Both the position numbers and the translations under genes were made by a program. Below, in pieces: positions 1-64,000 of a stretch of 64,000 bases of DNA (positions are counted from its first letter, which is position 1; the number at the start of each line of letters is the position of its first letter). The notes under the pieces are model-generated. The model did not search any database and had not been told where the DNA came from. It saw only the letters and a program-made list of their open reading frames with translations. Source of the stretch: Octopus vulgaris (lineage: Eukaryota); the NCBI GenBank assembly GCA_951406725.2, contig OX597816.1, positions 131,192,001 to 131,256,000 of the forward strand. Reading direction: 5' to 3'.

Positions 1-1428
1 CATAGAACAGGTAACCTAATCAGATTAATTTTCATCCCAAGCTATCTATTTATCCATGGAGCCTAAAAACCCTGTAACATTCAGATTATTCTAAGTGTAA
101 TGCTTATATACTCATGTTGTTTTTAATTAATCAGATATTGTCTTGCAGTTTCAATATTTAGGTGATGTGATTGTTTATTTTGAGAATGACATTGTAGAAT
201 AGGTATGAGAGGCCAGATCTGACTAGTTTGAAGCTAAAACAAGTAGAATATTTGGGCTGGATATGGCCTTTTTAAATGCTAAAATATATTTATGGATATA
301 ACTTTGTATTATACTTTTATAAGAAATGGTGACAGTGACTTCAAAGTTTTGGTCTGGTGTACTTCATCAGCAAAACAGACACAGGCTAGCAGACTAAAGC
401 TTTGAAATCAGTCACCACTCTTCTTGTAAAAGTAAAATGTGTAAGTACTCTGCCAAATGTATTGAGTTATTCTTCAGTTTATTGTAAGATTGTTTTTACT
501 ATAACTTGACATAAAAGCAAACCTTGATATAACTTTGTATTAGAGTTTGTTGTTAAGTTCAGTTATATTAGAAATGATTTTGCATTAATTTGATGGGTTA
601 CTCTTTACTTTTATACAGTATAAATTTATTATTCTTGTACAAGAATATTGTTGACAGTGACTTCAAAGTGACTGCAGTTCAACGATGGCTTAGCTGATCG
701 AAACTTCTAAGTCACTTTCGACAACATTCTTGTGTAAGATATAACTTTGTATCTATATTGCCATCATCATCATCATCATTATCATCATCGTCATCATTTT
801 AATATCCATCCCTCTATGCTTGCATGGATCTTACAATATCTGTTGAGGTAGATTTTTTTTATGATCAGATATCCTTGTTGCCAATCCTCACCTGTTTCTG
901 AGCAAATTAATATTTCCTCTTCACTAGACATTTTTTTAAACAGGAGACTGCAAATGAGGGAGATCACTTGTATGATGATGATGATGCTCATTTATATCTA
1001 TTGTATGATGTCAAAACAGAGACACAAAATACACACACTTACATATACATGCACAGAGGCTTCTTTCAGTTTCTATCTACCAAATCCCCTCACAAGGCTT
1101 TGGTTGACCTGGAGCTATAGTAGAAGATACAGATACTTGCCCAAGGTGCTACACAATAAAACTGAACCCAAAACCATAGTTGGAAAACAAACTTATCAAT
1201 TACACAGCTATGCTTGTGCCTACATATATTTATTAAATATTTAACCAACTTCTACTACTTCTGCTAATCCTCCTTTAGATTCGAGCTCATAAATAAAGTT
1301 GAAGACTACCAAGTATGACTCACAATACTCATTAATTGTTTTGATTGAATGCCTTCACACACATATGCGCACTACTAAAAGTGATTAAGTTTTAATGAAG
1401 GCAAGTGCTTTATCTTTTGTATCATTGC

Positions 1429-1473
<45 letters not shown>

Positions 1474-2239
1474 TTCAACTTGATAACAATCTACAAAATA
1501 TTTTGTCAGTATTATATTACATCCTCTTTGTTATCTGCAGCTAGCAAAGGAACTTTTGCCTGGTTGTCCGACCTGCTAGAAATAGCAGCTAAGTCTCTCT
1601 CTCTCAAATCATTCTACTCTTAAGAAAGGACACATTTGATAATGTTGTCCAGAGTATGTCATGGCTGGAATGCCTTCAGTTATGTATGTGTCTACCTAAT
1701 CAGAGCTAACCTGTGGCAAACAACAACTTATTAGCTTTATTATGTGTCTGGCAGCTCACATTTCATTAAATGATTAAGTATATCTCCTTTGAGAAACACA
1801 ATTCCAACAATTTCGCATCCTCAACTGCCGTTAGTTTTATTCTGAACAAAATAGTTAAACATTTGCTAATAGTAGTCTTGGATATTACCACTTAAGGATT
1901 TACTTCCTACCTCATTACATTGAATTTCCTTTCAGTTGCAGCTGTGTTTGAATCTCTCATCTGATAGTTGAATACTTGTTAAATTTTCCATCAAAAGAGG
2001 GAAGGCAGTGCCTGAGACCAGTGGGAGGGGGGGAGTAGGAAGGAAACTATCCTCTCACTCCCCTCCATCAAGCTTCCATGAGACTGGCCTGGATACTTCT
2101 AACAGATGGTGTTAAGCTAGATAGGCCATGACAGGATTTGAACTCAGACTGCAAAGAGTGGAACAAATACCACCACAAAGCATCCAGTTCGACATTCTTA
2201 CAATCCCACCAGTCTACTGCTCTGCATTCATACCTTTGG

Positions 2240-2810
2240 TTATTCTTTTACTTGTTTCAGTCACTAGCAGTATCGCCTGGCGTTGCTCGGGTTTGTTTCG
2301 ACCCTTTAGAATTGGAATTTTCAAAAAGTAAAAATTTTGCATTATGTAGCTTGTTATTCTCTTTAAGTGAACATTTTTCTGGTTGAAATACACCGAAAAA
2401 TGGTGACACAGCAGTCAAAAAATCGTAAAAAAAAATAGGGATTTTCATAGAAAAAAAGCACCTTTTTGATGTAAATAATTTTTGGTGTTAACATGGTCCG
2501 ATTTGAATTTTTTCTTCTACGGAAGGAAGAGCAAGCCTTCTTCTATCATACTCTCAATTTTGGTCAACTTGTGCCTCAGGGTCTCGGAGGAGATAGTGTT
2601 AGTTGAAGGCTACCAAACCTGCCATACACAGACAACTTCAGCTTTATATAGAGAGAGATTTGACTGCAGCCATGCTGGAGCACCACCTTAGAGTGTTTTT
2701 AGTTGAAGAAATCAATCCCAGGACTTATTCTTTGTAAGCCTAGTACTTATTCTATTGGTCTCTTTTGCCAAATCACTAAGTTACAGGGACTTAAACACAC
2801 CAGCATTAGT
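2240..2810 (-). mobile_element. 3' half of tRNA-derived SINE (family 1), interrupted by a Helitron
   Basis: Reverse complement matches the 3' part of the full copies at 42068-42490 and 50757-51128 (gtttcagtca|tttgactgcagccatgctggagcacc...cctagtacttattctattggtctcttttgcc). Confidence 0.8.
2264..2658 (-). mobile_element. Non-autonomous Helitron
   Basis: Minus strand starts TCTCTCTCTATATAAAG and ends CCCGAGCAACGCCAGG (subterminal hairpin) then CGATACTGCTAG. Inserted between A and T of the host SINE with no target-site duplication. Confidence 0.8.
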
Positions 2811-2891
2811 AGTCAGGCGATAAACACAGGCACATATACATAAATACATTCATACATACATACATACATACGTACATATATATATATATAT

Positions 2892-3323
2892 ATGACCTCC
2901 TGGAATCTGTCCAGAGACGTGCAACCAAACGCATACCCTCCATCAGACACCTACCATATTCTGAGCGCCTTGTTTCCCTGGGCATGGATTCACTGAAGCT
3001 CCGGCGTCTGGCGACGGACTTGGTAAACACCCACAGTTATCAACCACCTCACCAACAACAACACTGAACACCTTTTTGATCTCCATGTGTCTAACACACG
3101 TGGACATGCCTACAAAGTCAGAAAACAACACAGCTCCCATGACTTTCGGAAACATTTTTTCACGCTCAGAGTTGCTGAAGCATGGAATAAACTGCCTGCA
3201 TCAGTTGTTGACTGCCATGACACTGCATCCTTTAAGGCCCTCATGCTTTCCGAAATCTGCCGAAACTACACCTGATTATATATACACTTTAGATGAGTTG
3301 TAGTGCACCTGAGCACTGTACAC

Positions 3324-3330
<7 letters not shown>
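2892..3330 (+). mobile_element. CR1-type LINE 3' end fragment (pseudogenised)
   Basis: Translates to DLLESVQRRATKRIP...YSERL..LGMDSLKLRRL and NTRGHAYKV...RKHFFTLRVAEAWNKLP, the typical CR1 ORF2 C-terminus. Ends at (TTA)n/(TA)n. Confidence 0.85.
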
Positions 3331-3383
<53 letters not shown>

Positions 3384-3502
3384 GCAAGTGATTTGATCTG
3401 AGATCGTGTGCTGGAACGAAAACAATTGCAGCATGGAAGGTGTTTGTAAGCCATTTAAGAAACACACAAAAGCCGTTCAATTCACTTCAACATTAAGTTT
3501 AA

Positions 3503-3553
3503 TTTGTCAAAATATTTTCGTCGCTATAAGACCGCAACCTGTTCACTGACAAA
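3503..3553 (-). ncRNA. Type I hammerhead-like motif, G3:C8 core variant
   Basis: Minus strand: TTTGTCA (helix I) GTGAACA G GTTGC-ggtcttata-GCGAC (helix II) GAA AATATT (palindromic helix III) T TGACAAA (helix I). Confidence 0.65.
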
Positions 3554-3573
3554 AATGAAATGCAGCACGGATT

Positions 3574-3624
3574 TTTGTCAGTGAACAGGTCGCGGTCTTA
3601 TAGCAACGAAAATATTTTGACAAA
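3574..3624 (+). ncRNA. Type I hammerhead-like motif, G3:C8 core variant
   Basis: TTTGTCA GTGAACA G GTCGC-ggtcttata-GCAAC GAA AATATT T TGACAAA. One C-A mismatch in helix II. Confidence 0.6.
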
Positions 3625-3788
3625 TTAAACTTAATGTTGAAGTGAATTGAATGGCTTTTGTGTGTTTCTTAAATAATAATAATAATAATAATAATAAAAA
3701 GTGACAACAAAAGAATGAGACCTCGATATCAGGTAAATAGAGGATTATTTATATATGTATAATTTAGAACAAACAGTAAGTTGTCATC

Positions 3789-3847
3789 ATAGTACTTGGA
3801 GTTTCGAATATCGGGGCGAAGAGCTACGATGCATTCACATCAGCTAT
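3789..3847 (-). ncRNA. Decayed type I hammerhead in inverted pLTR
   Basis: Minus strand: ATAG CTGATGT GAATG...TATTC GAA ACTCCAAGT A CTAT (A9 changed to U). Confidence 0.65.
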
Positions 3848-3937
3848 TAATGGCAGTAGATGCTAGGAAAAGAAAAAACATTGAATAAAAGGGAAGTTAC
3901 TCTAATAGGTAGATAAAAGATAAAAAATACACGCAAC

Positions 3938-4210
3938 CATATTCTCACGATACATAGACATAAAACCTCGCACATACAAACTACCAAATTATCCAGTTAT
4001 ATATGGTTCTTAAAAGAACAAGGTGTCAGCTATGGGATTTACTGGAAGATCTTGGCCAAATGTAAACCTTATACCAATGGTAGTGGCAAGTGCGGTCTTT
4101 GTAATATGGAAAGATGGCTCATCTGGAAAAGTTCCTTGGATCCCGGTACATGTCTAAATTCAAGAACTGAAGTTTTTGGATCATATCCATATGTGACAAA
4201 ATACCTGTAA
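3938..4210 (+). pseudogene. Penelope-like GIY-YIG endonuclease C-terminal fragment
   Basis: Open frame without ATG: ...QTTKLSSYIWFLKEQGVSYGIYWKILAKCKPYTNGSGKCGLCNMERWLIWKSSLDPGTCLNSRTEVFGSYPYVTKYL*. Fits the T-x-LS-x-YIW-x-LK...W-x-I...CxxCxxE...LN-x-R-x-E pattern of PLE endonuclease tails. Confidence 0.75.
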
Positions 4211-4593
4211 CGGTTTTGGGCCCCCAAGATCATGGATAGAATCTACATTTTTACTATGTTCCTGCACAAGCTTCCCATATGTCTTAACTTCTTTTATCTT
4301 TTATTTTTTATATATATTTTCTCATATTTTCTTTTTTCTCTTTTTAATTGTGTGAATGTGTACGTGTGTGAGTATATGTATATGTATATATTTTATATGT
4401 ATATGTGTGTGCATGTATATATGTGTATGCATTTATGTATGTATATGAGTGTAAGACTGTCTGGTGCATAAGTGCAACTTTCATGCATACATCCCCTTCA
4501 TGTATATGGATATGCATATGTTTGTATATGTGCGAGTGTAGGTGTGTGATAAAAGGATGTATATATATGTATATGTGGGAGTGTGAATGTATG

Positions 4594-4644
<51 letters not shown>

Positions 4645-4865
4645 GCATATATATACGTCTGCATGTGTGTGTGAATATGTGTATATGTATGAGTGCGGAC
4701 ATGTACATATATGTTTGTGTGTGTATGTGCATGTACATATACATGTTTGTGTGAGTGTGTATATATGTAGACGTTATGAATGCAGTATGTCTATGTATTG
4801 TAAGAATATGATTGCGTATATTTTTTCATTTTTCTACCTTTTTCTTTTTTCTATTGCCATTAATA

Positions 4866-4924
4866 ATAGCTAACAAGAATGCACCGTAGCTCTTCACTCT
4901 AACATTCAAAACTCTGAGTACTAT
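4866..4924 (+). ncRNA. Decayed type I hammerhead in 3' pLTR
   Basis: ATAG CTAACAA GAATG...CATTC AAA ACTCTGAGT A CTAT. Together with the inverted copy it reconstructs CTGACGA...GAAAC, largely via CpG decay. Confidence 0.55.
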
Positions 4925-4951
4925 AATGACAACTTACTGTTTGTTCTAAAT

Positions 4952-4997
<46 letters not shown>

Positions 4998-4999
<2 letters not shown>

Positions 5000-5152
5000 A
5001 CAGGCTTCTTTCAGTTTCCATCTACCAAATCCACTCACAAGGCTTTGGTCACCCCAAGGCTATAGTAGAAGACACTTGCCCAAGATGCCATGCAGTGGGA
5101 CTGAACCTGGAACCATGTGGTTGGGAAGCAAGCTTCTTACCACACAGCCACA
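4998..5152 (-). mobile_element. tRNA-derived SINE family 1, 5' half (similar copies ~1058-1220 -, 6365-6520 +, 8722-8870 -, 16018-16300 -, 58085-58232 -)
   Basis: Shared ggctgtgtggtaagaagcttgcttcccaaccacatggttccaggttcagtcccactgcatggca...gtgtcttctactatagcc...aaagccttgtgagtggatttggtagatggaaactgaaagaagcc, with A/B-box-like head. Confidence 0.85.
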
Positions 5153-5326
5153 GCAGAACTTGAACTGAGGGTGAATAGAATCAAAAGAAATACCACACGT
5201 TTTTCTGCCTAATATTGTTATAACTCAGCCTGTACACTATCTGATAGTCTTATTCTACATTCACGCATATTCCCTTGTGTTTTCCTCGTTCAAAAGTTCT
5301 GTACATATTTTGGTTGCAATATTAAA

Positions 5327-5912
5327 TCAATTGGCAGAATCATTTGCATGCTAGGCAAAATGCTTAGCAGCATTTTGTCTGTCCTTATGTTCTGAGTTCA
5401 TATTCTGCTGAGGTCAACTTTGATGTTATCCTTTGGGTGGGGGCATAAAATTAGTACCAGTTGACCACTGGGTTTGATGTAATCAACTTAGCCCATCCCT
5501 CAAACCTACTGGCCTTGTGTCAAAATTTGAAACCAATATTAGGTCAATTATATGGTGGCGATCTGGCAGAATACTTAGTGGCATTCTGAGTTCAAATTCC
5601 TTTTGGGATTGATAAAATAAGTTCCAATTGAGTACTAGGGTCAGTGTACTCAACTTACCCCCTCACCTGAAATTGTTGGCCATGTGCCAAAATTTGAAAT
5701 CAATATTAAGTCAATTCCTTTTAAATCAAAAATCAAGACTTGAAAATAAGAATAAGATAGTAATTTTATGACCCACTGACCTTAAATGAAAGATTTAAGG
5801 AGCTGGTACTTATTTTATGCCCCCACCCCCACCCAAAGGATAACATCAAAGATGACCTCAGCAGAATATGAACTCAGAACATAAGGGCAGACAAAATGAT
5901 TCTGCCAATTGA
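5327..5912. mobile_element. Cluster of SINE family 2 copies including an inverted duplicate pair
   Basis: ctggcagaat...ttctgagttcaaattc...ccttgtgccaaaatttgaaac family. 5327-5460 (+) and 5801-5912 (-) share private variants. Confidence 0.8.
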
Positions 5913-6517
5913 CTTGGAGCTCCAGCATGGCCACGGCCTTAGAGCTGAAACATAGAAGAATACTGCATTTTGATCAGTTTGATCTTCAACCATCATTAAG
6001 CATCTTATTCTATATTTTAGAAATGAAAGTTTCTAGTTTAAATCTAGTATTGGACTATGAGTACATACAGAAATAAGACACCTATTGATTACAGGAGATC
6101 AAGCCAATCAAAATATAGTGTAGGTGTAAATATTAAAAACGTGTTTCATCTTGAAACATGAATGAGGTTAATAAAATCTTATTAACAACTCATTTCAGAT
6201 GTGTAAGTAATTAATCTGATTTCAGATATTATCATTACTATTTTTGTGTGGTCTTCTTACCACCATAATTGCTTTTTTTTTATTTTATTTTGTTTTTATA
6301 CTTTATGTTGTAAATGATGTCTATACTCATTCTATCTATATTGCCTTTTTTACGTAAATTTTATGGGCGTGTGGTAAGAGGTTTGCTTCCCAACCACATG
6401 GTTTCAGGTTCAGTCCCACTGCATGGCACCTTGAGCGCGTGTCTTCTACTATAGTGTTGGGCTGACCAAAACCTTGTGAGCAGATGTGGTAGACAGAAAC
6501 TGAAAGAAGCCCATTGT

Positions 6518-6600
<83 letters not shown>

Positions 6601-7159
6601 TGTATGTATATGTTTGAAAAGATTTGTAGAGGTAAGTAGATATTTATGAAAAACAAGAACAAAAATGCTACTTTCTTAAAATTGGGTACATTTTAATTTT
6701 CCTTTTACATCTTTCAGTTTTTGAAAAACCTTATCAAAAATATGTACTAAAATGGAATATGTAAAGAGAAAAGAATTATTTAAAAAATTAAATTAAAATT
6801 AGAATTAAGATTAACATTCATAGTTTACTTTCTTTTTTCCTGCAAGAACACGTAATAATATCCTTTGGTTCTGGTAGCATGACAAGTTCAACTGACTGTA
6901 ACTGCAAATTACTACTATCTGCCTTTGTAAATTGAATAGTGTGGTCAAGACTTGTTTTCTTAGGAGTGGCTGTAGCCATTGAATAACTAGCAGCAGTAAT
7001 AATAATAGTCGTTGTGGTGAAGTTGTTCCCCCTGGGGTTTTAATAGAAATCAGGTTCTTCAATTCCTTGTCTTTATTTCTTATACACGCACTCACCCGTA
7101 TAAACATATACATATATACATACATATAGATGCATACACACACTCATATATATACATGC

Positions 7160-7530
7160 GCCGAAAGTGTAGCTGCTAGAATAAGAATAGCCTGGACAAA
7201 GTTCAGAGAGCTCTTACCTCTACTGGTGACAAAGGGCCTCTCGCTCAGAGTTGCTGCATGACAGTGAAACATGGGCTGTGACTGCTGACGACATGTGAAA
7301 GCTTGAAAGAAATGAAGCTAGTATGATCTGCTGAATGTGTGATGTCAGTGTGTATTCTCGACAGAGTGTAAGTACCTTAAGAGAAAAGTTGGACCTAAGA
7401 AGCTTCAGATGTGGTGTGCAAGAGAGACGACTGCGCTAGTATGGTCATGTGGTGAGAATGGATAAGGATAGCTGTGTGAAAAAGTGCCACACCCTAGTGG
7501 TTGAGGGAACCTGTGGAAGAGGTAGACCCA
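7160..7530 (+). mobile_element. RTE-clade LINE fragment
   Basis: ESVAARIRIAWTKFRELLPLLVTKGLSLRV and YGHVVRMDKDSCVKKCHTLVVEGTCGRGRP. Same family as 30300-31881. Confidence 0.85.
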
Positions 7531-7547
7531 GTATATAATTAGTAAAT

Positions 7548-7630
7548 AGACTACACGTGTTTCATGGCTATATTTTCAAACTGATAACAGTAAAATCAAT
7601 TCAATTTAAATATAGTCACTCATCAGGTCC
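7548..7630 (-). ncRNA. Type I hammerhead ribozyme with intact core and long helix II
   Basis: Minus strand: GGAC CTGATGA GTGACTATATTT...AAATATAGCCAT GAA ACACGTGT A GTCT. All conserved core bases present, GUA cleavage triplet, palindromic helix III. Confidence 0.8.
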
Positions 7631-8470
7631 AAGATAAAAACAATAAAATGATTAAATAAATGTACGTATATTATCCTATAAGAAAATATAAATATATATA
7701 AAAATATGTAATTTTTCAATAAAAAAATCAAACAAAATTCAACAATATATCTTAAAATGGATATTTCGTGTTTTTATTTAGATATATTGTTAGATATATA
7801 GTAAGTATTACATTAAATTTTGTTCTTGTGCTGGTAATTTCACTGGGGAGAGGTTTCATTTAATAGACTGGTTAGTTTCATTGGGCAATTAGAGCGGGGT
7901 GAATATTATTTTGGTGTTGGGTTCCGAGTTTAACTAAGCACATTTTTCGCACGTGTATTAAATTTGTTTTTAGTCCACAGTGGGTTTAGTCACTGGCGGT
8001 GTAAGTGAAAGGGGTTAACTCTAACTTAGGGTGAAAAGGGAGCTAACTCCTACCAATTTTTATTAGACTAGATAGGGTGGTTTAGAATTGTATTATGGCT
8101 AAGAGTTACATTATTACTAGAGTTTAGGAAGTTCTTAGTGCTAGACAGGGCCCTATGTAGGTGCAAAGTAAATTATTATGGAATGTGGAGGGCGAGTGAG
8201 TTTGCGGGGTGACTATTTGTGTGTAAGTGTTAAAGGTGGTTCCTAGCTAATTAGACTTATATAGATGACTATTCAAGGTAGGGATTATGAAAGACATAGA
8301 GGCCTAAAAATATATATATATACACACACATATATATATCCATATATATATGTATATGTTATCTCCTCTACTGTCCCTCTCGCAGCTGACCATTCTGTCC
8401 GATGTCAGATGCCATGATAGATCGTTAGCTACTACACACATTTTTTTTCTCCTTGTTTTTTTTCTGTGTA

Positions 8471-8508
8471 TCTTTCTGTTGAAGAGCGTAGGCTTGAAAC
8501 GTAAAAGA
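8471..8508 (+). ncRNA. Minimal hammerhead-like motif (A6U) within a ~250-bp element (8355-8600) in (TA)n
   Basis: TCTTT CTGTTGA A GAGC-gtag-GCTT GAA ACGT A AAAGA. Confidence 0.6.
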
Positions 8509-8596
8509 CTTTTTCTATTCCTGAGCGCTATACTAATACATTTGTTTGTTTGTACACCACCTGCCTTCGTCTTTTGTTTATTTTCATAAACTTTCC

Positions 8597-8641
<45 letters not shown>

Positions 8642-10194
8642 AATATATATCTATATATATATTCATATATATATTCAGTGGAGGTGGGGGTCAAACACAA
8701 AGACATGCAAACACAGATATGTAATGGGCTTCCATACAGTTTCCATCTACCAAGTCATTGGTTGGCTTGGGGCTGTAGTAGAAGACACTTGCCCAAGGTA
8801 TAGCACTGTGGGATTGAACCTAAAACCATGCGGTTGCAAAGTGAGCTTTTTAACCATGCCGACATGCCTTGCCAATGTAGCTATATTTGCAACTGTAATT
8901 TCAAAACCATTTAATTACTTTAAATATTGAAAGGAAATCATGTATCTATTTCTAAAGGGTATTGATATTTTGATAACAAAATATGGTGAAATTTAAATAC
9001 ATTTGTACAGTATGATTTTCACTGATGCTTATGAGGGATCCATATGGAGTTGAGAAATGCAAAGTTGTTGAAATAATAACTTTTTGCATAAGCACAAAGC
9101 TTTAAATCTGGGAAGTAAATATCCTCAACTACATCAACCCCAGTAATTTACAGGTGCTTATGATCCATGAAGAATGAAAGACAAAGTTGATTTGAACTTA
9201 GAATGTAACGGGCTGTAACAAAATACCACAAAGCAGTCTTATCCAATGCGCTAATGATTCTGCTAATCCACTTCCCTCTAGTTATTCTTATCATAAGTTA
9301 ATAGCTTAGCTTTTAGATCATTGACATAAGAAAGAGCTATTTTGAAGTGTTCCAGATCTGAAAATTCTTTTCCTTGCGTCTGACAAAAGAAAAACCAACA
9401 GTAAATTCAGACCAAATTTACCAACAAATGTCAACATGTCTTACAATAGCTGTATACCTCTGCATACTAATTATATGTTTAATTCTCAGGTTTCATTTCT
9501 CTGACAATGTAAACCAGCTTTGTTCTCTTTTTTTGTTTTGTTTTGTTTTTATCTTTGTTACATACCTGTTGTACATCATTGAATAATCTGAAATCTAGTC
9601 AAATATGATAAGTGATGTTACAAATCTGTCAGGTTTACTATTAAATATTCAAGATTATATTCTTAAACTATGAATTCATGTTCAAATTCTCTGAGACTAA
9701 ATATATTTCTCACAATTTTTCCTACATTTCAATTATCATCATCATTTTTTTTTTTTGAAACCACAACAGGTTCCATCTTAAATCATGGTTTTAATAAATT
9801 AGCAGTTTTAGGTAACTAGTTACTTTTCAGGTTATTAACTCTCATCTTGTTCTACTACTGCAGTTAATACATTTTCATTGCATTTGGATACATCTTAAAG
9901 TGTATTGACTGTCAAACTACTTCATTCTTTAACTGAGGCTATTTCAAACAACATTCTCTATGGTGATGCCCTTTCAAAGAACATTATTCTCACTCATACC
10001 AACTTGTAACATATTAGCTTAATCTTGAATCTTCAATTATATGTTTATTCTTCAGCCATATTATGTTTACAGTTCAAAACTATCTAACAAAGTATTTTTT
10101 TTATTTCATAATCCAGACTTCTCTTTTTGCCCTTCAATAAAAATTACTGTTCAGTTTTATATCTATTTTTCTGAAGTGATGATACTGAGGAGTT

Positions 10195-10235
<41 letters not shown>

Positions 10236-10464
10236 AGAGAGTTACTAATTAAACCAGATTGGAAAGCCTAATATTATTGTATTTTGAGAGGGTCATTAAG
10301 TATCAGTCGAGCACTGGGGTCAAGGTAATCAATTCATCCTCCTCCCTTGAACTTGCTGGCCTTGTGCCAAAATTTGAAACTATTATTATGTCAATTCATT
10401 AAAATTTAATCAGTTAAGTAATTGATTGTTTGATTAATCATTTGGTCAATCACCCGGCCAGGTT

Positions 10465-10507
10465 TGTCAAAGTCCTTTCGTTGCCATTAGCAATTTCATC
10501 AATGACA
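10465..10507 (-). ncRNA. Decayed hammerhead-like motif inside an imperfect inverted repeat (~10420-10575)
   Basis: Minus strand: TGTCA TTGATGA A ATTGC-taatg-GCAAC GAA AGGACT T TGACA. Confidence 0.6.
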
Positions 10508-11336
10508 TGCTCTCTCTATTTCAGGCTGACAAACCCAGCTGAATAATTAATTGACCGAACAATCTAACAATTTATTTGTTAAATGATTAACTAATAAATA
10601 ATAGATAATTAAAGAAATGAAATAAAACCAGTGCATATGTTTATCATTTTCTACTCCAGGCACAAGGCCCGAAATTTTGGTGGAGGGGGCCAGTCGATTA
10701 GATTGATCCCAGTATGCAACTGGTACTTAATTCATCGGTCCCAAAAGGATGAAAGGCCAAGTCGACCTCGGCTGAATTTGAACTCAGAACGTAACGGAGT
10801 CCATATATTTATTATTAGCATAATGACCCTCCCAAGATATATCAAAATCTGTTTCAACACATCAGTTCATATCAAGAATCTTGCAAACCAAATATAAAAA
10901 TGAAATATTCTCATATTCTATCCTATAGTAACTATAACATTTTAATATGTTTAACTCCATAATTGCCTCTGTTGTGTGTTTCTTTCTATTTTCTTGTTAC
11001 AGAACTGTTTTGTCTTTAGACTCATTCCTCATGCACTTTTACTGTATATTCAACCTTTACTCAACAATTTGTTTGCTTTTATTTAGTTTATAATTAATCA
11101 GACCAACTTTGTTAATAATAAAATTCAATATATACCTAACAAATTCTATGTACATAAAGAACACTACATACAATGGCTGGAGTATTTAGCTCATGGTTGG
11201 CTCATGATCACAAAGGTCATGAGTTTGATTCCTGGACTTTGTGTCCTTAAGCAAAACATTTGACTTCAAGTTACTCCAGTCTATTCATCTGAAATTAATA
11301 CCATCATTTGAGAGCTGATGTAACCCCAACTCCACC

Positions 11337-11427
<91 letters not shown>

Positions 11428-11439
11428 CTCTCTCTCTGA

Positions 11440-12410
11440 TTGTTCTGAGTTGCTTGGAAGGCTTCATAGGCATGGATTGAGTGCAGGGGTACAGACACCA
11501 ACAGTATGTTTTTAGGAACTCATTTTTGCTAAGATAGATGAGTATTCTTTAGCATGGTGAATCACCATTCATCTTGGTCCTTTGTCATCTCCTTTGTGAG
11601 GCTCAGTAATCTGAGTTTCATCTCCACTACTTTGTCCCACATCTTCCTGGGTCCTCTCTTCCATGAATTTCATCCACATTAAGTGATTGTCTCTTCTTTA
11701 TGCAGCTGCACTCATCCATACACATCACATGACCATACCAGTTCAGTCTTCTCTCTTGTATACTATATCTGATACTTCTTATGTTCTATTTTGCTTTCAG
11801 CCCATTTGTATTTTGCCATACATGTACTCTGACATTGCACATCCAGCAGAGCATACTCACTTCATTTCTTTCTAGTTCATACACATCACATGGCCATACT
11901 AGCTCAGTCTTCTCTTTTGTATATTGCAATTGTATATCCTTGTGCTCTATTTTTGTCTCAACACATTTGCATTTTGTCATATATGCACTTTGATATTGCA
12001 CATCCAGCAGAACATGCTAGCTTTACATGTCCTCTGCATTTATGCCCCATGTTTCACTATTATGTAGCATTGTCGTTTGTACACAAGCATCATACAATCT
12101 GCCTTTCACCCTAAGAGAAAGGCCTTTTGTTACCAACAAAGGTAATAGCTCTCTAAACTATCTCCAGCTTTTTTGTATTCTAGCTGGATATCCTCCACTA
12201 CTGCTAATTAGGTCATCAAGATAACTGTCTACTATCTCTAAGGATCTTTCTGATCATTTGAGAAAATCTAATTCCTGTGTGTTCATAGTGTTCTTGTTCC
12301 TGTGCATCTGCCACACACAAAGATTACTTTCTCTGTTAATCTTCCAGTGATTCCACTCCATCTCTTGTGTGTCCATAGTTTGAACTGGGTACATCATATT
12401 GAATTACTAG
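11440..12410 (-). mobile_element. Old degenerate RTE-clade LINE fragment
   Basis: Recognisable similarity to 30790-31500 (cacatgaccataccag, ctctgacattgcacatccagc, ggccttttgttaccaacaaaggtaatagctctctaaac, gtgtccatagtttgaactgggtaca), with internal duplication. Confidence 0.75.
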
Positions 12411-12846
12411 CTACTGTATTTAGTGTTTCCTAAAATTTTGCTTTACAGATCCCAAAGACATATGTTACTCTTCATCAAATATTATACTGCATTCATTTTT
12501 GCATCCTTTTATTCAACACTTGACAATATTGCTTTATCCTTTCTTTTTCTTTCAGGATCAAGGCTGTATTCCTTAGATTTTTATCGTTAGGTTTAAAACA
12601 AAATAAAACATACATGTGAATGTTGAGAAACAATCATTTCTGTAATGGCCTTCTCTTATCAACATGCTACTATCACTAGTCTATCTTCCATTTACCTCTG
12701 CATTGATACAGCAATTGTTTCCATTCCTTTAACAAGCATTTTATATGGATCACCCCATCAAAACCTAACTGATGATGTACCTGACTTACATCATCTCATC
12801 TCTTCAATATCTTATTCCTAAACTCTTCTAAACACTTTGTGTAATC

Positions 12847-13102
12847 CAGTGGTTCTCAACCAGTTTTTACTTATGGATACCCTATGATTCCTGTTTTACT
12901 TAGAGGGACCCTCATAGTCACTTGATGTTTTGAAAAATCTTATTACATTTTTATATTTCAATATTATTAAGAATTGTATTAAAAAAATTGTTAAAATATT
13001 TTGTGTATTCTAGAAGTATAACAGGTTTATTGGGAATAATTTTAACAACAGAATCCTATGTAGACCCCCAAGAGTCATATGGACCCCAGTTGAGAACCAC
13101 TG
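12847..13102. mobile_element. hAT (Charlie-like) MITE
   Basis: TIRs CAGTGGTTCTCAAC / GTTGAGAACCACTG. Degenerate 8-bp TSD gtgtaatc / atttaatc. Confidence 0.8.
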
Positions 13103-14285
13103 ATTTAATCCACTCACACCTTCCCAGCAGACATCAACCTACAGAAATTCAAGATGAATAATATCAACCATATTGATCTCACCCAGATCTGTAAAGGTTA
13201 CAAACAAAATATTACTCTTCCTTTTCTTTTTCAGGTTAAAAGATTTAAAATTTATTTACAGAAATTCTAAACTAGTCTTTTATTTATTTTATCATCAAAT
13301 AAATTATATTGATTATTGTCTTTTTGTTTTTCCAACTGATATAATAGTTGAAGTACATTCACTATTTTCATAGTGTTTTTTGAACTTAAGTCGCATGAAC
13401 TTAGATTATTTGCTACCATAAACTGTATTATTTATTAATTTTTGTGATATTTTCTATAAATCATTTTGACAGATGTTATTCTCATGTACCTAATTCCTCT
13501 TTAATCATAATCTTTAACACCAAATTAACTATCACTTAAATGATTTGGTTCATTTTTTTTTTTCTTTCATGAGGGAGTAATTTTTACTTTCTTTAAGAGG
13601 CTTAAACTAATTATAGGTAATTTCAACTCTTTGCATGTGCCACTTGATATTTTTCAAACAGGAATTTGGTATAAATAAATGCTTCTATTTTCTGAAATAG
13701 ACTGTCTATTAATATCCAGTTTTTTTTATTATTATCATTTTCATTTATTTATGTATTTATTTATTCTGTGGTTGTAATCTATGAACAACTGTCTTCAAGG
13801 CTGGTGTATATTCTAATATCAGTTGTTGTGCATGACTCCACCTGCCCCACCCTACTTTAGGCTTTTACAGCATTAACTAAAGCTTTAATTCAAGCAATAA
13901 GATAGCTTTTATTGTTAATGATAAAGATAACATCATGAAAGACATTCCTCATTTACAATTTTCACCAACCTTTTAATTCAACATCTGTTAACCCGTGTCT
14001 TTGTTATAAGCAGAGAATCCTTTTTACATACATACTCTTTCAGAATATTTTCAGATTTATATCAGTTGCTAAATTTTCTTGCTGGCACAAGTACCTCCAC
14101 TTCCTTCTCCCCAGCATTTATAGTGTGTGCTGAAATATCTTATTCTTTTGATTTTCAATCTGTTTCAATTTTTTTGAAGCAGAAATTAGTTCAATCACAG
14201 TTTTATCCATTGACATTTAAAAGTTGGCTACAAACTTACGTTAGAAATAAGCCAAGGTTATTATTATTATTATTATTATTATGTA

Positions 14286-14498
14286 AGGCACTGAGCTGGC
14301 AGAATCGTTAGTATGCTGGATGAAATACTTAGTGGTATTTTGCCTGTTGCTACATTCTGGGTTCAAATTCTGCCAAGGTCAACTTTGTCTTTCATCCTTT
14401 CGAGGTCGATGAATTAAGTACCAGTGAAACACTGGGGTAGATGTAATCAACTATCCCCTTCCCCCATAATTACTGCCCCTGTGCCTATAGTAAAAAGG

Positions 14499-14539
<41 letters not shown>

Positions 14540-14762
14540 CATTATTATTATTAAGGCAGTGAGCTGGCAGAATCCTTAGCACACCAGGCAAAATGCTTAG
14601 CTGCATTTCGTCTGTCTTTTACATTCTGAGTTCAAATTCTGCCAAGATTGACTTTGCCTTTCATCCTTTCAGAGTTGATAAATTAAGTACCAATTGTGTA
14701 CTGGGGTCGATCTAATCAACTGGCCCCCTCCCCAAAAATGTTGGGCCTTGTACCTAGAGTAG
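14286..14762 (+). mobile_element. Two tandem SINE family 2 copies in (TTA)n (others ~9090-9275 -, 10290-10380, 10655-10800 -, 19665-20103, 35500-35880 -, 54255-54470, 55155-55365 -, 62368-62550 -)
   Basis: gagctggcagaatcgttag...gttcaaattctgccaaggtcaactttgtctttcatcctttcgaggtcgatgaattaagtaccag. The central part resembles the Deu/Nin SINE core. Confidence 0.8.
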
Positions 14763-14810
<48 letters not shown>

Positions 14811-16886
14811 TAGATATTCAGGTTTAAGTTTAAATAACCGTATATTCAATTGTAAAATTTTTCATGTACTTGGGTTTCTTTTGTATTTCAAGTTGATGGG
14901 CATGCATTAATTTACAATCCTTGTTTTGGGGGGGAGAAACATAACATATTTTATATAGGATAATCTTCTTAATTAAAATTAACATTGGTCCATGTAAAGA
15001 CATTGATTTATGTGCCCTTGGTAAAAGAAAAAAGAAAAAGCAACATTTATTGAGCTAAAATAATTTTCTTTTTTTTTTTAAATCCCCCAAACCACTTCAG
15101 ATCTAACAACTGCTTGCAATTATTGAACCAGTATTGTACTGGGAAAGTATAGACAACAGTGACATGTTTGTGTTGAATTTTGACACTCCTCTGATCAAAC
15201 AGGTTAGCTGAACTGCAATGACAACAACAAAAGCAACAATAACAAGGTTGCTTTTTGTTTTGTTTTTGTTTATTTTTTACATTAGCACATTTTTTACATG
15301 TCACCTGGTGATATGCCTGTTTGCAGTTTTATTCACTCTAACAAGATTAAAGGTAAAGTTACCTACATTAAAATGTGAAACCAGAACACAGAAGGAAGAA
15401 AAATAAAATCAGATGATACCATCATCATTGTCATTGTTTTAACATCCACTTTTCCATGCTGACATGGGTTGGATAGGGTATATTAAGACAAATTTTTCTA
15501 TAGCTGGATACCCTTCATGTTGCCAATTTGTACCTCTCTCCAAGCAAAATATTATTTCCCCATAGCCAGACATGTTTTTGCAAAATATTGATTATTGCAA
15601 ATGATGTACATTTACAATAATCACATGATATCAAGACAAGGAAATGCACGCACACACACACAAGGTAGCCAAGTATCTCCTCTATAGTAAGACACCTATC
15701 TCTATCCCTCTGTTGTGCTCACCAGGCACAAAGCCACTTCCCTTGGTTCTACTCCCTCTCCCTATTAAAAGGTCTTTGTCTCACAAGGTATTTGGTGGTC
15801 CTACCGGTGTTGGTGCTACATAAAAAGCATCTAGTACACTCTTTAAAGTGATTGGCATTAAGAGGGGCCTCCAGTTATAGAAACCATGCTAAAGCTGACA
15901 ATGGAGCTCATTGCTGCTCTCCGACTTGCCATCTCCTGTCAAAATAACCAACCTATGCCAGCATGGTGGACAGATGTTAAATAATGTTGATGATGATGAT
16001 GTATATATTAAAAGAGATTCTTTCAGTCTCCTTTCCAAAACATTCACTCACAAGACTTTGGTTGGCTCAAGACTAAATAATAAAAGGCACTTGACCAAGG
16101 TGTCACATTGAGGGACCGAATCCCAAACCATGTGGTTGGAAAGCAGACTTCTTAACCACACAGCCACGCCTGTACTTTCAATGCTTCAGTTCACCTGGGG
16201 TTATAGTAGGAGACACTTACCCAAGGTGCCATGCAGTGGGGCTGAACCTGAAACTATGTAGTTGGGAAGCAAACTTCTCAACTACATAAACCACACCAGC
16301 ACCTATAATTAATAATAATTAATAATTTCTAACTTAATAATTTCTAGGACACGTTTTAGAATGAAAATTTTTATTCCATTGAATCAACCATAAGAGTTGT
16401 ATTGAATTGAGAAGGATGAAAGGTAAAGTCAACCTCAGTGGGAATTAAACTTAGAATGTGAAGGGAGATAAGTTAACAGTGCAAGGTTATAATCAAAGAT
16501 ACCTTCTGGTTATAATCAAAGATACCTTTATAGTAGGCCTACACAGTCAGGGCTAACCTCAGGTTAAATATCAAGAGTAACAACCAAAATTAAACAAGAG
16601 ACCAACATCAGTTATATACTATGCAACCTACATACAGAAACATCTGACTACCACATTCTTCTTAAAACCAGAATATATCCACAGACATGCCAGAGTAGTT
16701 ATATCCATTGGTAAGACTGCAGGCACTTAAAAATGAAATCTCACAAGTATGCACTGTGTTTGATAATTGACCTTGAGAAGGCTATAATACTCTGGGACAT
16801 ATGTACCAAAGGAATCACAGTGAACTCCTCAAGTATCATTCTCTAAGGAGGAAAGGAAGTTGAGATCCTATCGAAGTACAAGGATA

Positions 16887-17132
16887 TACAGTTCTATATT
16901 TAAGAGATGATGAATTATGTACATTATTTACATTTGACGGATATTTGTCCCCATCTTGTTTGTTGTTAACACGTTTTGGCTGATATACCCTCCAGCTTTC
17001 ATCAGGTGTCTTGGGGAAATTTTGAACCTGGGTTCTCATGCCTACGGTATTTTTCAATGTTGTTAGTATTATTATTATTATTATTTGTTGTTATTATTCA
17101 GGTCACTGCCAGGAATTGAATTTGGGCAGTGA

Positions 17133-17144
<12 letters not shown>
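16887..17144 (-). mobile_element. Short element with decayed hammerhead (16968-17010) and fold-back 5' end
   Basis: Minus strand: GACAC CTGATGA A AGCTG-gagggtatat-CAGCC AAA ACGT GTT. Perfect 20-bp arms at 17091-17110 and 17125-17144. Confidence 0.6.
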
Positions 17145-17170
<26 letters not shown>

Positions 17171-17173
<3 letters not shown>

Positions 17174-18853
17174 CTTGTCAATAGCCTGGATAGACTATAA
17201 AAAAGCTTTTGATAGCCTACCACATAGATTAAGGAATGCTGGAAATGCATAAAATAGCACCTACTCTGCAAAACTTTTTGTCTGTATGTATGAGATCATG
17301 GAGAACCACACTGACTTTGAACAGTGACAATGAATCTCTAAATGCTGGAGATGTAAAACTTTCATGTGGCATTTTCCATGGTGACTCACTATCACCACTC
17401 CTCTTTTGTTTAGCCTTAATACCTTTCTCAAAATTGCTCAATGATGCATAATACGGTTATAAAATGTTTGATAAAAATATAAATCATCTCATTTACATGG
17501 ATGATTTAAAGCTCTTTGCAAAAAATAACCAACAACTCAAGGGCTTACTAGCAATTGTTAAACAATTCAATGATGACATCAGAATGCAATTTGACCTCGA
17601 TAAATGTGCAAAAGCTACCTTTATCAAAGGAAAATGACAGAAACATCTAACATTAACCTTGACCAACAGAATGTCATAAAAGTGTTAGAACCAGCAGAGA
17701 GCTACAAATACCTAGGGGTACTTGAAGGGGACAGAATCAGGCATTCAGTGATGAGGGAAAGGATCAAGAGAGAATGTTATTGCAGGGTGAGAGCCATACT
17801 TGAGACAGAGCTGAATGCAAGAAACAGGATCGAAGTGATCAATGCTTTAGCCATACCAGTCTTGACTTACAGTTTCAATATCATTAACTGGTCAATTACT
17901 GAAATATGTAATCTTGACAGAAAAATACGAAAACTGTTGGCAATGCATAGAATGCACCACCCTAAGGCAGATATAGAACGGATTTATCTGCCAAGAAAAG
18001 AAGGAGGCCATGGACTTTTACAACTGGCATTAACAATGAAGATTACCACAATTGGCCTAGACGCCTACCAGAAAAACTCTGAGGAATGGATGTTAAAACT
18101 TGTCTCAAAACATGAAAACAAGAAAACATCATACTCAGTAACAAAACAGGCAAAGGAATATCTAAGTGAATTCCAAATACAACAAATTCCGGAATTAGAC
18201 ATACGAGAAACAAGTGCAGGAAAAGCTAAGCTCATGAAAACCTGTGCTAAAACTACTGCCTTAGATATTCTGACTGATAAATGGCAAGAAAAACCTCTCA
18301 ATGACAAATACCCAAAGAGAGCGAATAATGCCGATGTTGACAAAGCCCTTACTCATCAATGGCTAATGGCTTCTGGCTTAAAATCTGAAATAGAAGGGTT
18401 TATCATAGCAGCCCAAGATCAATGCCTACCCTCAAGGAACTACCAGGCCAACATATTAAAGAACGGCAGCTTCCCAACAAAATGGAACTATTGATCATGT
18501 TGTCTCCAAGTGCAGTCTTCTTGTGCCTACAGAGTATCTAAACAGGCATGATAGAGCTGCACAATATATTCACTGGGTAATTTGCAAAAACCTGGACTTG
18601 CCCCATGATAAAAACTGGTGAGAATACAAACCACCTCCAGTGCTTGAAAATGACCACATCTCACTCCTCTGGAACTTCACCATTCAAACTGACAGAGAGA
18701 TAGATACAAATAGGCCAGGCATCATATTGAAAGACTTCAGACAAAAATCATGCCTCCTCATTGATATGACTGCCCCAATCGATATAAACGTATCTGTCAA
18801 GACCTACCAAAAACTGAGCAAGTATAAAGATCTTGAAATAGAAATTAGCAAAA
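17171..18853 (+). mobile_element. R4/Dong-like RLE non-LTR retrotransposon, 5'-truncated and frameshifted
   Basis: NLSIAWIDYKKAFDS, GIFHGDSLSPLLFCLAL, HLIYMDDLKLF, YKYLG, RIYLPRKEGGHGL, FIIAAQDQCL, DHVVSKC...YLNRHD and RLE RPGIIL...LIDMTAP...KLSKYKDL. Begins in a (TAA)n tract. Confidence 0.9.
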
Positions 18854-19129
18854 TAATGTATAAGGATATACTTGTAAATACAATGCTAATAATAATTGGG
18901 ATAATAGCTGTGGTAAAAAAGATTTTTAACCCCAGTACTTGATTGGAACTTTATTTTATCAACCTCAGACGAAAGACAAAATCTACCTCACCAAGATTTG
19001 TCAACACCAGCAAGTTCAAATCTCGATGCAAATCTGCAAATTTTGGGCCTTGTGCATGTGTTAGAATCACTTATTATTATTATTATTATTATTATTACAT
19101 AACTGTTCAATATTTGGTAGATTGAGGCA

Positions 19130-19650
19130 AATTTCTACTGCTTCACCTGCTACACCTCCATGTTGCTGGGGTGTGTGCAGCATTGTCTGTCCTTTTCTGT
19201 TGTTGGGAATGTGCAAATTCTTCCCAGTACTGTATTGAATCAGCTTTTTTCTCTTGAGTTGTGCTGCTGCCTTCTGTTGTGTTACTACTTATGTTATGTG
19301 TTGAGTGTATATTGCTTTGATTTTCTGGCTTGCTGGTGGGAGTTTATTTTACTTGGTAAATGCTGTATAGTGTGTGTCTTATATTTGTGGGTTGTTTTGT
19401 TTAGGTTGTATTGTTGGATTTATAGTGTCTTTCATAGAATGTTGGCTGTTCCTAGTAGGGTTATTTTCTGGACAGTGTGTAGTTTTGAGGAAACAGGTAT
19501 AGCTTCTACATTTTTGTTCATATGATTTTTTTTTATCATGCCCAATGCTCCAATTATTATTGGTATTATTTTACCCTCACGCCCACATTTTGAACACTTC
19601 AATTTTGAGGTTTTTGTACTTCAACAATTTCTTCACTTCTTTTTTGACAT
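19130..19650 (-). mobile_element. 3' end of a second RLE-type LINE
   Basis: Minus strand KEVKKLLKYKNLKIEVFKMW...IIPIIIGALGMIKK followed by a putative 3' UTR. Confidence 0.65.
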
Positions 19651-19829
19651 AATCATTATTATTAAAGCAGTGATCTGGCAGGATTGTTAGCATGCCAGGA
19701 AAATTGCTTAGCAGCATCTTTACGTTCTGAGTTCAAATTCTGCTGAGATCAACTTTGCCTTTCATCCTTTCAGGGTCAATAAATTAAGTCTCCCTCCAAA
19801 TTTGAGGCCTTGTGCCTCCAGTAGAAAGG

Positions 19830-19891
<62 letters not shown>

Positions 19892-20284
19892 AGCAGCAAG
19901 CTGGCAGAAGCATTAACATGCCTGGCAAAAATGCTTAGCAGCATTTTGTCCATCTTTACATTCTGAGTTCAAATTCTGCCAAGGTTGACTTTGCTTTTAT
20001 CCTTCTAGTGTCATTAAAATAAGTATCAGCTGAGCACTAGTGTCAATGTAATCAACTTGCTCCCTCCCCAAAGCTTGCTGGTCTTGTGCCAAAATTTGAA
20101 ACCATTATTATTATCAATAATATTAATATGCTAACATTTTGTTTTTGTACATACCTGTTGTATGTATCACACTTACTTCAAAGAAGTGGCAAAGTGATAG
20201 AGAATTTTGAATTTGTCATTTTGGGGTTTCCTGGTATCTGAGCTATTATTATTATTATTATTATTAATAAAATATGGTCTGTTG

Positions 20285-20480
20285 TCTTCTGCTGAACCAA
20301 GATCATCCCTTGACCCTAGGGTCACAGCAGGTCCTCATCTCATGGAGAGTACACAGCATAAAATGTGTGCGGAACCTAGCAACACTATTTTCTGAAGTTC
20401 TCCCACGTTAACACTGCAAGGGAGTTTGTTGAGCTGCTTATCAAGGCCATTTTTAATTAGCCCTAACACTCCAATCATCA
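20285..20480 (-). mobile_element. 3' end of a third RLE-type LINE
   Basis: Minus strand IGVLG..IKNGLDKQLNKLPCSVNVGELQKIVLLGSAHIL, running toward a (TAA)n tract. Confidence 0.65.
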
Positions 20481-20627
20481 TCATCATCATCATCATCATT
20501 ATTATTATTATTATTCACCCATTTTAAAATCTTATCTGCAGCATTTTTTTTTTTACAATAGCAGTTTATATTTTTTAGTTATTAATATATTACTCTAAAT
20601 TTGTCTAATTTTCTTTTATTCTTCCAG

Positions 20628-20703
20628 GTTGGCGAAAGAATACGAGTTATATTGGACTGTGAAGATAATACATTAGCCTTTGAAAAAAATTATGAATTCC
20701 TAG
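20628..20703 (+). CDS. FBXO45: F-box/SPRY domain protein 1 (FBXO45/Fsn), penultimate coding exon
   Basis: Polypyrimidine ttccag acceptor; [26 protein letters not shown]; gtaaaa donor (phase 1). Matches the FBXO45 SPRY C-terminus ([26 protein letters not shown] in human). Confidence 0.95.
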
Positions 20704-20907
20704 GTAAAAAATTTTCATATATATATATACATGCACACAAATTCACTATTAATACACCAGTACATTTTCACCATATTTTATTTCATAGCAAAACTCTGTT
20801 TTAACCATATTCATCAGTATATATATCTATCTTATATATATTTATATAGAAATATAAGTATATATATACATCAGTATATATATATATATCTATCTGAGAT
20901 ATATGTA

Positions 20908-22122
20908 TTGGGTCATCCCATAAAGAATGCAGTTTTTTTTATACTTCTGTTATTTTTCAATAGGTCTTTTTTAATCTAAAATATACTCTCCTTCATTTTC
21001 TACAATGCTCTTCCATCTATCTGGTAGACTTCACTTGTTCATGAAAAAAAATACTCCTCCAGTACTGTTCTGACCTCATCTACAGAATTCATATTTTTTC
21101 CATCCAAATGATTTTGAAGACTGCAGAATAAATGGTAATCAAATGGGGCAATGTCTGGTGAATATGGTGGGTGGGGTATCGTTTCCCATTCAAACTGCTC
21201 CAGCCTTTGGAATGTCATCTTCACTGCATATGGCCAAGCATTATTCTAATGGAAGAACACCTTCCATTTTGAAAGCAAAGATGGTCGTTTTCCTTCTAGT
21301 GCTAACTTAAGCTGCTCAAGCTGCTCACAGTAGTTCTCCTTTGTTATTGTTTGGTTTGGGTTTAAAAGTTCAAAGTGGACTAAACCTTTCATATCCCACC
21401 TAACAGATAACAAAACCTTACGTGGATGAAGACCTTCTTTAGCTTCGGGTGCCAGTGTTTCTCCTTTCCCTACCCACTGTCTTCAGCACTTGACATTTTT
21501 ATAGAGAACCCATTTCTTGTCACCAATCACTATTCTGTCTTGTAAAGGTTCATTCGTGAGATGTGACAGCAAAGAAGAGCACACATTCAATCTCTGCACA
21601 CGATTAGACTTAGAAAGAACCCAATTTGCTGACTTTTCTGATGGCACACAGGTGTTGTTGAATGGTTGAATGACCAAATCCAAGTTTTTCTGCTAGTTCC
21701 TCAACAGTCACAATGGGATTTTGTTCCACCAGGGTTTGTAGGACGTCCTTCTTAAGTTCTACAGATCTTCTAGGACAAGGATTGTCTTCTAGCTGTAGTT
21801 TCCAGCTCAGAATTTCTGGAACCATTGTTGATGCTTATTGTCCCATTCCCATAAACTGCATTAATATTCCTCACACTTTCCGTTGCATTGTTGTCTTTAT
21901 TGAACTCATAAAGCAAAATATGCCGAATATGCTCCTTTGTCACTTCCATTATAGCTTTGAAACAATAACTGTTAAAATTGAACTGCACTTTTCAAAACTT
22001 GCACTCAGAATAAGAATAAGGTAAAATTACTACCTGCTTTCATAGCAGGTAGTTTTTTCTGTCCCACTCCTACTTTTAGTTCATGCAGTTGAAAAAAACC
22101 ACATTATTTATGGGATGATCCA

Positions 22123-22123
<1 letters not shown>
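20908..22123 (-). mobile_element. Mariner transposon, near full-length, transposase pseudogenised
   Basis: TIRs TTGGGTCATCCCATAAA / TTTATGGGATGATCCAA flanked by TA. Fragments MEVTKEHIRHILLYEF, DRIVIGDKKWVLYKN, HPPYSPDIAPFDYHLF. Confidence 0.92.
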
Positions 22124-22192
<69 letters not shown>

Positions 22193-24962
22193 GTAAAATA
22201 GAAAGACAGACAGACAGACAGATCGATCGATAGATCGATCTTTGTATTTTTTCTAGGATCTACCACACCTGTTCCTTCTATCATCCTATTGCACTGTACC
22301 ACACTAACCTAGAGGGATTAGAACCATTGCACAAGTTAGTTCAGTTAATATTATTTTGAAATGTTGTTGTAGAGGGCTTGATGAGAATTAATTTGACTAG
22401 TATTTTAGTAGAGGAATCTTGGAAAACTCACAGATTATGTGTTCTTATCAAAGATATTTAACCCATGACTGTTCCCTTTTTTTTTTTTTGTGAAAAATGG
22501 TATCTTGGATTACATTGATCTATGTGGAATTCCTTTTAAAGATAGTATGGTATAATTTAAGGAAGATTTGGCTACTATTTCTAGCAAGTCAGTCAACCAT
22601 GTGCCAAGTCTCTAGCTAGATCCAACAACGTTCAAGCATGTACATATGTATTTGTATGCACATACAAGGTAAGGCATCACTTAATGCTACAGGTGCAATG
22701 GTCATTTTTACTGCCTGTATGGAAATACCCACAAAGTTTGACAATATCTTTTAAACTATATTTTAGTTTGTTGTTTATAATTTACATGCATAGTGTACAT
22801 TTGAGGGTTTTTTTTACTTATATTTCAAAATTTGTTATCATTGTTGTTGTCTTACATATAATAATGCAGGAAGTGAATGGTCTTATTATTCCACTATTAA
22901 ATGAAAGCAACAGAATTCTGAAGTAAACTCAGAGCACACTTTCCCATCAGACCATGAGAGGTTATACCAATTTCCTATTTCAGAACAGTTAAGGGATTGT
23001 AAGCCATCTCAATTCCTGCATGAAATGGAATTACTGCACAGAGGAAATAACTTGTTAGATGTCAAAATTAAACAAATATTCCTCTATTCCTGGCCAAAAT
23101 GAACCAATAGTATAAGTGAGATGTGAAACATTAGACATTATGTCACTTGAGAATCTCTGAAACCAGAAAGCTGGTCATTAGGCTAAGAAGAGAATATGTT
23201 TAAGCTTATAGTTGACTGAAAAACAGGTGTTGTTTGTGATATCCTGGTGATGGTAGTTAAGTTAGAAAGCAAATCTGGAGAATTTTGTAGCTGTTATTTG
23301 AAACAAGGCTGTTAATAGGCCAAGGTAACTAATGTAGAGAAATGTAGAAAATATTGATCAACTTGTAAACACATGATAGCTAATCATTAAAATGTTCCTG
23401 TAAATACAAGCTGTGCTGTTTGATGAAATTGGGGGGGGGGGCATCAACATAGAATATTGGGATGGGTAGAGATAACAATAAATCTGTTATAGCAGTTCTC
23501 TTTTATTTTCTGTGTACCACCAGATTTGTAGACCTCTTTCAACCAAGTGGTATTGTATAATTCAAAGTAATCCAGCAGTATGTGTTCTTCCAAAGGTTGG
23601 AGACGTACAGATTCAGACTGGACAGTAATGTGTTAGAGAAAAAACTTCAACTTTCGAATTACATGATTAAAAGCAAGGTTTGCTTAAATGTGTTGTAGAA
23701 AATGTTTTAACATTGTTGGGAACAAGTAAAAGAGTATATAGTCATGTTTGTAAAGTCAAATGTGAAATTCACTGTTGTAGGAATAATGTTAAACATCCTT
23801 TTGATTGTCATACATGGCAAGGTAAATAGAAATGAAAATAACATGCATGGTATGAGAAACTGAGACATAGCAATTTGATTTCTCATTCAGCTTAAATGTG
23901 TATTGTTATTTTTGAGACTAGCTACAATAAGAATTTCATGCCAAGAGAAACTTTTTGCTTCCTTTGGTACTGATGTCTTGTTAGTAGAAAGAAAGAGGAT
24001 GAACTAGCTTGTATTCTTTTTATATAACCAAATTGGTTTGAGAGATTACTTGTCTCTGATTTGTACTAATGGCTAAAATGATATCTGGTTGCCATAAGAC
24101 CAAAACTTACCACATTACAACTAACCACTTCTCACTAGCTGTCAATCAATTCTTCTTAATCCATCCAATTACCACACTATAATCAACCCATAATATAAAC
24201 TTCTGTTCATGCCAATAAAAGAGACTCCACACAATCACTTGGCCTGCAAAACTGTAGCTCTTAAACATGCTTGAATATGAGATTAAGTAATTTTCAGTAT
24301 AGTAAATCAGAAAAGAAAACTGGTTAGCTATGGCTTGAATGCTGGTTTAGTGATGAGAGAAATATTTCTTCACACACAGATATCATCAGAATATGACAAC
24401 AGCCATGATTCTACATAGAACAGACTAATTGCAGAGGAATAGCAACTGTTGTGCTCTGAAGTGGACAACAGCAAGTATTGTTTACCTCCTTTGCTCATCT
24501 CTGTTGTGACTACCAAGGGAATCTGTGGGCATACAGAAATTTACTAAATTGTGAAATATGTGTAACGTTTTCAGGCTGTCACACAGTACCTCATGTGATT
24601 CATCACTGCATATCAAGGTATGGAATATGGTCTTCAGACTCACAAAAGACATTGTATAACACTGTTAAAACAAATCTGTGGGTAGTGCCTAGTCATACAA
24701 TCAACTATATGCATACCACCTGGGGGCTATACAACAACAACCTACTGTTTTAAATAACATTGAACAGTGTATCATTTTTGTACCTGCTACCAAACTAAAC
24801 ATAGTGTTCCAGACTATACCTGCCCCAAAGTTAAACTGATCCACAGATATTTTCTTTAACCAAACATGCATGAATGAAAAGCTGTGTTTTGATCTCTCTT
24901 TCTCACTCTTTCACATGTGTATATGTGATATATATATTGAAATTTTTCTATTTTGCTTTCAG

Positions 24963-25072
24963 GTGTTGCTTTCCGTGGCCTGCCAAATACTCCCCTATAT
25001 CCTGCAGTTTCTGCTGTATATGGTAAAACAGAAGTATCTATGGTATATTTAGGGCCACCTCTTGATGGCTGA
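24963..25072 (+). CDS. FBXO45: FBXO45/Fsn terminal coding exon
   Basis: tttcag acceptor, phase matches the previous exon. (G)[38 protein letters not shown] versus human [35 protein letters not shown]. Confidence 0.96.
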
Positions 25073-26700
25073 CCATTCCCAAATGAACTATAAATAAAAA
25101 TGGACTTAAAACAATTACTAGTTGATTAAATCTCCTTCCATGAAGTTCCAGTCCACAGTTGGCAGCTCTGGTGCAATATGATGTCTACATTAGTTCCATT
25201 CACTATGAACAGCTACATACAACCATATAACATCATTGCAAATGCTGGTGGCCCAGGAATTTTGCTGTTGGAACTAAAGGACGATAATAATGATGAGACA
25301 CAGTTTCTGTTGTTGGTTTTTCTTTTTTTTTTATTTACTCCCACTCTCCACCACTCAGCAGGAATCTGTTTGAACTTCTTGAAGCGATGATATTTCCATA
25401 ACAATTTCCATTTTTTTCTTTTTTTTTTACTTATTTATTTAAGATTTTATTTTGTTTTGTCATTTTTTTTTCTCATTCCTGAAAGTTGAAAAGAAACCTG
25501 AGTGTGGGTGTGTGTCTGATTTAATGTCATCATCATGAGTTAAATTTTGTTTTGTTTTTAATGATTATAAGAAATTTATTTACATCTATTTTTTTATTTC
25601 ATGTTTTTTTTAATCCATTTATTTATTAACCAACTCACAAAAAGAAAACACGTAAGAAATGCAACAAAATATTTATTAGGGAGACACACTAAATTATAAT
25701 ACTAGGAGGCCTAAATCTCTCCTTCTCCCCCTCTCTCTTCTCTCTCTCTCTCTCTCTCTCAATCTTTATCTCTGTTCAGAAAATTAATTTGTCACCTTAA
25801 TTCCACAGAACCCTGTCTATTTGTTACTTAAAGGTCAACAACTAATAAATGTTCATTATTAAAATAGATCAACAAAGAAGAGGTTTAAAGAGACCTCTGA
25901 ATAAACCTTTGGTCTCACTTTCATATAACTATTATAATTGTTTCATTATTTCAACATTTCCTGCATTCCATGCAAATGTCTTCTTCAATAGAACAATTAT
26001 GCAATGCTGGTCTTCATCCTATTTGCATAGAGTCTCTGCATGTGTTTGTGTATTTGTTTGTGCATGCAAGCATGCATGTGCATTTGTGTGTGTGTGTGTG
26101 CATTTATGTATGTGTGATGTTCACAGATTTTTAACTGGTTGCCTTTTTCATTAAATGACTTTGATCTGAATGACCATCCTCTATTCAGCATTAACGTGTA
26201 TTTTTAAACTGCTAGAGAGCAAAAATGAACACACAAAGAAAGAAAAAGAACAGCAAAAAGAAAGAAAAAAAGATGCAAATAACCCTTTGACTTCTACTTC
26301 AACTATCTGCTCAAAATCTGTATTAAACTTTAAAGTAATATCACTCATATCAATATTCATTCCCTGTCAGTCCTTCAGTCAATCAACACAAGTCTGATTG
26401 CTCTTCAGCAACATCCAAGTGACACATTATTTCCATCTTTCCTTTTATCTACCACTAATCTATAAACTTCTTAAATAACAACAAAAGCAACAACAACAAC
26501 AAAAAATACAAAACATGCACTAGAAAATTAGTAATATTAAAGAAAAAATATTTATACCTTATTTTCATGTATTCTTGTTTTGTAATTTTTATTTCAAAAT
26601 GCATTTATCTTTTATATCTCAGCTTATCTTCTTGCCTCTTTGTATAGTTCAATTCTGAAAGCTTAGCCAATTAACTGTTGATTCTATGAGTGTATGTATG
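25073..26700 (+). other. Probable FBXO45 3' UTR (end undetermined)
   Basis: TE-free, U-rich sequence after the stop. AATAAA near 25093, 25843 and 25900. Confidence 0.45.
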
Positions 26701-26746
26701 TATAAATACATATATAAATACTATATACATATACACATCTGCATGT

Positions 26747-26784
<38 letters not shown>

Positions 26785-26913
26785 TTATACACATACATAC
26801 ATGTTTATAGAGATATATGTACATACATATTTAGATAGATAGATAGATATGTATATACATTTGTATATGTATATATGTATATATATATATATGCATATAT
26901 ATATATATATATG

Positions 26914-26964
<51 letters not shown>

Positions 26965-27042
26965 TAGATAGATAGATATGTATATACATTTGTATATATA
27001 TAGATGTATATATATGCATATATATATGTGTGTGTGTATATA

Positions 27043-27084
<42 letters not shown>

Positions 27085-27626
27085 TATGTTAATAATTAAA
27101 GGGTATAATTAATTAATTAACCAATTTTGCCTACATTAAAAAGTGTATTATGATTCTTACTGTACTACAAAAGGAATTTTTAACTCCTATTTCTAAATTC
27201 GCTATGTGGTGAAGTGATTAGCTGACCCCTAATTATAATTACGTATATAATTATAGAATATATGCATATGTATCTCAATATATATATGAATATATATGTA
27301 TATATATATATATCTGTATGCATATGTATATATGCATACATATGTATATATATATATATATAATTAAAATCACAATAAGGGTGAAAAAAATTGAATATTA
27401 ATTAATAACATCAATTTAAAAACCAAGTGGCCTAGCGTAAAAAAACTGTGATACAGTAAAAATTATTAATACAAGTAATAAGAGAGAGACGACATGTGGT
27501 CACTCAAACGCTAGAAATAGATCCGCAAAGGAAATCCACCACTAAAGAATTGTTCTCAAGCATTAATTCAACACGCCAAGAATGTAAGCGGGCAGGACAG
27601 ATGAAAAATAACGAAAAAATAGATTA

Positions 27627-27702
27627 ACTCTATACAATTGTTTCATCGTTAATAGATTGTGTAATTTTACTTACATAATCATTTTCGAATACTCAGTAGA
27701 GT
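27627..27702 (-). ncRNA. Hammerhead-like motif with long helix II (G8U, probably decayed), in element ~27362-27770
   Basis: Minus strand: ACTCTA CTGAGTA TTCG..GATTATGTAA-gtaaaa-TTACACAATC..CGAT GAA ACAATTGT A TAGAGT. Confidence 0.65.
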
Positions 27703-27957
27703 ATATCAAAAATATAATTGGCTGTGCCATTCGCCTTTGCTCGGCTTTGCATGGATTTTGGCATTCGGTGTGTATGTGTGTGTATATATATATGTAGATA
27801 TACATATGTGTATATATATATATACATGTATCTGTATATATATATATACATCTCTCTCTCTCTCTCTCTCTCTAGATATATATATATATATATAAATATA
27901 TAGGTTTATATACACATACATTTGTATACATATATATATGTGTGTGTGAATGTATAT

Positions 27958-28190
27958 CATCATCATCATCATCATTTAATGTCCGCTTTCCATGCTAGCA
28001 TGGGTTGGACGGTTCAACTGGGGTCTGGGAAGCCAGAAGGCTGCACCAGGCCCGGTCTGATCTGGCAATGTTTCTACGGCTGGATGCCCTTCCTAACACC
28101 AACCACTCTGTGAGTGTAGTGGGTGCTTTTTATGTGCCATCGGCACGGAGGCCAGGCGAGGCTGCCAACGGCCACAATCAGATGGTGTTA
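27958..28190 (-). mobile_element. RTE-LINE-related 3' tail ending in (GAT)n (others ~770-1010, 15420-16000, 29062-29200, 53580-53695, 62611-62795)
   Basis: catcatcatttaatgtccgctttccatgctagcatgggttggacgg...ctggatgcccttcctaacaccaaccactc. The same sequence continues into the RTE copy at 30314 onward. Confidence 0.7.
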
Positions 28191-28527
28191 GTTATATATA
28201 TATATGAAACGGATTTTGTGTGTTTCTTAAATGGCCCATAAAAACCTTCCACGCTGCAATTGTTTCTGTTCCAGCACATGATCTCAGATCAGGTCACTTG
28301 CTATGCAAGTACATTTTCAAAATATATACACACACGAATAACTAGAAAAAAAACAAGAATCCACACACATATTTCTAGATATTCACAGATACTGAAACAT
28401 GTCACACATGCACAATACGACCCTCCATACATGAGTATTCTCTTGAGGAAAATATATATTTAGTGCAATTTTGAGGAGTAAATATGGATATATATGTATG
28501 AATGTGTATGGCTATATATATATGTAC

Positions 28528-28594
<67 letters not shown>

Positions 28595-28782
28595 CATATG
28601 TAAGTATATATATATGTACATATATCTATCTATCTATATATATATATATATGTATATATAAATACACACACATATATACATATGTCTAGATATGTCTATA
28701 TATGTGTATATATACATATATGTGTAAATATATATATATATGTATATACACATGTATGTATATATGTATATACATATATGTG

Positions 28783-28823
<41 letters not shown>

Positions 28824-28913
28824 GCTGCCCCAGCATGGCCACAGCTCATGAGTTTAAACTTAATAAAATAAAAATTTTTTTAAAATATATACACATATAT
28901 GTATACACACACA

Positions 28914-28965
<52 letters not shown>

Positions 28966-29277
28966 TATATGTGTGTATATATATTCACATGTGTGTGTAT
29001 ATATATATGCATGTGTATATATATGTACACATATTTGTATATATATATATATATATACATATCATCATCATCATTTAACGTCCGTTTTCCGCGCTAGCAC
29101 GGGTTGGACGGTTCGACCGGGGTCTGGGAAGCCAGGGGCTGCACCAGGCTCCAGTCTGATCTGGCAGTGTTTCTACAGCTGGATGCGCTTCCTAACGCTA
29201 ATGTATATATACATATATATATATATTTACATATGTATGTCCATATATATGTATATATATATATATATATACATATG

Positions 29278-29501
<224 letters not shown>

Positions 29502-29594
29502 GTATATATATATATATACATATGTATATATATATGTATACTATTATATATATATATATATGTATATATGTATATATATATATATATATGTATC

Positions 29595-29626
<32 letters not shown>

Positions 29627-29957
29627 TATGTATCTACATATGTATGTATATATATATCTCCATATCTATGCATATATGTGCATGTTTAGGGGAGGCCTAT
29701 GGGACTGTAGGACAAGTTGTTTTGAAAAAATTTGTTTTAAATGTTTGACAACTCAGCACCGTCCATTGGACAGGGGGCGTTTTGCTCTTACATATATATA
29801 TATATATATAATTAGACATATCTATATATATGCATATGTACATATACATATAGAAACATATGTACATAGATATATATATATAGATATATTTATGTAAATT
29901 TATTTATGTACATGTATATATATGTATATACATGTATATACATATATACTTATAAGC

Positions 29958-29991
<34 letters not shown>

Positions 29992-30163
29992 CATACATGT
30001 ACCTATATATACGTATATATACATGTATATACCTACCTGTACATCTATACATGTATATATATATATATATATACATGTATATGTATCCATATATATATAT
30101 ATATATATACATGTATATGTATCCATATATACATCTATACATATATCTATGTGTGTATATATG

Positions 30164-30198
<35 letters not shown>

Positions 30199-30253
30199 AC
30201 ATATGTATACACACATATATATATCTACGCATACGTATCTATATATACATGCA

Positions 30254-30287
<34 letters not shown>

Positions 30288-30299
30288 AAATTTATATAT

Positions 30300-31881
30300 A
30301 TATGTATATCATCTTGATCTGGCAGAGTTTCTATAGCTGGATGTCCTTCCGAACGCCAACCACTCCGAGAATGTAGCGGGTGCTTTTACGTGCCACCGGC
30401 ACGGAAACCAGTTAGCCGCTCTGGCAATGATCACACTCGGATGCTGCTCTTAGCACCCTATTAGCATGGGGCTCAAGTGCTAATAAGGTGACGCTGGTAA
30501 TGATCACACCCAAATGGTGACTTTTATGTGCCACTGGCACAGACGCCAGTTAGCTGCTCTGTCAACGATGACACTCGTATGGTGCTCTTTGCACCCTGCT
30601 AGCATCAAATTTGCCAGTCATCAAATTTAATTTTAATTTCACTTGACTCAACAGGTCTGCGCAAGCAGAGTTTAGTGTCCAAAGAAAGAAAAGGTACGCA
30701 TAAGTGGGATGGTTACGTCCAGACATAGGCCACGAGGTTATGATCTCATTTGGCTTGCCGGGTCTTCTCAAGCACAGCATATTTCCAAAAGTCTCGGTCA
30801 CTAGTCATTTCCTTGGTGAAACCTAAAGTTCAAAGGTTATGCTTCACCACTTCATCCCAGGTCTTCCTGGGTCTACCTCTTCCACAGTTTCTCTCAACCG
30901 CTAGGGTGTGGCACTTTTTCACACAGCTATCCTTATCCATTCTCGCCACATGACCATACCAGCACAGTCATCTCTCTTGCACACCACATCTGATGCTTCT
31001 TCGGCCCAACTTTTCTCTCAAGGTACTTACACTCTGTCAAGTATGCACACTGACATTACACATCCATTGGATCATACTGGCTTCATTCCTTGCAAGCTTA
31101 CGCATATCCTCAGCAGTCACAGCTCATGTTTCACTGCCATGTAGCATGGCCGTTCGTAAACATGCGTCATACAGTCTACCTTTTACTCTGAGCAAGGCAC
31201 CCTTTGTCACCAGCAGAGGTAAGAGCTCTCTGAACTTTGCTGAAGGTATTCTTATTCTAGCAGCTACACTTTCAACACACCCTCCCTCGCTACTGACTTG
31301 GTCACCTAGGTAACGGAAGCTATCAACTACTTCTAGGTTTTCTCTCTGGAATATGGCGGAAGTAGTTCTCTGCATTTTCAGTGTTTATTGCTCCCGAGCA
31401 TCTGCCACATACAAAAACTATCTTCCCAGTTAGCCTTCCTTTGATATTACTGCACCTCTTATGTGTCCATAGCTTACACTGGGTACATCTTATAGAATCT
31501 CTACTTATGCCTTTACTATAGATCGAGCAGGGCCATCTACTTGAAGACATTTGTGGTTTGCCTGCCTTCTTATTTATTAGGACATTGGTTTTAGCTAGGT
31601 TGACTCTAAGGCCCTTTGATTCTAATCCTTGTTTCCATACTGGAAACTTCTCTTCTAGTTCTGATAGTGACTCAGCTATTAGAGCAAGGTCATCAGCATA
31701 GAGGAGCTCCCAGGGGTATCCTGTCTTGAATTCCTCCGTTGTTGCCTGGAGGACTATGATAAATAGGAGGGGGCTGAGGACTGAATCTTGGTGGACACCT
31801 ACCTCTACCCTGAATTCTTCAGTGTACTCGTTGCCAACCCTCACCTTACTGACATTGTCCCTGTACATGGCTTGCACGGCT
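30300..31881 (-). mobile_element. RTE-clade LINE, 5'-truncated (RT, C-terminus and 3' UTR)
   Basis: VGVHQDSVLSPLLFIIVL, ELLYADDLAL, GLRVNLAKT, C-x2-C...C-x2-CKLWTHKRC insert, FRYLGDQVS, LYDACLRTAMLHGSET. Confidence 0.92.
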
Positions 31882-31892
31882 CTATATGTATA

Positions 31893-31931
<39 letters not shown>

Positions 31932-31992
31932 TTTGATACTTTGATAGGTTTCGGCCATTATTGGCCCAGGCCATGTCTAACTTAATAGCACC

Positions 31993-32037
<45 letters not shown>

Positions 32038-32041
<4 letters not shown>

Positions 32042-32218
32042 ATCCAAACATGAAAACACAAAGAGAATATACAACAACGTGAGGACTGGAACAAGTATAG
32101 TATTATTGGACGCTTAGGAAAGAAGGAGCTCTTTGTCAGAAACATAGGAAAAGGAAAGATCCAAAGAAGGGGAGACGGAGGAAAAAAAATCGCCAACGGT
32201 ACACACGCGGTCACATTT
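32038..32218 (-). mobile_element. Short element in (TA)n with a partial hammerhead-like 5' half
   Basis: Minus strand GTTT CTGACAA AGAGC TCC, resembling the CTGTTGA AGAGC arrangement at 8471. The GAAA half is missing. Confidence 0.35.
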
Positions 32219-32255
32219 TATATATGTGTGTGTGTGTGCATGTTTGTGTATATTT

Positions 32256-32311
<56 letters not shown>

Positions 32312-32314
<3 letters not shown>

Positions 32315-35250
32315 TTCAACCTTTCCCAGTAGCTGAGCTGTTGCAAAGAGATGATCTTTGTGAATCTTCTCTGGATTGCTTCAAGGTCTGCTGTTAATTT
32401 CACACTAGTGGGTGACCATAGCTGTGAGCAGTAATTCAGGTGACTGAGGACAAATGTCCACCAGAAGACCATCATGGTTTCCTTATCTCTGGTTCTGAAT
32501 GTTATTAGGATCCAGCCAGCCAGCCAGCCATCTGCACTTTGTCGCCATCCTGGTAATGTGCACTTGGAAAGAGGTATCATCACTCATGTCGATACCCTGG
32601 TCCCTCACTGACTTAGGCTCTGGGATTGAAATTACCTGTGGACCAGTGTACCCTGTAAGTTTCATATTCAGTTTTGAATGCTGGTAGCGCAGGGCTTGGA
32701 ATTTTTCAGCATTAAGCTGCATATTATTACCCTCAGCCCATCTGTAAATTGAGTCCAACTCCTGCTGTAGGTGTGCAACATCGCTGGAGTTCTGTATTTT
32801 CTGCAAGACTTTCGTATCATCTGCATAGCTTGCAAGGGTGGCTATCCGGGCATTTGAGGGCATATCTGAGAGGGCCACTATAAAAAGCAGTGGTCCCAAG
32901 ACAGTGCCCTGTGGAAGACTGCTCACTATTTGTGTGTTCATAGAGATGGCTCCATTAGCCACTACTGCCTGACTCCTATCTTTCAGGAAGTCATGTAACC
33001 ACTCTCCAAGTTTTCCAGCTATGCCGAGGTCACGCAGTTTGTGGCATATCATACCATGATCCACCTTGTCAAAAGCTTTTGTAAAATCAAGTTATATTAC
33101 GTCCACATTTGATTTGTTGAGTAACTGCCTAAACACCCAGTCATAATGTAAGAGCTGGGTCAGGCAGCTCCTACCTGGCCGAAAACCATGCTGGGTATCA
33201 CTCAGCAAGTTATTTTCTTCAAGGAATGCGATTAGTTTCCCTCTGACTATCCGGTATTTGACTTTGCTGATGTGTGAAGTCAGAGAGATAGACCTATAGT
33301 TTTTGGCATCTGCTCTACTTCCCCCTTTATGTATTGGGCTTATTATACCCTCCTTCAGCTTGCTTGGCAGTTTGCCATTTGTAAGAAAGCTCTGGAAGAG
33401 AATCTGGAGGGGTTTTGCCAGGGCATGCTTACATGATTTGAGGAGAATTTCTGGGAAACCATCAGGGCAGGCAGTTGAGTTTGTGTCCACTTCATCTATG
33501 GCTAGTAGTATATCTTCCTCGCTAATGTCAATGTATTCCATTGTAACTGCTCCACTGGTTATAGGTGAGGTGGCAAAGAAGTCCACTGGTTTGTTCACTT
33601 GTCTGTGTTCCAACGGGGTGGTAAAGACACTTTTGAACTGGTCATTCAGTATCTCACTGATCTTAGTTGAACTGTCTGTGAGGGAGCCATCCTTTTGGAG
33701 GAGGGGTCCTATCTTGTAGTGTACTAAGGCTGTTTCTTTCGCATAATGAAAGAAGGCCTTTGGGTTTGACTTAATGTTTTTTATAACCCAGGCTTCTTTA
33801 CTTTCTCCCTCACATAGGATTGTTGCAGCCTTTTTTTGATCTCCATCAGTGTTGTTTTTAGGCGGGACGTTTTGCTACTTTTGGGATGTTGCTGGAGTTG
33901 ATTTGCAACCTTCGTCCCTCATCTCATGAGGATCTTCCTCTCCCTTGGAATCTTGTTCCTATTTGTTTTGGCCTTGTGCTCTGGGACATATTTCTGGCAT
34001 ATGGCTTGCACAACAGACATGAAACATTCTAGTTTCATGTCAATGTCTGGTGTGGAGAGACATTTCGGCCAGTCCTCTCTGAGGATCTCTTTTTGGATCG
34101 ATTTCCAATCCGCTTTGTGGAAGTTCAGATTGGAGAAATTTCGGGTGCTTCCCTTTGGTTGTATGTCTCTGGTTGCTTTCGGCCCAAACATAGACAGCTC
34201 TATTATGTTGTGGTCTGAGACTAATGTCGGTGTCACTTTCACATCATGAATGATGTCCATATTGTTCATGAAGCAGAGATCCAGAATGTTATTCGCCTTA
34301 GTTGGTCTGATTACAGCTTGCTCCATGAATAGGGCATTGGTGAGGTTGAGCAGGGACTCCACCTGTGCTTGCTTGCAATGAGTCATTCTTGAGAGTATCA
34401 GACCTTCGGGCCATTTGACGTTGGGGAAGTTGAAATCACCCATAAGAAATATGGTCACGTGGTGTTCCAGATTCATGAGGATTTCTTTAATTCTTGTGAG
34501 GCAATCTTCAAACTTGCCTACGTGGTTTGGAGCATCTGGTGAGCAATATGTATTGCATATGACTATATTATGTTGTCTTATGTATACAATTAGAGTGTCA
34601 CATACCGAATTTGAGTATGACAGTTAAACCTGGAGTGTGAGATCATCACAGATATATACAGCAACTCAACCATGGCTCCTTTCCCTTCTGTCTGTTCGCA
34701 GTATAGCATAGTATGGTACATGTACTTCTGCATCCTCTATATCAGGGCTGAGGTGAGTTTCCACGAGTGCTATTCATAGGGCTTGATTGCATGCAGTAAG
34801 ATCTCTCAGGAAAGAAATTTTGTTTTTATTTTGATGCAACAGGCCCCCAATATTTAGTAACAGTATTGCGGTGACGACTGTACAGGCGTTAAGGAAGGCC
34901 ATCCTGTGTCTGTTGACTGTGGTGGTCTTGCATAGTGGTGGGCAAGGTTCCTTTGTTTGTGATTGGTGTAGCCAGGTTAGCTGCTGTACAATCTTTTGCG
35001 CCATGCACAAAAAAGACTCTTGCTCAGCTGCTGCATTGCTCAGAACATCTGAGGAGCACACTTCTTTTCTGAATGTTTTACTGGGAGACATTTGTTGTCT
35101 TTCCTCAGTGAAGTTTTTCTCTTTAAGGCCCCTGTAGTTCTGGCAGGGTATCGGGTGGGCAAACCGGCAGTTTTTGTCGTCCTCCCCATGCCAACATTTG
35201 CCTTGCAGGTTCTTGGGTGCTTTCCAGATTTCTTCTTTCCTGTCGGGTTT
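32312..35250 (-). mobile_element. CR1-clade LINE ORF2 (APE endonuclease + RT), frameshifted
   Basis: MGDFNFP, NILDLCF, SDHNII (APE); CPDGF, KNYRSISLTSHISKV, QHGFRPGRSCLTQLL, PQGTVLGPLLF, YADDTK, LNYCSQLWSP, LEAIQRRFTK (RT and tail). Confidence 0.93.
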
Positions 35251-35314
35251 TGTACATATATGTGTGTATATATATATGGATATACATGTGTATATATGTA
35301 TACATATATATTTG

Positions 35315-35353
<39 letters not shown>

Positions 35354-38300
35354 ATTATGATGATGGTCTATCAATGTATACAGTGAGTTTCTTTGCCCTA
35401 GGTGTTGGGAAGACAGCAAGAAATGGAAACAAAATTGAAGGAAGAAGAAAAACTCATAATAATAACTGTTAATTAGGTACAAAGCTTTGAATTTGGCATT
35501 AAAATAATGGTTAGACCCCCTTATTTGATTGGTATATTATTTTATCAACCCAAGAAGGATGGAAAGAAAAGTTAACCTTGGCAGTATTTGAAATCAGATA
35601 TGTAAAGAATGAGAACTAATACTGCAAGGCATTTTTTCCAGTGCTCTAATGATTCTACTAATCTAATAAAAATAATGATTTCAAATTTTAGCACAAGGCC
35701 AGCAATGTGGGGGGAGGAGATAAGTTGATTACATTGACCTCAGTGTTCAACTAGTACTTATTTTACCAACCACAAAAGGATGAAAGGCAAATTGATCTTG
35801 CCCTAATTTGAACCCAGGCAAAATGCTGCTAAACATTTTGCCTGGTGTGCTGATGATTCTGCCAGCTTGTTACCTTCAATCCAATTATAATAACAATGAT
35901 TATGTAAGGAAAAAAAAACTTTATATGAAACCTACAACAAAAAAAATTATTACAATGTTAACCTCCTCAATTCTGAAGAATTAGTTTTAAATTACTTTCA
36001 GATAATTGCTTAATTTCTAATTAATTGATACTGACAATGAGTGTGGTTGTGTAACTCAAAGGTTTCATGATTATTAACGCTAGAGTGATAGAGTAGTGTC
36101 ATGGATAAGTTCTTATTGAAAGAAGTCTTATGGAAGACTAGTTGTTTTATCATTTAATGTTAATGCCTCTTAGCTCTGAATTCAATCCTTTAATGTTACA
36201 TTTTCTTTTCAATCCTATAGGTTTGATGAAATATAAACTAAGAAAATAGTGAGGCTAATCAGTCAACTATATCTCACTTATGAATTGGCCTTCTGTTGTG
36301 ACAAAAGAGATTATAATTGTTAAAATTTGGGTAAAGATGACACAAATGGTAGAGATCTAGGCTACATATTTAACTATGGTGCTTTGCAATTTAGAATTCA
36401 ACTTCAGCTAGTACCAGCTTTACCTTTATCCTTCCTGAATTGATTAAACATGCAATGATTGTACTTAAAATATTTGTACAGATAAGCTATTGGAAGTTCA
36501 TAACTAAAAGAATAGGTTCAGCCTTAAATTCTTGATGGTAGCTCTAGTCAAACTAAAGGAATCTTTAACTATGGCCTCGACTGTAGATAGTATTTTGTGG
36601 ATGGATACAGTGTTTCTGAATAAAGCAGTTTTGTAATTTTATTTATTTTCATTGCTTGACAACCATTTATCCATGCTAATATGGATAGGATGACAATTGC
36701 AAATTATACATTTGCACATTGTCAAAGCAGGTTCTAATTACGATAAAGTTGTTAGTAGTTAGCCAAGCAAATAAAGTCATCTGTCATTCTTAGTGTTACA
36801 AGCACAGTATTATAAAAAGATTTCAACTTGTGACCATGCGGTCATTAGTCTAGTATTTTAATCCTGTCTTGAAACTGTGAATTCTTCATAAATACTAATC
36901 TAAAAATAGATGTCAAAATATTACCAAATTCAGCTGGGTTACACTTGTTATTAAGATAGCTTCTGTCTAAAGTGTTATAGTTGAAACTAACATGAAACAT
37001 TTAGATATTTAGTGTATGGGATAAAAATGATTACCTCTCTGTCTTGTCTTTTTACATTTCAATTCTATGTTAAGCTATATATGATTCTAATTGGCCTATT
37101 TAGATATCATATTGTATTTTTTCTGGTTCTTTCTTTTCTTTTTAAATCAAAGTTTCTTATTTTTCCCTGAAGCATATACTAAATTAGAAATTCTTCAAAA
37201 AATATTAACATGGAAAATATTAATACATCTTTCTGAGTTATACTTGCTTGGCAAGTGATTTGATCTGGGTTGTGTTAAAACTGTTACACATTTAAAATTA
37301 TACATAAACACAACATTAACTTCTGCTAGTTCTGTGTCAAAAAGTACGAGCAAAAGCATCAAAATATTTTATCACACACCTACAACATGATCACTGATAC
37401 AATTCTACTGCTTTAAAATAACTAGGAATGTCAAATCAAATAACAATTTCACAAATTTAATAATTGATGAATGCTCCTGCAAGAACCAAATGAAATGTCA
37501 CATATTTTATTTGATACTTGTAATATTAATAATAATAATTATATATATCTGATTCTTCGAGTTAATTGGTATGAAAACAATCTATTCTTAAACTAATGTA
37601 TAAGTATCAACCACTAAGTGGATGGATATCTTATTCAAATCACATTACTCCACAATTATCATAAAATAGATACAGATCTCATTTCTCTCTTTTGCCATAT
37701 AGAACATTAATTCAAACAGATGGCTACCAAAGAACAGAGAATCAAACCAATGTATTATTTATGACGTAGCATTTTCTCTAGCATTTTATATGAATCTCTA
37801 AGAGAGGTGACCTCTTCTCTTTTAAAATCCTTATTGATTTATTCTATACAAAAGGGGACAAAACAATGATAGAGGTCAACTTTAGATTATTGGAAATGTT
37901 ATGCTGAAAGTTTTGTGAAAAAAAAAATGAAGTGCAACACACACATACAGTGAATGTAATCTGTGAAGAATATCTTTTATAAACAAAGTGCAGTTTGTTT
38001 GTGTGCTGTGAGTTGAAAGTAATGTTTGGAACAGGCTCTATGGTGCTACTTAGGCATATATCAGCAGAACATGACATAACTATTGTTTTTTTGTTTGTTT
38101 TTTTGTAGGGTAGGGTGGGTCTCTTCACTCATTATTTAAAGTACTGGTTTAAGACTAGTTTACATGGATATTTTCTGGTTTTGATAGCATTAACTTTTAA
38201 CAATTCTAGTTCATCCTTTGCACATTTGAAATATACAAGGTCAAAAAAAACTTACTAATATCATTTAGAAACTTTGCAAGTTGCAGTCCAAACGTTGCAT

Positions 38301-41300
38301 ATATTTATAAGTTCAAAATACTGTTATTGTGAGTGTAATGACAAGTTTTGCTTATATTTATGATATAGTTATTGATTTTGTTTTGTACATATAAATGGTG
38401 TATAAATATGGCAATGATTCTCTATGAATATTGTGATAGCATTAAGTTCAACAGAAAATAGACAGGTCAGGTGACTAATTAAATGCATAGCATTTATTCA
38501 AAATATTCTGAGAAATATGTAATCTGAACAACGCTCATTATCAACTGTAATAAAAATATTTTCACTATCAAATGTTGTTTACAAGAGAAGACATTAGTTG
38601 TTGATATTGTTTAACTCCTGGTCACCTCTAACTGAACAGAGCTATGATCGAAAGCATTCCAGTAAGGACCATCCTGTCCTGATTTCAGATATATTATCTA
38701 GGACTTTTTTTTTTTTTTTGGTGTGATTTGAGGAATTTTTGGTCACTATTTCTAGCAGACTGAGCTTGAAAAGACATTTGTGTGGTGGACAATGAGTAAA
38801 GAATTACTAAACAGAGTTAATTGAATTATGGAACTAATAGTATAGTGAGTGAAATCTCAATACAGTAACGATAAAGTCTGAACAAACCCATTTGTATTGA
38901 TTTAAGGGAGCTGAGTCAGATTAACTTCTTAAACCTCAATTAAATTTACATCCCTCTCTCTCTCTCTACTTTTTAATTATTTTTTGCATGAATGATCCAT
39001 GTTTATACTTAACTAAACTGACTCTGAATATATCTCTGTATGTGCTAAGTCTGCAAGTGATTATTAAAATGTTATCATGTGAATTCAAATATTTCTTCTA
39101 GTTTTATGTTAATGGTTGGAATACAATTCAATATAGCTTTAGTTCCAATCTTATATATTCAGGGAAATTCTAATTACTTCAGCCAAATGTTTTGACATAT
39201 AGTCAATAATAAAGACACTGGTGAGTCAAAATTTATATTGAGATATGAAATTTAAAAAAAAATATCCAGTTATTTTAATACTTAAAATCTTGCAGGTAAA
39301 AAAAAAAAAATAACAGTGATTTCTCACATACCCACCCATTTTTATATTCCCTTAATGTGAATGTGGTCCTTAGCCAAAGGAAAATTTTGCTATTTTCACT
39401 TTACTGATCAAAATGTCGATCGGATTCACTTGAAATTAGGTTCAAACCAGGTTTCTCTACTCACATGCCTGTTGCCTTATTCACTGTTTTATTCACAAAT
39501 ATTATATAAAAGCAGTTGAATATAATATTTGTTTTGAGTTACTATATTGCTGTAATAATAAGTTATTAGTTAACTATAACAGGTGTCAAAATAATTTCCT
39601 TTCCTGCTTCAATCTTCCTTTACTACAACTACATTATGTATTACATTTAAATAACTTCTTTTAATACAAAATTTAATTGGTTTCAATTACATTTGTTTCA
39701 TACATTTTAAGATTTCCACTTTGGAAAACATGATCATTTCATGCATTCAACTTTATTCTGCTGAGCCAAATCCTTCTTCTCAACATTTGTTTTATATAAG
39801 AAAATATAAACATAAACCCATAGTTGATTGAAATTTATAAGTTTTCTTTTAGTTTCCTCCTTCCAAACTTTTGATGAAATGATTGAATCATTACAAAGGA
39901 ATGAAAAAGAGAGAGTATGTCTGTATGATATGTGCAGTATGTACCTTGCATTTTTTTATTTTCTAAATTATTCTCTTTTTAGTAAAATGAAAAAAAATTT
40001 TTAAATGTTTGTTTTGCTGTTCAGTTTTGTCATGAACCAACACTGATTCAATGTTGTTAAATGGTGTATCAAATAAAACCTCAGGCCTGATTGTTTACTT
40101 CTTCCCCACCCCTACTTTTCTTGATTATATACCGTTTCCTTGTTATCACTATTTTCAGAGCAATTCATCATTTCCACTCGAAATCTTTAATTAACATCCA
40201 ATAGATATTACCAATTTAAACACACTGAAAAAAATACTATACTGTATCGAGTTCAGCTATTTCCCTTTTTTTTTTTAAAATTAATAAATAAAAAATGAAT
40301 ATTCAAACTTTCCACAAATTGCACAATTTTCTTGATACAAACTTCAGTTAGTTTCCAGTGCCATGCTGCATATTCTAAACCTTTAAATGTCTCAGTGAAA
40401 AGTCTCTTCTACACATTGTTATACATACAGAAACTACATTCACCTGTTTTGTTTTATTATAAAGACTTCATTAAATACTACTTTTTAGTTCTCAGAGATA
40501 TGCAGTCGTGCAAATTTCTAATTTGTTGAGATTAATAAATGCCTGTAGAATGCCAGAACACTGTGGTGCTATTGAAAGTCAGTTTACAACAGCCAACTTA
40601 AAATCCAGTGTCATCTGGTGCTACTCTAAGTATATTAAACTGTCTTAATAAAAGGCCTTTTCATCTACCACACATTAACTGTTAACATTTCTATCTTGCT
40701 TGATACATTTCAGTTGTTGATACAACACCAAATAGAGACAGTAATGAAGTACCTTTTTATATTCATTTGTTTGTTTTTCTCAACAGCTGAACTTCTAAAA
40801 TGTTGAACTGATAAGGATGCTACTGTCTTGTCATTTCATTGCAATATGATTTGCTAAACAGAATTTTAAGATCTGAAGTTTTCTTAAACAAATTATTGGA
40901 AAGACTTGTAAAAGAATATCTAAAAAAAATGACAAAAATATTCTTTCTTTAAAAAGAACAAAAAGCTAGTTCTAATTAAAAAGATTAAAAAATTTTTTTA
41001 ACTAATTTATTATTTATTGTTATTTTTCATGCTATTTAAAAAAATCATATTTGTTGATATTTAGTGAGCAAATCTTTAGAGTAAAATACAAAGATTAGAA
41101 TAAGCTTCAAACATCCTAAATGTTTCAAACTGATACATAAGACTATATCTTTTCCCATCATTTACCTCCTTAAACCTGATTTCTTTGGAAGGACAAATAA
41201 ATACTTTTCCAGTCTGCTGATGAATGGAAAAAGCAATACATACAAACTTCCAATTTTCAAAATCCTTATCTCTTGAGAAGACCTTTTTAAGAAGTTTTAT

Positions 41301-42067
41301 TTTGAAGTGTTATGTAAAAATTCATCTCACTTTTCAAAGTAATTTATTTCATGTAGTATTTGTTTTATAATATTCTGTTTTGTATTATATTATTTTGCAT
41401 AAAATCATTTCAAACATTTACCAATTCATTTTATGGAAATTCTAGTGTCAGTGTTTTCCTAGTGAACTTTATGATCCAATTGTGTCAGCTTTATTACAAA
41501 ATATAACCGTCCATCTTCTAAAGAGAGACTCTAAGATTTTCATCTCAAAATTGGACACTCTTAAGGAAATAAATTAAAAGTTTATATTCAGTTACTTAAA
41601 TTATGTTAATTATATTACTTATAATAAAATCTAATAAGAATGTCCTGCAGCTTTAAAAACCTTTGCTCCAGTGAACCTATCTTTTTAATTCTTATAATTA
41701 TGGCAAAATTTGTGTGTATAATTCTGAGCCCCTTTTTGTACTAATATGATCAAAAGTCTACAGGATAAATATTGAGGAATATTTTAAAGAATTTAAGAGT
41801 TTTGTTATATTTCATTTCAAAAATACAAAAGATAATAATCAACTTAAAATTTACTTAAGTATTTAAAAAAATTTTATATCCCTCATAGGGCCCCTCCCCT
41901 GAAACTGATAAACTCCTGTAACCAGGGATGTATTGATATCAAAATCCCTTGATAGTCCTCACCTTCAATAGTTGAGCTGTTGGATTTTCGGTGCAGTTTC
42001 ATAATTCTCGATTAAAAAGGCAGGGATAATACAATCAATGAAAATGTTAAGCTATATATATATATAT

Positions 42068-42233
42068 GGGTGCAGGCATAGCCGTGAGGCAAGTAGCTTG
42101 CTTACCAACCACATGGTTCCGAGTTCAGTCCCACTGCATGGCACCTTGGGCCAGTGTCTTCTACTATAGCCTCGGGCCGACCAAAGCCTTGTGAGTGGAT
42201 TTGGAAGATGGAAACTGAAAGAAGCCTGTTGTG

Positions 42234-42264
<31 letters not shown>

Positions 42265-42490
42265 GTATATATATATATATGTGTGTGTGTGTGTTTGTGT
42301 CTCTGTCCCCCCCCTTCATTGCCTGACAACCAATGTTGTTGTGTTTACGTCCCCGTAACTTAGCAGCTCGACAAAAGAGACTGATAGAATAAGTACTAGG
42401 CTCACAAAGAATAAGTCCTGGGGTCAAGTTGTTCGACTAAAGGCGGTGCTCCAGCCTGGCCGAAGTCAAATGACTGAAACAAATGAAAAA
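42068..42490 (+). mobile_element. Full-length tRNA-derived SINE family 1 with internal microsatellite
   Basis: tRNA-like head, internal (TA)/(TG) tract, 3' domain ...aagtactaggctcacaaagaataagtcctggggtc...ggtgctccagcctggcc...tgactgaaac, A-rich tail. Confidence 0.88.
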
Positions 42491-42505
42491 ATAAAATAAA
42501 AAAAA

Positions 42506-42533
<28 letters not shown>

Positions 42534-42536
<3 letters not shown>

Positions 42537-44015
42537 GCACCATGCTAATAGCTTAAGAGTGAAATTTAGGATTTCTCAGTTTTCTGTGAATTGATTTTGA
42601 TAAAACTTTTCCCAGCTGGTTTGCACACTATGACAACACTTCTTTTTATTTCAGATTCTTCAGTTTTTGGGTGAACCATGCTAATGGCTTTTGAATGAAA
42701 ATAGCCCATGTAGATTTTTTTTTTCCAGAAAATGAAAGGTAATGATACATACTAAGCATACATTGAGTATAGATTTAACAGGAAACCATATTATATTTAT
42801 TGACATAATGAATTATTTAGCCACATGAACACAAAAGAAGAAATGATCCAATTGAGGGACCTCCAAGACTGTGACAGCTAGGGATTTAAGCAATATTTGC
42901 TGCAAGTTATGTGGGAAACGTGGACAAACAAGCAAAGCCATTTTCACACCCTCTGGACTTCCTCATGTACCGGAAACCACCAGAAATCACATCCTCGGGA
43001 CCATGGTTGCCATGGGAGAACCCCTGAAATTGCCTCTTCACAGGAGTTTGAGGCTTCAATGGGCCCAAAAGTACATGAGTTGTGTTCTGTTTACAGACAA
43101 AACTGGAGGCGAGCCTTGATGAACCTGATAGCTGGACAGATAGTTGGATCTATTTTGGAGATGAACATCACCAATGTTTACAATGTTAACAACATGCTGG
43201 AAGAGTCATGTTGTGAGCTGGTATCATTCGGGACAGACTTCAGACTTGTTGGCCCAGTCAGGATGCCTGAAGAGGCTAAAGTGACCACAGCTGTCTACTG
43301 CAATCTCCTGAAAGAGGTCTTAGATCCCTGGCTAGATGACATACTGCTGTCACTTCTAAGAAATCATCTATTCATGCATGACAACGCTCTCTCCCACTCT
43401 ACCAGGATCACCTAAACATCCCTAGGATCTTATGGCATACAAGGAGAAAGGTTGATGGTGTGGCTGCTAGCATCTCCAGATCTCAACCCTATTAAAAATC
43501 TTTGGCCCATCATTAAACAAGATGTTTATGCCAATGGACGCCAATTTACGTCAAAAGATGTCTTATGGGTGACCATCAAAGCTACAGCAGGGGCAGTCCA
43601 ACTTGCTTGCTACTATTAAGGAATTGGCAGATACCATGACTAATATGGTTTTTGAAGTTATCTGTTGAAATGGTGCCAATGTGGCTAAATAATTCATTGT
43701 CAATAAATGTTATAATATTATTATGGTTTTCTATTAAATATATACTCAATGTATGCTTAACATGTATTGTTACCCTTCATTTTCTGAAAAAAAGAATGTC
43801 TAGATGGGCTATGTTCATTCAAAAGCTATTAGCATAGTTCACCCAAAGACTGAAGAATCTGAAATAAAAAAGAAAGCCTGTTACACAGAGTAATGAAAAC
43901 ATAACAATGGTGTTGTCATAGTGTGCCAACCAGCTGGGAAAAGTTTTATCAAAATCGATTCACAGAAAACTGAGAAATCCAAAATTTCGCTCCTAAACTA
44001 TTAGCATTCAGAGTG
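42534..44015 (+). mobile_element. Tc1-like transposon with ~200-bp IR/DR-type TIRs, decayed transposase
   Basis: ~42534-42730 is inverted at ~43780-44015. Internal direct repeats catgctaat(a/g)gctt. RLQWAQKYM...VLFTD, FMHDNA..H, SPDLNPIKNLW. Confidence 0.9.
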
Positions 44016-44978
44016 TATATTCCTTTTAGAGTTGTGTGTGTATATAGTTATATCTGTACAATTAACACTGATAGTATGTGTATTAGAAACTTTAATTTAT
44101 GTGTGTTCAAAATGATAAATGAAACCAATTATTTAACCCACCTGAACTTATTTAGCTGTTTGCGTAATAATTTGTTTTATTATTATTATCAAACAATAAT
44201 GGTAAGTGATCAAAATAAAAGAAGCTAAACAGTTATGTGAAATAGTTTTAGTACAGAGTTCAGTTTAAACCTCTAGCATATCTAGCAATTTTTTTTTTTT
44301 TTTCTCAATTTCTATATTCTACTATTACTACTACTATTATTTTCCAGATTTCATAATTTTTCACTGGTTTAATGCTGCAGCATTTTATATTTGAAACTCA
44401 GAACATCTAAAGTCTTCTGTGTAGCCTACATCAACATACAGAAAAAATGTTTGACTCAGTGGCCATTCAAAACCACACATTCCATATTTGTTTCAACATA
44501 TCAAACTTTATTTTATTTTATTTTTTACTTATATCAATAAACCTCTTTGCCCCAAACCCCACCACACCCTGCTCAATGCTCTGTATGAAGATAATAAATA
44601 TTTTTTAAGATAAAGTATGCATTTAATTCTCCTTTGAATCCAATTAATCAAAAAAAAAAAAGATTTTTTATCATTTTTTAATAGAATCAAAAATTACAAG
44701 TTGTTCTTTGTTTTTATTATGCTTAGACTTGAAGGCAATATTCTTAAAATAAAAATATTTTTTAACAATATATGTCTTGCATTTCCAATAGAAATACTTT
44801 AATGTCTAATGATGCTCATCTCCACTCATTCTTTCTTCCCATATTATGTTGTTATACAATTTCTCTTGCCAATACATATCTTGCATTTTATCTTTAAGCT
44901 TCTTTGTACATAATTTAAAGTATCAACTTAAATTTGCCTCTCTCTGTACATGTGTCTGTGCATACCTGTGTGTATATA

Positions 44979-45141
44979 TTTTGATAACAGTTTGTCTCAG
45001 CTCCATATGATTTAAAATTTTGTGGGCATCTAGGATGAACCTATCTCATTAGAAATCTTCTGATTTTTTTATGAGATAGGTTTTTCTATGCAACCATGAA
45101 ACTTAAAAGTCATATGCTGCTGAGTCAAACTGTTATTAAAA
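44979..45141. repeat. Long imperfect hairpin (~75 bp, 4-nt loop)
   Basis: gataacagtttgtctcagc/gctgagtcaaactgttatt; catatga/tcatatg; aacctatctcat/atgagataggtt; aaatc-ttct-gattt. Confidence 0.75.
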
Positions 45142-45237
45142 ACCATAAAATTTGTACAAAATGTATTGAGTGCCACTTTCTTTCATTTGTTTACTCACTT
45201 GTATGTGTGTGTATGTATGTGTGAGTATGTGTGTATA

Positions 45238-45283
<46 letters not shown>

Positions 45284-46498
45284 TTCCTTCACTCTGATTA
45301 CTAAGAGTTCTGCTACTTAGGTAAGTGTAACTTTTTTAAGAAACAGTTTAAATGGAAAATAAAGCTAAGAACTATAGATATTAAAATCATCAAGCCAGAC
45401 TAATTCTGTTGCAATTTATAAAGACAATAAAATCACCGAGCTTTGTTCCTCCACGTTAGAATAATATATAAAGGAGTTTAGTTTATTAATTTGTCTGGGG
45501 TTAGAATAAGTGTACTGCTCAGACACATTTTTAAAAGTTAAAACTGGCTGAAAATACCACTATACTTAATTCTGAAACACTTCATTAATGATCATAGAAA
45601 ATTTTGGAGTTGTACTTTCAGCTTCACTCATTTCTCTATTGCTAAACATCTTTTTAAAAAAATAATTTTCTTTATAAATGCTGGTAAATACTCATTTACT
45701 TCAACTTCAGATTTTGCCTCCTTAATTTATGATTTTTATCAATTTTCACCATAAAGATCTCTTGTATTTGTTAATTGTAGCAAATTTTTGTTTGTTTATT
45801 TTTTGTTGTTATTTTGTTTTTGTTAAATAGAGACCAGCAATTCTCAGTTGGTTTCAAGCTAAAATAAACGATATGTGGTTAGCAATATTTTTATTCTATT
45901 CCTTTCTTGTGTATTTTATTTTATTTTTTAATTTTCTAGAAATACTACCCAACAATATGAACCCACTAAACATATATCTAAGACACCTTTATAAATAATT
46001 ATCAAATACTGTAAGTGAGCACATCTATTAGTCTGTTCTCACATAATTTGACAGACTGAGCAAATTTTGTTAAGCACAATAGTCTAATTTTACCATTTCA
46101 TTTCATAACTTGTTCAGTATTTGTTATTTCTTTTTCAACATATATAAGCTCATGAGGGACAATGACTGTGGTTGACATATTAAACTACATCTTACTACTT
46201 CAACCATTAAGGAAGTACCCTTCAGTAAGGCATATAATGTTTGGTTCTATTAGTTTACTCCCGTCCCTACTTCATGATTGAGTAGGAAAGGTATCTAGTT
46301 GTAGAAACAACTGTTTGTTACAAATTCATTTTCCTTCTCATGCAACTATGGTAATATATATATATTAAAATTGTAAATTAGGGTGTCTACGAGATACCCT
46401 AATTTATAATTTTAATAATTATTACCTTTGAAGGTTATTTTTTTCATGCTGACCACTTGATAAAATCGTTATTTTATTTTTAATTAACGATCTTATCC

Positions 46499-46530
<32 letters not shown>

Positions 46531-46531
46531 G

Positions 46532-46917
46532 GATATGGAAGCACTCCGTCGGTTACGACGATGAGGGTTCTGGTTGATCCGAATCAACGGAACAGCCTGC
46601 TCGTGAAATTAACGTGTAAGTGGCTGAGCACTCCACAGACACGTGTACCCTTAACGTAGTTCTCGGGGATATTCAGCATGACACAGAGAGTGACAAGGCC
46701 AGCCCTTTGAAATACAGGTACAACAGAAACAGGAAGTAAGAGTGAGAGAAAGTTGTGGTGAAAGAGTACAGCAGGGATCACCACCATCCCCTGCCAAAGC
46801 CTCGTGGAGCTTTAGGTGTTTTCGCTCAATAAACACTCACAACGCCCGGTCTGGGAATCAAAACCGCGATCCTATGACCGCGAGTCCGCTGCCCTAACCA
46901 CTGGGCCATTGCGCCTC

Positions 46918-46920
<3 letters not shown>
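46532..46920 (-). mobile_element. tRNA-derived SINE family 3
   Basis: Minus-strand head GGCGCAATGGCCCAGTGGTTAGGGCAGCGGACTCGCGGTCATAGGATCGCGGTTTTGATTCCCAG (A and B boxes). Inserted in (TA)n. 3' part shared with 61255-61570. Confidence 0.85.
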
Positions 46921-46971
<51 letters not shown>

Positions 46972-47935
46972 TACATACATAATGTTCTTAGAAATTAAAT
47001 TTTTTTCCTCTTAAAATACTGCTGGTGTTAGATGGTAATTTAGTAAAACATTTATCAAGAGTGATAAATTCTTCTTTGATTCTCTTATAAATTCTAACAT
47101 CCATATAATTGCACCATAATATCCTGTTTTGTAAGGCATTACTGAAGGGACCACTTTTTATAACACAATGCTAATCAGTTAATTTTCAAAACTCAGTCTC
47201 AGATTCATAAAATTTCCAAACTGAAGTGGAATATTTCAAAGAACATATCAATAGATACCATCAAAATAATCCAAATTCATCTAACAAGAATATATCTCAG
47301 TTGTTAAAATTACTTACGATTCACTCTTACCAAGACCATTGGTCTTCTTTTTGTCACCATCCCCATACTTATATAACTCCAAGTTTAATCTTGTTTTTAT
47401 ATTTAAGGAGTTTACTTGGTGAGTGCATATAGTAAAAGAAAATTGAAAAAAAAGACTGAAGTCCATAGGAAAAGATAATTTAATCAAATCAAATCCCTCA
47501 GGGAAAAAAACCTGATAATTGAAATGATTAGCATACATTCACAGAGAACAACCATGTGCTGCACAGCTGTGAACAACAAGATAGATTTACAAAGTGAGAG
47601 AAATGGTGGGGGACAACAGTCTGCCAAGGAACAAAGAATGAAAAGTAAGCTATTTCAGATAAAAATTGTCCATGTGAAAGAATACCAACCTCCAATAAAT
47701 GCCAGTGCCAGAGCATAGAGGAACATTTCGTAGTTCTAATAATACTAATATTCTGAGGCTTTTTACAAGATGTTTCTCTCTTCAACAATAATGGATAGGA
47801 TGAAGCTGGTGATTATATCAGATTCAGGCATTAACTTAGACTATTGAAAATTAAAATGGGAGAGAAAACCACAATGACCAAGTTTCTCCTTTGTAGAAGC
47901 TTATTTACATAAAAAAAAATGACTTCTTTCTTTAT

Positions 47936-50672
47936 TCACAATTTTCTCCATTTTGATACTTTACCTTCAGCCATCATTTGTTGTTTCTTTTTCTCCTTCA
48001 ATTGACTTAAGAAACTCTCCAATTCATCAAGAGTTTCTGTTGACTGAATCATTTTTATAGTGTCATTAGTGCTCTCATTGAAACTTTTATTTCCATCTTC
48101 ATAAATCTGCTTCCCACCCACTTCTTTCATTTCTTTCTCTCCATCAAATATCTGCTCTCTTTGAGTAGTATTACTATTAGAGATAATTTCTGAAACACTT
48201 TCATCTTGTTCTTCAACCTCTTCATTGTGTCTGCATAACTTTGAATCTTTCTTTCCTGCTGTCTCAATCAAAGGAGAAGAAGGAAGTGGAGGTAACAGTA
48301 AAGGAGACTGTTGTTCAGGAAATGGTGGAAGAGGTGGAGGTGATACACAAGTAGGCAAAGGTGGCTGTTGTTTATCTTCATTAGTCAGTAAACTAGTTTC
48401 ATTTTCTGAACAGGATTTACTAGAACTATTCATTCCCATATTCTCAAAGCATCTATCAGATTTTACAAGTGTTGTTTCTGAACATTCCTCAGTAATTTGT
48501 GACATATTTTTAACTTTCTGTACTGATTGATTGCAGTCACTTTCATCACAATTGCCCAGTAAAGAAACTTTAGTAACAGAGTTAGAAGTCTCATAATTGA
48601 TTTGTTTTGATGCAATATTTCTACGTTTCCGATTGTCTTCACCAATACTTAAAGTAACAGTGTCTTTAAATTCAGTATTTTCATTATCATCTATAGTTCT
48701 TACCTCGTCTGAAGAACATTTAACAAACCTTGAACATCTATCAGTTTCTGGAATTTTTTTCACATTTTCTAACTTCAAAGTATCAGTATCTAGTGTTTTA
48801 CCACTAGATTCTGAATCTTGAAACAAATTTTTCCTATCCATAAATTTCCTGTCAGCTTCTAGAAATTTATCAACAGAATCATTAATTCTAGAAGATGAAC
48901 CTACTAATTTATCTGAACCTGATGGGCTCTTTCCAGTAGCTGATTGATGGTAATAAGCATGAGAGCTAGAGTCTTCTTTATTAGATTTTGGAATGTAACA
49001 TCCCTTTGAACTAGACTCAGATGATCTAGAATTAGTTTCTTCTTTTCTACGTCTAAAATCATTCTTATCATCTTCATGAGACTTTGTGTGTTTGGAACTC
49101 CTACTATGGCTTGATCTATGACTTTTATAGTCTTTATCCTCAGGCTTTGATAATTTTTTCTCAGACACTGTCTCTTCTTCTTTAAGTTTTTCAGTCTTTC
49201 GTAAACGTTTTGCAGTTGTTTCAGAATCCAAAACACATTTCTTTGATTGATAACTCTTTGATTCATCACAACTGTCATTATGTTTATATTTTAAATTAAA
49301 AACTGAATGATTATCTAAAGATCTCTTCAATTTATCTCGAGTTCTGTTTGAAGAAGCAGAACTAGAACTAGATGAAGTATTTGATGAAGGGGATGAGGAA
49401 GAAGATGAAGACGTAGAAGTGGATGATGATGATGATGATGACGATGATGAAGATGATGATGATGATGATGATGAAGATGAAGAAGAATCAGTAGAACTAC
49501 TTCTGTGTCTGCCACATTTTCCTTTCCTTTGCAAAGATTGCTTTATATTAGTATCAAGACTGCTGGATTCCTTTGAACTTTGATGTTTGCTATTAGAATT
49601 AGACTTTTTATTTACTGAATGTGTATGTTTCTGTCGTGGTTCAATACACACACTTCTCCTATGACTACGGGTACTTTCAACAATATCTGGTAGTTTGAAT
49701 TTTTGGCTGCCATCATCATCGCGATTCAGTTCAGGGAGACTTGCAGTTGGTGAATGTTTCCTGGCATATTTATAAGCTGGTTCATTAGACTTGTGTTTTC
49801 TATCCCGACTCAGACTTCGTTTCTTGCCTATTTTATTATCATGTGTGAAATACAAGTCAGAATCCTTTCCACCTCCTTTCATTGAGTAGGATTCATCAAC
49901 AGCTTGTTTACCATGAAGATCCTTCAATTGTCTTCTTTTACTTGATTCTATGTGTTGATGAGATGTTAAATGTTTATTTGACTTTTTGCTGTCATTGCTA
50001 GGTGATCGGCTCTTCACCCTATAGTTACTTTTCCTGTCTTGGCTGTCATCATAACACTCCTTAGAATTTAAACTGCTGTATTTACACATAGATTGATAAT
50101 TATCATCAAAAATGACTTCTTGTAATGTCTTTTTTGACTTGGAATGGCTCTCTTCATTTGGAGGAAATCTATGAGATCTTTCTCGGTTGATATAAATCTC
50201 TTTGAACTCTTGACTCTGTGATCTGACTTTAGTCCTGTTCAAATGATCACTGATGTTAGATGAAGGTTTTCTATAGGTGGAGGGCACAGAGTCATAACTA
50301 TGTGGAGAATTATCTCGAGATAACTTTCCATCCCATACTGAATAGTCAGGAGATTTAGAATTAGTCCTACTCCGTCTGTCACGGATTGACTTATTTTGCA
50401 CTAACCTGGTTTCTGGATTTATCTTATAGCTTTTCCCAGGTGAGCTATGCCGTTCCCAATGGCTATGGCTGAATTCAGAGACTGTTTGACTATCAGAAAA
50501 GTGGGAATCACGAGTATCGGAGCGACTTTCATTATGTGTCTCTGAGTGGCGACTATGCTGGGATTTATGGGAGTCTACATCAAGAGAACGATGCATTCTT
50601 GATGGATTCAGGTTTAAAGAATGTGAAGAGGATGCATCAGAAGCTGAGCCATCATGGTACTTGTGATCTTTT
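47936..50672 (-). CDS. TTC14: TTC14 terminal exon: ~911-aa Ser/Arg/Lys/Asp-rich low-complexity tail
   Basis: Uninterrupted 2.7-kb ORF. Acceptor tttttctcag; phase 2 joins AG of the previous exon to give R-KDHKYHDG. Poly-Ser and PPLP tracts. TGA at 47938-47936. Confidence 0.88.
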
Positions 50673-50756
50673 CTGAGAAAAAAAGAAGAAAGACAATGAA
50701 AATCAGATTGAAAAATAACTATGCATTCATATATATCTACAATATACATATACATA

Positions 50757-51128
50757 GGTGCAGCGTGGCTGTGCGGTAAAAAATTTGCTTCCTAACCCCA
50801 TGGTTACAGGTTCAGTCTCATTCCGTGGCACCTTTGGCCAGTGTCTTCTACTATAGCCTCCGGCTGACCAAAGCCTTATGAATGGATTTAGTAGATGGAA
50901 ACTGAAAGAAGCCTGTTATATATGTGTGTGTGTGTGTGTTTTTCTCCCAACCATCACTTGACAACTGATGTTGGTGTGTTTACATTCTCGTAACTTAGCA
51001 GTTTGGCAAAAGAGACTGATAGGATAAGTACTAGGCTCACAAAGAATAAGTCCTGGGTTCGATTTGTTCAACTAAAGACAATACGCCAGCATGGCTGCAG
51101 TCAAATGACTGAAACAAGGAAAAGAATA
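50757..51128 (+). mobile_element. Full-length tRNA-derived SINE family 1
   Basis: Colinear with 42068-42490. Confidence 0.88.
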
Positions 51129-51239
51129 TAAATATATATATTCAGAAAAAGTAGATTATTTATTTAACACTTTCATTTCATTTCAATCATTCATCAGGAA
51201 TGATGCTTTAACAGAAAACTCATGCCTTTTATATAAATA

Positions 51240-51632
51240 CTAGCAGTATCGCCCGGCGTTGCTCGGGTTTGTAAGGGAAATAATTATATAAGCATTTTTA
51301 GAGATGTAAAGTATAATAGCCATCTCAATATGGCTAACCACAAAGGGGGAGGGGTGTTACTGTAGCTTTTTACGTTCTGAGATTTAATAATAAATTTTAG
51401 AGAGTCACTTCCCTTATATATGTCAAAAATAGATTAAAAATGCGAAAAATTGATGGTAAATTTTTTTTTAAATCGTAGACTCATCGTAGACGCGCGCTAA
51501 TACCCAGACGGTCTCGATATGAATCACGACTATAAGATACCCGGTTTTGGTTAAACTGCACCGCAAAATGTGGGAGTAGTTAGGAATCTAAATCGTAGGA
51601 GACAGACACAACCTCACTTTTATATATAAAGA
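51240..51632 (-). mobile_element. Non-autonomous Helitron
   Basis: Minus strand: A|TCTTTATATATAAAAG...CCCGAGCAACGCCGGG CGATACTGCTAG|T. 5'-TC, subterminal hairpin, 3'-CTAG, AT target, no TSD. CpG-rich, so probably young. Confidence 0.88.
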
Positions 51633-51734
51633 TTTTCTCTATTTACATAATATTGAGGTCTCTTTCTTTCTTTTGTTATCTTACTGTTTTTACCAATATA
51701 CATATATATATATATATATAAATATATATATAGT

Positions 51735-52056
51735 TACAGAGATGTACTTGCATAGCAAGTGACTTGATCTGAGATCGTGTGCTGGAACGAAAACAGTTGC
51801 AGCGTTGAAGGTGTTTATAAGCCATTTAAGAAACACACAAAAACCGTTAGATTCACTTCAACATTTAAATTTAATTTGTCAAAATATTTTCGTCGCTTTG
51901 AGACTGCAACCTGTTAGCACGATATTTTTGTCAGTGAACAGGTCACAGTCTCAAAGCGAGGAAAATATTTTGGCAAATTAAATTTAAATGTTGAAGTGAA
52001 TCTAACGGTTTTTGTGTGTTTCTTAAATGGCTTACAAACACCTTCCACGCTGCAAT
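51735..52056. mobile_element. Fold-back element family A, second copy (G3:C8 hammerhead-like motif at 51927-51977 +)
   Basis: Inverted arms spanning 51797-52055. TTTGTCA GTGAACA G GTCAC-agtctcaaa-GCGAG GAA AATATT T TGGCAAA. Flanked by (TA)n. Confidence 0.85.
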
Positions 52057-52424
52057 ATATATATACACACATATATATATATATGTATGTATGTATGTAT
52101 GTGTGTATATGTGTATGCATGTATGTGTGTGTGTGTGTGCGTGTCTGTGCTTGTGATTGTCCTCCACCACTGCTTGACAACGAATGTTGGTTTGTTTACA
52201 TCCCTGTCACCTAGTGGTTTGACAAAGGAAACAGATAGAATAAGTACAATGCTTACAAAAATAAAACTGGAGTTGATTCATTAAACTACAATTCTTCAAG
52301 GCATTGCCCCAGCATGGCCACAGACCAATGGCTGGAAAAAGCAGAAGAATAAAAGAATACATTCTCTGCTTTGGTCTTATGTTCAAGGCATGAGAAAGCT
52401 TGAGTTTACATGAGAAGGCCTAAC

Positions 52425-52680
52425 AGACCTGGTAGAAACAGCAGCCAAATCTCCCTCAAATCACACCTTACTGTCTTATGTATGTATATATGAACCAATG
52501 AGGGGGACCTCTACATGGTAGCTAGACCTGGTAGAAATAGCAGCCAAATTTCCCCCAAATCACACCTTACTGTCTTATCTATGTATATATGTATGTATGA
52601 GCCTATGAGGGAGACCCCTACATGGTAGCTAGACATGGTAGAAATAGCAGCCAAATCACACCTTACTGTCTTATGTATGT
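52425..52680 (+). repeat. Three tandem ~100-bp units
   Basis: agacctggtagaaatagcagccaaat...tcacaccttactgtcttat repeated three times. Dispersed relatives at ~1560, 22555 and 38720. Confidence 0.75.
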
Positions 52681-53509
52681 ATATATATATATATATATAC
52701 AAGCCACTACGGTTATTTAATGTAAAGTCTTCCTCAAATCACTCTCGCTATTTACTCTCTTCCAAGAACATTTTCACTCACTCTTATCTCTTAGCTTGCC
52801 ATACATTTTACTCATGTATCTATCAGCGTGATAGACAGAAACAAATATTACATCGCCATCGCATTCTATTGTCTACCTGTCAACACACACACAGTGAATT
52901 ACTTTCATTTTATTCGTTGCACACTGCGTGTGCGTGTGGTGTAAACCACATTAAGAAAAGCATTTGACATACACACCAGAATGTGAGTTTTCTGTAAATT
53001 TTGCTTAATTGGAGTTTAAATTTTAAAAACTGGACCTGGCATGACCCGATGCATTCTACTCTTAAAAATGCTAGGTAAATTGTAATTGAAGAAATCCTAT
53101 ATTGTAGATTTCTCTAACTGACAAAGGGAGGCAGATAAAATCTGCCTTTTATAATAAGAGATGTGAGATAGTTGAAAATGTCTGGAGTTGAATTGGGAAG
53201 AGAATGTTTGTGTGTGTGTGTGTGTGAGCATGTGGTTAAGTAATTGGAAGTTTGGTTAAAGGGAGAAAAAAGGAAAGAAAAAGAGAGAAAGGTATCTTTT
53301 TCAGGGATGGCAGAAATTTTTCGACTCAGATACATAAAAGGCATAAATTTTCTGTAAAAAAATCATTTCTGATGAATCTCTGAAACAAGATGAAAGCACT
53401 AAATAAATAATCATCCAAAATTCTGACTACTTCCTTTTTCTTAATATATAAAAATCTCTGTACACCACTTCAAACAATTTATCTATCTATCTATCTATCT
53501 ATCTATATA

Positions 53510-53552
<43 letters not shown>

Positions 53553-53734
53553 ATATATATATATATATATATTTGACATAGAGACTATGCCAAATCAGAT
53601 TGGAGTCTGGTGCAGCCCCTCAGCTTACCAGCCCTGGTCAAACTGTCTAACCCATGCCAGCACAGACAATGGACATTAAATGATAATGATGGTGATATAC
53701 ACACATACATATATACACACACACACACACGCAC

Positions 53735-53808
<74 letters not shown>

Positions 53809-53846
53809 TAATTCATAGCACTCTCACTAAACTGCAATCTATTTAC

Positions 53847-54022
53847 CTATAATGTTGATATTTATCAGAGACAACAACCCTCTTGTAGGAATGTCCAGAT
53901 TTATCTAGTTTAGATTTATGTTGTGAAAAGCTTCCTTCCATACTATCCAAGTGGGATGAATTTCTATGTCTTGAGGAAGAAGATTCTATATTACGGCCAG
54001 CTGGAGTGGAATTAGGATCAGC
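53847..54022 (-). CDS. TTC14: TTC14 exon (post-TPR linker)
   Basis: ttgcag acceptor; ADPNSTPAGRNIESSSSRHR...DKYQHY-AG; gtaaat donor. Phases 0 and 2 fit both neighbouring exons. Confidence 0.8.
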
Positions 54023-55640
54023 CTGCAAGCAATTGATCAAAGTATGTTTAGTGTTATCATCACAAAAAAGAAAATAATAGTTGCAGATAATCCTTTGTAA
54101 TTAAAGAGAATCTGCAGCAGATGGGTAGATGTAAAATCTACTGGATAGGCTAAGCAATTGAGCAAAAGAAAGTGAAAGGAAGTTGAGAACATGATATTGA
54201 TTATTAATTAATAAATGCAAGGGAAACATTTCCAATGATAATATTTTTTACTAGGAGAGCAATCTGGCGGAATTGCTAAAATGTTAGGTAAAATGCTTAG
54301 TAGCATTTTGTCTGTCTATATGTTCTGAGTTCAAATTCCGTTGGGAACAACTTTGTCTTTCATCCTTTCAGGGTCAATAAAATAAGTACCAGTTGAAAAT
54401 TAGGGTTGATTTAATTGACTTAGCTCCTCCTGTAAACCTTCTGGCTTTGTGCCAAAATTTGAAACCAATATTTTTTTTTTACTAGTCAGTCTAAAGACAA
54501 ACACTAATTCTCTTCATATCCATGCAATTTGATAACAGAAATAATAATGTGAAATTACTGCAATCAACTCTTTCGGATAATTGTTAAAAGGAAAATGTAG
54601 ACAGTGAGGCAGACCTAGAGAAGTACCTGTTTCCAAGAAGAACTAAAGATGACATGAGGAGATGAGGTGAATGAACCAAGTGAGCTTAGAGGGAAAGAAA
54701 CTGACAGACAGTGGTTTCAGCAGAAACAGAATGTCATAACTCAATGGTGAATGAATAGTTATAGTTTAACAGGTAGAGAATAGTTGTCTTATTAAGACAT
54801 ACATGCTGATGGATTAAGTCTATCTTAGTATAGAACATACTTCTTCCATACTGTGAACAGTAGTAAACTCTGTGCCTAGAAAACCATCCTTTGTCATGTA
54901 GTCTTGGTTATGTAATACGTCTGGTTTCTACGAAAGATTAACAGAGACCATAAAGCCTAACATTTTTAGGGAATGTAATATTGTTAATGAATGAAGACAC
55001 AGCATGGAAAACAGACATTAAATAATGATGATGATGTGTAGAATATATATTTCGATGGTGTTGAATGAAATTTGGTTATCAGAAATCTCTAAGCATTTTG
55101 TTTAGCATACTAACAATTTTATCAGTTCACAACAACAACAACAACAATAATAATGGTTTCAAATTTTGGCACAATGCCAGCAATTTCAAGGGAAGGAGCA
55201 AATTGATTATATTGATCCCAGTGATCAACTGGCACTTATTTTATCGACCCTGAAAAGATGAAAGGTGAAGTCAACCTCAGTGGAATTTAAACTCAGAATA
55301 TAAAGACAGATGAAATGCCACTAAGAATTTTGTCTGGCATGCTAACGATTCTTCCAGCTTGCCGTCTTATATTATTATTATTATTATTATTATTATTGTA
55401 ATGACACCGCCGCCGCTGCCGATGATGATAAAAATAATAATAATTAACATCATCATTGTCATTATCTATTTCACCATAAATTCTTTACTAATAATTTATC
55501 TGTGCAAATCACTTAACTTGCAACAAATTATATTTTTCTTTTTTTTTTGTAATCAAATATCTCATGGAAATCCTTAACCTAAAAGTTAAATATATGTAGA
55601 TGTTATTCAAAATGTTTTTTGCTTTAACACATTTTCTAAC

Positions 55641-55758
55641 CTTTGACTTAAACAAAATATGCCGCATATAACGACTGGCATCTGTATTAAGTGGATCCAC
55701 TTGGAGTGCCCGCTTATAGTAGTGCTCTGCTTCATCTGCTTTATTCTGTTCTTCCAGG
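55641..55758 (-). CDS. TTC14: TTC14 TPR exon
   Basis: gctag acceptor; LEEQNKADEAEHYYKRALQVDPLNTDASRYMRHILFKSK; gttaga donor. Compare human [21 protein letters not shown]. Confidence 0.92.
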
Positions 55759-56115
55759 CTAGCAAATGAAATCATCACAGTTGTGAAAGATAAACAGTTC
55801 AGGCAACATTGCAAATATAATTAGATGAAACAGAATCATAGTTATTCACCCCTTTTTATTTCTTAAAATATTTTCATTTCAAAACAAACAAACAAAAACA
55901 CACACACATGTATATATATTTTAAATCTTATTTCAATTACAATTCTGATTTTAAAAATACAAATTATTATTTTGTTTATAAAGAATTAATAAATAATTTG
56001 TTTAATATATGCTTACATCTTTCATTAAATTGATAAAGACAAATTTAATTAAAAGATACAAATAATAAAATCAAACAAAATTATATTAAAATTATATATA
56101 CTTATAATAAAAATA

Positions 56116-56671
56116 CGAGGGTGAGTCAAAAAGTAATGCCATTTTGTTTAGGACAGGTATAACTACCAACGCAGGAACATGTATCATACATCAAAATGAA
56201 GATGGTCCTTTGTGTATCACATCCCTACTTCTCAACATAGTCACCATTTCTCTCAATAGCAACGTTCCACCTTCGAATGATAGCATGTATCTCTGCCCCC
56301 AAAAATTCTGTTGACTGTTCTTTGAGCCACTTCTTCACTACCTCCACACTCACCAGATTTAGCGCCTTCAGACTATCATCTCTTCGGTGCCACGAAAGAG
56401 GGTTTGAGAGGCAAACATTATTCCAGTGACAAGGAAATGAAAACTGTAGTTAAGAAGTGGCTCAAAGAACAGTCAACAGAATTTTGCGGAGCAGGGATAC
56501 ATGCTCTCATTCAAAGGTGGAACATTGCTATTAAGAGAAACAGTGACTATGTTGCGAAGTAGGGATGTGATCTACAGAGGACCAGCTTCATTTTGATGTA
56601 TGATACATGTTCCTGTATCGGTAATTATACCTGTCCTAAACAAAATGGCATTACTTTTTGACTCACCCTCG
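56116..56671. mobile_element. Mariner-derived fold-back MITE (~225-bp arms)
   Basis: TA-CGAGGGTGAGTCAAAAAGTAATGCC ... GGCATTACTTTTTGACTCACCCTCG-TA. Right half encodes SPDLAPSDYHLFG...WLKEQSTEF..GIHALIQRW...DYVAK*. Confidence 0.92.
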
Positions 56672-56688
56672 TAGAAAAAAAAGCTTAC

Positions 56689-56811
56689 ATTTTCCCATGA
56701 GCTACAAGTGTTTGACAAAGATATTTGCAGGCATTTTGATGGCGAGGATTTGTGGAATAAGCTCCTTCAAAGTCTTCAATAGCTCTTTTGTAATTTTCAT
56801 TATTAGCATAT
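56689..56811 (-). CDS. TTC14: TTC14 TPR exon
   Basis: tttcag acceptor; [40 protein letters not shown]; gtaagc donor. Compare human [40 protein letters not shown]. Confidence 0.95.
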
Positions 56812-57206
56812 CTGAAAGATTACAAGTTACAACATAAATATATGAATATAGCAGAATCTAGTGTGTGACTGTATAGGGATAAAATTATCCAGATAAAAAC
56901 CATGGTAGCTCTCAGGCATACTCCAGGTTACAGCTAACTTCATCAATGATCATTTAGTGTTAGCAATCATACTATAATTCTTCTGACAGGTAACTCTGGG
57001 CTCACTTCCCTGGATTATGAATATGATCAAGAGTATATATTTCAAACAATTATAAAGAATATGGAGACTGATAAGTCATCAATTTTTTCTTTTAATTTTA
57101 CAGATGCACTGTATGACCAACAGTAAAAATTAAAAAAAAGATTTGTTGATGTACCAGTCTCTATACTCTTTATAACTGTTTTTATATATATATATATATA
57201 TATATA

Positions 57207-57455
57207 TACTGTTGTGTCTGGGGAGAATCATTTTCTTTTTGTGCCTTTTCAATAGTCTTGAGTCAAGACTATTGAAAAGGTTGCAAGACACAACGAAAAT
57301 TTTAGGAAAATAAAAATAAGAAATAAGTGGAAATTTTACCGGTGAGTGTGTTAAATTATAAGGCACAAAAAGAAAATGACTCTCCCCAGACACACCAAAT
57401 ATGCTTCAACATATGAACTCACATAAAGAATCTTGCAAACCAAATCCAAAAACGA
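57207..57455. mobile_element. Fold-back element family B with U3:A8 hammerhead-like motif (57269-57305 +)
   Basis: Outer arms 57213-57247 / 57360-57394; central 37-bp palindrome 57244-57280; CTA TTGAAAA G GTTG-caagaca-CAAC GAA AATT T TAG. Flanked by (TA)n. Confidence 0.75.
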
Positions 57456-58451
57456 TATATATATATATATATATAAAATAACAGAAATTAATGAATACAT
57501 TATACTCTATTTAAATACAAAAATACAATTTTCAAACTAATAAAACTACAGCAGGGAAATTTTAGAGACAAATTAAATTCTGTCAATTTTGAACAGGATG
57601 AATTTTTTCTCTCCCCTCCCCACGTAAGGGTGAATTGATAATTTTTACAGCTTTTCTTAACATTAATCACTTCACTTCCTCTGGTTCTCCTAAATGAGAA
57701 AACCCCAGAACTACTCCTACTTCACAGTTGGCAGGTGGTTAACAGTATTTGGATAATAGGGGAAAAACCTCCACTTATCTTAGCAAGAAAATATAGAGAC
57801 AAAAAAGGAAAGAAACTTACAGACAGTAGTTTGTTTGTGTTATATGATTGTTTTGCCATGCATGAATGGGTTGCACAAATATGTTGAGACATTGTTTTAT
57901 AGCTGGATACTCTTCCTGATGCTAACTCTCATCTGTTTCCAAATAAGGTATCCCTTTTTCTCCACAAGGCTTCAAACACATGAAGTACCCAGATTATTTG
58001 TTGACAGGAGAAACTGACAAAAACATTGCCCACCACATTGCCTTAAAAGCAACTGGCGACAAAACACACACATATATATACATTCAGGTTCCCATCTACC
58101 AAATCCACTCACAAGGCTTTGGTCAGCCCAAGGCTGTAGTAGAAAACACCTGCCCAAGGTGCCATACTAAGAGGGACTGAAAACAAAACCATGTGGCAGA
58201 GAAGCAAACTTCTCAACAACACAGCCATGCCTCTGTGTGTAAGCATAAAGACTGCATGTTTGCTTACTGAGATCAAGTAACTTGTTTGCAATGTCAGAAT
58301 CCAAGTTAGACATTGTATTATATGGCTAAACAATTTTTTGAGAAAGTGTCATTTCTTTCCTTTTTTTATATATAAAGTTGTAAATTAAAAATACTAAAAA
58401 TACATGAAAAAATAAAATATTTAACAAGTCCTGATTATTTCTTATACTTAC

Positions 58452-58571
58452 AAAGCACCTCGAGCAACAAGAGCTTCTACGTTGCTGGGATCTATCTGAA
58501 GAGCTTTATTAAACATCTGCATTGCTTCTAATTCTTGGTTTCTTTTAAATAATGCAATTCCTTCAGCCACA
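58452..58571 (-). CDS. TTC14: TTC14 TPR exon
   Basis: ttatag acceptor; [40 protein letters not shown]; gtaagt donor. Compare human [23 protein letters not shown]. Confidence 0.96.
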
Positions 58572-58807
58572 CTATAACGACAGAATACAAAATAAATCTT
58601 AATATTATTCTCATAAAATACAATTTCAGGTTTATTGAATAAAAAACATTTTTATAATAAATCTTTGATGAAATTAAAGATTAATTAAATATGTGGTGTA
58701 TCCCTGATGGCGAGCTATCATAGATAGGGAGGCAGTCTCTTCTAGAATAATTTGAGGCAAGTTTGGAAGTTTGAAATTTAAAAGAGGAAAGAAGATGGTG
58801 TTCAGAA

Positions 58808-59480
58808 CAGTGGCGGCTCGTAGATAAAATTAGTGGTGGTGCTGCTTCAGAAAATTTTTAGCTATTGTTTTAATATTGTGTAAAAGGAAACAAACATATA
58901 AAAAGAAAATTTATACATAAACTTGATGAGTTCACAATTTAGCTACTGCTGGGTAGTGTTTTTAATTTGTTCACTGAACACCACTGTGAATTCCACCTTG
59001 TTTTTCAAAAATCCCCCTAAATCACAAAATGGGGGGGGGGGCTATTTTTCAAATCCTGACAACAACACTGAAGCTGAAAGCTGGATAATAATCTAATTCT
59101 ACACTTTATGACATTCAAGAACATAAACACGTTTTTAAGCACAACACATGTGGAGTCAAAAAGAAACACTACCTTTCACCAGCACACCAGTGCTCTCTCT
59201 GCCTAGCATGAAGCTTCCTATCTTGGATACATGAGCATGTGCACAACAGCCAAACACCACATCGCTGGAACTGTGAAGCACACAGTCTATACAAGGATTT
59301 TTGTATTTTTTTCATAAATTAAGGGATGGCTACTGACATTAAGCATAAGGATTATATAATGAACAAGTATAAAGAATGAATTAAAGAAAAAAGGACTCAT
59401 TATATTGAATGTTATCAATAATATTGAGTGGAAATAGGGGGTGCTGCAGTTCTGCAATGCCTATACACAAGCTGCCACTG
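58808..59480. mobile_element. Non-autonomous hAT-like element
   Basis: TIRs CAGTGGCGGCTCGT / ACAAGCTGCCACTG. 8-bp TSD gttcagaa / gtccagaa (7/8 match). Confidence 0.7.
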
Positions 59481-60519
59481 GTCCAGAATATACACATTTA
59501 ATATTTCTGTTTCCTATACATAAAGGTATTAAAATTTCTAGTCATTTGTAGTCATGTAAAGCATCTTTTCATCCTTCCTTTAGTATAGTCAGCACACCAA
59601 GACAAATAAATTATGCTAAATTCTACATTTTACAAAGTTAGGAAGCTATAAGTTATCCTCACAATTATTTGATTTTATTTAACAGTCTCACTATAAGATC
59701 ATGTTGTGAAATTAACATTGCTATTTCTAATAGAATGGAGAAATAACAAATTTTAAACACTTATATACTGTAACAGTTATAATCATCAACAAACAAATTA
59801 GTAGGACTTTTATATCTACTTGGTCTGATAAGTGAGAAGTCAAAACTAAGGAAGATTACCCATTGACACGATCCAACTATCGTAAAACCAAGAAAAAAAT
59901 CATCTATGAAAAAATTATCAAAACTATATATAAAAACAAATTAGTTGTCTTAAAACTAATAGAGTCGCTACTAATTATATTAAGATATGGTGGCATCTTA
60001 AATGTTAAAAAGCATAAAGGACTAATTCTAATGCTTGATTTCAAGATTGTTTTTTATTTGTTTTCATCTACACTCGCATTTTGTTTCCATTTACAGATTT
60101 GGTCATTTTAATAACAAATATTTTTATGTTTGCATTAAATTAAATTTTCCATGTTTCTGTTAGCTCAATTTTTAATCATACTTTTATACTATACAGTAAT
60201 TCTCAATGAAAACATAGGTGTCTGACTTAGGATTCTTCCAGATTACTTTTATTCTTTCTTCTTTATCTGTCCATTTGTAATCACCATGTTAACATCTTGA
60301 TTGAAAAGTTGTGAATTTGTATTTGTTCATTGGACATAACACAAAACAGCTTCTCACATGCATGCTTGACTGAATAATAACAGGTTGAGATGAAGCAATG
60401 CGAAATGGATTTTTTTTTTTGTGCTTATACTCCTCCCTTTTATCTCACTCTATAAGTTCATCTTGCACATTCAATATTTCATACTCATATTATTTCACTT
60501 GCGTTCTGGATATATTCTA

Positions 60520-60780
60520 CCTTCATTGTTTGTATGCTCCATCTCCTGCTAGATCATCCTACCAGGCCTTTATTCTCATGTACCAGCTGCAGGCTGGAAG
60601 AGGCCTCATGGCAGGCCCCGCACCAAATGGCTGAACATGATTGGGGTGGATCTCCAGAGGCTCAATGTCACCTTGGAGGATGCAGAAGGGCTGGTACGGG
60701 ACCACCAGCAATGGAGAGTACTGGTGGACCTGATCCGCTCTATGCGCATAATGATGTTTCTGGTACCACTAGCCTGGAGT
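60520..60780 (+). mobile_element. RTE-type LINE 3' end fragment
   Basis: PAAGWKRPHGRPRTKWLNMIGVDLQRLNVTLEDAEGLVRDHQQWRVLV, the RTE C-terminal R-x-x-GRPR-x-x-W motif. Confidence 0.75.
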
Positions 60781-61254
60781 GACCCCAGTCCCATCAAGCA
60801 AGAGCATGAACCAAGTAAGCAAGCAAGTAATATATTATATCTGATACAAGCCATCTTATAAACATGATTTCTTATATGGAGCAGAAAAGAGAGAAAGAGA
60901 ATATATTTGTCACTTGCAAAATAGTCTTCAAAGCCTCTTCTTCGACCTAGAAGCTATGCTATTATTGAGTCAACCCCATGAAGCTGTTAGGCAACCATTT
61001 CAACAGAACTTACCTACTACCTCCAATGAATCAATATATTCTATAGGATTCACACCTTAGATGCACAAACACATTTATTTTTCAGAAACCACTTTAAAAT
61101 ACGTTCACTGTTGGGTTTCAATGATGACAACAACAATAATGGTGGCAACAACAATAATGACAATGTATTAAGTTCTTTAATTCACTTAACTCATCTTGTC
61201 TTTGAAAATGTTTCACATTCTGTAACAACTATATACATATCTTCCCAAAGATAC

Positions 61255-61570
61255 CTGGCACTCCATCAGTTCCAACAATGAAAGTTCCAATTGAGCCAAT
61301 CAATGGAACAGCCTGCTTGTGAAATTAACATGTAAGTGGCCAAGCACTCCACAGGCACATGTACCCTTAACATAGTTTTCAGGGAGATTCAGCATAACAT
61401 AGAATATGACAAGGCTGGTCCTTTGAACTACAAGTACTACTCATTTTTGCCAGCTGAGTGGACTGGAGCATTGTGAAATAAAGTGTCTTGCCCTAGGGCA
61501 CAATGCACCACCAAGAATTGAACTCATGACCTAATGATCATGAACCAAATGCACTAAGCTATGCACCTTC
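61255..61570 (-). mobile_element. SINE sharing its 3' domain with family 3 but with a different head
   Basis: tcaatggaacagcctgcttgtgaaattaacatgtaagtggc...cccttaacatagtt matches 46583-46700, then diverges. Confidence 0.7.
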
Positions 61571-61790
61571 ACTACCTTTCCATAGATAGTTACTATAACA
61601 ATTACTCATATAACTTTACATGGACAACCATTTTTTAAATATTTCAGAATAGCATCAAATGTGGAAATATGGTGATGGTGACTGAAAACAGAGCCTTACT
61701 CCACAATAACTATAATTTACATACTGCAACAATAAAAAAAGATTCTCAAACACACTTTATATAAATAAAAGAAAAACAATCAAAACTCAC

Positions 61791-61862
61791 CTCTTGTTAG
61801 CCATTCGTCTCGACTGAGCATTGCTAAGTCCTTCTGCAAATTCAGTTTCAGGAAGTGAAAAC
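61791..61862 (-). CDS. TTC14: TTC14 exon
   Basis: tcttag acceptor; FSLPETEFAEGLSNAQSRRMANK; gtgagt donor. 72 nt, phase 2/2. Compare human [22 protein letters not shown]. Confidence 0.9.
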
Positions 61863-63624
61863 CTAAGAGAAAAGAAATAGGATCAGATAAAAATATGTCA
61901 AATACACTTTTTTTTATTATTATTTTTAGGATTTCATGATTAAATAGTGATTTTCATTGTTGTTTTAATTGATTTTTTTTTTTTTGAGAGAGAGAGGAAT
62001 TGTTTTGCATTGCTTGATGTACATTCTATTCAGCTATAAAATAGGTGTGGAACAAGTCTGTTCAGCTATAAAATAGGTGTGGAATAAGCCATGGTAAAGA
62101 GAGTTAAATGTCATGTACAAGGCAAAAAAACATTGCTATATTGAAGCAGAGAATGAGAGAACTTTTACAGTCACTTAAACCACACCTTAGGATCTTGAAA
62201 AAAAAAAAAAAAGGTATACATTGAATAATCTTTAATAATAAATTCAACAGAGCAATAATGTAAAAAATAAACAGGAAATGAATGTTAAGGAAAAAATGTT
62301 CTGATTAGAAAAATAACATTTTATAGATTTCTACCACATGTATAATCTAGTGGAGTTAGAAATATTGATTTCAAATTTTGGCCCAAGGTCAGCAAGTTTT
62401 GGGGTTGGGGTAAACTGATATCAACCCAGTGCTCAACTGGTACTTATTTTATCAACTCCAAAATACTGAAAGGCAAAGTTGATCTCAGCAGAATTTGAAC
62501 TGAGAATGTAAAGATGGATAAAATGCCACATAGTATTTTGCCCAGCCTTCTGGAGTTGAGTTAGAAATATTAATAGGAAAATATACACAAGCATGCACAT
62601 ATATATATATCATCATCATCATCGTTTAACGTCTGTTCTCCATGCTAGCATGGGTTGGACGGTTCGACCGGGGATCTGGAAGCCAGAAGGCTGCACCGGG
62701 CTCCAGTCTTATCTGGCAATGTTTCTACAGCTGGATGCCCTTACTAACGCCAACCACTCCGTGAGTGTAGTGGGTGCTTTTTACGTGCCACCTGCACATA
62801 TATATATAGCTGTGTAAATCTATGTGGTGTGTGTGTGCATTTTGTGTATGCATATATATGCACACAATGGCCATAATGTAACAATCACTATAGTGTACTA
62901 ATGTTCTACAGACTAATCATAATAGCAATAGAGTACCAGTGATACCCTTGTTTTTCATCTATATCATCAATTATAACAGAAAAATTATCTTTATCAATAC
63001 ATTCAAGTTTTACATCACAACTGGACATGCATACACATAATCATTACAAACCACTGTATGTTTTGATCATACAGTCTTATCAACCTTCATAATGACTAAC
63101 AAGCGATCCTGTTAGCCATTCAAGTGTATAAGTCAACAAGTAACGATTCACTAGTTCATTACTTCAGTAATATATATATATTTTAGATGCCCTTCATAAA
63201 AGATCACATGCATATTCTATATCGATGTGACCTTTCATTAATATACCAGCACTTACTTATAGATACAAACACTACACAGTGAGTCATTTTTTCTTTGCTT
63301 GTACACATAAATACATGTATGCATACATACACATCTGAAGTAATTCAAATCACAACAACGATACATTTGTTATACATATTTTTAAGTGTATAAACTCTAT
63401 CATACACTTAAAAATGATAATTCAAACTAAGAAATTCCTAATATGAAAACACATGAAATTAGCAAATTAGAAATGTAAACAAGCATTATCTCCAAATTAT
63501 TGTATTTATTAAATACAGAATTTTAACAGTTCTGTATTTAATAGATACATTACCACAACATAGTCAATTTTATAAGTCAATTTGAAGAGCTAATGAGAAG
63601 GAAATAATGAAAATTTACACTTAC

Positions 63625-63768
63625 TTGTTCAAGCTTCTTGTTAGAGAACCTGTGTCTTCAGGATGTTTCAACAACTGTAGCAGGTAAGGAATACAGCCAG
63701 AATTGTTAAAGCCAATCACAGTATGAATCAATTCATCATAAGACAAACCACAATAATACATCTTCCGT
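63625..63768 (-). CDS. TTC14: TTC14 exon (most 5' one found in the window)
   Basis: tttcag acceptor; RKMYYCGLSYDELIHTVIGFNNSGCIPYLLQLLKHPEDTGSLTRSLN; gtaagt donor. Compare human [22 protein letters not shown]...SLMRGLQ. Confidence 0.9.
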
Positions 63769-64000
63769 CTGAAATACAATAATCATAATGTAGGAACCAC
63801 TATGGTGTAAAAATGTTTTACAGGGTAATATTAAATCTAATAGAGTGCTACTGATATTCTCTGGTGGATAATGGAATGATAGAGATTACTTGTTTCTAGC
63901 AAGTCAAATGATTGTTTCTTCATGTCAAAAACATTTTTAACTACACCTGGCATAACAATTCATTAGTAAAGCAACCACACTATAAACTCTGCTTTTCATT

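Follow-up and report, generated by a model that had tools for sequence, protein, structure and literature searches.

The palindrome at positions 3,503 to 3,624 of this 64,000-nt stretch of Octopus vulgaris DNA (hereafter the window) carries two hammerhead-like motifs in which the 3:8 core pair reads G:C rather than C3 and G8. This raises the question of whether the motif is a natural ribozyme variant or a chance word in a fold-back repeat, and of what placed it in a palindrome.

The fold-back locus and its hammerhead motifs

The initial annotation described one motif in both arms of the palindrome and in a further copy at 51927-51977. Both arms bear this out. On the plus arm, helix I (3574-3580) is followed by GTGAACA (3581-3587), an extra G (3588), helix II (3589-3593/3603-3607, with a single C.A mismatch in the window copy), GAA (3608-3610), AATATT (3611-3616), U17 (3617) and the second strand of helix I (3618-3624). 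The minus-arm motif (3553-3503) is the better paired of the two, with 5/5 helix II pairs formed, one being U.G. The third copy retains the core, but its helix II is broken and its helix I has a G.U change, and no hammerhead fold is predicted for it. The inverted repeat itself exceeds the span noted earlier, with arms of 104 nt each (3453-3556 and 3571-3674) that are 97% complementary. The features of this locus and its relatives in the window are:

3574..3624, plus strand: minimal type I hammerhead motif with G3:C8 (G3 3581, C8 3586, predicted U17 3617; one helix II mismatch)
3503..3553, minus strand: minimal type I hammerhead motif with G3:C8 (G3 3546, C8 3541, predicted U17 3510; helices I and II in the predicted fold)
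3381..3556, minus strand: main copy of a ~205-nt element (element positions ~15-191; most of the 3' tail; terminates in a (TA)n run)
3557..3674, plus strand: inverted partner copy (element positions 1-119; begins at the family's fixed 5' end and finishes in (AAT)n)
3324..3380, no strand: (ATT)n/(TA)n microsatellite flank (target)
3675..3700, no strand: (AAT)n flank
51752..51915, minus strand: second fold-back insertion of the family, tailed arm; starts inside the core
51924..52056, plus strand: second insertion, tailless arm, with the decayed G3:C8 motif at 51927-51977
28208..28304, plus strand: 3' fragment of the same ~205-nt element, without the motif

When compared with the minimal type I hammerhead core, U4-G5-A6, A9, G12-A13-A14, A15.1-U16.1 and H17 are all present. 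The literal C3 and G8 are absent, and positions 3 and 8 form a Watson-Crick G:C pair instead. The motif is invisible to CUGANGA descriptors, as had been anticipated, and Rfam misses it too: a scan of 3480-3650 gave 46 matches at E<=10 with no hammerhead, and for the whole window there was none among the matches listed (150 of 240), nearly all of which pair microsatellites with miRNA models.

The canonical-core motifs that were said to lie elsewhere in the window amount at best to two CTGATGA words (53369, plus strand; 51197, minus strand), related decayed motifs of another repeat that pass neither of two helix descriptors; the stretch before the 51197 copy ends in CTAGT, which we take to be reminiscent of a Helitron 3' end. 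The window also contains a decayed U3:A8 motif at 6737 (minus strand), similar to that of locus L077; a 939-aa open frame at 47936-50755 (minus strand), serine-rich and charged, which is probably a large host exon; and ORF fragments, read by eye, resembling non-LTR retrotransposon endonuclease or reverse transcriptase (RT) at 31323-34476 (minus strand) and 17604-18494 (plus strand).

A short non-coding element with PLE-type insertions

Genome-wide searches were run on the 2.8-Gb, 227-contig assembly. The pattern TGANNANN{12,24}GAAAATATTTTGAC, with positions 3, 7 and 8 left free, gave 3968+3853 = 7,821 matches against 4+5 for the reversed control, so the motif is not a product of chance. Among the first 100 of the 7,821 matches listed, C8 is present in 94, another base in 3, and 3 are out of register. 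The motif sits in a non-coding element of ~205 nt, whose 40 top-scoring candidates show 96-98% identity to the window copy. Copies of the family share a sharp 5' limit ~24 nt before G3; upstream of it, in the 100 of 403 cases listed, lies either unrelated flank or an inverted partner with a variable breakpoint.

We surveyed insertions at 52 loci after removing 8 duplicate loci. The 3' ends fall into two groups ~55 nt apart, at ~145-154 (27 ends) and ~200-206 (50 ends). An inverted partner accompanies the element in 32 of the 52 loci, the other 20 being solo copies; 29 have (TA)n flanks, and 16 show a non-simple flanking duplication of 8-23 nt, which in 4 of those 16 is mostly TA repeats. Within fold-backs the 3' tail is confined to one arm, and the breakpoints of the head-to-head junction vary. 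Insertions of Penelope-like elements (PLEs) are described as having an inverted 5' copy, a tail at just one of the two ends and a bias to microsatellites or (TA)n (PMC8557442), and the one-sided tail has been tied to two RT start sites (PMC11167929). The inverted partners, one-sided tail, (TA)n targets and two 3' ends of the octopus family match these published features and thus point to PLE-type insertion; target duplications of variable length count as a further PLE hallmark. We conclude that the ~205-nt family is likely a non-autonomous PLE-type retroelement and the fold-back an insertion product with an inverted 5' partner, mobilisation by PLE proteins being suggested by the insertion pattern. 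This identity and the origin of the palindrome as an inverted 5' partner went beyond the initial annotation, as did the sequestration of the motif in a read-through fold-back described below.

Searches for an autonomous parent of the window family returned none in 30 GIY-YIG loci, where one unrelated nested copy was the only find, and none among the 100 of 403 5' ends listed. No RT or endonuclease lay within ~1.5 kb of 30 old copies, and 42 filtered 3' ends, under a filter that could drop the true one, gave no shared continuation past the 3' end. Loose ends in four public runs agreed at only ~0.5 beyond either element end.

A retrozyme, with tandem copies and circular RNA, was set aside, there being no junction of 3' end to 5' end among the 100 5' ends listed; one direct pair of element copies was seen, separated by a TA run. 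A B-box-like word on the antisense strand was dropped on account of its absence from older subfamilies. At G000:C28:25,049,879-25,065,684 (L002, L011-L013), element copies are spaced ~5.2 kb apart within a larger tandem duplication. No listed public run that holds the element is recorded as RNA, and assembled contigs do not reveal RNA ends. At L003:1490-1692, contigs from run X7, which we guess to be RNA, have 14 A>G sites, and each of the other three runs has 3; this excess, from a run whose organism differs and which has no matched DNA, might reflect A-to-I editing of the double-stranded RNA of a fold-back.

The core within the window family

Fixation of G3:C8 in a multicopy family, as proposed earlier, is evident from young copies, where G3 and C8 are each present in 66/67. 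The 29 old copies, 71-82% identical to the query, keep G3 in 17/25 and C8 in 23/25, with A3 in 6/25. A core better conserved than its flanks across subfamilies had been put forward as a check, and the outcome depends on the level at which it is read. Between old and young subfamily majorities (leaving out L149, which had been chosen by a core pattern), 0/12 core sites changed against 31/136 outside, a borderline difference (one-sided Fisher p=0.053). The sites that changed from old to young include N7, loop II and the helix III palindrome, which went from AATT to AATATT and is palindromic both times. Copy by copy, the old core is no better conserved than the rest (0.81 vs 0.87).

As for covariation in helices I and II, helix II variation in old copies was rejected as CpG decay, and helix I pair 6 is mixed in the old/young comparison. 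A total of 271 family copies lack G3, and among the 100 of these listed, C8 is kept in 91 and a compensating N8 appears in 4. From this we infer that inserted copies decay neutrally and without compensation, the window copy being a relic. Sequence variation within the family lends modest support to a compensatory origin of G3:C8.

All four Watson-Crick pairs occur at 3:8 in octopus PLEs

A search for GIY-YIG endonucleases led to intact PLEs with a 781-aa RVT_1+GIY-YIG ORF and a U3:A8 motif in both pLTRs. The ORF has a Cys motif before the endonuclease, and we read these elements as Neptune-type by the clade description in PMC8557442. Two intact, apparently young examples have U3:A8 in both pLTRs at L091:1279 and 6066 and at L092:738 and 6288; they have an upstream ORF of ~350 aa without a Pfam match, and many genome copies keep the 781-aa frame open. 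In both L076 (minus strand, 2678) and L082 (plus strand, 2505) the U3:A8 motif has GCA for GAA (A13C).

A3:U8 lies behind GIY-YIG ORFs (L081, L236), and its pattern matched 1713+1755 times (3,468) against 807+832 (1,639) in the control, an excess of over a thousand copies. The A3:U8 PLE families (L081:2050, L134, L144-L146) have an ACCGGT palindrome, a 4-6-bp helix I and a very short helix II. Two further candidate links to A3:U8, L133 and L218, were dropped, the motif being 950 nt away and probably part of another insertion. C3:G8 was found in L064 and is rarer than U:A, A:U and G:C.

G3:C8 also recurs in a second family (L179-L208), which has an ACCGGT palindrome and a different helix I and flanks; by eye, the two families are alike only around the core. 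In 21/30 loci the motif of this second family lies ~200 nt behind a decayed RT/GIY-YIG ORF, and 26/30 copies keep both G3 and C8, while 13/30 have A14U (11 GAT, 2 AAT). The generic G3:C8 pattern, at 569 matches only slightly above its control (459), was used solely for finding families.

Motifs of the ACCGGT type matched 4500 times against 10 in the control. By hand count, the first 100 listed comprise 59 U:A, 31 A:U, 1 G:C, 5 U.G, 4 mismatched and 0 C:G, a tally that reflects a handful of families, as the copies are not independent. In a quick endonuclease tree, the U:A, A:U and G:C lineages fall in one clade (SH-aLRT 91).

Every Watson-Crick combination is thus represented at 3:8 among this genome's PLE families. 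The presence of U:A, A:U and C:G at the same two positions in sister families strengthens the compensatory reading of G3:C8 made in the initial annotation, and this cross-family comparison gives strong support for compensatory 3:8 covariation. From sequence, the G3:C8 motif is likely a natural ribozyme variant missed by standard searches.

Predicted fold and capacity to cut

In the predicted fold of the whole element (z -1.17), pairing probabilities are 0.97-0.99 across helix II and 0.67-0.98 across helix I. Helices I and II thus flank the core in the solo element, which is not so in read-through of the fold-back: a transcript through 3381-3680 folds as one long hairpin of -174 kcal/mol with the motif buried, so no activity would be expected of the window copy in that RNA. 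Predicted pairs also link the element's 5'-terminal 11 nt to short segments immediately upstream of each 3' end (P 0.57-0.97; for example L026:1486-1691, minus strand). No covariation was found for this pairing of 5' and 3' ends.

Several predictions argue for weak or absent cleavage. The AAUAUU duplex is predicted at -0.2 kcal/mol, compared with -8.3 for ACCGGU and -4.6 for ACAUGU, and a longer 10-nt palindrome register (-3.8 kcal/mol) would pair away A13, A14 and U17. A predicted G3.U17 pair (P~0.67) would compete with G3:C8, much as C3-G17 has been proposed to trap canonical cores (PMC3884650). The UUU cleavage triplet is not unusual, U17 being frequent in the minimal hammerheads published for PLEs (PMC4209133 supplement). 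Those hammerheads cut poorly, as dimers (PMC4209133), or only with protein (PMC11167929). On these models, the motif would probably cut only weakly, as a dimer or with protein help.

A preferred explanation and its rivals

Together these data make it probable, in our judgement, that the fold-back arose when a ~205-nt non-coding element inserted head to head, likely through copying by a Neptune-type PLE RT/endonuclease, and that it carries a G3:C8 hammerhead motif which selection has likely maintained in the source elements and which is predicted to cut only weakly, as a dimer or assisted by protein. Under such a mechanism, a short RNA with a fixed 5' end would be bound by the PLE RT/endonuclease, which would nick A/T-rich DNA, and cDNA synthesis would start from one or the other of two internal sites. 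With each target strand serving as a primer, the products would be a tailed copy and an inverted tailless copy, the head-to-head fold-back. The hammerhead fold would be under selection in source elements with 3:8 free to take any Watson-Crick identity, and the pair would have shifted among these identities while lineages diverged.

The same element might instead keep a hammerhead-derived fold for protein binding or RT positioning, with no cutting and with 3:8 kept for its shape. Lineages with A14U and A13C have amplified, so these families spread despite core changes expected to harm catalysis; the dimer helix is very weak and competing pairings are predicted; and published minimal hammerheads are themselves poor at cutting. 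In addition, the PAc element inserted in vitro without needing hammerhead cleavage, and its cut site showed no RNA ends (PMC11167929). Against this, subfamilies that have diverged at 23% of the sites outside the core still share U4, G5, A6, A9, G12, A13, A14 and A15.1, and the contact between 3 and 8 belongs to the active conformation (PMC8495972). On balance we regard a purely structural role as rather unlikely, though a serious competitor.

Far less credit can be given to the motif as an unselected passenger, a dead hammerhead whose G3 and C8 arose by chance in one successful source element. Descent would explain the uniformity of the young family, inserted copies do decay without compensation, and the old/young contrast reaches only p=0.053. 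G3:C8 nevertheless recurs in the second family with its different helices and flanks, and 91 of the first 100 ACCGGT-type motifs listed, from several families, are Watson-Crick at 3:8; this family-level covariation appears largely to refute the passenger reading. A MITE or fold-back DNA transposon that contains a hammerhead-like word by accident is scarcely credible. The 104-nt inverted repeat, the TA-rich flanks and a 6-nt stretch in which the 5' and 3' ends are complementary invite that label, which the initial annotation had rightly warned against. Solo copies make up 20/52 loci, however, the arms stand head to head with variable breakpoints, target duplications vary in length and only one arm has a tail, and we rejected a MITE on seeing neither fixed terminal inverted repeats nor a fixed-length target duplication.

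Returning to the preferred explanation, a bolder extension can be offered tentatively, at somewhat less than even confidence: the PLEs of this genome would carry working minimal hammerheads with all four 3:8 pairs, non-canonical cores would be more numerous than the textbook one, and a ~205-nt ribozyme-bearing mini-element, with a 5' end that pairs with each of its RT start sites, would have spread to thousands of copies. If this is true, CUGANGA censuses undercount hammerheads, and some 'ribozyme-less' PLE clades may carry swapped cores.

Significance

What appears new here is the use of all four Watson-Crick pairs at 3:8, natural G3:C8 and A3:U8 cores among them; the chemistry itself was already known. 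Neither of these two was found as a natural core in the literature searched, two reviews (PMC6765202, PMC6155905) included; in the text covered, G3:C8 and A3:U8 are laboratory constructs only or do not appear. Published PLE surveys used CUGANGA or U3:A8 descriptors (PMC4209133; a core-string search in PMC8557442), which are blind to these families. The most valuable result is the four-way 3:8 series rather than the single fold-back locus: sister retroelement lineages using all four pairs provide a natural test of the 3:8 contact, and also bear on whether PLE hammerheads are selected for cutting or for shape only.

Comparison with known hammerheads and elements

The window motif is closest to the minimal type I hammerheads of metazoan PLEs, on which Lunse et al. 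2016 reportedly also worked. Its predicted layout fits the PLE minimal-hammerhead consensus of Cervera and de la Pena 2014 (PMC4209133), sharing with it the type I topology, the extra nucleotide after A9, G10.1-C11.1, a palindromic helix III and a frequent U17; both sets also occur mostly as single motifs in truncated copies, plus close opposite-strand pairs. The window family differs from those motifs, for which C3:G8 and U3:A8 are reported, in having G3:C8, G as the extra nucleotide (consensus H), a 7-bp helix I, an all-A/U palindrome and a short carrier with a fixed 5' end.

Natural U3:A8 cores have been published (Perreault 2011, PMC3088659; Schistosoma Cercyon PLEs, PMC4209133) and share Watson-Crick covariation at positions 3 and 8 with the octopus motifs, which differ in placing a purine at 3 and a pyrimidine at 8 (G3:C8, and A3:U8 in sister families). 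With the engineered double change C3G/G8C, the PAc PLE hammerhead regains part of its cleavage (PMC11167929), and G3:C8 is an engineered rescue in PMC8495972 and PMC3884650 as well. The pair in those partly active mutants is identical to the one described here, which is natural, fixed in thousands of copies and known from sequence. As to the carrier, Chlamys MRC1, a non-autonomous PLE derivative, and Neptune-clade PLEs (PMC8557442) have the same PLE-type ends, microsatellite targets and inverted partners, and the window element is non-coding as in MRC1-type derivatives. In contrast to these, it is only ~205 nt long and combines a sharp 5' limit with a hammerhead motif, and the searches found no autonomous element matching its sequence.
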